From a virus: 46,520 nucleotides of DNA. Position 1 is the first letter of the stretch, and each line of letters begins with the position of its first letter. Shown piece after piece: positions 1 to 46,520 of the stretch. The notes beneath the pieces were generated by a model, which had not been told where the DNA came from, searched no databases, and was given only the letters and a program-made list of their open reading frames with translations. The position numbers and the translations under genes are program-made. The stretch is taken from UHGV virus genome UHGV-1365321. One strand, given 5' to 3'.

Positions 1-175
1 TGATAAGACCGTTGGCCTCAAGCGCTGGTCTGATGGCATTCAGGAATGACTCAAGGTTGGCGTAGTTGCTTTTAAGGTGCGGGTTTTGCGCGTTCTTTTT
101 GGCGCTGCTACTCATTACCTTGCGAGCCTCTACCAGAGCCTTAATCAGGTTTGCTTTCTGTTCTGAAAATCTCAT
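1..175 (-). CDS. erf: ERF-family single-strand annealing protein, N-terminal 58 codons plus 1 nt; continues at the window right end (46520 downward)
   Basis: ATG at 175 on minus. Translates MRFSEQKANLIKALVEARKVMSSSAKKNAQNPHLKSNYANLESFLNAIRPALEANGLI. The NPHLKSNYANLE segment and the later SAMTYARRYSIASMFGI segment resemble phage P22 Erf. The frame continues exactly into the right-end ORF. Confidence 0.75.
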   Translation of the reverse strand, partial: MRFSEQKANLIKALVEARKVMSSSAKKNAQNPHLKSNYANLESFLNAIRPALEANGLI

Positions 176-198
176 CACTTCACCTCATTTACTATAAA

Positions 199-1140
199 TT
201 ACAGGTTAAATTGCTTTTTGAACCATTCTGGCGTTTCCATTTCGATGACCGGATTACCCATTGAGTAACCGGGCCATGAACTAGCCTTTTTGCATGCCTT
301 ATAGATTTCCATCGCGCTGCGCAGCTGAATGCGACCAATGCGTAACTGTTCATCAGTCAGACGAATCAACGCAGGGATGAATGGCGATTTCTTCTCCTGC
401 ACCAGAAGATTTACCGAGCGAGGTGCATGCCCATAAGCCTCGACAAACATGTCGTGCTGCATCGCCATCTTCATAAAGTACCCGAGACGCGCTGCATGGC
501 GGAAAAACTCATCAGGCTTTGCGCTGACCGCTGTTTTGTAGTCGATGATATCGCCACCGCGAGTAAGGCAGTCAAATCGCACCTTGGATGACTCGCCAAG
601 CAACTCACCGAGAATTGACACCTCGGAATAAGCACCAGAAAGCAGGCTGCTGTAATAGCTGTTTGCATGGATTACAGCGCGCATCTGCATGATGGCGTCA
701 TAATCATCGCCTTCCAGCAAAATTCTTCCTTTTGCATTTAGTTCAGCAAACAGGCGCTCTTCATCATAGATTCTAACTGGCTCTCCAGTTGAGCGTATGA
801 TTTTGATCACCTCAGCCTTTGTCTTGCCAGAGAGCCCCTTAATGCCGCGCTCTTTCGCCCATGAGTTCATATCGCTCACAGTAACAAGCAGTTCAGCGCC
901 AAAATCCTCTTTCGTCGGCATGCGGGCATATTCGGCTTCGAAGCGCTCAGGCTCAAGCAGTGCGGTATGGCTACCGGTTCCGAAGACAAGAGCCTTTGAT
1001 TGCTCATCTTCTTCGTCTTTATAGCGCCACGCTGCCGGGCAGCGATCATAGATGTTCCACAGGCCAGAGCCATTGATGTGCTCTGTGTCAGCATGATACT
1101 GGTCATTACTGAGTTCGTTGTTTAAATAAACTTTCATCAA
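199..1140 (-). CDS. recombination exonuclease, PD-(D/E)XK family (RecE/lambda-Exo/YqaJ-like)
   Basis: 313 aa ORF with a D..DIIDYK nuclease motif. It sits directly downstream of erf in the same operon. Confidence 0.6.
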   Translation of the reverse strand: MMKVYLNNELSNDQYHADTEHINGSGLWNIYDRCPAAWRYKDEEDEQSKALVFGTGSHTALLEPERFEAEYARMPTKEDFGAELLVTVSDMNSWAKERGIKGLSGKTKAEVIKIIRSTGEPVRIYDEERLFAELNAKGRILLEGDDYDAIMQMRAVIHANSYYSSLLSGAYSEVSILGELLGESSKVRFDCLTRGGDIIDYKTAVSAKPDEFFRHAARLGYFMKMAMQHDMFVEAYGHAPRSVNLLVQEKKSPFIPALIRLTDEQLRIGRIQLRSAMEIYKACKKASSWPGYSMGNPVIEMETPEWFKKQFNL

Positions 1141-1163
1141 TCACCTCTTTTTATTGTTAAGTC

Positions 1164-1184
1164 AATCTACATCAAGCCACGTCA
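1164..1184. promoter_or_regulatory. conserved motif copy AATCTACATCAA plus degenerate second copy CCACGTCA
   Basis: Intergenic between the exonuclease start and the VRR-NUC gene end. On the minus strand it reads TTGATGTAGATT upstream of the exonuclease gene. Confidence 0.4.
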
Positions 1185-1598
1185 TTCATCAAGCCCAAAA
1201 TAGAATAACGTAGCCTTTTTTATCTCATTAAGACCATAAGCAATGGCGCCAAAGTGACCCTCTGCAATGGCGCACTCAAGAACCTCAATCTGCGATGGCG
1301 ATACTTTTGATTTTGTCTTATCACGCCTCTTCAGTTCAATCAGGCCGCATTTATGATTAACACCGTGGGTTAGTATCACATTGTCGCTTACGCCGCTCCT
1401 GACGCCCATTTTTCGGCGTTTTTCGATGAATTGCGGACCACTCTTTGTGCCGGTCTCATTTGGAACATGAAACCAAAGAGCATCAGGAAAACGGTATTGC
1501 ATCCACAGACCATAGGCCATCTGGTCAGATTCCTCCCTTGGGCACTCCCCGCGATAACCGCTATCAAATACCCATATTCCACTATCAAGCTGCTTCAA
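1182..1598 (-). CDS. VRR-NUC domain nuclease
   Basis: 138 aa. Has GVSDNVIL ... GLIELK ... SPSQ, typical of the VRR-NUC PD-(D/E)XK fold. Confidence 0.6.
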   Translation of the reverse strand: MKQLDSGIWVFDSGYRGECPREESDQMAYGLWMQYRFPDALWFHVPNETGTKSGPQFIEKRRKMGVRSGVSDNVILTHGVNHKCGLIELKRRDKTKSKVSPSQIEVLECAIAEGHFGAIAYGLNEIKKATLFYFGLDE

Positions 1599-2119
1599 TT
1601 TGTTCTCCTGCCGTGGTTTTGATGGAATCCGTGCTTAACCTCGGCTTCCTCTCTTGCTTTTGCTGCATTATTAAAATCAACAAATAGCCCAAGATAAATG
1701 TTTTTACCCTTTACTTTTATTTGAGCCATCCATTTCTTCCTGTCTGAGTTCCATGTCACACCAGTAACTCCAGAGGTGTTATTGGTTGCGATACTTTGAT
1801 TCATGCCATTCCCAAGATTATTAACTAACCTGAGATTTTCTATTCGATTATCATCACGAACATGGTTGATATGATCAATCTGCATATCTCCTTGTATTTG
1901 ACCGTTATGCATTTCCCATATGATTCTATGTGCACGATAAAGACCCCTGCCAATCCTGACCATTACATAACCAAACCTTGGGCACTTGTTACCTGCAGTT
2001 TTATGTGCAAACCTAGTATTCCAAGTAGCTGCTGACCTCTTAGTTTTAAAAGTTGAAACATCTCTTTCCTTCCATATAAGAAAGCCATTTTCATAGTAAA
2101 AATAATCATGCCAGTTCAT
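1595..2119 (-). CDS. HNH homing endonuclease with AP2 domain (copy 1 of 3)
   Basis: 174 aa with HRIIWEMHNG..IDHINHVRDDNRIENLRLV followed by the AP2-like SGVTGVTW..KWMAQI. Confidence 0.75.
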   Translation of the reverse strand: MNWHDYFYYENGFLIWKERDVSTFKTKRSAATWNTRFAHKTAGNKCPRFGYVMVRIGRGLYRAHRIIWEMHNGQIQGDMQIDHINHVRDDNRIENLRLVNNLGNGMNQSIATNNTSGVTGVTWNSDRKKWMAQIKVKGKNIYLGLFVDFNNAAKAREEAEVKHGFHQNHGRRTN

Positions 2120-4037
2120 TTTTTTGTCCGAATTCTTTTCTGTGGATGATATCGCGGCCTTTATCGTTAAACCGGTGCGTGATGCGCTTTGGTGCGCGGA
2201 TGAGACCAGTGAACGCCATGAATGCTTTTGCGCTGTGGCAATTCATGAGGTTATCAATCAGATTCCTGTCTGACACATGGTTTAGTAATCCTTTAATCTT
2301 AAACTGATTTTTCAGGTACTTCTCCTGCCTTCCGAATGGATAGAATACCTCGTTGGCCCAGCCATCTTTGCCGTTTTCTTTCGTGATGAAATAACGATAA
2401 ACAACACCCTTCTCATCTTTCGTTAGCTCAATCTTGAAATCCTTTACATCAGTCCATTCTTTATCAGTGTATGCCCGTTCATTCAGCGCTGCATTAGGGT
2501 CGCGCAAAACGTGATCGCATTGACGGCAATAACGAGCTGTTGGGTCGTTTTTTGTTCCACAGCCATCATCAAAAATACGGATGCCGTGCTTGTCGAAACC
2601 ACAGCGAATGAAACTGAAAAACTCTTCGCATCGTCCGTCTGGCGATGTTGCATCTTTACCGATGCAGCGCCGTGCATATGGGCTGTTCATCGTCTGGCAT
2701 TTAGGGCATGGAACCTGCTCTCCGCTACGCTTGGCGCGCTGCGCTTCTGCTTCCTCAAGAATAGGGTCTTCGTACAGACCGCCCAACTCGAACATAGTTC
2801 CGGTGAAGTCAAGGCAAAGGTGGTTTTCTTTCACCAGACCTGCGGCAATCTGCTCAGGCTTTAAAAGGCGCATTGGTCGGCCAAGCAACTGCGTCAGAAG
2901 CGTCAGGGACATAATTTTTCTCAGAATGACAGACGTGTCCCAATATGGGATGTTGACGCCAGTAGTGAGGCAACCTATTTGCAGCGTGTATTTTTTGCGC
3001 CCGGCTGCCGCATCTTTCAGCGCTTTCCGTCTGGCTTTCTGCCCCATATCCTCGGTAACAATGGAATAACTGCCTTCTGGTAAATATTTTGCAGCCTCCT
3101 TGCAATGTTTCTTACCGGCGCAGGTAATGAGTACACCGAGTCTGTCGCGCGTAAGCTCCATGACTTTGAGCATTATTTTTTGCGTCAATGTACCCTGCTT
3201 GAGAATTTCTTCCTGCATCTCTTTTAGCTGGCTATCAGTGAAGTCCTGCACGCCGTCAACATCACTACTGGCAAACTCATGCAGATCGTATTGCAAGTCT
3301 TCGATATCCTGACCCCCGAAGATAGTCGGAACCAGAAACCCTAAATCAACAAGGTATTTTGTGCTGATGTTAACTATTTCGTGTTTCCAGTAAGCCCCCT
3401 TTATCGACTCAACTCCGCGAAACGGGCTGCCGGTGTAGCCAATGACAATCACCTCATGACCGTACTTCGCTTTACAGCGCCTGTTAAGTTCATTCATGAT
3501 GACACCGTACTGCGTCTCTGGCTGCTCTGATATTATGTCCTGCCAGTTAACCTGGTGACATTCGTCGACGAGTATGTAGCGAGGGGTAAAGTCAGAAAGC
3601 AAAGATTTTGTCACTGTGCCATCGTCTGCCGTCTTATCAAAAAGGCCATTTATTATTGTGCCCTCTGTTCCCGCGATAAGCGGATAGGCATACGCCTTAC
3701 GTCCAAGAGATGCGCTAAACAAAGAGTTTTTTACGCTCAGATTCCAAAGCTCCTGAGCATCCTGCTCAATAATTTCACCTTGTCGCGCTATAACCAGGCC
3801 TTCCCATCCCATATCCTGAAACCGGCGGGCAATCATGGCGATCATGATTGTCTTACCAGCACCCACTGATGCTGTCACAAAACTTGGTTTAGGTTCTCTA
3901 CCAAACTTTCGGATAACCTCCGCTGTCTTTTCATATACCAGCCATTGGTAGGGGCGCGGTTCAATTTCCCCGGTATGGATGCTGGCCCGCAGCTTATCCA
4001 TATCCAGCTCAGCAATCATTGCATCAATTTTTTGCAT
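2106..4037 (-). CDS. SF2 DNA helicase (DEAD/DEAH-like) with C-terminal Cys-rich zinc-finger region
   Basis: 643 aa. Walker A GAGKT, DEAH-like LVDECHQV, and C-terminal CPKCQT..CRQCDH. Confidence 0.8.
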   Translation of the reverse strand: MQKIDAMIAELDMDKLRASIHTGEIEPRPYQWLVYEKTAEVIRKFGREPKPSFVTASVGAGKTIMIAMIARRFQDMGWEGLVIARQGEIIEQDAQELWNLSVKNSLFSASLGRKAYAYPLIAGTEGTIINGLFDKTADDGTVTKSLLSDFTPRYILVDECHQVNWQDIISEQPETQYGVIMNELNRRCKAKYGHEVIVIGYTGSPFRGVESIKGAYWKHEIVNISTKYLVDLGFLVPTIFGGQDIEDLQYDLHEFASSDVDGVQDFTDSQLKEMQEEILKQGTLTQKIMLKVMELTRDRLGVLITCAGKKHCKEAAKYLPEGSYSIVTEDMGQKARRKALKDAAAGRKKYTLQIGCLTTGVNIPYWDTSVILRKIMSLTLLTQLLGRPMRLLKPEQIAAGLVKENHLCLDFTGTMFELGGLYEDPILEEAEAQRAKRSGEQVPCPKCQTMNSPYARRCIGKDATSPDGRCEEFFSFIRCGFDKHGIRIFDDGCGTKNDPTARYCRQCDHVLRDPNAALNERAYTDKEWTDVKDFKIELTKDEKGVVYRYFITKENGKDGWANEVFYPFGRQEKYLKNQFKIKGLLNHVSDRNLIDNLMNCHSAKAFMAFTGLIRAPKRITHRFNDKGRDIIHRKEFGQKNELA

Positions 4038-4051
4038 TTTGAATCACCCAA

Positions 4052-4573
4052 TTATTTCAATCGACCAAAATCTTTGTGGTATTTTTTAGATGCTATTGCA
4101 TACGCCATTGCGGCTGCTTCTTTTGTGGCATGCCTTCCAAGCCATATTTTTTTATTATTAACCCATATCCAGCAAGTCCATCTACCTGTCTGCTTGCAAA
4201 AACCTACACCTTTCACTCCTGATGTGTTGTGTTTTGGGGTTCTCATGTTTCTAACATTTTCGTTAAAGTTTGCCTCTCTAAGGTTTTCTATTTTGTTGTT
4301 TAAAGGATTCCCATCGATATGGTCTATTATTAACTCAGGCCAATAACCATGCACTAACGCCCATATTATTCTATGAACCTTTATATCAAAGCCTAAAAAA
4401 CCAACCTGAAGATATCCACTTACAGTCTTTGAGCCTGCAATAGCACCACGTTTCACCCTGTTTGTTGTTGTTCTTTTCCATATGAGATTTATTCCGTCAT
4501 ATGAAAAATACTCATGCAGCGTGGATACTGGTATTGACCTCTCTTTTGACTTCATCAATTCGAAATCATTCAC
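4052..4573 (-). CDS. HNH homing endonuclease with AP2 domain (copy 2 of 3)
   Basis: 173 aa with HRIIWALVHG..IDHIDGNPLNNKIENLR and SGVKGVGF..RWTCWI. Confidence 0.75.
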   Translation of the reverse strand: MNDFELMKSKERSIPVSTLHEYFSYDGINLIWKRTTTNRVKRGAIAGSKTVSGYLQVGFLGFDIKVHRIIWALVHGYWPELIIDHIDGNPLNNKIENLREANFNENVRNMRTPKHNTSGVKGVGFCKQTGRWTCWIWVNNKKIWLGRHATKEAAAMAYAIASKKYHKDFGRLK

Positions 4574-4635
4574 TTTACGTTACCCTCATTCAGTGTTACG
4601 CTTAAAGCATACAAACAGTAACAGATGGAGTCAAC

Positions 4636-5526
4636 ATGTTTTATTGGGAAGATATACGACAAAGGATGATTGGAAACTGGGAGGCCGCGCTGCTATCAAT
4701 AGTGAATATTGACAGGAAGGTTTTTAATGGAAAGCATCAGCCATGCCCTCATTGCATGGGTAAGGACAGGTTTAGGTGGGATAACAACTTCGAAACAAAA
4801 GGTGACGGCGGCGCCATATGCAACCAGTGTGGAAACGGTAGCGGAATCACCTGGTTAATGAAGCTGTCAGGAATGACGTTTCCAGAGTCAATGGAGGCAC
4901 TGGCCGGATTTCTGAACATGCACCCACGCGAAAAACTTGAGGCGATTAGAAAGCAACTTCCTAAGGTCAACCATGCTTCTGACTGCCTAACAGAGGCAGA
5001 AGTGGCGGCCATCATGGAAAAAGCAGGAGGCGACACCATAACCGGCAAAACTGGTGAACTGGTGGCGATACCTCTCTATATGGCTGGAACTATGACGCCG
5101 TGCAACGTGGCTTTCATTGCTGACGATGAAAGCGTGTCATTTCGCGCGGGTTTTAGCCATGAGTACACTCGCGGAAGACTTACGCGAGGCGCAGTTACAC
5201 CCATCGGCGATAAGACTGAATGGACATACCTGGTTGCGGATTACTTAGGTGCCTGGCGAGCGCATCGGCTTACCGGTGCTCATGTCTGGTGTTGCTGGTC
5301 GCCGGAAAACATGTGGGAAGTTGTGCGCAATGTGAGCGATGAACAGCGAGCCAAACTACGCTGCATCATTAATAATAATTTCGATGAGGTATGCGCCGCC
5401 GAGAATGCAGGTCTTCCGATACTGATTACTAATGATGGTCAGTATATCCGTTACAGCGGCGCTATCAGAAAAAGGCTGTATAAACCAGAAGAGCTACTTG
5501 AAGCACTAAAAAACAAACCCTCCTGA
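4636..5526 (+). CDS. putative DNA primase, zinc-ribbon (primase-helicase Zn-binding) domain protein
   Basis: 296 aa. HQPCPHCMGKDRFRWD...GGAICNQCG matches the P4-alpha-type primase Zn-ribbon consensus. It is a lone plus-strand gene inside the minus-strand operon. Confidence 0.55.
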   Translation: MFYWEDIRQRMIGNWEAALLSIVNIDRKVFNGKHQPCPHCMGKDRFRWDNNFETKGDGGAICNQCGNGSGITWLMKLSGMTFPESMEALAGFLNMHPREKLEAIRKQLPKVNHASDCLTEAEVAAIMEKAGGDTITGKTGELVAIPLYMAGTMTPCNVAFIADDESVSFRAGFSHEYTRGRLTRGAVTPIGDKTEWTYLVADYLGAWRAHRLTGAHVWCCWSPENMWEVVRNVSDEQRAKLRCIINNNFDEVCAAENAGLPILITNDGQYIRYSGAIRKRLYKPEELLEALKNKPS

Positions 5527-5551
5527 TGGAGGGTTTTTGTTTATGGTTTTT
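5509..5551. terminator. bidirectional rho-independent terminator
   Basis: Hairpin AAACCCTCC-TGAT-GGAGGGTTT with an A-run before and a T-run after. It separates the convergent genes 4636..5526 (+) and 5541..5762 (-). Confidence 0.7.
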
Positions 5552-5762
5552 TTGGAACTGGCATCCAGTGAGTAACATCAATTGTTACCATGTTATCAAG
5601 AACTCCATCAGAGTCGATGCTGCACCAAGATACATCCTGAAACCAGTGCCCTTGCAGATAGACTCCATGTAGTGGCTCATCATCTTTTGGGTAAAAAATT
5701 ACTTTTGTATTTTCATCTGGTAATTTTTCACTGCATTTAATCCATTTGTTTTTCATCTCCAC
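5541..5762 (-). CDS. DUF551-like small protein
   Basis: 73 aa ending THWMPVPKKP. The same C-terminal motif recurs in 9720..10268 (THWQPLPEPP). Confidence 0.5.
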   Translation of the reverse strand: MEMKNKWIKCSEKLPDENTKVIFYPKDDEPLHGVYLQGHWFQDVSWCSIDSDGVLDNMVTIDVTHWMPVPKKP

Positions 5763-7243
5763 CCTCTCTGTGCCGCCATATTCATGCCGATACCCTCAAC
5801 AATCTGAGAAAATTTAATGCTCATTTTTGTCGACTCAAACTTGCTCGCGTCGTTAATCCAGTAACCGCAACCGACAGCATCAATAGCTCTTGACTCCATT
5901 AATGCCTGCATTACTGGCGTGATAAGTGTTTTTGCGCCGAAATTAAAATCCTCTCCATTGGTACGAGCAATAGCTTCTGCCAGTCCTTTTAGCGACTTGG
6001 TTTTAACTACGCGCTGAATAATGCTTGACTGAGGCATTGAATCATCGCGTGTTCTACCAGATAGCACGTTTTCAATGCGGTTTTTAATCTCGTTCCATCG
6101 CGCCATAGTACCAAGTTCCTCCTGGCTCTCATTCACTTTAAGCATGCTCATCACGTCAGTAAGGCTTTCGCATACAAAGCAAAAAGCCCACATCAGCATA
6201 GCTTCTGTAATGACTCCTTTATTGCCAGCTGAAAGAGCTGTTGCAACTTTTTCCACTTGCTCAAATGAACGTGATATTACAGCCCCTAGCGCAACATCAT
6301 TCCGCAACTCCTCAAAACGATCATCAAGAGATTCGGCAAGTTGCTCAACCATTGTATCTTCATACCTTGCCACGGTAGGTGCTGATTTCTCTATCTGTTT
6401 CATCTTCTCGATAAGCGATGGCGGCGTCTTGTGACCGAATCTTTTTGCTTTCCTTGCTCGGCCATCTTTCCCTTTGATGAATATCGCACGACCAATAAGG
6501 CCGGTGCCGATATTTTCAGAGCAGATGATGCTTGCCAGCTTTTCAGGCGTTGAGAAGCACATCATTGAAAATATAGGGTCTTCTATCCCGTTCTGAATAG
6601 GCCATAAAATATCTCTTTCGAGTTGCATTTCACGGCGACGATACTCAGTCTCAACAATGCCTTTATCCTTAACTTCTGCTCGCAGTTTTTTTAACTCCTT
6701 CTCCAGCAACTCCTTCGCATTAATGGCATCAAGGTCAGAGAATTTTTTCAGGCGGTCTGAATAGATTGAGAGAATTTCAGAGCCAAGCTCTGCCATATAG
6801 GTGGCGCCATTCTTTTGTGACATCACGCCAAAAAGACCATGGCATTCATCAATAATAAATGTTGCCACGCCTTCGTGGTTTATCAGTGTTCTTCCGATAT
6901 CTTTTGATGATGCTATGCGGCCAAAAACGTGCTGACCTTTGTCGATATCGCGGGCGATCATCTTGAAATGACTTTGAGAACGGTCTTTACCACCGGCGGA
7001 ATCAGCAATGCAGATGGTCAGCAAGTTTCCTTTCATGCCGCTTGGAGTTTTAATTTTACCTTTGCTGGCAATGACCAGCTCATGCAGTGCTGCCACAGCG
7101 CGCAACCTTGGCTGTTCTCGCACTTCACCAGCGGCGATATCTTCAGCTATCTCGCCGGCAAGGCCTGGCGGCTTGGTGATGTCGTACCATGAGTCTTTTT
7201 TTATGTCTGCTGTAAGGTCGTAAATGGTCTTTATTGCCATCAT
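5753..7243 (-). CDS. putative replication protein / deviant P-loop ATPase (possible initiator)
   Basis: 496 aa. Walker-A-like ADSAGGKD and Walker-B-like FIIDECHG. It is adjacent to the iteron region. Confidence 0.4.
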   Translation of the reverse strand: MMAIKTIYDLTADIKKDSWYDITKPPGLAGEIAEDIAAGEVREQPRLRAVAALHELVIASKGKIKTPSGMKGNLLTICIADSAGGKDRSQSHFKMIARDIDKGQHVFGRIASSKDIGRTLINHEGVATFIIDECHGLFGVMSQKNGATYMAELGSEILSIYSDRLKKFSDLDAINAKELLEKELKKLRAEVKDKGIVETEYRRREMQLERDILWPIQNGIEDPIFSMMCFSTPEKLASIICSENIGTGLIGRAIFIKGKDGRARKAKRFGHKTPPSLIEKMKQIEKSAPTVARYEDTMVEQLAESLDDRFEELRNDVALGAVISRSFEQVEKVATALSAGNKGVITEAMLMWAFCFVCESLTDVMSMLKVNESQEELGTMARWNEIKNRIENVLSGRTRDDSMPQSSIIQRVVKTKSLKGLAEAIARTNGEDFNFGAKTLITPVMQALMESRAIDAVGCGYWINDASKFESTKMSIKFSQIVEGIGMNMAAQRGWR

Positions 7244-7455
7244 GAGATCCTTCTGATGGTGAGGATTTCTTTATGGTTGTCAAAACGTGTGATGAACATC
7301 ATGCCAGCATCCTTTGAAACTTTTGAAAGGTTCATCCTGAATCTTGCTATGTCCATGCCAACTATCTCGCTGGACGGCAAGAGCTTAACTTCATTGACAT
7401 TAATGCCAGATACGTGATGGTAAACGTGAGCCAAATCGCTGCCAGGTCTGTACAT
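7240..7455 (-). CDS. hypothetical small early protein (first gene of early-left operon)
   Basis: 71 aa ORF with strong SD AAGGAGGAG and an upstream sigma70-like promoter. Confidence 0.55.
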   Translation of the reverse strand: MYRPGSDLAHVYHHVSGINVNEVKLLPSSEIVGMDIARFRMNLSKVSKDAGMMFITRFDNHKEILTIRRIS

Positions 7456-7476
7456 AACTCCTCCTTATTTTTTGTG

Positions 7477-7505
7477 ATTATAAAATATTAAATAAATCGG
7501 CGCAA
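7477..7505 (-). promoter_or_regulatory. early-left promoter (sigma70-like TTGCGC-17-TATAAT on minus strand)
   Basis: Read from the sequence: -10 at 7477..7482 (minus), -35 at 7500..7505, followed by SD AAGGAGGAGTT. Confidence 0.6.
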
Positions 7506-7537
7506 TACCTTACCTGCTTGTTCGCGGGTCGTGCTTC

Positions 7538-7822
7538 GGGTTGAAATGGATAAAGTTGGATAAGCGTTTGGATAAGTGTTTTTACATACTATGTATATGT
7601 ATTTACTACTATTATTATCAATAGATAGTAGTATTTATCCAATTCAACCCATTTTTTGCTTTGCGTTTTTTGAGCACAAAAATACATCCAACTTTTTCCA
7701 GTTGTCTCTCTCAGGATAATGGGTTAAGGGATAAATGGTTGAGCAGAATGTAAGTTAATGAATAAAAACGGTTATCTATGGTTAAATCAAAAAAAATATT
7801 GGGTTGAATGGGTTGAGCGTGG
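7538..7822. repeat. putative origin of replication: iteron arrays flanking an AT-rich unwinding element
   Basis: GGATAA(G/A) at 7548, 7558 and 7570 (roughly helical spacing), with further copies at 7714 and 7728. GGGTTGA(A/G) at 7538, 7737, 7802 and 7811, plus an inverted copy at 7641..7650. The AT-rich 7580..7640 contains the inverted repeat CTACTAT..ATAGATAGTAG. Confidence 0.6.
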
Positions 7823-7896
7823 TATATAAATATCAATGACTTATGAAATTGATAACTGTAAGTGACTACTAACCATATTTTATTTTCACCATCATG

Positions 7897-7925
7897 TTGA
7901 CGTAGATTTAGCGCCATCGTATAGT
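7897..7925 (+). promoter_or_regulatory. early-right promoter TTGACG-17-TATAGT (the -35 is part of the motif TTGACGTAGATT)
   Basis: Near-consensus sigma70 spacing; followed by SD AAGAGGTGA and the gene at 7957. Confidence 0.7.
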
Positions 7926-7956
7926 TACCACACCAACAGCAAAGAGGTGATGAAGA

Positions 7957-8142
7957 ATGACCAAAGCAATCTACACGCGCACTCAACTGGAGCCAGAAAT
8001 GGGCGCAGTGAAAGCGCAAAACTTTATGATGGCGCAGGCAATGCATGCATACAGCAACGGTAAGCGCGTCTGTCGCGTTTTTAGTGGCGAAGGCAAGCAG
8101 AGAGTGCTTGAGCTGGTTATCGTGTCATCTGGTGGAAACTAA
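7957..8142 (+). CDS. hypothetical early protein
   Basis: 61 aa ORF with good SD. Confidence 0.55.
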   Translation: MTKAIYTRTQLEPEMGAVKAQNFMMAQAMHAYSNGKRVCRVFSGEGKQRVLELVIVSSGGN

Positions 8143-8157
8143 ACCGGTTTAGCAACG

Positions 8158-8331
8158 ATGAATAAATTACTTGCAGTGGTTCTACTGGTTATCGCTAACG
8201 CGGCAAGCGCGGAAACGATATGGGTAACGAAGTACGCACTTACTCGTGGCATTCAGAAGTACGAAAGCGCACAGTTGTTTGCTGATGGGCAGGTTGCTGT
8301 GGTTGGCGATGTTTACTTTAAACGTGGTTAA
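8158..8331 (+). CDS. small secreted protein (signal peptide); frame stays open after the TAA through 8436
   Basis: MNKLLAVVLLVIANAASA-ETIW... gives an SPase-I type signal. A single TAA at 8329 is followed by 34 in-frame codons with no stop. Confidence 0.5.
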   Translation: MNKLLAVVLLVIANAASAETIWVTKYALTRGIQKYESAQLFADGQVAVVGDVYFKRG

Positions 8332-8442
8332 TACTGGCTTGATGAGCAGCAGGCAAAAGAGCATGCAGAGACTTTGCGGCAACGCCGGGTATCTGCACTG
8401 ATGCGTGAGCTTGAGCGTTTACAGGCTGTTAAGTGAGGATTT

Positions 8443-8817
8443 ATGGATATCGAAATTAACGAAGTTCAGGAAATTATTAAAAATCTTGAGCGCGGTGGTG
8501 AACTCTCAATCAAAGAGGAAAAATACCTCAAAGTTGCAAAGCTGTGCGTTCAGCTGGCTGCGGAGAATGTGGAACTGAAGGAAGACCGAGACACCTTGGC
8601 GCGGTATTGGATTGAGGACGGCGGAGATAAAGATTGCGCTATGTCGTATTGCGAGCCAACCCCCGCCACCGATCTCATCGGTGCCGGGATTAAGGCTGAT
8701 GCCATTGATGAAGCCGCGGTAGAGCTCGACCGGGTCGATACTGTGGCAAGTACCAGAGTAATCGGGTTCAAACTCCGTGAGTTTGCCAAGCAGCTGCGCG
8801 AGGGGGCCGACAAATGA
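8443..8817 (+). CDS. hypothetical early protein
   Basis: 124 aa ORF. Confidence 0.55.
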   Translation: MDIEINEVQEIIKNLERGGELSIKEEKYLKVAKLCVQLAAENVELKEDRDTLARYWIEDGGDKDCAMSYCEPTPATDLIGAGIKADAIDEAAVELDRVDTVASTRVIGFKLREFAKQLREGADK

Positions 8818-9098
8818 GCCACGCCATTGATGCACATCTCACTGACGAAGTAATCAACGCCGCATTCGAAAACACTAATTTCGGGCGAGACGACTTTCGT
8901 ACCATTCTGTCTGAGACCGTTATGAAACGTGCCGCCGGTTATCACTCTGGCTGGACGGCAACAACCATTTGTACCCGCCTCAAACTCCTGGGCAAGCAGG
9001 AGCGGCCAACAAAGCTGGGCCTGACGTTCGCCTTTCACCACTACTACCGCCAGAGCGTCCGCGATGCGCTGATGCCAAAACAGGAGCGTGCCGCATGA
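8814..9098 (+). CDS. hypothetical early protein
   Basis: 94 aa, start overlaps the previous stop. Confidence 0.55.
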   Translation: MSHAIDAHLTDEVINAAFENTNFGRDDFRTILSETVMKRAAGYHSGWTATTICTRLKLLGKQERPTKLGLTFAFHHYYRQSVRDALMPKQERAA

Positions 9099-9250
9099 CA
9101 ACTGATATCACCGAACTGGCGCAGAGCCTGAAAGCGGCAGCAGAGAAGTATAAATCTGTTTGGGGTATTGCTCATTATTCAAAGGCTGTTGAAGCCAGAG
9201 AGAAATTCCATGAGTTAGTGACCCCTGCCAACGTCATCGCTCTGGTATAG
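9095..9250 (+). CDS. hypothetical small early protein
   Basis: ATGA start/stop overlap with the upstream gene; MTTDITELAQ... Confidence 0.45.
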   Translation: MTTDITELAQSLKAAAEKYKSVWGIAHYSKAVEAREKFHELVTPANVIALV

Positions 9251-9511
9251 GTGCTGGAGAAGGCGCAGCAGCGCATCGCCGAGCTGGAAGAAGATGAGCA
9301 AAAACTCTGTGCTGCTAACGTGACGCTCGATGCTCGCGCGGAATTGGCTGAGCGCCGGTTGGCAGAGATGGAGTCCCGCACCGTGAAGCTGCCAGACTTA
9401 CGGCAGATTGTATCTGGGGACAGATATGTCTGGTCTGATGGCGTTTATAACTACAGCCAGGACGTAAAGGTAGCACTGGCCGCCGCTGGAATCAAGGTGG
9501 AGGCTGAGTGA
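9251..9511 (+). CDS. hypothetical coiled-coil early protein (GTG start)
   Basis: 86 aa with an Ala/Glu/Leu-rich N-terminus. Confidence 0.5.
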   Translation: MLEKAQQRIAELEEDEQKLCAANVTLDARAELAERRLAEMESRTVKLPDLRQIVSGDRYVWSDGVYNYSQDVKVALAAAGIKVEAE

Positions 9512-9723
9512 TGGCTATCACTGAAGGATTCTGCGCGGACCTCTGCTGCGACTGTGATGGTTGTCAGTCAGGGAAAATCTATCCGCAGGGGCGGGCTGAT
9601 TTTATTGGCCGGAATATGACCTACATTTCTCAGCAGGCGCGCAAAGCTGGCTGGCGCATCAGCAAAGACCGACAGCGCTGCTATGCGCCGGGGCATAAAA
9701 TTTCACGGGGAGCCAATCAATGA
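9508..9723 (+). CDS. hypothetical Cys-rich small protein
   Basis: 71 aa with a CADLCCDCDGC cluster. Confidence 0.5.
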   Translation: MMAITEGFCADLCCDCDGCQSGKIYPQGRADFIGRNMTYISQQARKAGWRISKDRQRCYAPGHKISRGANQ

Positions 9724-10268
9724 CCAAATCAACCATAACCAGAGAGCAGCAGAGGCAGATTCTGATTGATACTGCGCAGCACATTATCAGCCGAGAAAGG
9801 ACATCTCCGTATAGTGAGAATTTGCGTGAACTGGCACGTATAGCGCTGGCCGCAATGGACAGCAGCGAGTCGGTTGAACTGCCTCTTGACTACCTGCAGG
9901 GACACAAAGACGGTCTGGAGTGGGCCGCAAAACTGGCGAAAGCCAACCAACCTGAAACCGGAGACTGGCTTTACGATGACCCTATCGAGCTGGCAAAAGC
10001 TATTCGCAAAGGTCCAGATATGCCGCCAGTGCAGCCGGCGCCGGTAGTTCCTGGTAAATGGATTCCGGTAAGCGAGCGGATGCCGCCAAGAATTCCAGGC
10101 ACATCTATCGAATATTTAGTGTATGAGACATTAAACGATAACGTACAACATGATTACTGGAATGTGCCGGAAGGAGATAGAAGTTGTCAGGCATTCTGGA
10201 ACCACTACGGTGATTCCGTCACCCACTGGCAACCGCTACCAGAACCGCCACAGGAGACAAAACCATGA
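9720..10268 (+). CDS. DUF551-domain protein
   Basis: 182 aa; C-terminal WIPVSERMPP...THWQPLPEPP. Confidence 0.55.
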   Translation: MTKSTITREQQRQILIDTAQHIISRERTSPYSENLRELARIALAAMDSSESVELPLDYLQGHKDGLEWAAKLAKANQPETGDWLYDDPIELAKAIRKGPDMPPVQPAPVVPGKWIPVSERMPPRIPGTSIEYLVYETLNDNVQHDYWNVPEGDRSCQAFWNHYGDSVTHWQPLPEPPQETKP

Positions 10269-10357
10269 AACCCTACATCATCCGCAGGCTTATTGCAGCA
10301 TCACTGATGGCATTCTGGATTGTTGTTGTGTTAGCTATCTACTCTGTTGTGAGGTGA
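10265..10357 (+). CDS. small membrane peptide (30 aa)
   Basis: MKPYIIRRLIAASLMAFWIVVVLAIYSVVR, with an ATGA overlap. Confidence 0.35.
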   Translation: MKPYIIRRLIAASLMAFWIVVVLAIYSVVR

Positions 10358-10360
10358 TTT

Positions 10361-10519
10361 ATGCTGTGGAGCGACATTCAGGCTGCGTGCGAAGAGGCTG
10401 ACTTTCTGTATGAGGAGACTGGTAAGCATCATGCCGTCGTTCAGGTTGGCAGCATGATGCTGGTGGTTGAGCACAACAGCATGCTTCGGCATATGTACTC
10501 AACGACGAGGTATCAGTGA
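10361..10519 (+). CDS. hypothetical small protein (52 aa)
   Basis: ORF in the operon gap, read from the sequence. Confidence 0.35.
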   Translation: MLWSDIQAACEEADFLYEETGKHHAVVQVGSMMLVVEHNSMLRHMYSTTRYQ

Positions 10520-10713
10520 TGCCGCAAAAATCAAAGCAGGAGGTGTGGAAGGCGGCGCAAATTGAAGGCGTTGACCACTTCATAGCAGCAATCGCCAAAG
10601 CCTTTCATGATGCTATTGAGGTGGTTCACGTTCAAAGCAATAACTGTAATGTTTGGTGTTATGCGAAAACTGATGTACAATCATCTCATCAATCATCACC
10701 CACCACCCTTTAA
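10516..10713 (+). CDS. hypothetical small protein
   Basis: 65 aa ORF; the last gene before the terminator. Confidence 0.45.
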   Translation: MMPQKSKQEVWKAAQIEGVDHFIAAIAKAFHDAIEVVHVQSNNCNVWCYAKTDVQSSHQSSPTTL

Positions 10714-10737
10714 CCCGCTTCGGCGGGTTCTTTTTTT
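10714..10737 (+). terminator. rho-independent terminator ending the early-right operon
   Basis: ACCCGC-TTCG-GCGGGT followed by T8. Confidence 0.8.
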
Positions 10738-10761
10738 ATCTACGCCATGTGTTAATATACT
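10738..10761 (+). promoter_or_regulatory. motif variant ATCTACGCCA followed by extended -10 TGtTAATAT, upstream of terS
   Basis: Read from the sequence. Confidence 0.4.
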
Positions 10762-10792
10762 TGTATTCGGTTTACGAAAAGACGAAAACGAC

Positions 10793-11242
10793 ATGGCAAA
10801 TCCAAATCCTATTATGAAGTTTTCTGCTGAATACCAGCCAGCAGGAAGAGGTTTAAGCTACAGAAACAGGCTAATAGAAGCATTAAAGCGCTGCGGGATG
10901 GGTGAAGAGGAGTTTCTTGACGCATTCATTCGAACGTCAATCAGAATGGTGGAGGAAAATCCAACCCAGGGCGTGCAAATGCTGAAAGAAATATTTCTTC
11001 GCATTAGCCCCATGCAGAAGACAATGGCACCTCCTGTTGAGTTCAAATATCAGAAAGGCGCAACACCAGTGCAGCAGATTGAAGATGTCATTCAGTCAGT
11101 TTCTCTTGGCGAGCTTCCCATTGATGTTGCGTCTCAGGTTGTATCAATGATTAAGGTTGGACTTGACGTCAAAGAGCTTACTGAGCTTGCCGAGAGGCTG
11201 GAGCGACTTGAGAAGATGATGGAGAGCGCGAATGGCTCGTAA
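10793..11242 (+). CDS. terminase small subunit (putative)
   Basis: ~149 aa immediately upstream of and overlapping terL. The in-frame upstream extension of the tracked ORF runs through the terminator, so the ATG at 10793 is taken as the start. Confidence 0.5.
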   Translation: MANPNPIMKFSAEYQPAGRGLSYRNRLIEALKRCGMGEEEFLDAFIRTSIRMVEENPTQGVQMLKEIFLRISPMQKTMAPPVEFKYQKGATPVQQIEDVIQSVSLGELPIDVASQVVSMIKVGLDVKELTELAERLERLEKMMESANGS

Positions 11243-12656
11243 ACGCCTCTCCGCACTGGCAATAGAAAAGCTGGAGGCGCAGGTGGATGATGCACTGACC
11301 GATGTTGCTGAGTCGGCCATCTTCGGCATCTGCGATATGCAGAAGAACGTAATCAAGCGCCTAAGAATGACCGCTACGGGCGTGGAGGATGTTACCAATG
11401 AGACCACGCAGTCAGATCACTTAATCCCCGCAAAACTCGAAAGGCTACTTTACCCGAAGCGTAATAAGGTTGTCTTTGGTGGTCGAGCATCAACAAAGAC
11501 CCGTACCGTGGCAACCATACTCACCGAGTCCGCGCGATTCAGGCCTGAGCGTATTGGCTGCTTCCGCGAAATTCAGCAGTCTATCGAGGACTCCAGCTAT
11601 CAGGAGCTGGTAGATGAAATAGACCGCAAAGGCGAATCATCAGAATATCGCTGCATCGACGGCAAGATAACCCACAAGCGAACCAAATCAAAATTCAGGT
11701 TCCGTGGCCTTTATCGCAACATCACTGGCGTCAAGGGGTTTGCCGGGATATCGAAAGCATGGGTGGAGGAAGCTGAAAACGTCAGCCAGGCGTCATGGGA
11801 CATCCTTGAACCAACCATCCGCGCAGAAGGTTCTGAGATATGGGTGACATTCAACCCCAACAAAGAAACCGATGCCACGTGGACTCAGTGGGTAGCGCCT
11901 TATTACGATAAAATGGTTGATGGCATCTATGAGGACGATGACACACTGATCATTGAGTGTAATTACCGCGATAACCCGTGGTTTTATGACACCCCGCTCC
12001 CGGCATCCATGGAGAAAATGAAGGCAGTCGACTTCGACCGCTATCTCTGGATTTGGGAAGGTAAATTCAACAAACGCAGTGATGAGCAGGTATTCGGCGG
12101 AAAATGGCGCACAGCATCGTTTGAGGTTAAGCCTGAATGGCATGGCCCGTATCATGGCATGGACTTCGGTTTTTCTGGCGACCCTGCCGCAATGGTTGAG
12201 GTTTGGGTGGAAAGCCTACCAGGAGACCGGCGCAACGTTTATATTAATCGTGAGTATGGCAAAGTTCATCTTGAGATTACCGACCATCCGGCAGCAATGG
12301 ACCAGGCATTTCCGATGGCACGCAAGGCTCGATGGTATGCCGATTCCTCAAGGCCGGAAACCATCAGCCACATCAAGCGCGCTGGATTTGACATTCATCC
12401 CTGCAACAAGTGGCCCGGCAGCGTTGAGGATGGAGTGACATGGCTCAGAGGTTGCGACAACATCATCATTCACGACCGCTGCGCGGAAATGAAAAACGAG
12501 GCTGCGATGTACAGCCACAAGGTCGACAAGAATACAGGCCTTGTGCTTACTGAAATTGTTGATAAATATAACCACTATTGGGATGCTGTGCGCTATGCGC
12601 TGAATGACTATATCGTACAGCGCGGCTCTGGATGGATTAGAAGGAGCAGGAGATAA
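11232..12656 (+). CDS. terL: terminase large subunit
   Basis: 474 aa. Deviant Walker A GGRASTKT, ATPase N-terminus and nuclease C-terminus, in the canonical position. Confidence 0.85.
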   Translation: MARKRLSALAIEKLEAQVDDALTDVAESAIFGICDMQKNVIKRLRMTATGVEDVTNETTQSDHLIPAKLERLLYPKRNKVVFGGRASTKTRTVATILTESARFRPERIGCFREIQQSIEDSSYQELVDEIDRKGESSEYRCIDGKITHKRTKSKFRFRGLYRNITGVKGFAGISKAWVEEAENVSQASWDILEPTIRAEGSEIWVTFNPNKETDATWTQWVAPYYDKMVDGIYEDDDTLIIECNYRDNPWFYDTPLPASMEKMKAVDFDRYLWIWEGKFNKRSDEQVFGGKWRTASFEVKPEWHGPYHGMDFGFSGDPAAMVEVWVESLPGDRRNVYINREYGKVHLEITDHPAAMDQAFPMARKARWYADSSRPETISHIKRAGFDIHPCNKWPGSVEDGVTWLRGCDNIIIHDRCAEMKNEAAMYSHKVDKNTGLVLTEIVDKYNHYWDAVRYALNDYIVQRGSGWIRRSRR

Positions 12657-12690
12657 GAAAAAGCCCCGATAAAGGGGCGATCTATTATCT
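12655..12690. terminator. bidirectional terminator between terL and dam
   Basis: GCCCC-GATAAA-GGGGC flanked by an A-run and a T-rich tract. Confidence 0.6.
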
Positions 12691-13380
12691 CAACTTGAAC
12701 AATTTTTCTACTGACGGCTTTGAATGGCCTGACCTGCCATTGGCGCTTAGGCTGCTTTTTACATCAAACTCTGCAATGCATTCAAAGTCACCTGGAGCTT
12801 TATATTCGCTGATATAAACATCGCATCTTCTTGATAAATCCCTAGCCCAATCCCAAAAATCATCATTATTAAACGAATCCTTGTAACCAGTGGTGCCAGC
12901 ATACGGAGGGTCGCAGTACACAATTGAGCCGCTCTCTATTTGCATCTCATCATAACTAAGACTAGAGAAAATGACGCCTTTTAGGTTTTTAATTTGCTGG
13001 GCTGCATTCTTTATTGCTTCGGCCTGGTAATCCCTCCTGCCACATCTTGTCTCTACTATTCCAGCATACCCGCCGAACCATTTCCCGCTGTACGAGCAAG
13101 CTATGCCAGCCCACCCTATAAGATGGTCATCACCCTCGAGATTCTTGAGCTTCGCATATTCATCTCTACTTATAAACTCAGGATTCCATCCGGCGCATAG
13201 CGCCTTAAATGCAGCAATAACGTACTTATTACTGTCGTTAGCAAACCTTATCTTTGCATCCCTGACGCCATCAATCATATTCATGCCGCCAGCAAATGGC
13301 TCATAGTAGTTCCTGCCACCAGTATTAAGTAAAGGGATGATTTTATTTTTAAGTCTTGCTTTGCTGCCCATGTATTTCAT
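12685..13380 (-). CDS. dam: DNA N6-adenine methyltransferase (Dam family)
   Basis: 231 aa with MKYMGSKARL, EPFAGG and the catalytic DPPY motif. Confidence 0.85.
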   Translation of the reverse strand: MKYMGSKARLKNKIIPLLNTGGRNYYEPFAGGMNMIDGVRDAKIRFANDSNKYVIAAFKALCAGWNPEFISRDEYAKLKNLEGDDHLIGWAGIACSYSGKWFGGYAGIVETRCGRRDYQAEAIKNAAQQIKNLKGVIFSSLSYDEMQIESGSIVYCDPPYAGTTGYKDSFNNDDFWDWARDLSRRCDVYISEYKAPGDFECIAEFDVKSSLSANGRSGHSKPSVEKLFKLR

Positions 13381-13407
13381 AGATAAGCCCCATCAGTAGA
13401 AAACAAC

Positions 13408-13436
13408 AATCTACATCAACCACGAATCCACGTCAA
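13408..13436 (-). promoter_or_regulatory. tandem motif pair upstream of dam; on the minus strand it reads TTGACGTGGATT-cgtgg-TTGATGTAGATT, giving -35 TTGACG, a 17 bp spacer and -10 TAGATT
   Basis: The second motif copy supplies the -10 hexamer at sigma70 spacing. Confidence 0.5.
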
Positions 13437-13449
13437 CATTTATAATAAA

Positions 13450-13740
13450 TTATTTGTAAAGCCAGCAATGAATCCCCGCATTTCGCATTGCGGCATAAAT
13501 CACGTCATCAGACACGACCGCCATCGCCACCCTGTCTGCGTCAATCTGCTGGTGCGAAGCCATGATGTCATCATAGAAAACATCGTTAGCATGCAGCCAC
13601 TCATATGCATGCTTTGCCCTAATAATCAGCACATCATGCCCAGCAGAGTAGAGCGACTTAGCCAGCGCTACGTTGCCAGCAATAGCATTTCCTTCCGCAT
13701 CACGCAGCACACCATCAAGCTCGAAAATGACACATTTCAT
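13450..13740 (-). CDS. small HAD-like protein (DxDGV motif I)
   Basis: 96 aa with an MKCVIFELDGVL N-terminus. Confidence 0.4.
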   Translation of the reverse strand: MKCVIFELDGVLRDAEGNAIAGNVALAKSLYSAGHDVLIIRAKHAYEWLHANDVFYDDIMASHQQIDADRVAMAVVSDDVIYAAMRNAGIHCWLYK

Positions 13741-13766
13741 AAGATTTCTCCGAGAGGTTTCATTTT

Positions 13767-13795
13767 AATCTACGCCATGCTAGAATCTACGTCAA
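13767..13795 (-). promoter_or_regulatory. tandem motif pair; on the minus strand it reads TTGACGTAGATT-ctagcatg-GCGTAGATT (-35 TTGACG, 17 bp, -10 TAGATT) for gene 13740(-)
   Basis: Read from the sequence. The plus-strand gene 13829 lies immediately downstream; a separate TTGACA is at 13802. Confidence 0.5.
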
Positions 13796-13828
13796 GGCGC
13801 ATTGACATAACTACATCACCGGGGCATC

Positions 13829-14068
13829 ATGAAGGCATACTCATCTTTTTCGTGGGAGCAGAAGGAAAAAATATACTCACTCGCAAGAGCTGGTGTGTCG
13901 GATGAGGCACTGTGCGAAAGGTATGATGTGGATGAGGCCATTCTGCTGCGCATGTATGATGAAGTGCTGTGTGAGTTGCAGCGGAGGCGTGGTTATAGTG
14001 GCCTAAAGACGATTAACGATTTCTTTCGGAATGTTGAGTTAAATAACGATGAGGGTGGTGATTTATGA
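13829..14068 (+). CDS. hypothetical protein
   Basis: 79 aa ORF. Confidence 0.5.
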   Translation: MKAYSSFSWEQKEKIYSLARAGVSDEALCERYDVDEAILLRMYDEVLCELQRRRGYSGLKTINDFFRNVELNNDEGGDL

Positions 14069-14259
14069 TTATTGAAGAAACAGAAAACGCATATGACATG
14101 CACGTAACTGCGCAAGAGCTTGAGGATGGAACCCCTGTCGTGGAGTTGTATCAAGAGAATGGCTCCGGTGTTGAGTCATTTATTGGCATCGACAAACAAC
14201 AAGCCGCGCAGCTTGTCGAACTCCTGAAGCGCTGGGTTAATGGCGAGGAGATTGAGTGA
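14065..14259 (+). CDS. hypothetical acidic protein
   Basis: 64 aa ORF. Confidence 0.5.
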   Translation: MIIEETENAYDMHVTAQELEDGTPVVELYQENGSGVESFIGIDKQQAAQLVELLKRWVNGEEIE

Positions 14260-14447
14260 TGAGCATTTACTTTATTCACGCGGAAGCCATTCTCAGCAAT
14301 GGCTGCATTGCCGAGAAGGTCGGAAAAGTGGTAATTGCTACTAATGCGGTTGCTGCGCTCGCTGAGTTTTGGTCTGAGGGTAGCGTGCAGGAATTAAAAG
14401 ACCAAGGCATCAAAGTTGTCATCGACAAACTCGAAAAGGTGGAATGA
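14256..14447 (+). CDS. hypothetical protein
   Basis: 63 aa ORF. Confidence 0.45.
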   Translation: MMSIYFIHAEAILSNGCIAEKVGKVVIATNAVAALAEFWSEGSVQELKDQGIKVVIDKLEKVE

Positions 14448-14665
14448 TGAAAGCCGTCAAAACAATCCTGTTCTGCATCATCAACCCGCATCTGATTGTG
14501 ATGCTAATCTGTGGCGCCATGCTTATTGGCGCAAGAAAGTCGCTTTATTATCTTTCCGACAAGCTGGATGATGCGGCGCATTATATTCAGAATGTTGACC
14601 ATAAACTCGGCGCGAAGTCATACCCCGCATGGTTCAGATCGCTTGTTGATGATGAGGTGAAGTGA
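14444..14665 (+). CDS. small membrane protein
   Basis: 73 aa with one hydrophobic helix. Confidence 0.45.
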   Translation: MMKAVKTILFCIINPHLIVMLICGAMLIGARKSLYYLSDKLDDAAHYIQNVDHKLGAKSYPAWFRSLVDDEVK

Positions 14666-14796
14666 TGTCGTATTTCTTCCTGATATTCGTAATCACAAGC
14701 AATACTTCTAATATGCAGGTGGTGCCAATGCAAAGCATGGAGCAGTGCCGGGCGGCCGTTACGGCAATGAAAATCGCTGAGGAAAAGCGGACGTAG
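14665..14796 (+). CDS. small hydrophobic peptide (43 aa)
   Basis: Overlapping TGATG start. Confidence 0.3.
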   Translation: MSYFFLIFVITSNTSNMQVVPMQSMEQCRAAVTAMKIAEEKRT

Positions 14797-14846
14797 CGTG
14801 ATGTAAGTCCGCATGTTGACAATTTGCAATGCGTTGAGGTGAAGTG

Positions 14847-15044
14847 ATGACAAGAAAACAGATTCATGATGTGGCGGTTGGTTGCAGGAAGTGTATTGAG
14901 GAGATATGGTTTAAGCCTGGATTCAGTGGAAAGCACTATAAATTGTACGCCAAATGTCGCGGTTTAGTTCTTGGGGATAGAATAGAGCTTGCTATATTCC
15001 ATAACAATGATCAGGCTCTTCAAGAGAGAGCATTTGGTGACTAA
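14847..15044 (+). CDS. hypothetical protein (alternative GTG start at 14844)
   Basis: 65-66 aa ORF. Confidence 0.45.
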   Translation: MTRKQIHDVAVGCRKCIEEIWFKPGFSGKHYKLYAKCRGLVLGDRIELAIFHNNDQALQERAFGD

Positions 15045-15093
15045 TACCATGCTATAATCCCATCCATGCGATGGGATTTTTTATGGTGACGAA

Positions 15094-16542
15094 ATGTCAA
15101 AGTTAGAGGCGGTAAACGCCTATATTCAGCAGCGAGTGGCGAACAATAACAGGCTCATCGAGCAGCAGCGTCGGGAGTTTGGCGGGAAGAACATCGACCA
15201 CAAACACGACAGGCTGTGGCTCGAATGCGGCTACCCTGAAGAAATCACCGCTGAGATGTTCCGCTATGCCTATGAGCGCTATGCACCGGCAACAGCTGGC
15301 GTCAATCGCGTACTCGATAAGTGCTGGCAGACTCCGCCTAAAATCCTTCAGGAAGGCGCAGATGATAAGCCAAGCTCGGACTGGGAGAAGGCCGCCAACA
15401 AGCTGTTTAAGCGTGCTGCGCCATTCATCAAGGATGCAGACCGCCGCAACCTCATCAACCGCTATTCCGGCCTCATCCTGCAAATCCGTGACGGAAAGCA
15501 GTGGAATGAGCCGGTAGACACCACGAAAACAAGACGCATCAAGGATGCTGCCATTGTCCGCTACATTCCGGCGTGGGAAGAGCAGCTCCGCGTCAGTGAA
15601 TGGGAAAATGACGAAGCCAGCGAGGACTATGGTCAGCCGAAGATGTACGAATATCAGGAGTCGGTAGTCGGCGCCTGCAACAGCGACGGCAAACCAACGC
15701 GCTCCCTGAGCATTCATCCAGATCGCATTATCGTATTTGCCGAGGGCGCGATGGATGGCTCCATTTATTCTGGCGTTCCGCTTCTGCGTGCCGGGTACAA
15801 CCACCTCATCGACATGGCGAAAGTAACCGGCTCAAGCGCCGAGGGCTTCCTGAAGAATGCGAGCCGACAGCTCAACGTCAATTATAATAAAGACAACGTT
15901 TCTGCTCAGTCTCTGGCGCAGCAAATGGGCGTGCCGCTGGAAGAGCTGGCAGATGTGCTCAATGAGGATGTGGCGCGCCTGAATGAGGCGATTGACGCAG
16001 CTATGTTCACGATGGGCGCTGATGTCAAAGTGCTCTCAGTAACACCAGCTGACCCAAGCCCAACGTGGACCATTGCGGCCAACCAGTTTGCAGCCTCCAT
16101 CAAGAAGCCATTCACCATCCTGTTTGGTCAGCAGACTGGCCGCCTAGCATCCGATGAGGATAAAACCGACGACGCCATGAGCGCCAAACAGCGCCGTGAA
16201 GACTGGCTGGACTACATCATTTCGGTGTTCATCGACCGGATGATTTCCTTTGGCATTCTGGATAAGGCGCCAGAGAGCGGTTATTACTGCAAATGGGATG
16301 ACCTGCTTGCACCTTCCGAGCTGAACAAGGCCGAACTGCTGGTTAAGCTGGCCACTGCAAACAAATCCGTATTCGACGCAGGTCAGATGGCCCTGATGAC
16401 CGCTGATGAGATGCGCGGCATTGTTGGCATGGAACCATTAGAGGCTCAGCTTCCTGACGGATTGCAGGAGGGTCAGCAGCAACAGCAAGACCAACAGCAA
16501 GACCAACAGCAGGGCCAGACCGATGCTCCTCCTCAAAATTAA
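15094..16542 (+). CDS. portal protein (putative), with poly-Q/D C-terminal tail
   Basis: 482 aa, between terL and the MuF-like gene. Confidence 0.65.
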
Positions 16543-16570
16543 TGCCCGGCTTCCGCAGCCAAAATTAAGC

Positions 16571-17467
16571 ATGAGCCTAACAGACCCGCTCGGCGCAGTG
16601 GGTCGTGTCAATAAAATGGTGCGCGATGTTGACGCCAGATATGTGACGCTAAAATCGCAGGTTGCCGAGCTGTTCCGCACTATTCCTGTGGCGACCGGCA
16701 ACGCCGAGGCTGGAAATTATTATTATGATTTCTCTGCCTACCGCGCATCGACATTCTTTGATGAGCTTCAGCGCATTCTTGATGGTCAGCTGCTGGAAGG
16801 TGATGATTTCACGCATGGAAGATTGTGGGCATCATCCTATGTCAGCGACGCCATGTACGCCGGTACGCAGAAGGCAAACTCTGACCTGAGCGACCTGTCG
16901 TCGGCATACAAAGACAGCAGGCCGCTTGCTGAAATCCTGTACTCTCAGCCGTATCTCGACCGGCTCCAGCTCGCGTACACGCGCACGTATAACGATTGGG
17001 GTGGCCTTTCAGATTACACGCGGCAGCAGGTGGCGGAAGTCATCACTGCTGGCATTGCAAATGGCGATTCTCCAGGGGTAGTTGAGCAAAACATTGCTGA
17101 CCGAATGGATGTATCAAGAAGCTATGCACGCTCAATCGCTCAGACTGAAATCACCAACACCCTGCGCGAGGCTAACAGGCGCGAAGTTAAGGAGGCGCAG
17201 GTTACATTGGGTATGGATACCATCATGCTCTGGCAGTCGGCGCTTATGAAAACCACTCGTGCAACTCATGCAGCGCGTCACGGGAAGTATTACACCACGG
17301 AAGAGATTGATGAGTTCTACAGCGAAGGCGCAAACCGCCGCAATTGTCACTGCTCGCAGGTCCCAGCGCTGGTGATGGATGGCAAGCCTGTGATACTTGA
17401 GAGGACACAAGAGAGGCTGGATAAGCAGCGGGAAGCATGGCAGGGCGCACACAAGAAAGCCGCCTGA
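16571..17467 (+). CDS. head morphogenesis protein (phage Mu gpF / SPP1 gp7 family)
   Basis: Segment ...ARHGKYYTTEEIDEFYSEGANRRNCHCSQ; the position after the portal is canonical. Confidence 0.7.
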   Translation: MSLTDPLGAVGRVNKMVRDVDARYVTLKSQVAELFRTIPVATGNAEAGNYYYDFSAYRASTFFDELQRILDGQLLEGDDFTHGRLWASSYVSDAMYAGTQKANSDLSDLSSAYKDSRPLAEILYSQPYLDRLQLAYTRTYNDWGGLSDYTRQQVAEVITAGIANGDSPGVVEQNIADRMDVSRSYARSIAQTEITNTLREANRREVKEAQVTLGMDTIMLWQSALMKTTRATHAARHGKYYTTEEIDEFYSEGANRRNCHCSQVPALVMDGKPVILERTQERLDKQREAWQGAHKKAA

Positions 17468-17491
17468 TGGCGGCTTCTGTTAGCGTTTTTT
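17456..17491. terminator. bidirectional terminator
   Basis: Perfect hairpin AAGCCGCC-TGAT-GGCGGCTT followed by a T-run. Confidence 0.65.
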
Positions 17492-17602
17492 AATGAACCC
17501 ACCGCAGCCACACTTTGGGCACATCGTATATCGAATGCCTGGCTTTTCAATCCTGTCTCGGTTGTGATGTTCGTGCTTGCATGCCACGCAGATGATAATC
17601 AT
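17480..17602 (-). CDS. 40 aa zinc-ribbon peptide, translationally coupled (TAATG) to the 292 aa gene
   Basis: MIIICVACKHEHHNRDRIEKPGIRYTMCPKCGCGGFIKKR, i.e. CxxC...CxxC. It is absent from the ORF track because it is shorter than 60 aa. Confidence 0.5.
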   Translation of the reverse strand: MIIICVACKHEHHNRDRIEKPGIRYTMCPKCGCGGFIKKR

Positions 17603-18480
17603 TAATCCTCCAGTTTCACGCCGGGAATTTTACCGGCGGCAATGGCGTCGTAAATCAAATCAGCAGAATGTCCGTTGCTTGCAGAAGATCTGCACAACTC
17701 AGCAATCGCATTCTTTGCAGCATCGCGCTTCCGCTCTGCTTCTGAGCGGATTGGGCGGAATTGCGGTTTATCAAGTTGAATATCTTTCGCAATTTCCGTC
17801 TCTTGTTTCTCTCCGAAAATGTTAGTCATGCCGCAGATAACAACAATTTGGTTAGATGCATATTTTATTGTCACCGGATACCATTCATTGTTGCTATCGA
17901 GATACTCACACTCACAACCAACCGGCGGCAATCCCTCTCCATTCCAAACCGGAGCAGCATCCTGACCGATGCACTCATTCAGGTCGGCTTCGTCATCCGC
18001 TTTGGCCTGCTCTGCTTCCTGCGGCTTATGCAGGCGGTAGGCGATGATGTCTGCGCCAGTAGTAACAAAATGCGCGTAGCCATGCCCCCACTCGTAAGAA
18101 TCTGCGCGCTGCGCTTTATGAATGCTCCCATCACGATAGCGAACATCTACCATAGCGCTTTCGATAACCGGGCATTCGCCACCAGGCCAATCAATCCAGC
18201 CGTCATTTTTGGCAGCCAGCGCGGCTTCGTACTGTTCGCGGGTGATGATGGCGGTGTCCCAATCGTCAGCAACGACGTCATATTTTTTTATTTTTGCGTC
18301 TGCGTGACCTGTTCCGTTATTTGCTAACCATATGTTTTTTTTAAGATAAGGCGCTTTATGGTATCCAAATGCTACCCCTTTGTATATGCTGCTCCCATTA
18401 TCCTGTGTAATACACTCCACCCCATCAGGCCATTGCCAGCCATTCAGGCCATCCTCAACCAGCATATCAATCAGTTTCAT
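17602..18480 (-). CDS. hypothetical 292 aa protein with three internal W-P-x-G-x-EC repeats
   Basis: Repeats GWQWPDGVEC, GWIDWPGGEC and GLPPVGCEC; no family recognised. Confidence 0.6.
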   Translation of the reverse strand: MKLIDMLVEDGLNGWQWPDGVECITQDNGSSIYKGVAFGYHKAPYLKKNIWLANNGTGHADAKIKKYDVVADDWDTAIITREQYEAALAAKNDGWIDWPGGECPVIESAMVDVRYRDGSIHKAQRADSYEWGHGYAHFVTTGADIIAYRLHKPQEAEQAKADDEADLNECIGQDAAPVWNGEGLPPVGCECEYLDSNNEWYPVTIKYASNQIVVICGMTNIFGEKQETEIAKDIQLDKPQFRPIRSEAERKRDAAKNAIAELCRSSASNGHSADLIYDAIAAGKIPGVKLED

Positions 18481-18608
18481 TTCTTCTCTCCGTTATAAAT
18501 GCTTTTCAGCTCACCCATCACATTCAGCCATGCTGCATGCTCATCCATGCCGCGCATCACCAGCTTAACGTAGCGATTACGGGCCTTAAACATCAGTAGC
18601 GGGCACAT
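18477..18608 (-). CDS. 43 aa peptide coupled between the 96 aa and 292 aa genes
   Basis: ATGA and TAATG overlaps at both ends. Confidence 0.35.
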   Translation of the reverse strand: MCPLLMFKARNRYVKLVMRGMDEHAAWLNVMGELKSIYNGEKK

Positions 18609-18898
18609 TATTTGTCGCCCATCGTTGACAGGCAGACTTCACGGGCGACAGCGGCCACTTCTTTCGGTGTCTTGTCTGTCATTTTGTATGCCCCATCAAC
18701 GATGGCCTTGCTGAGTTGGTTAAATTCAGCGCTATACTGGCCTCCAGAAGAAACCATCAGCGCGAGCTGCTTTGATACGCCAGCATCACGGGCTTCTGCT
18801 GCCGCTTCACCGAACTCACCAACTGCATTGCAAAACTCGCCAGCCGACGCACCAAATGAAGCCATTGCGAATACTGCTGCTGCGATTAATTTTTTCAT
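18608..18898 (-). CDS. small secreted/periplasmic protein
   Basis: 96 aa with MKKLIAAAVFAMASFGASA-GE signal peptide and two Cys. Confidence 0.6.
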   Translation of the reverse strand: MKKLIAAAVFAMASFGASAGEFCNAVGEFGEAAAEARDAGVSKQLALMVSSGGQYSAEFNQLSKAIVDGAYKMTDKTPKEVAAVAREVCLSTMGDK

Positions 18899-18921
18899 TT
18901 TTTACTCTCCTGTGTTTGTGT

Positions 18922-18974
18922 ATCTACATCATCGCTTACGATTCAATCTACGTCAAGTATTTTTATGATATAAT
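18922..18974 (+). promoter_or_regulatory. two motif copies (ATCTACATCA, AATCTACGTCAA) followed by extended -10 TGaTATAAT for gene 19014
   Basis: Read from the sequence. Confidence 0.5.
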
Positions 18975-19013
18975 GACACATGGGTTAGGAAGTTATCGGT
19001 TGAGGAAATCATT

Positions 19014-19742
19014 ATGTCAAAAAAAATGTCAAACGAAGACTTTGTGGCATCAGCCAGGGCAGCACACGGGAGTAGATTCAGGTACGAAAAGTGCGTTTAT
19101 GACGGGAAAAAGAAAAAATTAATAATAATTTGTAGGATGCACGGGGCTTTCCTCACTCATCCAGATACCCACTTAAAGGGAAAACATGGAGGATGTGATA
19201 AGTGTGCAAGGATTCAGCATGGCAGGAGATCATCAGAAAGGTGCAGGAGCAAGGTGAGAGACCTTGATATTTCCGATATCGTTAAATATGAACCTGAAAC
19301 GGGTGATTTTACTTGGGTTAAGAACACAACAATTCGAGACTCAATAGGAAGGAAGGTTGGTAGCAAAACTAAGAATGGTTATATTGAATGTCAGATTCAG
19401 GGAGAGAGGTACTTACTACATAGACTGGCTTGGTTTATGCACTATGGGTCATGGCCGCCAGGTGAGATAGATCACATTAATTGCATCAAAACAGATAACA
19501 GAATTAAAAATCTTAGGCTTGCCACTTTTTGTGAAAATCAACAAAACAAGGGCCTTTCAGAAAGCAATAAGTCAGGCGTCAAAGGCGTCTGCTGGGACAA
19601 AAGGTTATCAAAATGGAAAGCCAGGGTCTACGCATCAAGGGTGTTGGTGGCAGAGAGGGTATTTGACGACCTGAATGAAGCCGCAGAGTGGATAAAAAAT
19701 GTTAGAATGAGACACCACAAAGAATTTTCCCGGGAGGCTTAG
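19014..19742 (+). CDS. HNH homing endonuclease with AP2 domain (copy 3 of 3)
   Basis: 242 aa with HRLAWFMHYG..IDHINCIKTDNRIKNLRL and SGVKGVCW..KWKARV. Confidence 0.75.
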   Translation: MSKKMSNEDFVASARAAHGSRFRYEKCVYDGKKKKLIIICRMHGAFLTHPDTHLKGKHGGCDKCARIQHGRRSSERCRSKVRDLDISDIVKYEPETGDFTWVKNTTIRDSIGRKVGSKTKNGYIECQIQGERYLLHRLAWFMHYGSWPPGEIDHINCIKTDNRIKNLRLATFCENQQNKGLSESNKSGVKGVCWDKRLSKWKARVYASRVLVAERVFDDLNEAAEWIKNVRMRHHKEFSREA

Positions 19743-19743
19743 G

Positions 19744-20178
19744 GTGAAATTATCTCAAAAGGGCATTGAACTAATTAAACAATTCGAGGGTTACAGCTCG
19801 AAGGCATATCCAGACCCAGCCACTGGCGGAGCGCCGTGGACTATCGGTTACGGTACAACCAAAGGCGTTAAGCCAGGCATGGTTATCACCGCACAGCAAG
19901 CGGAAAAGATGCTGCGTGACGACGTAGCGAAATTTGAAAGCGGCGTCTCGTCACTCATCACCGCCCCAACAACTCAGGGCCAGTTTGATGCAATGGTGTC
20001 GCTGGCCTACAACATCGGGCTTGGTAACTTTGGCAAATCAACTCTGCTGAAAAAGCATAACTCCCGCTGCTACACCTGCGCCGCAGACCAGTTCCGGGTA
20101 TGGAATCGCGCCAATGGCAAAGTCATGAACGGACTGACCAAGCGCAGGGCGGCAGAACGTCAGGTCTACATGTCATGA
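19744..20178 (+). CDS. endolysin, GH24 (T4-lysozyme-like) family, GTG start
   Basis: LIKQFEGYSSKAYPD...GGAPWTIGYGTT. Confidence 0.85.
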   Translation: MKLSQKGIELIKQFEGYSSKAYPDPATGGAPWTIGYGTTKGVKPGMVITAQQAEKMLRDDVAKFESGVSSLITAPTTQGQFDAMVSLAYNIGLGNFGKSTLLKKHNSRCYTCAADQFRVWNRANGKVMNGLTKRRAAERQVYMS

Positions 20179-20420
20179 GGCGCCTAACTAACTGGCTTAT
20201 CGGCATTTGGGCGTCATTCTGCTCGCTGATTCAGCTCTGGCCTGACGCTATGGTTCATGTATGGGCATTCATGCCGGAAGACTTAAAGTCTTCCATTCCA
20301 CCGATTGCGGTCAAGGCGATCAGCTACAGCATCCTTATTGCCTCGCTGTTTGGAAAAATGCACGGCATGAAGAAAGAGATTAAGGCGCTGAAAAATGATT
20401 CTGCAAATCCTCAAGGCTAA
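20175..20420 (+). CDS. two-TMD membrane protein (candidate holin/antiholin)
   Basis: 81 aa with two hydrophobic helices; sits between the lysozyme and the spanin. Confidence 0.4.
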   Translation: MRRLTNWLIGIWASFCSLIQLWPDAMVHVWAFMPEDLKSSIPPIAVKAISYSILIASLFGKMHGMKKEIKALKNDSANPQG

Positions 20421-20889
20421 CTGGAAAGTTGTTGCGGCCATTATCGGAGTAGCACTGCTGGCGCTGATTATCTACGGGAAGTGGGTCAATTACGGGAAGG
20501 AGAAATATAACTCTGGATATCTGGCCGCCGTAGAGGCACAGAAGGTCAAAGACAAAGAGGCAAGCGAACAACATGAGCAAGACAAAAAGACCATCGAGCA
20601 GGAAGCGCAAGGCCGCATTGATGCCGCGCGTGCTGATGCTTCCGCTGCTGCTGTTAAGTCTGGCAGGTTGCAGCAACAGCTCGCCACAATCAGAAAGCAG
20701 CTCGTCGATTATTCCCGCGCTGAGTCCATTGGCAATCCAACCGCCAGTACCGGAGTTTTGCTCTCCCAACTGCTCAGCGAATCTGTCGAAAGAAATCGAC
20801 AACTGGCAGAATATGCTGACTCAGCAAGAGAAGCGGGATTGACGTGCCAGGCACAATACAACTCCCTCCGTAATAAAAAAGCCCCGTAA
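20395..20889 (+). CDS. i-spanin (Rz-like)
   Basis: N-terminal TMD, coiled coil, Cys near the C-terminus. Confidence 0.7.
   Translation: MILQILKANWKVVAAIIGVALLALIIYGKWVNYGKEKYNSGYLAAVEAQKVKDKEASEQHEQDKKTIEQEAQGRIDAARADASAAAVKSGRLQQQLATIRKQLVDYSRAESIGNPTASTGVLLSQLLSESVERNRQLAEYADSAREAGLTCQAQYNSLRNKKAP
20573..20842 (+). CDS. o-spanin (Rz1-like lipoprotein) embedded in the +1 frame of Rz
   Basis: LLLLSLAGCSN lipobox, Pro-rich; a likely start is the internal Met near 20621. Confidence 0.65.
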   Translation: MSKTKRPSSRKRKAALMPRVLMLPLLLLSLAGCSNSSPQSESSSSIIPALSPLAIQPPVPEFCSPNCSANLSKEIDNWQNMLTQQEKRD

Positions 20890-20903
20890 AGGGGCTTTGT
20901 TTT
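20875..20903 (+). terminator. rho-independent terminator after the lysis genes
   Basis: AAAAGCCCC-GTAAA-GGGGCTTTGTTTT. Confidence 0.8.
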
Positions 20904-21197
20904 ACAGGTCATTAAGCCTGTCGACAATCTTGCTTCCTGCGCTCTCAAGGTCTTTATCTTCAAAGCCATCGGCCCACGCCTGCTTGATACACTCCATTAC
21001 CTGATTAAGCTCACCCTCAGTGAACTAACAACATACTTTTTCTCTTCCATTTTTCTCTCACTCATACAGTGGTTTAATTTTATACCCAAACATGGCCGCG
21101 TTCTGATGCTCAACACTACCAGCAAAAGCCAGATAGCGGCGGCCACGGTTGCTGGTGATGATGTAGGCCTTTGGTATTCTATTCTGCTTTACCGGCA

Positions 21198-21560
21198 TTA
21201 TTTACCAGCCTCCTCTGTCACTTTTTCCTTGGCGGCAGCGCGAAACAGCGTCGCGGTCAGATAAAATCCACCAAGCCAGAAATAACCAAGCGCGAACATT
21301 ACTGCTATTTCGCAAAATGTCGTCACAGCCTGGTATTTATGATGAATCCATAGCGGCTTTTTGTAGCGAGCAACGGATTTATCAAGCAGGTCTTTGCTTG
21401 ACAGCAAGCCAACCGATGCAATGATTGACGCAATCGACATGAACCAGAAAAAAGCCACAGCCATATTGTATGCATACACATTCTGCATAAACAGGCCGAA
21501 GTAAATCAGCGGCCACGTCAGGAGGATATCCCATGCGATGTTTTTCAGGAGTCTTTTCAT
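21198..21560 (-). CDS. polytopic membrane protein
   Basis: 120 aa with 3-4 predicted TM helices. Confidence 0.6.
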   Translation of the reverse strand: MKRLLKNIAWDILLTWPLIYFGLFMQNVYAYNMAVAFFWFMSIASIIASVGLLSSKDLLDKSVARYKKPLWIHHKYQAVTTFCEIAVMFALGYFWLGGFYLTATLFRAAAKEKVTEEAGK

Positions 21561-21784
21561 AGTTTCACCATCGATGCTTTGCTAACACTTTTGTTGATGT
21601 GCTGGATGCATTTTATAATCTCCCCAACCTCATCAATGGTGAATACGCTGCCATCATATAAGATGCTGACCCTGTCACCGGTCACTTCAATGGCCAGGTG
21701 CTTGCCTTTTAATCGTGCGGCAAACCCATTGCACTCAAAGTGCCCCGACTCTTGTGCTTCAGTGATTTTGCATTGTGCCATCAC
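21557..21784 (-). CDS. hypothetical protein
   Basis: 75 aa ORF. Confidence 0.5.
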   Translation of the reverse strand: MMAQCKITEAQESGHFECNGFAARLKGKHLAIEVTGDRVSILYDGSVFTIDEVGEIIKCIQHINKSVSKASMVKL

Positions 21785-22254
21785 TTTACCTCCCCATTCA
21801 GTTCATTAACAATTAATGTTGCATAGCCAGCAATGTCTTTCCAGCTATCGTCGTATGTCGGGTCGCCATTCAGGATTCTACCGATTTTATGCTGAATCAT
21901 GTCGAGCGCCTCCTTCTGGCTCGCCGTCAGGGTATTCCAGCCGTCAACGTCGCGCATGGTGTCTTTCAGTGACTGCATGATATCTGCGCCATATTTGAAT
22001 TTGCCATAACGGCTGCCGCGCTCGGTGATGAGGGCTTCTGTGGAGCTGGCGCGCCCATTCAAGTCATCATCAGTTACTGGCTCACGATGAGCGATAACAA
22101 TATCGCCAGACTTTTCGATATCCTTATCTCGCCCTGCATAATCCGCGCTGAGGTAGTGGATTTTGCCACTGGTTGCTGATTTTACAGCAAGAACGGCATC
22201 TTCATGACCATTAAAATAATCAGCACTTCCCTTCAGGTATTTGTATTTCATCAC
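21781..22254 (-). CDS. hypothetical protein
   Basis: 157 aa ORF. Confidence 0.55.
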   Translation of the reverse strand: MMKYKYLKGSADYFNGHEDAVLAVKSATSGKIHYLSADYAGRDKDIEKSGDIVIAHREPVTDDDLNGRASSTEALITERGSRYGKFKYGADIMQSLKDTMRDVDGWNTLTASQKEALDMIQHKIGRILNGDPTYDDSWKDIAGYATLIVNELNGEVK

Positions 22255-22451
22255 TCCACCCTCAGCGTAACCTTGTTTTTCTCATCCACACTGAAGTGTT
22301 CGCGCACAAACGCATACATTTCTTCAGCGCTCCATTCCCGCATTGCTACATAGCAGTGCGCGTAATATCTGACATCTCGCAGGCTTAACGGCTGGCGCTT
22401 AGCGATAATTTCAGTCAGTGCTTCCAGTGGTTCTTTGCGTTGTCTCGCCAT
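22251..22451 (-). CDS. hypothetical protein
   Basis: 66 aa ORF. Confidence 0.5.
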   Translation of the reverse strand: MARQRKEPLEALTEIIAKRQPLSLRDVRYYAHCYVAMREWSAEEMYAFVREHFSVDEKNKVTLRVE

Positions 22452-22474
22452 TGTCGCTCTCCTGTGAAATCATC

Positions 22475-22500
22475 TTGACTAATCTACGTCAATTAGTCAA
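22475..22500. promoter_or_regulatory. perfect 9 bp inverted repeat TTGACTAAT-CTACGTCA-ATTAGTCAA embedding the conserved motif; operator in a divergent promoter region
   Basis: Read from the sequence. Confidence 0.6.
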
Positions 22501-22546
22501 TACTAGGTGTTGTAGATTGTATCATAGTTGCGAGAGGTGGTGTGGA

Positions 22547-22762
22547 ATGAAGAAGTGGCAGGAGGTGACAGAAGTTCATAAGCGCGATTGCCGGGAGACT
22601 CTGCAAATGCTTAATGTGCCAGAGTCAATCATTAAATCTATCGAGCAGCGCATTGACCTCGCTGCTATGGAGGCCGCCCATGAAGCCGAGGAAGCGCAAA
22701 TGTTGTCATGGATGGACAGAACTCTACCGGGCGTTTTACGTCGTGGTAAGACTACCGATTGA
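22547..22762 (+). CDS. hypothetical protein
   Basis: 71 aa with SD GAGAGGTGG. Confidence 0.5.
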   Translation: MKKWQEVTEVHKRDCRETLQMLNVPESIIKSIEQRIDLAAMEAAHEAEEAQMLSWMDRTLPGVLRRGKTTD

Positions 22763-22845
22763 AGATGATGACGGGTATCTGCACAGCCATAGTCAGGTGC
22801 TCAAATATTATGGCGTTCACTACAAAGTGCTGATGGAGAGAAAAA

Positions 22846-23037
22846 ATGAATGCTGATCAGGTGTACGAAAAAGAGTTGCTGAACAAGCTGGAGGAACTTG
22901 ACCGTACTCGAGCCTGGGTTGAAAGCGAATTGCGCGAGGTTCGCAACCGCATGCAACGGCAGGTTAACCGCGAAATTATTGAGTGGCGCGAAGGGCGCCC
23001 GCATTTCAGCAATATTGGTGAATGGGTGGCGAAATGA
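22846..23037 (+). CDS. hypothetical coiled-coil protein
   Basis: 63 aa ORF. Confidence 0.5.
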   Translation: MNADQVYEKELLNKLEELDRTRAWVESELREVRNRMQRQVNREIIEWREGRPHFSNIGEWVAK

Positions 23038-23270
23038 AACCAATGATGAATGATGAGAAATTACTAGAGTGTCCGTTTTGCGGTAGCGAAAATTCCATGC
23101 GGAACAAGGATGGGCAATGGCATTTTGTAGTATGCCAGGATTGCGGCTGCCGTACTGATGACTGGATGGTTGCGGCGACAGCAATCATTAAATGGAATAC
23201 CAGAAATGGCCACCTCTATACCGCTGACGACTACAAGCAAGATGCAATGGAGCGCGCAAATGGACTTTAA
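23034..23270 (+). CDS. Lar-family-like restriction alleviation / zinc-ribbon protein (tentative)
   Basis: CPFCGSENS...CQDCGC. Confidence 0.4.
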   Translation: MKPMMNDEKLLECPFCGSENSMRNKDGQWHFVVCQDCGCRTDDWMVAATAIIKWNTRNGHLYTADDYKQDAMERANGL

Positions 23271-23730
23271 AACGCAAATACTCACGGTGATAGAGCGCTG
23301 CGGCGGCGCAACCAATGCCATGATACGCAAGCAGACTGGCATGACAAACCGAGCCGGCGTTACAGGCTATCTGATTGAGCTGGAGGGTATGGGATTTATT
23401 ATTAAAGAGGAAAGCGTCAGCTATGGCAGGCGCTGCTTTAAGTATTTCCTCAATCCCGATAATACTGCGCTCGATTTGGCTATTCAGAGTTATCTTGAGG
23501 CGAATCCTGGGCGTAAGAGCAAGCAGATAGCAGAGGCTGTCGGCGTCAACTACACCATTCTCAAGGCACGCATGCGCTATCTGGCAAGCATTGGTCAGGT
23601 TGACCGTGAAATGCTTCCCGGCGGTGCATGGAAATATTACTGGCAGGAGATCATCCCGTTTGGCATGAGCCGTGACAGGATGATGTTTGAAAAGCTGCTT
23701 GCCGGGGCACGTCAGTCATGTGGGCGGTAA
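23260..23730 (+). CDS. winged-helix-like DNA-binding protein (tentative)
   Basis: 156 aa starting MDFKTQILTVIERCGGATNAMIRKQTGMT. Confidence 0.4.
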   Translation: MDFKTQILTVIERCGGATNAMIRKQTGMTNRAGVTGYLIELEGMGFIIKEESVSYGRRCFKYFLNPDNTALDLAIQSYLEANPGRKSKQIAEAVGVNYTILKARMRYLASIGQVDREMLPGGAWKYYWQEIIPFGMSRDRMMFEKLLAGARQSCGR

Positions 23731-24009
23731 AGCATAAATCAGGAACCGTGCTGTTTGTCACCAACTGTGAGCGTACGGCTAGTAATCGCAGAGAGATGGG
23801 GTGGATAGTGGAGGAAGTGAATGTGAGCAAACCAAAAAAACGCATTAATTAAAATTACATGGCATGACGACACGGTTAGCCAGTGGCATGCAGATTCATT
23901 CAGAGAGGGTGAGCACTCCATTGAAATGAATATTGGTGGATGCATCGTTTGCATCCCCTGGAGGTTATACAAAGATGGCGAAGTTAAACATTTGGATGTG
24001 GAGTCGTAA

Positions 24010-24354
24010 ATGAAACTACAACTTAACGAAATCATGGAAGCAACAATCAGCGAACTGGATGACATTGATATGACGCTTGCCTTTGAGATTGAGGCTATCG
24101 AGCGCCAGCTTGCTGGCAATCAGAATGGAAATAAGGTATGGAGAGAGAAGGCCATGAAGGCGAAGGGACACATGCAGCGCACCCGCGCGCTGGTTCGCAC
24201 TCGCCTTGATAAGCTCTATTACGGCGAAGAAAGAATGTTACACGGCGCCATTCTGGCTGAAATCCGCAAAACGATGCCTGTCGGGAAATTTATGGATGCC
24301 GTAAACCGCGCAAAAGTTAACTGCGGAATGTTAAATAAGAATAGTCCTCAATAA
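24010..24354 (+). CDS. hypothetical protein
   Basis: 114 aa ORF. Confidence 0.5.
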   Translation: MKLQLNEIMEATISELDDIDMTLAFEIEAIERQLAGNQNGNKVWREKAMKAKGHMQRTRALVRTRLDKLYYGEERMLHGAILAEIRKTMPVGKFMDAVNRAKVNCGMLNKNSPQ

Positions 24355-24536
24355 ATTCTCTTCCGTGGCTGTTACCTTGCACTCAGGAGGTAGCAGCCAT
24401 GCCAATCATACTGATATCATTCTTTGCTACTCTTTTCGCTTTTACCGCATCTCCGCTTTACCTTCTCGCGTCCGTTTCGTGGTGCGTATTCATGGTGTGT
24501 TATAATCCGGGCATAAAGTAAGCGCGGAGAAAGGTC

Positions 24537-25937
24537 ATGATTGTCAAAATTGGCGGCAAGTGGGTCGTTAAATCTAAGGATGGCTCGCACCAGTTTGGCG
24601 AGTACGACACCGAAGAGGCGGCGAAAAAGCGCCTTGCTGAGGTGGAGGAATTCAAGCACATGAATAATAAATTACAGGTTAACATCCTGTATACCATCAA
24701 CTCAGCCAGCAACATCAGTGAAAAAATCATTGATGGCGACCCGCATTATGTCATCAAGAATGTTGTGCCGGTGGTGGATGACATCGTCATGAATGGCGGT
24801 CTGTACCCTGGCGATGAGATTAAAAAGTCATTCCATGGTCTTGACGGGAAACCGGCGCCATATGACCACCCGAAGATTGATGGCAAATATGTGTCAGCAA
24901 ACATGACGCGAGCCGCCAATCAGTTCAGCGTTGGTGCATGGATTGAGAACTCATCTCATGACGGCAGCAAAGCACTGGTAGACCTTTATATTAACAAGGT
25001 GGTGGCTGAGCGCTCTGATAAAGGCAGGGAATTGCTGTCGCGCATTGACGGACTCAAAGTTAACGGCGCCGATGCTGAACCTGTTCAGGTGTCTACCGGT
25101 CTGTTACTCAACCGCGAGCAGGCATCAGGAACTTCTAAGGGCAAAAAATATTCCTGGATTGCCCGGAATATGGAGTGGGATCACCTCGCCATTCTTCCAC
25201 CTGGCATTCCAGGTGCTGGCGGCCCTGCTGATGGTGTCGGTATCTTTGCTGCTAACGGCGAAGACATTGAGCGCGTTGTAGTTAACCTTGAGGAATCAGC
25301 AATGACCGACGAAAGTGCAAACAAAATCAAATGGTGGCAGCGCGCCATCAATCGACTGACTGGGAATCAGCTGTCATTCACTGATATTACTGAGCAACTC
25401 CGCAATATCATCAAGGCAGAGACTCAGTCTGATGTATGGCCCTATATCGTCGCCGTTTATGATAATTACTTCGGCGTTGAGATTGACGGCACCATTTATA
25501 TGCAGTCCTACATCGTCCGCGAGGATATGGTAGAATTAGTCGGTGAACGGGTTAAGGCTGTTTATAAGACAGAGCTTGAACCGGTAAAAACAACTCAAGG
25601 GGAAATCTCAATGACTAACGAGGAATTACAGGCTGTATTAGCCGATGCCCTCAAACCGGTTCAGGAATCGTTGACCGCAGTCAACCAGAAACTGGCCGAT
25701 GTGGAGGCGCAAAACAAAACCCTGCGCGACCAGCTGCAAGCCAATGCCGCACAGGAAGAAACCGCAATGCGCGCCGCCATTATGGCTGAGCTGAAGTTGC
25801 CGGAATCTGCTGTTAATGCGCTGACTGGCGAAGCACTGCGTGAAACCTATGCGCTCACCAGTAAAGCGGCTCCGATTTCCGGCGGGTTCCAGCCGAACCG
25901 TGCCGAAGAAGGTTTTGATATGGAGGCACCTGAATAA
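24537..25937 (+). CDS. prohead scaffold/protease-like protein (DUF2213-like N-terminus plus coiled-coil C-terminus), tentative
   Basis: 466 aa immediately upstream of a decoration-like gene and the capsid gene. Confidence 0.45.
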
Positions 25938-26401
25938 TGGCTACTATCCGTTATGGCACCATCATCGGCGGCCCTGCCCGCAAAAATGACCCGCAGTTGC
26001 GCGAAGGTCTGATGAACGTTGCTCTGCAACCTGGCGCGCTGGTCGACTTCAACTCCTCTGACAAAATCATCGCGCATGCGACTGCTGGCGGCCACGGTTT
26101 CCCTTACGTTCTGCAACATAACTATGTTGGCGGCGGCGACGTGAGCGAAGCTGTACCGGCAAATGCTACCGGCATGGCAGTACAATGCGAATTTGGCGTA
26201 ACGTATCACGCTCTGGTTACGGCATCCTCCGCGCTGGTAAAAGGTACTCCGCTGGCAAGCAATGGCTCCGGCGAGTTAAAAGTGGCTGGCACAGGTGATA
26301 AAATCCTGTTCTATGCGTATGAAGCCTACACCGTAGCATCTGATGGCGCTGAACTCGTTGCAGTTCGTCGCGCTGGCAATGCTGCAATGCCTGCGGCGTA
26401 A
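25937..26401 (+). CDS. head decoration/structural protein (DUF2190-like), tentative
   Basis: 154 aa, Gly/Ala-rich, in the position before the capsid gene. Confidence 0.45.
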
Positions 26402-26412
26402 GGAGCCGAACA

Positions 26413-27501
26413 ATGGAAAAGATTATCTTTACGAAAGGCCTGATCACCAACTCGCAGGTGGTTAGAGAGCAGTGGCGCCATCTGACCGTTGACCGCAAGG
26501 TTTTCATCAATGGTGAAAACGCTCTGGCGAAAGAATACGGCGTAAACGCCACCGCACTGGTAACGAAAGACTACTGGCGCGAAGTGGATGACGTGACCAC
26601 CCGTGTATTCCGCAACGAGTCCGGCATGGACATGATGGCCGACCTGATGACGCTGGCGACCAACATCAATATCGGCAAGACCGTGGCAGTTAGCCGCATG
26701 GCTTCCGACGCTGGTAAGGTTGTGCGCACTATCTCCGGTCAGGAGCCTGAAGACCTGGATAAAACCCGCTACTCCTACAGCGGCGATGTAATCCCGATCT
26801 TCAAAACCGGTTATGGCCGCGAGTGGCGTGAGCTGCTTGGCATGCAGTCTGAAGGTTTCGACCCGCTGATTGATGACCAGGAAAGCACCACCTTCAACCT
26901 GCGCGCAGACATGGCTGATTATCTGCTGGTCGGCGACGCAAGCCTGAACGTGAATGGCGTTTATACTGCTTACGGCATCACCAACCACCCGAACACCGTG
27001 CAGCTTAACCTGGGTGAATCCGGTACTGGCGCTCTGAACATCGACCTGCAAACTGCAACCCCTGATGAAATCGTTGAGTTCTTCAACCAGGATTTCCAGG
27101 CGGTTCTGGATGCACAGAACGTGTTCGAGCCGGTTACTCTGTGGGTATCTCCGTCTGTGCGTCGCTCCTTCAGCCGTCCGTACTCCAACGCGGCAGGCTT
27201 CAAAGGCGGCACCATTGAGGATTACATCCTCGCATTCGGCAAAACCGGCAACGTTGGCCGCATCGCGTCTATCGGAACCAACTTCAAGCTGACCGGGAAC
27301 CATTTCGTCGGCTATGTGAAGAATGCGCTGTATATCCGCCCTCGCGTCGCTCAGCCGGTATCCACCTATGCAGAGCCGCGTACCACGCCGCACGCTAACT
27401 TTAACTTCCTGACCTGGGCTGCTATGGGCTTGCAAATTAAAAAGGATTTTGCGGGTCGAAGCAAGGTATTCAACGCATACGGCACACAAACCGCGCTGTA
27501 A
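26413..27501 (+). CDS. major capsid protein (putative)
   Basis: 362 aa with strong SD TAAGGAG and a terminator right after; the rest is positional. Confidence 0.7.
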   Translation: MEKIIFTKGLITNSQVVREQWRHLTVDRKVFINGENALAKEYGVNATALVTKDYWREVDDVTTRVFRNESGMDMMADLMTLATNINIGKTVAVSRMASDAGKVVRTISGQEPEDLDKTRYSYSGDVIPIFKTGYGREWRELLGMQSEGFDPLIDDQESTTFNLRADMADYLLVGDASLNVNGVYTAYGITNHPNTVQLNLGESGTGALNIDLQTATPDEIVEFFNQDFQAVLDAQNVFEPVTLWVSPSVRRSFSRPYSNAAGFKGGTIEDYILAFGKTGNVGRIASIGTNFKLTGNHFVGYVKNALYIRPRVAQPVSTYAEPRTTPHANFNFLTWAAMGLQIKKDFAGRSKVFNAYGTQTAL

Positions 27502-27504
27502 AAA

Positions 27505-27528
27505 CAAAGGGGCGAAAGCCCCTTTTAA
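27505..27528 (+). terminator. rho-independent terminator after the capsid gene
   Basis: AAGGGGC-GAAA-GCCCCTT followed by TTT. Confidence 0.75.
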
Positions 27529-27543
27529 CTATCAGAGGTTATT

Positions 27544-27738
27544 ATGGCTAAATATGAAGTAATCGCCAGCGGAATCTTCGTCAAGGATAAAGACGGTCGC
27601 CTGCGTGAGCTTGCTATTGGCGATGTCATTGACGAATCCACTCCGCACATTGAGTCAAAACTTCGCCCGGTTAGTGAGAAAATTCTGGAAGTTGCAACTC
27701 CGCAAGAATCGCAGCCAAAGGCGAAGAAAACCAAGTAA
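27544..27738 (+). CDS. small hypothetical protein
   Basis: 64 aa ORF. Confidence 0.5.
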   Translation: MAKYEVIASGIFVKDKDGRLRELAIGDVIDESTPHIESKLRPVSEKILEVATPQESQPKAKKTK

Positions 27739-27743
27739 AATAA

Positions 27744-27767
27744 ACCCGCAAACAAGCGGGTTTTTTA
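27744..27767 (+). terminator. rho-independent terminator
   Basis: CCCGC-AAACAA-GCGGG followed by T6. Confidence 0.75.
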
Positions 27768-27779
27768 TTGGGGGTTATC

Positions 27780-28598
27780 ATGGCTGTCAGGTACGAAATA
27801 AACACAACTCCGGCTGACGGAGAGGTTTTGCTTAGCGAAACCATGTCAGCAGACTGGACTGCATTGCAGGTACAGATTGTGCCGTTAAACTCTTCCGGCG
27901 GTCATGCACCATTAACAAGCGGCTCTGTCTCCGTAATGGTATCGCCGTTTGCATCTGGTGACTTCTGGATTGACGTTAACAATAATAATTATTATGGCGT
28001 GGCATTGCGACTGAAGGTGATCAAGTCGCAGCTCCCTGCTGGCGTTGCATCTCTGAAAGTCCTGGTATGGCGAGCTGATACCTCAGTGCCATCAAGTCAG
28101 GTTGTCGCGCAGTCCTACTCGGAGCTTGCCAATAAGCAAGGGAAGTTATTCACCGCATCGCGTCGCGTGACTGATGTCGCTGGCGGGGCTAACCTTGACA
28201 GCATTTTTATTACCGGCTCAAAACAGGTTGTGTTTAACCAGCGCATAATCGGATACACCGGTAAAGGTGTCGTAGCGTCAATCTACCGTGGAGCCGTAGC
28301 CACTGGCGGAACCGCTGCGGAGATTAATAACCCAAATGACATCGCACCGCATACTGCAGCGGCACAGCTTCTGACTGGCTCTACGGTGACAAGTATCGGT
28401 CAGCTGACGGTGGCTGCAACGTATAGTGAAGGGAACGCATCTAATCAGGGGCAGGGTAATTCGCAGGCAAAGCTCGGCGAACAGGTCATCATGGCACCTG
28501 ATACCACCTATCTGTTACGCATCACATCCCTGGATACTGCTGCGCAAAATATCAATGCTTATGTTTCGTGGTTTGAGGATGACGCTTATCTTCCGTGA
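27780..28598 (+). CDS. virion-associated protein (unknown)
   Basis: 272 aa; the ATG at 27780 is preferred over an upstream TTG. Confidence 0.5.
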   Translation: MAVRYEINTTPADGEVLLSETMSADWTALQVQIVPLNSSGGHAPLTSGSVSVMVSPFASGDFWIDVNNNNYYGVALRLKVIKSQLPAGVASLKVLVWRADTSVPSSQVVAQSYSELANKQGKLFTASRRVTDVAGGANLDSIFITGSKQVVFNQRIIGYTGKGVVASIYRGAVATGGTAAEINNPNDIAPHTAAAQLLTGSTVTSIGQLTVAATYSEGNASNQGQGNSQAKLGEQVIMAPDTTYLLRITSLDTAAQNINAYVSWFEDDAYLP

Positions 28599-28602
28599 TA
28601 AG

Positions 28603-28632
28603 AGAAAAGCCCCGAAAGGGGCTTATTTGCGC
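28603..28632. terminator. bidirectional terminator
   Basis: AAAGCCCC-GAAA-GGGGCTT. Confidence 0.7.
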
Positions 28633-28799
28633 TTATTCTTCAAATGATGCTGCCTGGCGATATAAAGAAGTTCGTCGAACACCTTTCCAGTCATATTGCG
28701 ACACTGCCTGTACTGCATCAGTGCCGCATCAATCGCGCCCTGTTCAATATCCGGGATTTTCGCCCGGATGTTTTTGGCTATGAAGTCTTCGGGGGTCAT
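28623..28799 (-). CDS. 58 aa hypothetical protein (last gene of the minus cassette)
   Basis: Not in the ORF track because it is shorter than 60 aa. Confidence 0.4.
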   Translation of the reverse strand: MTPEDFIAKNIRAKIPDIEQGAIDAALMQYRQCRNMTGKVFDELLYIARQHHLKNKRK

Positions 28800-28804
28800 A
28801 ATTG

Positions 28805-29065
28805 TTAGCCCTCATCATTAATGCTATGCAGTTTTCCACCGCAGAATGGGCAGAAGTTCAGGATTACAGGGCTGCCATTTCCTGACTGGTATGTAATTTT
28901 TTTCCCAAGAGATTCTCCAGTTGAAATCAACATAGAATGACCAGCAACCAGACCTTTTGTTTTTTTGTTGGACACATATTGAAGATATTCAGCCAGGTGC
29001 GCGCAGATATTAGTAGCATAACGCTTCCCTTGGCTTGCGCATGGAATTAATTTATTTGTCATCAC
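28805..29065 (-). CDS. small zinc-ribbon protein
   Basis: 86 aa with a C-terminal CPFCGGKL. Confidence 0.5.
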   Translation of the reverse strand: MMTNKLIPCASQGKRYATNICAHLAEYLQYVSNKKTKGLVAGHSMLISTGESLGKKITYQSGNGSPVILNFCPFCGGKLHSINDEG

Positions 29066-29877
29066 AGCTTCTCCAGAATCGCCAGCACTTCACTCAACTC
29101 AGCGGAAGGAAGGCGCAAAAATTCTTCTGTCTCCTGCGCCACATGTCCCTCAGCAACAACCATGTGATCTGCTTCTTTCAGCAACTGAATCAGGCGGTCA
29201 ATCGGCTTAACTTTTTTGGCCTTGAGAGTTTTAGCTGTCACCTTATCCTTGCCCTGCGCTTTCGCTTCCTCAACGGCGGCATCAATAACGTTAACGGCAT
29301 CATCGCCATGCTCACGTGCGACCGCAACGGCGTTGGCATAGCTGATTTGGCCTGCATTGATGCGTTGCTTGATAGCATCAGGCACATCACCAAGTGACAG
29401 GTGCATCTGCACATCAGAAACTGAGCGGCCTACCTTTTTGGCGATCTCTTCATTCGTCCATCCGAACCCTTTGAGGCGCACATAAGCCTTTGCACGCTCA
29501 AGCGGGTCGAGTTGCTTACCCTGACTGGATGACACCATGAAGGCGATTTTATCTGCTTCATCGCCGGTGAAGTCTTTGCACTCAATGCGCGCAATTGGCA
29601 CGCCGCGCTCAATGGCACACAGTGCGCCAAGATAACGATGCTGGCCGTCAAGAATCTTGATGCGCTTTCCGTCGGCATCAGGAATAACAGTTAACGCCGG
29701 GATTGGCTGGCCTGATTCCCAGCACTGCGCGAAGTATTCAACGTGCTGTTCATCGGCTTCGCGGATGTTGTACCCCGGCTCAAGATAAAGCTGATCGACA
29801 GGAACCTGATAACCTTTATTGACCACGATTCCGCCGCGAGTTTCTTTGTCTGAGTAAATTTTTCCGAGAGATGTCAT
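29062..29877 (-). CDS. ParB-like nuclease (ParB/Srx N-terminal) domain protein with HTH
   Basis: 271 aa with ILDGQHRYLGA motif and SD GAGGAAAAG. Confidence 0.7.
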   Translation of the reverse strand: MTSLGKIYSDKETRGGIVVNKGYQVPVDQLYLEPGYNIREADEQHVEYFAQCWESGQPIPALTVIPDADGKRIKILDGQHRYLGALCAIERGVPIARIECKDFTGDEADKIAFMVSSSQGKQLDPLERAKAYVRLKGFGWTNEEIAKKVGRSVSDVQMHLSLGDVPDAIKQRINAGQISYANAVAVAREHGDDAVNVIDAAVEEAKAQGKDKVTAKTLKAKKVKPIDRLIQLLKEADHMVVAEGHVAQETEEFLRLPSAELSEVLAILEKL

Positions 29878-29884
29878 CTTTTCC

Positions 29885-30001
29885 TCACTTCGATAAGCAA
29901 TAAAAACTAATAACGGAAACACTAATAACGATAACCGCCAGTTGAATCTTGAACTTGAGCCATCCCCTCTGGTCTTCTTTGCGGATTTCGTGGCGGATCA
30001 T
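29885..30001 (-). CDS. 38 aa membrane peptide, ATGA-coupled
   Basis: Sequence ...LAVIVISVSVISFYCLSK. Confidence 0.3.
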   Translation of the reverse strand: MIRHEIRKEDQRGWLKFKIQLAVIVISVSVISFYCLSK

Positions 30002-30210
30002 ATGAACTCCCCAGTGGCCTTCAAATACTTCCTTCCATCATCTGTTAATACAAAAGATGGGAAGCTAAATCTGGTTCCATTGTTCGAATCCTTTACCAGC
30101 CCCAACTCAACGAGCTTCTGCCTTGATTTTGGCATCCAATGTGCAGGGTATCCATTTGTTCTTCTTATTTCCTTAAGGCATTTAAGTTGATTTTTTGTTA
30201 ATGAAATCAT
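29998..30210 (-). CDS. small winged-helix-like protein
   Basis: 70 aa ORF. Confidence 0.45.
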   Translation of the reverse strand: MISLTKNQLKCLKEIRRTNGYPAHWMPKSRQKLVELGLVKDSNNGTRFSFPSFVLTDDGRKYLKATGEFI

Positions 30211-30533
30211 TTTGATTCTCCGAGTGCTTTGGCGATGGCGGCGCGCGCTTGCAGGAGCGCAGGGTTATCAGGTGATGCCTCATATTGGTATGATTCGACC
30301 ATATTTTGCAGTGCTTCCAGCATCTCAGGAGCGGCAGAAATTAAATTCGCGTTTGCCATTAGATAATCTTGCGGCTCATCGTCGGTAACTAGTGACACAA
30401 CGCATTCAGCAAATCGGTAGTGTGGAACTTCACCTTTATGGTTAAAATCAAAGATTGCCATCCCATCTTTGATTCTCATGTCCCACGGGGCGGGGTATCC
30501 TTTGAACTCATTCATCTTCATCACCTCTAACAT
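30207..30533 (-). CDS. hypothetical protein
   Basis: 108 aa ORF. Confidence 0.5.
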   Translation of the reverse strand: MLEVMKMNEFKGYPAPWDMRIKDGMAIFDFNHKGEVPHYRFAECVVSLVTDDEPQDYLMANANLISAAPEMLEALQNMVESYQYEASPDNPALLQARAAIAKALGESK

Positions 30534-30543
30534 TTGTTATTGT

Positions 30544-30600
30544 TTCTACGTCATCACTATAGCGACAACCTCAATCTACGTCAACACTTTATGATAAAAT
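30544..30600. promoter_or_regulatory. two motif copies (TTCTACGTCA, AATCTACGTCAA) followed by extended -10 TGaTAAAAT
   Basis: Read from the sequence. Confidence 0.5.
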
Positions 30601-30745
30601 TAAACGAACAACACTCACCCCGCGCTGTTCCGTCCTGAAAAACGTAAGGCGGCGAAATTGGATATAGCAATCGGCGTTATCGTCATAGCGTTTTCGCTGG
30701 TTCAGGTGTACAGATGCTGGAAGTTCATCATTCGGAGAATAATTA

Positions 30746-31033
30746 ATGAGAGACGCGCTTCAGCACGCCGCAAACCAGATAATTAGTGGCACTGTCGGCC
30801 AGGTAATCGACAAAGCCGGTTATACATCCATCGGCACGGGTCTTGGCCTGAAGGTGGCAGAGCAGACGCCAGTAGCGCAATCATATATTGCCTCAATGAT
30901 CCCCCATTCGATTACCGAGTGGGCAGCGGTAGCCTCTATACTTGGCGCGCTGTCACTGGTGGCAAAAAACCTTTTTGAGATGTGGTGGAAGATTCGGGAG
31001 AGCAAAAAGAATGGCAGCACCGACAGCAAGTGA
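30746..31033 (+). CDS. membrane-associated hypothetical protein
   Basis: 95 aa ORF. Confidence 0.45.
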   Translation: MRDALQHAANQIISGTVGQVIDKAGYTSIGTGLGLKVAEQTPVAQSYIASMIPHSITEWAAVASILGALSLVAKNLFEMWWKIRESKKNGSTDSK

Positions 31034-31403
31034 ACTTGTCGCCGCCATGGCGTCAAGAGGCGTAACTATCACCACAGCAGACGCAACGGGCATCCTGTGT
31101 CTGGTGGCGAGCATCACAGAGTGTCTTGAGCTTAATTACCCTGAAGACACATGCAGGCAGGATGCAATTCTGCTATGGGCATCTATCCTGATCGCCTCAA
31201 ATACAGCCGGGAGATACATCACCAGCCACCGGGCGCCATCTGGTGCGTCGCAGTCATTTGGCTATGGCAGCAAGCCGTGGATGGCCCTTTACAATCAGAT
31301 GAAACTACTCGATACGGCAGACTGCACAGGCGACCTTGTGGAAGAGCCTGATGGGGCAGCAAAGCCGTGGTTTCGGGTTGTCACCGGGAGCAAGTGCAGA
31401 TGA
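31011..31403 (+). CDS. head-tail joining / head completion protein (positional)
   Basis: 130 aa; the internal ATG at 31011 is preferred as the start. Confidence 0.4.
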   Translation: MAAPTASELVAAMASRGVTITTADATGILCLVASITECLELNYPEDTCRQDAILLWASILIASNTAGRYITSHRAPSGASQSFGYGSKPWMALYNQMKLLDTADCTGDLVEEPDGAAKPWFRVVTGSKCR

Positions 31404-31534
31404 AAACGCAAACATTAACTGTAAATATCGCAATCCGTAAATGGTGCCTGCCACTGCTGGTTATTCTGGTATTGCTGCGCCTTCCTGTTCCGCGCTGGGT
31501 TTATACTCTTGAGGCTGCGCCATGTCAGCAATAG
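31400..31534 (+). CDS. 44 aa membrane peptide
   Basis: Both boundaries show ATGA-type coupling. Confidence 0.3.
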   Translation: MKTQTLTVNIAIRKWCLPLLVILVLLRLPVPRWVYTLEAAPCQQ

Positions 31535-31866
31535 CCAGATGGACTTACACATATCCATGCACAATCTGGCGGCTTACTGGCAAGGATAAGTATGGCAAAC
31601 CGACATTCGCCGCGCCAGAGTCCCTCATGTGTGATTATGGCTTCGATAAGAATCTGACCACCGGCACAGCTGGCAATGAGATTGCACAGAAAAACACATT
31701 CTGGACGGAATACCAGAATGCGTCTGTTGGCGACTTCATCATGCTTGGCACCATCACCACTGCTGACCCGCTGGCCGCCGGAGCTGACCAGATTAGAAAC
31801 GTTGTGAATTACGGCAACACACTAAATCGCAACGACCTGCCTGATTTTGCGCTGGTAACGGGGTAA
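31522..31866 (+). CDS. head-tail connector/adaptor (positional)
   Basis: 114 aa ORF. Confidence 0.4.
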   Translation: MSAIARWTYTYPCTIWRLTGKDKYGKPTFAAPESLMCDYGFDKNLTTGTAGNEIAQKNTFWTEYQNASVGDFIMLGTITTADPLAAGADQIRNVVNYGNTLNRNDLPDFALVTG

Positions 31867-31869
31867 TGT

Positions 31870-32286
31870 ATGGCCGCCAAAATGCGAGGTATCCAGCAGG
31901 CGATTAAGCGCACTCAGCAGATAGTCGGTGAGATTACTGGCGAGAAGGCGGTATCAGCAATAAAAGCCGCTACCTACATCATCAGGACTGAATCGGCGTC
32001 TATGACTCCAGTAGCTACATCGGCGCTGATAAACAGCCAGTATGACACCGTTGAGGTTAATGGCACTCGCATAACTGGCAAGATTGGGTATGCTGCCAAT
32101 TACGCCCTGTATGTCCACAATGCACCAGGTAAACTGCTTGGCACGAATACGCCGCGCACAGGACGGCTCAAAGGGAAGGGGAATGTATGGGATAAGAGCG
32201 GCGAGCCTAAATTCCTTCTCAAGGCTGGCGAAAATACACGCGAGCTTGTCGATCAGGTAATTAAAAAAGAGATGGCGCTAAAATGA
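31870..32286 (+). CDS. HK97 gp10-like tail-completion / head-tail joining protein
   Basis: 138 aa. Confidence 0.5.
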   Translation: MAAKMRGIQQAIKRTQQIVGEITGEKAVSAIKAATYIIRTESASMTPVATSALINSQYDTVEVNGTRITGKIGYAANYALYVHNAPGKLLGTNTPRTGRLKGKGNVWDKSGEPKFLLKAGENTRELVDQVIKKEMALK

Positions 32287-32666
32287 GAGATATGCTTGAG
32301 CTTGTTGACCAGTACCTTAGCGATGCCGGTCTTTATGACGGGTGGACTTCTCAGCTTGAGTTCTGGAATGATACCGAAGTTGGCACAGACCGGTTCATGG
32401 TGCTGCAATCCAATGGCGGCACGAACGTAAGCAAAGGACTCGGCGGCGATTACTATTTTTCACTCTATGTTGTCGGCCAGCAGGGTCAGTACAACATCGA
32501 GGAGACAAAAGCAAAAGCGCTTGATGTCATCTCATATATCAAAGAGCATCCCGTTGATAGTTGCATTGGCATGATTCAGTTGCAGGCGCCGCTTGGTCGC
32601 CCTACTCTTACGACAGAGAAAAGGCCTGTTTATGAGTTGTTGCTGAGGGTTGTTTTTGGTGAGTGA
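32283..32666 (+). CDS. tail terminator-like protein (positional)
   Basis: 127 aa ORF. Confidence 0.4.
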   Translation: MRDMLELVDQYLSDAGLYDGWTSQLEFWNDTEVGTDRFMVLQSNGGTNVSKGLGGDYYFSLYVVGQQGQYNIEETKAKALDVISYIKEHPVDSCIGMIQLQAPLGRPTLTTEKRPVYELLLRVVFGE

Positions 32667-32744
32667 TGGTTCCCGCGACAGGATTCGAACCTGTAATCAT
32701 CAGATTATGATTCGGGTGCTTTAACCAGTTAAGCTAAACGGGAA
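32667..32744 (-). tRNA. tRNA-like gene with encoded CCA; anticodon probably CAU (Met or Ile2) but the anticodon arm is non-canonical
   Basis: Reverse complement has acceptor stem TTCCCGT/GCGGGAA, D arm GCTT-AACTGGTTA-AAGC, T arm ACAGG-TTCGAAT-CCTGT and 3' CCA. Canonical geometry gives loop AUCAUAA with 2 of 5 stem mismatches; the alternative pairing AAUCA/UGAUU gives an 8-nt loop. Confidence 0.65.
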
Positions 32745-32963
32745 TTTGGTGCGCCGCTTCAACCGTGAATCTGGTGCCAGAATAACCTATCTAAGATAGT
32801 TTATTTAGCATTGCAGTCCAGAGGATATCAGTTCGACGACTTTAGGGTGATCAGCCCATTTCATATGTATTGTTGTGGCCCTGGTGCCTCCAGGTTGCTG
32901 GTAGGTAAATCCAGCAGGCATAACAATTCACCAGTGTATCTCTACCTTGCCACGTGCGCATAG

Positions 32964-33299
32964 CCGCATTACCACAACGATAAGATCACTGCACTTTGCT
33001 TCGTACTCCGTGGCAATCAAGTCCACCATGTAAACCTGCAATGCTCTTACCCGTTGTGTGTTGTGGTGGCCGGTGCTGATCTCCGGCTTGCGATGTCACG
33101 AATTGGCTACAGTAGAACGTCCGCTCTGCTACTGGTCATGAGCGCATCAGCCTGCGCATTCACCACAACGGAAAGAGCACTGAACGCTGCATTATGGCTC
33201 TATCTCAGCTGCGCCGACTGCAGTCCCGATATGACCAACCCATGAGAGGGTATCTGCCAATTACTTTTATGCTCGGTCAATGCTCTTACCTGTTGTGTG
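32964..33299. repeat. two tandem paralogous non-coding elements (A 32964..33069, B 33154..33299)
   Basis: Both begin GCGCATT(A/CA)CCACAACG(A/G)NAAGANCACTG and end CAATGCTCTTACC(C/T)GTTGTGTG. The termini are partly self-complementary (CCACAACG / CGTTGTGG). Confidence 0.5.
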
Positions 33300-33470
33300 C
33301 CCATTATTAATCACACCGGGCCAGTGCGCCGAATTCATTGACAAGGATTCGGAAGACCTTGCTGGTGTTTAGCCGTTAGGCTACTGCCAGATACATTTCT
33401 TCGTTTGCATTTATCTTTGTGGTCAGTTTCTAAAAACCCGCAAAGTCGCACCGAAAACTATCTGATATTT

Positions 33471-33510
33471 AATCTACACCACCAATCAAAACCTGTCAAC
33501 ATGATATAAT
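33471..33510 (+). promoter_or_regulatory. motif variant AATCTACACCACC followed by extended -10 TGaTATAAT, promoter of the major tail gene
   Basis: Read from the sequence. Confidence 0.5.
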
Positions 33511-33544
33511 GCGATTGTTTAGCTAAACACAGAGGATTCTAAAC

Positions 33545-34300
33545 ATGGCTATTTGTGCAAATGATAACGGCATCATCACAGGTCGCCAGTCGCTCATTGA
33601 GCTGGCTGATGGCTGCTGGGATGCTGTGCCAGCAGAGGAAGATTGGAAGTTTTTTGCCCCCATGACCTCAAAAGGCGTCGACTTCAGCCCAAGCACCACC
33701 ACTTCTGAGGCTGACGATGGCGATGGCTTTGTTGCAACGCTGGTAACTACCGCAGACCTCACCATTTCCGGTGATTTTGAAGTTCGCAAGGCTGACAAGG
33801 CTGATGAGTATGGCGTGCACAACCTCATCAAATACTTTGTCACCGAAGTAAAAGCGCGTCGCCAGCCGTCGCTGTGGGTTCGCCAGACCACCGGTAATAC
33901 TGTTGTCGTGGCTTACTGCAACATTACCGCTCTGAGCTACGATGGCGGCACCAACGACATCATCACCGGCTCTGTTGAATTCAAGCCGTATGATGGCTCT
34001 ACCGTTGACGTGTCCAGCATCGAAGACCTGACGCTGACTACTGATATCAGCGCAACAAAAAGCGTTGCCACTGGCGACACTCTGACGCTCGGTCCGGTGG
34101 TTGCGGCTGGCGGTGTAGAGCCTTATACCTACCAATGGTATAAAGGCACCACGCCGATCAGCAGTGCTAATACCAACACGTTCACCAAGGCCACTGCTGC
34201 CGCAGGTGATGCTGGTACGTACTTCTGCCGCGTGATGGACTCGGCAACCAGTCCTGATTACGTTGACTCTACTAAGTGTGTCGTCACCGTGACCGTATAA
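33545..34300 (+). CDS. major tail (tube) protein with C-terminal Ig-like domain
   Basis: 251 aa; the C-terminus YTYQWYKG...AGDAGTYFCRV is a classic Ig-fold signature. Own promoter and terminator. Confidence 0.7.
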   Translation: MAICANDNGIITGRQSLIELADGCWDAVPAEEDWKFFAPMTSKGVDFSPSTTTSEADDGDGFVATLVTTADLTISGDFEVRKADKADEYGVHNLIKYFVTEVKARRQPSLWVRQTTGNTVVVAYCNITALSYDGGTNDIITGSVEFKPYDGSTVDVSSIEDLTLTTDISATKSVATGDTLTLGPVVAAGGVEPYTYQWYKGTTPISSANTNTFTKATAAAGDAGTYFCRVMDSATSPDYVDSTKCVVTVTV

Positions 34301-34303
34301 AGA

Positions 34304-34328
34304 AAACCCCCGAAAGGGGGTTTATTTT
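34304..34328. terminator. bidirectional terminator
   Basis: AAAACCCCC-GAAA-GGGGGTTT followed by a T-run. Confidence 0.8.
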
Positions 34329-34543
34329 AATGTCCAGCTAATATTATTGAGGAAGAAATCGCTGCGAACTCTTTTTACTAATCCTCGCTTTTCCATATCC
34401 TTTAATTTCCTCAGCACTGATGGCGTATCTATTCCTTTATACTTGTAAGAGAGCAGATTTCTAACGTAATATGTAGGTTCACCATTGCGCATTTTACCAA
34501 GGCACTTCAAAACATCATAATCCTGAATAAGCGCTATTCTCAT
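34322..34543 (-). CDS. small winged-helix-like protein (alternative start 34573)
   Basis: MRIALIQDYDVLKCLGKMRNGEPTYYVRNLL... Confidence 0.45.
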   Translation of the reverse strand: MRIALIQDYDVLKCLGKMRNGEPTYYVRNLLSYKYKGIDTPSVLRKLKDMEKRGLVKRVRSDFFLNNISWTLK

Positions 34544-34692
34544 GCCTTCCTCGCCTTGTTCTTGATGCCCCACAAAATCAGATTGGCAATAAACTCAGAT
34601 CGTCTCAGGTGAATTGCTATCGCATAGTTTATGTCGATGCGCTGGCCTGCATATGCAGATATCACATCTTCGTCATCTTTGTTAACTGGCAT
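34540..34692 (-). CDS. 50 aa hypothetical protein
   Basis: Coupled with overlapping neighbours; competes with the 3' end of 34682..34987. Confidence 0.3.
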   Translation of the reverse strand: MPVNKDDEDVISAYAGQRIDINYAIAIHLRRSEFIANLILWGIKNKARKA

Positions 34693-34987
34693 TTTTGGAC
34701 TCCTGCATCATGAGGAAGACAATCATTGCGGCGCGGAGTGGGTTTTTGTGGTTTACGCGATGTTTAACATATGCAGTCTTGAATTGCGCTCGCCATGTTT
34801 TCTCGTGCCTGTTCACCACAATACATTCCAGAGAAATGCTATTATTAACAATAATCGGCCACGCATCTGCTGGGTTGTTGCAGTAGTCTTTTGCTTTAAA
34901 TGAATCCAGCCCTGAAATTTCCATAACCTCTGAATGCACGCGGCAATTAATCTCAAAATCACTCATCTTGCTGTAATCAGTGCTCAT
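34682..34987 (-). CDS. hypothetical protein
   Basis: 101 aa ORF. Confidence 0.5.
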   Translation of the reverse strand: MSTDYSKMSDFEINCRVHSEVMEISGLDSFKAKDYCNNPADAWPIIVNNSISLECIVVNRHEKTWRAQFKTAYVKHRVNHKNPLRAAMIVFLMMQESKNAS

Positions 34988-35118
34988 CTCTTATCCTCCA
35001 CCACTACGCCAATCTTATCCAGCAACAAAATCGCCTTTACACGGGCCTCCTCATAGGTGTAGCCCTGATCAATGTAAAGGTCGATGTAAAATCTCAAATC
35101 AGCATCAGTCTCGTTCAT
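34984..35118 (-). CDS. 44 aa acidic peptide
   Basis: SD GAGGG, ATGA-coupled. Confidence 0.35.
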   Translation of the reverse strand: MNETDADLRFYIDLYIDQGYTYEEARVKAILLLDKIGVVVEDKR

Positions 35119-35147
35119 ATGTCAAACCCTCAATCACCTTACGCTTT

Positions 35148-35187
35148 CAATCTACGTCAGTTTTGCGCCCCCTGTCAATGGTATAAT
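35148..35187 (+). promoter_or_regulatory. motif CAATCTACGTCA followed by extended -10 TGgTATAAT, upstream of the chaperone/TMP operon
   Basis: Read from the sequence. Confidence 0.5.
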
Positions 35188-35215
35188 TACGTCATTGTGA
35201 AAACAGGATTTAGAC

Positions 35216-35923
35216 ATGAGACAACGCACACCGCTAACAGAAATCGGAGAGATGCGCATCTCCCTGGCTGACAAGTCTTTTTTCTTCAAGCCATCATTTG
35301 CGGCGATGAATGATCTTGGTTCACCGAAAGAGATTGTCGAGCTGTACGCTACGCTTAATGGCTATGAATACGCGGCCATACTTGGCGCTATTCAGTCATT
35401 GCCGTATGGAGCGCAGATTCAGGTGGCAAAAATCCTGTCACGCCCTGCCTATGGTAAGAAAGTGCTCAGCGCCGCCTGCCTCATCATGCAGTCCTGTTGC
35501 GATGATGATATCTCGGTGCTCATTGGGTCATGGAAGCCAACTCCGCGCGGTGTGAAGTACGTCACCGGAAGAATGCCAGTAAATGACATTATTATTATTG
35601 CTCGCAACCTGATGGAGCATGGCATCATCGGCAAGTCTCCACTCAAGGTTCCTCAGCGCTCGGAAAACCAAAAGCGTACAACCAGTGAGTTGAGAATGTC
35701 GGATTACATCATCTCAGCTCGCACCCATTTCGGAATCACCCGTGAGGAAGCTGAAGACCTGACCATGACCGAGTATCAGCAGATGATAAAATCAAAATAC
35801 CCGGAACCTGAAGGCATGACGCGCGAGCAGTATGATGCATCTTATGAGCGGGCCAAGCTGAATAAACAGAAACTGAAAGAGAAAGCCGCCAGAAAGGCCG
35901 CTAAAAGCAAAGGAGAAAAATAA
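35216..35923 (+). CDS. tail assembly chaperone (positional, tentative)
   Basis: 235 aa immediately before the tape measure gene, with a TAATG overlap. Confidence 0.35.
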   Translation: MRQRTPLTEIGEMRISLADKSFFFKPSFAAMNDLGSPKEIVELYATLNGYEYAAILGAIQSLPYGAQIQVAKILSRPAYGKKVLSAACLIMQSCCDDDISVLIGSWKPTPRGVKYVTGRMPVNDIIIIARNLMEHGIIGKSPLKVPQRSENQKRTTSELRMSDYIISARTHFGITREEAEDLTMTEYQQMIKSKYPEPEGMTREQYDASYERAKLNKQKLKEKAARKAAKSKGEK

Positions 35924-38900
35924 TGGCAGAAGAAGTTGGCGGCATTGTCTATGAGGTTGGCATTGATACATCTCAGTTAGCGGCTGGCAGTCGTGAAATA
36001 GAGTCAATGCTAAATGACCTTAGTGGGAACATGGGGCGGCTCGAGGCCAGTGTAAACAGGACGGAGCGCTCTATTGGATCGATGGAACGAACAATGTCCA
36101 GCCTTTCTGGCGTTGCCAAGGGATTGTTCGCGGCGCTTTCTGTGCAACAGGTTGCGAGTTACGCCGATGCCTGGACTGAACTAAATAACAAGGTAGCTAA
36201 CTCGGTTCGTACTGGAGAGACGCAGACCGAAGTTATGCAGCGGATCTTTGATGTTTCACAAGCAACCCAGTCATCCCTTAACGGCACGGCGACTCTTTAC
36301 GCCAGGCTTGAGCGAGGAACCAGAGGGTACAACACCAGTGCGGAAGATCTAGTCCGCCTGACCACTATTATCAACCAGGGATTTGCAGTATCCGGCGCAA
36401 CGGCTCAGGAAGCTGAGAACGCAATCATTCAGCTATCACAGGGTATCGCTTCCGGAGTTCTGCGCGGCGAGGAGTTTAACTCAGTGTCAGAGCAAGGCAG
36501 CCGCCTCATGGTCGCTCTGGCTGATTCGATGGGTGTTTCTATTGGTCAATTAAGGGCTATGGCCGCTCAAGGGCAACTGACAACAGACGTTGTAGTTAAG
36601 GGGCTTCTGTCACAAGGCGATGCAATCGGCAAAGAATTTGCCAACACCACCGTCTCAATCGCCAAGGGATTGCAGGTGGCCGGTAACAACGTAACGAAGT
36701 TCTTTGGCGAAAACTCGACGGTTAAATCATTCGCAGCAGGGTTCCGAGACTCTGTTATTACAATAAGCGAAAACCTTGAGACGCTGAGCGGCGCCCTTAT
36801 CATTGTAGCTGGCGTAATGGGGAGCCGTTATGTTGGCGCGCTGGCAATGTCCACTGCCGCGAAAATATCAGATATAGCAGCATCAAGACAGCAATTAATA
36901 GCTGAGAACCAGCAGGCACAATCAGCACTTGTGGCTGCAAATTCCGCGCAGAGGAAGGCTTTAGCTGATAAAGAGGCGGCGCTATCATCTCTGGCGCTTG
37001 CTCAGGCTGAATATAACGTAGCAAAAGGCAGTGCAGCCGAGATGCTGGCGCTTGATGCTCTGGTTGCAGCAAAATCAAGAGCTAGTGCCGCGTCACTATC
37101 CCTTGCTCAGGCTGAAAACGCACAGGCTACGGCATTAGCGAGAGCAGCATCCGCGGCAAGCGCTGCATCGGTAGGAATTGGCCTTGCCAGAGGTGCTCTT
37201 TCATTGATAGGCGGGCCAGCAGGCGCGGCGATGTTAGCAGCGGGGGCAATATTTTACTTTTGGCAGAAAGCACAGCAAGCCAGAGAAGAAGCAATCCGCT
37301 TTGCCGATAGTCTGGACAAAGTAAACGCCTCAATGAAGGCGATGAATAATACCCAACTCAGGGGGGCGATAGCTGACGCCAATATTTCAATTTCGGCGCA
37401 AAAGGATGCTGTGAGAAATCTGCAAAGTGAAGTTGATGCACTTCGTGAGAGGTATCTTAGCTTCACTCCTGCCGCGCAAGAGGTGGCTGAGTCACTTGGT
37501 CAAGGGTCGCAATTTGCTTCTGATCAGGAAAGGGTGCTCAATGAATTAAATAAAAAATCAAGAGATTTAGCTGATGCTCAGGATAAACTAGCAAGAACTC
37601 AGGACACGGCAGCAGAAGCAAGCAGAACCCTAACAAACAACATGCTTACCTCAATGGGGGTACATGATGGCCTGATTGAGAAAGGCTCGACTCTTGAGAG
37701 AGTGCAGGGGGCGGTGGCAAGAGCATTTGGATTGACTGCCGATGAGATAAACAGAGCAAATCAGGCAGGACAAAACTTCAACCCCAAATCCTTGCAGGTA
37801 TCAGCCCCAACAAAAGAAGCAGATAAGATGATTCTCAGCCTTGAGGAGCAGAATCAGCTTTTAAAAATACAGGATGAAAGACAAAGGGCGGTAACAAAAG
37901 CACGGCTGGAGGCTCAAAAGGTAACTGATAACCCCAATCAGATAGCCAGAGCTGGTGAGCTTGCAGGGCAGATATATGATTTAAATGAGGCCGAGAAAGC
38001 AAGGGAAAAATCGCAAAATGATTCTCAATCAGCGGCCAAAAAAGCAGCCACAGAGCAGGAGAGTATCGCCAATAAACTTGAGCAGCTTCGCCAGAAGTCA
38101 CTGCTTACCGCTGAAAGTACAAGAGAGCTTAGCCGTGAACAGTCAATACTGGCCGCTCAGCAGTCTCTTGGAAAAGGCGCCACTCAGGAGCAAATTAACC
38201 TTGCAGGACAATATGTAGCCAAGGCATGGGATAACGCCAACGCGCTCAAGGCTCAGGCAGAGGCGGAGAAAAAAAGAGCCGAAGCTGTAAAAGGCTTTGC
38301 TGCATTAAAATCGCAGACATCCCCAATGTTTGCCGTTGAAACAAATTATCAGAAAGATTTAGCAGCGCTCAATGCTTACGCGGTAGCTTACCCGCAAAAG
38401 ATAGCGGAGGTTGAGCAGGCTAGAGCAGCTATTGAGGAGCAATACCGCCAGCAGCGCCTTGATGCCATGTGGCAGGAGTGGAGTCAGCAGAATGCGGCTA
38501 CGCAAGCAGCTGCTGCTGCATTTGATGCTTTTGGGCAAATCGCAAGCAACGCCTTAACTGGCGTTCTGACTGGCTCAATGTCTGTTAGCGAGGCGCTACA
38601 GTCAATAGGGAGCAATGTGTTAAATGCGGTTATTAACTCTTTCGTTCAGATGGGTGTGGAGTGGCTTAAATCAGTAATAATGGGACAGGCAGGAATGGCA
38701 GCAGCATCTGCCGCAACCGCCGCTCAGGCGGCAGGAATAGCATCGGCTATGGCGCCAGCAGCAGCGATGACCTCGCTTGCTACATCTGGAGCTAACGCAA
38801 TCCCAGCTCAGGCTGGTATTGCTTCTACGGTTGGTGTGGCTAAAGCAATGTCTGTTGCCGGGGCATTAAAGAATGGTGGCCCTGCGCAGGCTGGCTCAAT

Positions 38901-39204
38901 GTATCAGGTCGGCGAGAATAACCTCCCTGAAATCTTCCAGGCCAGTAATGGTAATCAGTACATGATACCCGGGGACAACGGAAAGGTTATCAGCAACAAA
39001 GACCTTACCGGAGGTGGCAGTGGTATTGTGATTTATAATAGCGTCACAAACTACAGCAGCGGAGCAACAACAACTACCAGTGCCAGAGACAATGGAGATG
39101 GGTCTGTTACAATTGAGACGATTGTGGCAGATATCGAGGCTGGCGGCCCGATATCAAACGCTATTACCAGTCACACCACTGCAACCAGAAGGGCAACAGA
39201 ATAA
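35923..39204 (+). CDS. tail tape measure protein
   Basis: 1093 aa, Ala/Gln-rich with coiled coils; at the expected position. Confidence 0.85.
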   Translation: MAEEVGGIVYEVGIDTSQLAAGSREIESMLNDLSGNMGRLEASVNRTERSIGSMERTMSSLSGVAKGLFAALSVQQVASYADAWTELNNKVANSVRTGETQTEVMQRIFDVSQATQSSLNGTATLYARLERGTRGYNTSAEDLVRLTTIINQGFAVSGATAQEAENAIIQLSQGIASGVLRGEEFNSVSEQGSRLMVALADSMGVSIGQLRAMAAQGQLTTDVVVKGLLSQGDAIGKEFANTTVSIAKGLQVAGNNVTKFFGENSTVKSFAAGFRDSVITISENLETLSGALIIVAGVMGSRYVGALAMSTAAKISDIAASRQQLIAENQQAQSALVAANSAQRKALADKEAALSSLALAQAEYNVAKGSAAEMLALDALVAAKSRASAASLSLAQAENAQATALARAASAASAASVGIGLARGALSLIGGPAGAAMLAAGAIFYFWQKAQQAREEAIRFADSLDKVNASMKAMNNTQLRGAIADANISISAQKDAVRNLQSEVDALRERYLSFTPAAQEVAESLGQGSQFASDQERVLNELNKKSRDLADAQDKLARTQDTAAEASRTLTNNMLTSMGVHDGLIEKGSTLERVQGAVARAFGLTADEINRANQAGQNFNPKSLQVSAPTKEADKMILSLEEQNQLLKIQDERQRAVTKARLEAQKVTDNPNQIARAGELAGQIYDLNEAEKAREKSQNDSQSAAKKAATEQESIANKLEQLRQKSLLTAESTRELSREQSILAAQQSLGKGATQEQINLAGQYVAKAWDNANALKAQAEAEKKRAEAVKGFAALKSQTSPMFAVETNYQKDLAALNAYAVAYPQKIAEVEQARAAIEEQYRQQRLDAMWQEWSQQNAATQAAAAAFDAFGQIASNALTGVLTGSMSVSEALQSIGSNVLNAVINSFVQMGVEWLKSVIMGQAGMAAASAATAAQAAGIASAMAPAAAMTSLATSGANAIPAQAGIASTVGVAKAMSVAGALKNGGPAQAGSMYQVGENNLPEIFQASNGNQYMIPGDNGKVISNKDLTGGGSGIVIYNSVTNYSSGATTTTSARDNGDGSVTIETIVADIEAGGPISNAITSHTTATRRATE

Positions 39205-39674
39205 TGGCTATAGCTTATCCATCATGGCTACCGCTTGCGCAGCGGGCCAGTAAAAACATGACCACTCAGACCACCTTCCGCAGCGATCAGCCTGCGGTTG
39301 GGGCGCCAATATTTCAAAAGTTAACGACAGATGTTGCAGTAACATGGAGTTTGACATGGGTTTTCACGCTCAGGCAGGAGCGGGCATTTATGCAGTGGTT
39401 GAGAAGCCCAAATTATCTCAACAAGTGCAATGAATGGTTCACGATGGATATCGATCTTGGTGGCAGCGGATTACAGAATCAGACTTTGCACTTTACTGAT
39501 TACCCCGTGCAGACAAGCATCAATGGCGGTATCGTCACATGGACTGGAAATGTCATCTGTAAAACCCTCAATAACTCCATGGATGAGTTTGATGATGTGC
39601 TTGTTGAGCTTGATGAGAGATGGTATTCATGGATCGATGAAGTCGTTAACAGGGATTTGCCGGAGTATCCATAA
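39204..39674 (+). CDS. minor tail protein (lambda M-like position)
   Basis: 156 aa ORF. Confidence 0.5.
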
Positions 39675-40144
39675 TGCCAACATTGCGTGAATACCAGTCA
39701 AAAAGGCCAAACTGGAAGCTGTATGACACCATAACCTTTTATCATTCTTCATTTGGTTACGTCCGGCTAGTTGGCAACGAGTTTTCTGATATTGTACTTG
39801 GCGGCCAGACTTACCAGCCAGTGCGCATGGATGTAACCAGAAGCCAGCAGTCAAACACGCCGGTAATCAATGCCACTCTGAAGTTTGCAAGACTGGCAAA
39901 TGACTTTAAGCAATATTTAAAGTTATGGTCAGGCTCTGGACGCATTGAACCTATCACTGCGTTATACCAGCGTTTTGACGAGACCGACAAAGACACACCA
40001 TTAAAACCATATACGCTTTATGTGAACGATGTGACGCTTGATCAGTCTGATGTAACTGTCTCCATCTCCATAAAAAACCCAATCAATGGCAACGTGGCAA
40101 AACTTTATGACATCACAGAATTCCCCGGATTGCGTACCGTTTGA
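39674..40144 (+). CDS. minor tail protein (lambda L-like position)
   Basis: 156 aa ORF. Confidence 0.5.
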
Positions 40145-40157
40145 CTATTTTGAGAGG

Positions 40158-40565
40158 ATGATGCTTGGCAAGCCATACGTCGACAGGTGTTGTCACGTTG
40201 ACGCGGTGGACTGCTGGGGTCTGGTGGTGCTGTTCTATCGCCTGTGCATGAATGTCAATGTTCATCACGATGATTCATATTCAAGTGGCGGCGATTTTGT
40301 CACTTGTTTCAATGGAGAAGTTTCATTCTGGAAAGATACCGAACAACCAAAAGTTGGCGATGTGGTGGTTGCTTATCGCGGGAGTCATCCGGTACATGTC
40401 GCGCTGTGGTGGGGTCGTGATAAAATACTGCATGCGCGAGAGAAAACGGCAGTCAAGACAGACCGCCTTAAAACACTCGAAAAATTATCAACAAAATTAA
40501 GGTTCCTGACTTATGCCGGTTATTCACATTCAGAAGATGCCAGGAGTTCCAAAAGAGACGGGTAA
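40158..40565 (+). CDS. tail tip NlpC/P60-family peptidase (lambda K-like)
   Basis: DCWGLVV Cys motif with downstream His; the internal ATG at 40158 is preferred. Confidence 0.6.
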
Positions 40566-42993
40566 TGTTCCTGCTGGCACTAATCTGTGGAGATGGCTGG
40601 AGAATTCCGGCCTTCCATCTGACATCAGGATTGCGCTGAATGGCCGCATTTTTGGACCTGATGATGAATTATCGATATCGTTAAAACAAAACGATATTGT
40701 TAACATTTACTGCCAGCCTCGCGGCGCCATTGGCGACCTTATCAGCACGATACTCAAGCCTGTAACTAAGGTTCTTTCTTTTCTGCTGCCAAAAGCATCA
40801 ACGCCATCAACAAGCACTGGCGCGACGGTTGAATCACCCAACAACAGCCTGAAATCGCAAACCAATATTGCACGTAACGGAGAGGCAAGACCTGACAACT
40901 TCGGTCAAATAAGGGCATTCCCTGACCTCATTCAGGAATCTCTTTTTGAATACATTGACGATCTGAAGTACGTAACTGAGTTCATGAATTTTGGACTTGG
41001 GAAATACACCATTTCATCGGTTAGATATGCAGAAACAAACCTCGGGTCTCTGCCCGGAGCCACTCATGTCATCTACAATCCAGGTGATGTGATTGGACAA
41101 ATCATTGAGCCTTACCAGTTCGACGGACTTGACGGTCAGGAGGTTCCAGGACTGAACGAATCAGAAGATACCCCGATAGAGACAGCGACCACAACATCTG
41201 GTACCAGTGGTGATTATGCTGGCGGACAGTTGTTAATGGTCATACCAAAAAACACTGATTTCGATTATTTTATGGGGTTGTCTTTGCCTCACTCAGTGTC
41301 ATTAACAATAAATATTACCTACAACTCGACATCCGGGCCAGTTACTGAAAACATTCAGCTTAGTGGCAATATCATTTCAGCTGAGGAAACTGAAACTGGC
41401 GTCATTCCTGATATTCAGTATTTCTATAATTTCACCTTCAATAACCTGACCGGCGCAAATCTTGGCAACCTGACAGGAGCAACCATCAACAACACTTATT
41501 TTCAGATTGTGGATAATGAGGCACTTGTTGTTGGCCCATATGTTGGGGCTGTGGAATCAACGCAGGTTTGGGTTCACGTTCAGTCTGAGCTTGGGCCGAC
41601 CAGTGGCACAGCAGATTATCTGATCAAGGTATGGGCGGTTGATGACAATGGGGATGCCATTCCAGGAACTGAGGAGCAGCTTGCAGACAGTATTGACAAC
41701 CCATTCAATCAGACAACCAAAACCTATTATCGCACGTATAAGTTAACTCCTGCTCATGGGCTGGCTAAGTATGCCATCAGCATTGAAAGGACAAACAACT
41801 CAAACTCTGGCAACCGCGTAACGTTGCAGGCGGCGCATGCCATCAATATCCGTGAAAACGTGGTTTATCCAGATGACACTCTGGTTAAAGTGACAGTGAA
41901 GGCCACGCTTCAGCCCACATCAGTTACTGAGCGCAAATATAATGCGCTGATTACCCGATGGACTATTGGATACAACAGAACAACCGGGACAGTCGACTAT
42001 ACGTTAACTCCATCAAGAAGTTTTGCAGATTCAGTACTGCATAACTGGCTTATTACTGCTGGTCAGCCTGAAAGCACCATTGATATAGGCAGGCTCTATG
42101 AAATAGCTGATGCGCTGCCTGATGCGCGCCTTGGGTATTTTGATTACACCTTTGACGATGAGGATAAGTCCATTGGTGAGCGAATTCAGACCATCTGTGA
42201 TGCAGCTCGCGTGACGGTGTTTTGGGATGATGGCGTCTTATCGTTTTCAAGGGATGAGCAAAAATCAGCCCCTGAAACTGTGTTTAATACCAGAAACACG
42301 CAGGCTGATGGCTATAAAATGTCTTATGACATGACTTTGCCAGGGGCATATGATGGCGTAAGCGTTCAGTACCGCGACCCAAACACCAACAAACAGGCTT
42401 ACGTTTATTATAAAGTTGGCGCTTCTGGTATCGAACCTGGGGAGCCAACTAAACCGAAAAAATTCGACATGCTATACGTTCGAAATCTGTATCAGGCAAC
42501 AGACCGAGCCATGCTTGAGTGCAATCGTTTGATGTACTCACGTCGCGGAATGGAGATAAAAGCGCTTGCTGATGGCGAGTGGGTGAACGTTGGCGATATG
42601 ATTTCTGTTGTCGACATTTATGATTCGGTACAGCAAACAGGCGTTATCCGTTCAAGGTCTGGAAACGTATTTACCACCAGTGAACAGATCACGGCGGGAA
42701 GTGGCCTGTTTGTGGTTATAACCGGCGCCAATGGGAATGTGTCAGAACGCCTGGCTTGTACGGTTACTGGATTGAATACATTCGAGTGTGCACTACCATC
42801 TGACTTCGAGTTAAACATTTTTGACGGTGTTAATGTTCAGTCAGAATCAAGATATGCCATCTCCACAGAGGTTGAGCTTGACTCAACGTTATGGACAGTC
42901 AGCCAGAAAACTCCAGGCACAGATGGCACAGTTTCTCTCACCGTAACCGAATACAACGATGCCATGTACGCCTACACCAACCCTGTTGCGTGA
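40513..42993 (+). CDS. tail tip / central fibre protein (lambda I/J-like fusion, tentative)
   Basis: 826 aa; the N-terminus resembles a gpI ubiquitin-like region. Confidence 0.5.
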
Positions 42994-43031
42994 TACAATA
43001 GGGCAATTAATGATTACGGAGATTGAAGCCG

Positions 43032-45014
43032 ATGGCTACCACCCCAACTAACAATGCAATCCCCTCTGAAGACCCGCGTGACCTGAAGTTTAACGCAGGG
43101 AAGATTGATGAAGAGGTCAATGGCAGTGCTGATTACTACACCGACCGATTCGATGTGCAGAGACTGACGAATACCGGTAGGAATAAACAGTTTCAGGATG
43201 CGCAGACTCAAAGGGAATATGATTTTCAGCAATTTCTCTTAAACTCTGGTTATCAGTTTTTAGGAGATTATGAAAACGGGCCTTATACAATTGCCGCTCG
43301 TAATCAGATTATTCGTTATCAGAATGAGTTTTGGCGTTTAAATGCTGCCACTAACCCACCATATACAACCACTGGTATTAATAGTGCATCTTGGGCTACT
43401 GATGTTACGCATCTTGTAAGTGTTGGCGATGCTAATTTAAGGCAGGAATTATCTTCCTCTGTAATACCGGGAACTTCATTAGTAACCCACTCTGATGGTA
43501 TACAGCTTGATGATTATATAGAGATTTTTAACAGAAGAACTAAGTTTATAATGCCGGAGGATTTACCAGGCACTGACACAGAACAGCTCCAGTCGGCGCT
43601 ATCTTATGCGAAGTCCAACAAAGTCAATGTGGTGTTACAGGCGGGGAAAACCTATTATGTAACTGGGTCGCAAGGTTTGGAAGTAGATTTAGGGTACTAT
43701 TCTTTCGAGAGCCCCAATGGCATCGCCTATATTGACTTTACAGGTTGTACTGCCCCTTACTGTTTATGGGTTCATTCCAGTCGCCCATATCCTGCTGGGT
43801 CAGAGAACCACTGTACATCCATGCGTGGTATAAAAGTCAAAGGTGCGATTCAAAACATTGGTCAGCGGTTGCTGCTAACTGGAAACAATAACGATTCCAG
43901 CAACGGCACCTATAATGGCGACTGTAAGATCGAAAACTGCATGTTTTCCACTGCTGATATCGTTTTAGGGGGCTCCAATAGTACCTGGCGTTATAAATTC
44001 ATCAATTGTGGATTCATGATGGAGTCAACCGGAGGCACATATGCGATGCACTTCCCAGCCGGCCTTTCGGACTCCGGAGAGTCAATTACTTTCCAAAATT
44101 GCAAAATATTCGACATGAAAGGATGTCCGATACTTGTGGAATGTGCGAGTTTTGCCATTGGGATGCCTGGCACATCGGTATTGAATACCCCGATTAAGAT
44201 AACTGGTAACGGTGCCATGGTCATCTTGGATTCGGCGGCTAATATTGAAAATCCAGGGGCGTCAGCGTGGTATCGCTACGGGGAAGTAACAGGAATTGCG
44301 GCGCGACTCATCCTTAATGGGTGTACACTTGTGTGTAACAACCCGTCGCTGCAAACGAGACCACTATTCCACGTGGGGGCAAACGCCCTCATCGATGTAA
44401 CCCTTGTTAAAACACCAGGAAATGATTATCTCTTTCAGAATGGAGACGAAGGATTAAGAACTTTTGTTGAGGGAGATGGGTATGTTACCGCAAGTCATTG
44501 TATAGGAGATATCTTGTCCGGGGTGGGAAATATTCCACTCCATAAATCCCTTAACCCAACATTGAATCCCGGATTTGAGACAGGGGATTTATCATCGTGG
44601 ACATTTAATAATCAGGGTTCTGCCAGTCAAACATGTGTAGTTGGTACAGCATATAAGAAAACAGGAACTTATGGTGCGAGAATGACATCGTTCGGGTCGT
44701 TAAGTTGTTTCTTATCTCAAAAGGTAAAAGTAACACAGCATGGTTATTACTCGACAACGTGTCAAATCAATACAATAACGGCTGGAACAGGAACAACAGC
44801 AGGGGCGTTAACCGTTACATTTTACGATAGGGCTGGCAACCCCCTCCAATCAGGTGCAAGTAGTAATTTTACTAACACCCCGAGCGGATGGCAATCTGTA
44901 GGACGGTTCATACAGGGTCGCGTGCCACAAGCCGCTGAGTACTGCGAAGTATCTATCCGCTGCCGTGAAGGTGCGGTGATCGACGTCGATAATTTCATTA
45001 TTAATTTTACATAG
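43032..45014 (+). CDS. tailspike / receptor-binding protein with C-terminal CBM4/9-like domain
   Basis: 661 aa. Middle region is beta-helix-like (NCMFSTADI, Gly/Asn-rich); the C-terminus NPGFETGDLSSWTF...GTYGARMTS is a CBM-like signature. Confidence 0.6.
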   Translation: MATTPTNNAIPSEDPRDLKFNAGKIDEEVNGSADYYTDRFDVQRLTNTGRNKQFQDAQTQREYDFQQFLLNSGYQFLGDYENGPYTIAARNQIIRYQNEFWRLNAATNPPYTTTGINSASWATDVTHLVSVGDANLRQELSSSVIPGTSLVTHSDGIQLDDYIEIFNRRTKFIMPEDLPGTDTEQLQSALSYAKSNKVNVVLQAGKTYYVTGSQGLEVDLGYYSFESPNGIAYIDFTGCTAPYCLWVHSSRPYPAGSENHCTSMRGIKVKGAIQNIGQRLLLTGNNNDSSNGTYNGDCKIENCMFSTADIVLGGSNSTWRYKFINCGFMMESTGGTYAMHFPAGLSDSGESITFQNCKIFDMKGCPILVECASFAIGMPGTSVLNTPIKITGNGAMVILDSAANIENPGASAWYRYGEVTGIAARLILNGCTLVCNNPSLQTRPLFHVGANALIDVTLVKTPGNDYLFQNGDEGLRTFVEGDGYVTASHCIGDILSGVGNIPLHKSLNPTLNPGFETGDLSSWTFNNQGSASQTCVVGTAYKKTGTYGARMTSFGSLSCFLSQKVKVTQHGYYSTTCQINTITAGTGTTAGALTVTFYDRAGNPLQSGASSNFTNTPSGWQSVGRFIQGRVPQAAEYCEVSIRCREGAVIDVDNFIINFT

Positions 45015-45023
45015 AGGTGTTAA

Positions 45024-45197
45024 ATGTTAAAAGTAAATGTGTGGTTTATGACAACTGACGCTCTTCCGGTTACAGTGGAAATAGATGATGGCGGCTCATC
45101 GTTTTCCGACGAAATTGAAAAACAAGATTATGTGTTAGATTACTTAATGAACAATGGGTTTTCTGACAAAGAAGAATTGACATTTAAAATAGTTTAA
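45024..45197 (+). CDS. 57 aa acidic hypothetical protein in the low-GC island
   Basis: SD AGAGGTG; about 35% GC. Confidence 0.4.
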   Translation: MLKVNVWFMTTDALPVTVEIDDGGSSFSDEIEKQDYVLDYLMNNGFSDKEELTFKIV

Positions 45198-45221
45198 GGG
45201 GCTTGCGCCCCTTTTATTTTA
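45196..45221 (+). terminator. rho-independent terminator ending the late operon
   Basis: AAGGGGC-TTGC-GCCCCTT followed by TTTATTTT. Confidence 0.8.
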
Positions 45222-45236
45222 AATTTTTGCATTATG

Positions 45237-45256
45237 ATTTAGCATTAATGCTAAAT
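45237..45256. promoter_or_regulatory. perfect 20 bp palindrome ATTTAGCATTAATGCTAAAT
   Basis: Read from the sequence. Confidence 0.5.
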
Positions 45257-45425
45257 TTACGCAAAAATCTAGCACCTTGCGCATTTCGTTCCATGTCTAT
45301 ACGGTCTTTTTGCGCTGGAAAAATTTCCAGGGGTCTAATTCAATATCAAACTCTGAATAAACATCGAAACATAAAACTTTATCATTTTTGAATTCCTTTG
45401 CGATAACTAGTGTTGTATCAGGCCC

Positions 45426-45457
45426 TGGCAATCCGTATATGTATAATTACGGATTGC
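45426..45457. promoter_or_regulatory. 11 bp perfect inverted repeat GGCAATCCGTA-(TATGTATAAT)-TACGGATTGCC enclosing a TATAAT hexamer
   Basis: Read from the sequence. Confidence 0.5.
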
Positions 45458-45522
45458 CTAAAATTACATCAACACCATGTTCATCTTTCATAGTCATATA
45501 CCTTATGTTGTTTTTTGAAAAC

Positions 45523-46026
45523 TCAAAACGGAATATCATCGTCAAAATCCATCGGCGGCTCGTTTGCCGGTGTTTTTTGTGTGCTTGATGGTTGATGAGG
45601 TTTACCCCATCCTGACTGCTGATTGCTTCCTGATTGTTGTCGCTGCTGTGATTGTTGGTTTCCATTATCACTTGATTTACCACCAATCATTTGCATAACG
45701 CCGTTCATCGGCTGCAAGACAATTTCAGTAGTGTATTTTTCAACACCGCTTTGATCTGTCCATTTTCGAGTGCGTAATTTACCCTCTATGTATACCTGAG
45801 AGCCTTTGCGCAGGTATTCGCCAGCCACCTCTGCCAGCTTTCCGAAGATAACAACGCGATGCCATTCAGTTTGCTCTTTCTTTTCACCTGTGGCCTTGTC
45901 ATTCCACTGTTCTGATGTTGCCAGAGAAAGATTGCACACAGCGCCGCCAGATGGCATATATTTAACTTCCGGGTCTTGTCCAAGAGTGCCCAAAATGATT
46001 ACTTTGTTGATTCCGCGAGAGGCCAT
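45523..46026 (-). CDS. ssb: single-stranded DNA-binding protein
   Basis: 167 aa; OB-fold N-terminus, Gly/Gln-rich linker and the canonical acidic tail DFDDDIPF. Confidence 0.95.
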
Positions 46027-46035
46027 AATTTACCC

Positions 46036-46520
46036 TTAAAAGTTTTCGATGTTCTGTTGAGATGTTGATGGCTTCTCTTCGTTTGCAGATGACGCAGGCG
46101 CCTCTGCTTTCTGGAGTTTGGCCGGGTTGAAATCACTGCCGCCAGCAATGAATTTCGCTTTCATTTCCTGGTATGCTCCGACGATTACGCGAGTGGCAGC
46201 ATCATCACCACGAAATGATTTGTATTCTTCACCATAAATGGCAGTAAGCTCATCCATGTTTGCTGCTGAACGAATGAGTGCGGCTGCATCTTTAGGAGAC
46301 TTCCGCGCGGCATTGCCATCGTCATCAGCCTGCGCAATACCGAACATGGACGCAATAGAGTAGCGGCGCGCATACGTCATTGCGGAGCCATAACCCTGAG
46401 CATCTTTCTTGGCAACTGGCATTGGCATGACCGAAGACATGTATTCGCCAGACTCATGCATGATTGTTGTTTCCAGCTTCAAAACATCAACCGTATCGCT
46501 CTCAATGGCGTTCTGGATGA
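46036..46520 (-). CDS. erf: ERF-family single-strand annealing protein, C-terminal part (5' portion lies at 1..175)
   Basis: Frame is open to the window edge; SAMTYARRYSIASMFGIAQADDD resembles the P22 Erf core. Confidence 0.75.
   Translation of the reverse strand, partial: IQNAIESDTVDVLKLETTIMHESGEYMSSVMPMPVAKKDAQGYGSAMTYARRYSIASMFGIAQADDDGNAARKSPKDAAALIRSAANMDELTAIYGEEYKSFRGDDAATRVIVGAYQEMKAKFIAGGSDFNPAKLQKAEAPASSANEEKPSTSQQNIENF

Follow-up and report, generated by a model that had tools for sequence, protein, structure and literature searches.

A directional 12-base box as a putative two-register sigma70-type promoter element, possibly read by a second factor, in Klebsiella and Salmonella siphophages

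Introduction

In phage phi29, protein p4 acts on closely packed divergent early (A2b and A2c) and late (A3) promoters that are served by a host-type polymerase; its sites are inverted repeats bound by dimers in a single switch region, and one bound protein could repress the early promoters and favour the late one. The middle promoters of phage T4 carry an asymmetric MotA box near position -30 and keep the sigma70 -10 element, often as an extended -10. In the case of the KorB/ParB proteins of plasmid RK2, one site, a palindrome of 13-16 bp, is present at many promoters of a small replicon. The operator/stoperator sites of cluster A mycobacteriophages (recognized by L5 gp71 or the TipsytheTRex repressor) are asymmetric, 12-13 bp long and present in many copies, and are located in promoters and short intergenic spaces with an orientation that tracks the direction of transcription; the protein that reads the L5-type site is monomeric and has two DNA-binding domains (PMC9283540). 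The PeSL elements of T4-like phages are conserved early-promoter motifs, composites of promoter and terminator hairpins, which flank variable accessory ORFs and coincide with junctions of insertions or replacements (PMC2839356, PMC4122927).

The DNA analysed here (the window, 46,520 nt in its whole length) belongs to a Roufvirus-like Klebsiella siphophage; its assignment as a T1-like Webervirus was considered and rejected. Phages of this family are under development for therapy and biocontrol against Klebsiella and Salmonella. Our search of the literature revealed no transcript data for the family, nothing on the timing of its gene expression, and no published description of its promoter system or of the 12-base box described below. 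Comparison of sequences leads us to propose, with moderate confidence, that this box, TTGA(C/T)GTAGATT, is a directional sigma70-type promoter box of the phage family which is also read by a second factor.

Sequence and placement of the box

A sequence-only reading of the window had proposed that a conserved 12-mer marks nearly every transcription-unit boundary. The 12-mer is real: AATCTACRTCAA matches exactly at seven positions (1164, 7897 as reverse complement, 13408, 13784, 18945, 22481, and 30573) against 0.01 expected, and none of 100 shuffles of the window reached seven. Degenerate copies are present at 13425, 13767, 18921, 30543, 33471, 35149, and 22507 (reverse complement), and a weak orphan copy of doubtful function at 10737 (Table 1). 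About 14 copies in the window fit a weight matrix, which at a threshold of at least 11 bits gives 17 matches versus 5.1 in shuffles. Four of the coordinates first given for the copies were corrected by 1-3 nt (18922 to 18921, 22484 to 22481, 30544 to 30543, and 35148 to 35149).

The intergenic location of the copies was borne out as well. Fifteen of the 17 matrix matches are intergenic, and the true box copies are located exclusively in non-coding DNA, which represents 8% of the window (3782 of 46,520 nt are intergenic). The 8-mer AATCTACG is the top enriched intergenic word, with six intergenic and no coding occurrences, and the top-scoring coding match to the weight matrix (27573, TTGACGAAGATT) has an invariant position broken.

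The logo of 14 paralogous sites reads n-T-G-A/g-C/t-G-T-A-G-A-T-T, with seven invariant positions; the consensus is asymmetric, not palindromic, and contains no inverted repeat. Written as TTGAYGTAGATT, the box is always directed at a gene start nearby. The genes headed by it form leftward cassettes and two rightward early units, one of which, starting at 22547, contains a Lar-like gene and the gene of a winged-helix protein. As the box heads eight leftward and two rightward units in the window, its association with unit starts stands, but "nearly every" boundary was an overstatement: no box is found at 4574-4635 or at the leftward start 7456, and three rightward extended -10 promoters (15050, 40418, and 42991) are without one as well.

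A search of Rfam at the boxes found nothing, and a role of the box at the RNA level was rejected, since in addition the boxes are upstream of all predicted start sites. We know of no host consensus sequence (FNR, IHF, DnaA, MetJ, NarL, H-NS, and others) to which the box would be a convincing match.

Table 1. Copies of the box, associated promoter elements and candidate reader genes in the window
Feature	Position	Strand	Remarks
Box TTGATGTAGATT	1164..1175	-	TAGATT is -10, 26 nt before exonuclease gene start (1137)
-35 TTGATG of the 1164 box promoter	1187-1192	-	17 nt upstream
Box TTGACGTAGATT	7897..7908	+	TTGACG is -35 of rightward early unit starting at 7957
-10 TATAGT	7926..7931	+	17 nt after TTGACG of box 7897
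Weak orphan box ATGGCGTAGATA	10737..10748	-	Adjoins terminator; no leftward gene
Proximal box TTGATGTAGATT	13408..13419	-	TAGATT is -10, 27 nt before dam start (13380)
Distal box TTGACGTGGATT	13425..13436	-	TTGACG is -35 of dam promoter; 17-bp period
Proximal box ATGGCGTAGATT	13767..13778	-	TAGATT is -10, 26 nt before start of gene 13740
Rightward extended -10 TGCTAGAAT	13778..13786	+	Overlaps boxes 13767 and 13784; serves unit starting at 13829
Distal box TTGACGTAGATT	13784..13795	-	TTGACG is -35; 17-bp period to box 13767
Proximal box ATGATGTAGATA	18921..18932	-	22 nt before start of gene 18898
-10 GATGAT	18928-18933	-	Overlapped by proximal box 18921
Distal box TTGACGTAGATT	18945..18956	-	-35; 24-bp period to proximal box 18921
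Rightward extended -10 TGATATAAT	18966..18974	+	Back-to-back with box 18945
Box TTGACGTAGATT	22481..22492	-	29 nt before leftward gene start 22451
Box GTGTTGTAGATT	22507..22518	+	28 nt before rightward unit start 22547
Candidate reader, tandem winged-helix protein	23260..23730	+	156 aa; two predicted winged-helix domains
ParB/Spo0J/KorB-type protein	29062..29877	-	81% identical in Salmonella phages
Proximal box ATGACGTAGAAA	30543..30554	-	Covers predicted start-site region; 27 nt before start 30515
-10 TATAGT	30556..30561	-	17 nt after TTGACG of box 30573
Distal box TTGACGTAGATT	30573..30584	-	-35; both halves nearly invariant, 11-nt spacer varies (78 loci)
Rightward extended -10 TGATAAAAT	30592..30600	+	
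Box GTGGTGTAGATT	33471..33482	-	-10 of leftward promoter
-35 TTGACA of the 33471 leftward promoter	33494..33499	-	2 nt from rightward extended -10
Rightward extended -10	33502-33510	+	2 nt from leftward -35 at 33494
Box CTGACGTAGATT	35149..35160	-	-10, 30 nt before start 35118
-35 TTGACA of the 35149 leftward promoter	35173..35178	-	Abuts rightward extended -10
Rightward extended -10 TGGTATAAT	35179-35187	+	Abutted by leftward -35 at 35173

Two predicted promoter registers

The box occurs in two predicted sigma70 registers. In the first, its TTGACG half is the -35 element, and exactly 17 nt downstream follows a -10 element, either TATAGT or GATGAT or else the TAGATT half of another box. In the second, the TAGATT half is the -10 element, with 22-30 nt between the end of the proximal box and the start codon in eight cases; the -35 element is then a TTGACA outside any box or is supplied as TTGAYG by a box further upstream. 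The resulting hexamer pairs are spaced by 16-18 bp: TTGACG-17-TAGATT and TTGACG-17-TATAGT (two sites each), TTGACG-17-GATGAT, and TTGACA-17/18-TAGATT. The earlier proposal that the box is a -35/-10 building block, whose copies repeated at 17 bp make complete sigma70-type promoters, is thus upheld for the promoters of dam (13436-13408) and of gene 13740 (13795-13767), and so is the assignment of TTGACG at 7897 as a -35 element, with TATAGT 17 nt downstream. One 12-mer that serves as a -35 or a -10 element depending on register, and as a complete promoter when repeated, is an unusual design. The predicted promoter at 33471 fires leftward into an ORF-free stretch of about 720 nt that ends at a tRNA-Met gene (32667-32743).

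An unbiased selection of promoters in non-coding DNA (TTGAC[AG]-N16-18-TAnnnT) divided the promoters cleanly: of 11 with a TTGACG -35 element, 9 have a TAGATT-like hexamer after it, and a TTGACA -35 element was paired with a box at -10 in six of seven. The same selection in T1 returned one promoter, which is without a box.

These features could also be explained by plain sigma70 promoters alone, without a further factor; the 12-mer would then be two joined promoter hexamers, copies of which resemble each other owing to duplication or exchange of cassettes or to flanking bases that tune promoter strength. Both halves are indeed good sigma70 hexamers, the 17-bp tandem period is the exact sigma70 spacing, and AT-rich, UP-like tracts are located upstream of the boxes in the -35 register. 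However, position 6 of the box is invariably G, though sigma70 prefers TTGACA, and the canonical TTGACA is used wherever the box does not occupy the -35 position. The sigma70 reading itself is weaker at the pairs with a 24-bp period (18921/18945, and 39321/39345 in L001).

For boxes 22481 and 22507 no convincing -35 element was found 17 nt upstream of TAGATT. These boxes, located 28-29 nt before a start codon with no usable -35, might suggest a self-sufficient -10-only element of 11-12 bases whose reader would be a polymerase modified by the phage or a cryptic sigma-like factor of phage origin, in the manner of T4 gp55, which reads TATAAATA. The invariant T, G, and G at -17, -16, and -13 beside TAGATT would fit such an element. 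On the other side, neither a sigma-like nor a polymerase gene was recognised in the annotations of relatives or among the proteins scanned with Pfam and PHROGs, and the conservation of a -10 element at exactly 17 nt from the -35-register boxes is ordinary sigma70 logic, which leaves this explanation hardly any credit. An analogy to promoters of phage single-subunit RNA polymerases likewise fails, as the annotations of seven related genomes list no gene for an RNA polymerase.

Relation of the box to rightward promoters

The extended -10 elements proposed at 18966, 30592, 33502, and 35179 were confirmed, and the box was originally thought to lie upstream of such elements and to support bidirectional late or moron expression. 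A possible form of this idea is that a box-bound phage regulator activates the rightward extended -10 (late) promoters, much as phi29 p4 or T4 MotA would, while the reverse complement of the box serves the leftward ones. All four promoters are devoid of a -35 element, the gap between box and extended -10 is 10-22 nt, and the centres of the boxes are at about -30.5 (18966), -28.5 (30592), -40.5 (33502), and -39.5 (35179), i.e., roughly one helical turn apart. The box centres near -30 of 18966 and 30592 resemble the position of the MotA box in T4 middle promoters. However, the position of the box at rightward promoters is inconstant, at 13778 it overlaps the -10 itself, and three of the eight rightward extended -10 promoters (15050, 40418, and 42991, presumed late promoters) lack it, while at the leftward promoters the box itself, unlike the MotA box, is a good -35 or -10 element. 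The copies at 1164 and 13408/13425 lie between genes that both run leftward, at sites that have no rightward unit. The spacing of the box is tight to leftward start codons (22-30 nt) and loose to rightward elements, and a Pfam or PHROGs scan of 19 early or small proteins detected nothing like MotA or AsiA. We consider the bidirectional code distinctly unlikely.

Because the rightward extended -10 promoters also occur without a box and at variable distances from it, the link between the two appears to be largely a by-product of back-to-back divergent promoters, although an activating role of the box at rightward promoters is conceivable. The content of the box-driven units suggests that they are early or accessory rather than late, contrary to the late or moron expression proposed before.

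The arrangement of divergent promoters is similar to that of the phi29 p4 switch in that a leftward -35 element abuts a rightward extended -10 element at 33494/33502 and 35173/35179. Here, however, the element is an asymmetric 12-mer repeated at about ten regions, as opposed to inverted repeats in one switch region, and no p4 homolog was seen.

Conservation of the box in related phages

The box recurs at orthologous sites in the Salmonella phages Vi II-E1 and KFS-SE2 and is absent from T1, which served as a negative control. By sequence, the box-bearing family comprises Roufvirus-like Klebsiella phages and the Salmonella phage genera Macdonaldcampvirus and Skatevirus; the portal region has matches in 227 INPHARED records. 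Box density amounts to 0.2-0.3 sites/kb versus 0.01 in shuffles in lineages down to about 67% ParB identity, and no box was found at loci with ParB homologs of 42-44% identity. In five Klebsiella-phage genomes and Vi II-E1 all intergenic copies face the downstream gene. In orthologs of the 7897 promoter the 17-nt spacing from TTGACG is kept while the -10 element varies (TATAGT, TAGTTT, or TATATT); the Vi II-E1 ortholog, too, retains this spacing with a different -10.

Evidence for a second reader comes from the half of the box that is not needed by sigma70. At the 30573-type promoter, compared in 78 loci (32 distinct sequences), the fraction of minority bases is 0.016 in the AATCTA half and 0.005 in the CGTCAA half, but 0.276 in the spacer of 11 nt and, beyond the box, 0.268. 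Variation in the spacer is about 17 times that of the adjoining half, with which sigma70 makes no contact. Among 47 loci with the 35149-type promoter, no majority-changing variation occurs in the box, including its CTGACG half, which is invariant, whereas 11 of 12 columns of the remaining spacer vary. The 33471-type promoter shows about the same degree of conservation in box and spacer. The unneeded half is kept also across genera whose spacers cannot be aligned. Since this half is as conserved as the needed one, the whole 12-mer is probably a docking site of a regulator as well, which lends support to the earlier view of the box as a regulator site. Plain promoters would not require such conservation, and gene conversion cannot maintain a sequence as short as twelve bases; we regard the plain-promoter explanation as unlikely, though it merits attention.

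A scan of IMG/VR for tandem boxes gave 40 matches, mostly by chance or to repeats in coding sequence; relatives are represented just by L032, L035, and L043. An unexplained orphan is L029, an unrelated contig with three perfect boxes in a divergent intergenic region, which may point to a property recognised by the machinery of the host, as plain promoters would have it.

Candidate readers of the box

Among the known sites similar to the box are those of the L5 type. Like them, the box is asymmetric, has about 14 intergenic copies oriented with transcription, and occurs between co-directional genes (1164, 13408/13425), where the 1164 copy may be an internal promoter or a stoperator-like site; a predicted tandem winged-helix protein, encoded at 23260-23730, offers a counterpart of the two-domain reader. 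In contrast to the temperate L5-type phages, whose sites serve immunity, no integrase or immunity repressor is annotated in seven relatives, and the phage of the window looks virulent. Moreover, the winged-helix and ParB-like candidates match no gp71-type repressor by sequence, the former has no fold match to such a repressor either, and the box itself supplies the -35 and -10 hexamers in two registers.

Among the three regulators named in the sequence-only reading, the winged-helix protein 23260-23730 is present in all box-bearing relatives and appears to be the best candidate. The other two were rejected, being absent from all six box-keeping relatives: ORF 29998-30210 has no Pfam match, and ORF 34322-34573 has only a sub-threshold match to MarR. 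Searches of PDB by sequence and fold with the winged-helix protein gave only generic matches of the MarR, PadR, and SelB types. Its identity to the Salmonella-phage version falls to about 35%, although the box there is unchanged, which would be easier to reconcile with a conserved factor of the host or with the ParB-like protein (81% conserved).

The ParB-like protein recalls the RK2 system, where a KorB/ParB-family protein acts on one site at many promoters of a small replicon. It is the weaker candidate because its gene was deleted in VLCpiS13d, which keeps all its boxes, and as the box, unlike the KorB/ParB sites, is not palindromic, it was judged an unlikely reader. KorB-OB-like palindromes of the window are unlikely to be its site, since they are not conserved in the Salmonella phages despite an identical HTH. 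The co-occurrence of the box with ParB homologs cannot discriminate between candidates, as the box follows the whole phage family.

A possible early-to-late switch

In the mechanism that we propose, the box would be built into host sigma70-type promoters which drive the counter-oriented early or accessory cassettes and the two rightward early units. The second reader is most likely a repressor or switch protein, judging from the sequence: with the box overlapping one of the two promoter hexamers, -35 or -10, a factor bound to it would repress the early promoters. The early promoters are arranged back-to-back with the extended -10 promoters of structural genes and overlap them in part, and owing to this arrangement occupancy of the box could shift RNA polymerase from early to late transcription. 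An asymmetric site would suit a monomer with two DNA-binding domains, for which the 23260-23730 protein would be the best candidate. A more far-reaching version, in which a phage-encoded monomeric two-domain protein of this kind reads all boxes as a genome-wide early-to-late switch, is tentative and rather improbable. Such a protein, made from a box promoter, would fill all boxes, turn the early and accessory promoters off, and free or stimulate the overlapping extended -10 late promoters. If so, this would be an early-to-late switch in a virulent siphophage family in which the operator itself is a fused -35/-10 module.

Whichever factor reads it, the box provides a directly testable map of about ten promoters per genome and predicts co-expressed cassettes, including swapped-in dam, methylases, HNH genes, and superinfection-immunity genes. 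It may serve as a short DNA bait in the search for the regulator and as a compact synthetic promoter/operator part.

The box at cassette borders

The box is located at gene-replacement junctions (35149 and 13408), as are the PeSL elements of T4-like phages, which suggests a role in recombination. Three different cassettes at 35149 and two at 13408 begin directly after TAGATT, and sequence divergence at these loci is total directly after TAGATT(g). Genes downstream of boxes (dam, 29998, 34322, 28805, and 21198) occur in none of six relatives of the window, and the phage encodes a pair of exonuclease VIII and an annealing protein. The box could accordingly be viewed as a linker, a short homology at cassette borders for swaps of accessory genes between phages, a role that has been proposed for the PeSL motifs. 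However, a linker would account neither for the fixed distance from box to start codon nor for the 17-nt register and the rule of orientation, and twelve bases are a poor substrate for homologous exchange. In contrast to PeSL, the box is much shorter and has no hairpin, the terminators being located at the far ends of the cassettes. As the principal function of the box, such a linker is very unlikely, but exchange at these borders is compatible with our main proposal, of which it would be a side effect.

Box copies and their orientation

The window covers nearly the whole genome of a Roufvirus-type Klebsiella siphophage. At the DNA level it is about 91% identical to Aeromonas phage pIS4-A and to numerous Klebsiella phages, and many of its proteins share 96-100% identity with their pIS4-A counterparts. 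Its assignment as a T1-like Webervirus was rejected, and T1 served as a negative control. A 'Roufvirinae' cluster has been proposed for this phage group in a paper on a related phage (PMC11769527). Structural and lysis genes form long rightward blocks, broken up by short leftward cassettes that carry DNA-metabolism and accessory genes and each end in a hairpin terminator.

The recurrent 12-mer TTGA(C/T)GTAGATT (the box), noticed in the sequence-only reading with four coordinates off by 1-3 nt, proved to be real. AATCTACRTCAA occurs in seven exact copies in the window vs. 0.01 expected, and AATCTACG is the top over-represented intergenic 8-mer (six intergenic and no coding copies; 8% of the genome is intergenic). 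A weight matrix trained on the window's copies alone gave 17 matches of at least 11 bits in the window, 15 of them intergenic, vs. 5.1 in shuffles. At 10737 there is only a weak, orphan copy. The logo of 14 paralogous copies on the TTGAYGTAGATT strand is n-T-G-A/g-C/t-G-T-A-G-A-T-T, with no variation at T2, G3, G6, T7, G9 and A10 and a single deviating site each at A8 and T11 (13 of 14 agree). In the TTGAYGTAGATT reading, all intergenic copies are directed at a nearby gene start, and in eight cases the box closest to the gene ends 22-30 nt before the start codon. Full-text literature searches on the sequence, the genera, and the promoters or transcriptomes of these phages found no description of the motif.

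Predicted box promoters and associated elements in the window
Feature	Position (nt)	Strand	Details
Box, TTGACG as -35	7897		-10 at 17 nt, TATAGT
Box, TTGACG as -35	13425		-10 at 17 nt, TAGATT
Box, TTGACG as -35	13784		-10 at 17 nt, TAGATT
Box, TTGACG as -35	18945		-10 at 17 nt, GATGAT
Box, TTGACG as -35	30573		-10 at 17 nt, TATAGT
Boxes, TAGATT as -10	1164, 13408, 13767, 33471, 35149
Units faced by boxes	starts 1137, 13380, 13740, 18898, 22451, 30515, 35118	-
Unit leading to tRNA-Met		-	also faced by box
Unit faced by box	start 7957	+
Unit faced by box	start 22547	+	Lar-like gene and winged-helix gene
Structural-gene promoters	13778, 15050, 18966, 30592, 33502, 35179, 40418, 42991	+	extended -10 TGnTAnAAT without -35
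Window-unique genes	12685-13380 (dam methylase), 21198-21560, 28805-29062, 29998-30210, 34322-34543	-	cassettes downstream of box promoters
Palindrome TGTTTAGCTAAACA			5' leader of major tail gene; kept in 4/4 Klebsiella-phage relatives
Palindrome ATTTAGCATTAATGCTAAAT			window only
Palindrome CTAAACCGGTTTAG			kept in 3/4 Klebsiella-phage relatives

Predicted reading by sigma70 polymerase

When promoters were selected independently of the box (TTGAC[AG], 16-18 nt, TAnnnT, in non-coding DNA), the six bases following a TTGACG -35 were TAGATT-like in 9 of 11 cases from three lineages, and a full box lay directly after it in the other two. For TTGACA as -35, a box supplied the -10 in six of seven cases, as TAGATT with nTGryG before it; the same selection found a single, boxless promoter in T1. 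We infer that the host sigma70 polymerase reads the box promoters, whose start sites are predicted. The strongest sequence argument is provided by the 7897 ortholog, where the -10 varies between genera (TATAGT, TAGTTT, TATATT) and always lies 17 nt from TTGACG. One GenBank record labels the 35149 ortholog 'host promoter'. The approximately 720 nt upstream of tRNA-Met (32667-32743, minus strand; region 32667-33470), which contain no convincing ORF, appear to be transcribed leftward from box promoter 33471. This leader matched no Rfam family and had a folding z-score of -2.3; in relatives the same region contains tRNA-Met and tRNA-Arg.

Conservation of the whole box

At the promoter of 30573 type (78 related loci, 32 distinct sequences, anchored on the ribosome-binding region of the leftward gene and the -10), the minority-base fraction was 0.005 in the CGTCAA half that forms the -35 and 0.016 in the AATCTA half (-29 to -24), which is outside the sigma70 reading, vs. 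0.276 in the 11-nt spacer and 0.268 in the 12 nt past the box. In the 35149 type, variation affects 11 of 12 spacer columns (47 loci, 26 distinct sequences), and the CTGACG adjoining the -10 has rare variants only. The box/spacer contrast is absent from the 33471 type because the whole region is conserved there. Sigma70 prefers TTGACA, and position 6 of the box is always G. The conservation of the half not read by sigma70, the invariant G6 and the retention of boxes between genera whose spacers can no longer be aligned are taken as evidence for a putative second factor that would read the whole 12-mer.

Judged from the genomes compared, the box signal is spread over the whole family. Salmonella phage Vi II-E1 (Macdonaldcampvirus), with portal DNA about 70% identical to that of the window, has 26 matrix matches, at least 16 of them intergenic and all of these facing the downstream gene, and in Salmonella phage KFS-SE2 (Skatevirus) the box is at the same orthologous positions. 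The six matches in T1 are at the level of shuffles, and none of them is intergenic. A further lineage of IMG/VR loci, in which the ParB-like protein is 67-68% identical, has 0.24-0.29 boxes per kb vs. 0.01 in shuffles; loci whose ParB homologs are only 42-44% identical have no box. A 4.4-kb viral contig (L029, IMGVR_UViG_3300028925_011877) without detectable similarity to the window or any INPHARED phage contains three perfect TTGACGTAGATT boxes, in both directions, in a single divergent intergenic region (600-780), as well as ACGTCAACTGCGTCA repeats. The box may have been adopted there independently, or its presence may hint at a reader on the host side.

Candidate readers

Among the winged-helix proteins proposed as regulators in the sequence-only reading, those encoded at 29998 and 34322 are absent from all six box-keeping relatives and were discarded, while that at 23260 is still a candidate. 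All box-bearing genomes encode this 156-aa protein (23260-23730), T1 does not, and a box promoter precedes the unit that holds its gene. The protein is modelled with two tandem winged-helix domains (mean pLDDT of 74.5, from a shallow alignment of 16 sequences), and its fold matches are generic: MarR, PadR and multi-winged-helix proteins. Such a two-domain monomer is what an asymmetric 12-mer would require, but the Salmonella phages combine an unchanged box with a version of the protein that shares only about 35% identity. An L5-type repressor reads an asymmetric 13-mer as a two-domain monomer (PMC9283540).

The second candidate, encoded at 29062-29877 (minus strand), is a genuine member of the ParB/Spo0J/KorB family, here encoded by an apparently virulent siphophage. 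Within this phage family it is one of the most conserved proteins, with 81% identity to its Salmonella phage counterparts and an identical helix-turn-helix. However, the box is not palindromic and thus lacks the symmetry of KorB/ParB operators, and in phage VLCpiS13d only 25 codons of the gene are left, so that it is dispensable, yet the boxes are retained. Three perfect palindromes with KorB-operator-like half sites (TGTTTAGCTAAACA, ATTTAGCATTAATGCTAAAT and CTAAACCGGTTTAG) are located at 33516-33529, 45237-45256 and 8139-8152; Vi II-E1 and KFS-SE2 have none of them. The reader may also be a host factor conserved among enterobacteria.

Proposed switch and known analogs

The rightward extended -10 promoters without recognisable -35 appear to constitute a second, separate class serving structural-gene units, and leftward promoters lie back-to-back with them. 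At 33494/33502 and 35173/35179, the -35 of the leftward promoter touches the extended -10 of the rightward one, and the rightward -10 at 13778 falls within a leftward spacer. Since the box overlaps the -35 at some leftward promoters and the -10 at others, the putative reader fits a repressor rather than an activator of those promoters. Once bound, it would repress them; two polymerases could not occupy both back-to-back promoters at once, so that repression of one could favour the other. The same factor could possibly also activate rightward promoters, as box centres near -30 and -40 of these are about one helical turn apart. However, three of the eight rightward promoters are boxless and box-to-(-10) distances vary, so the previously proposed rule that plus-orientation boxes precede an extended -10 is mainly a by-product of the back-to-back layout. 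Loci 1164 and 13408/13425 lie between co-directional leftward genes, where no rightward unit can be involved.

In mode of working, the closest analog of this putative repression is found in cluster A mycobacteriophages, in their operator/stoperator system. Both have asymmetric sites that occur in many intergenic copies and are oriented with transcription; the mycobacteriophage sites are read by a two-domain monomer, for which the winged-helix protein is the candidate here. The two differ in repressor family, which neither of the two DNA-binding candidates matched, and in the temperate lifestyle, as no integrase or immunity repressor is annotated in seven relatives. The proposed early-to-late switch has partial parallels in the phi29 p4 switch and in T4 MotA boxes. 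No p4 homolog was seen, no MotA or AsiA homolog was found among 19 early or small proteins scanned with Pfam or PHROGs, and box centres lie near -30, the MotA-box position, at two of the rightward promoters and near -40 at two others.

Cassette exchange

At two loci, 35149 (with three different cassettes) and 13408, identity between relatives ends directly after TAGATT(g). Compared with six relatives, only the window has dam and four other small ORFs 3' of boxes, and these look like swapped-in accessory genes. Box promoters thus act as fixed sockets for exchanged genes, a role that we regard as a consequence of promoter function and not as the primary function of the box. The sockets resemble PeSL motifs of T4-like phages (PMC2839356, PMC4122927), but the box has no hairpin.

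An HNH endonuclease gene sits in the divergent helicase/primase region (4052-4635); the intergenic stretch 4574-4635 has no box in the window, and two HNH-less relatives (L001 and L008) have two boxes there with a 24-bp period. In another relative, Klebsiella phage vB_Kpn_ZCKp20p (L005), an annotated TnpB-family RNA-guided endonuclease gene (24132-25262, minus strand) is inserted between tail-completion genes. Directly upstream of box promoter 7897, 501 non-coding nt (7456-7956) with four copies of TTATCCA (DnaA-box core) within 7547-7641, beside an AT-rich tract and many inverted repeats, represent a candidate replication origin or packaging region.
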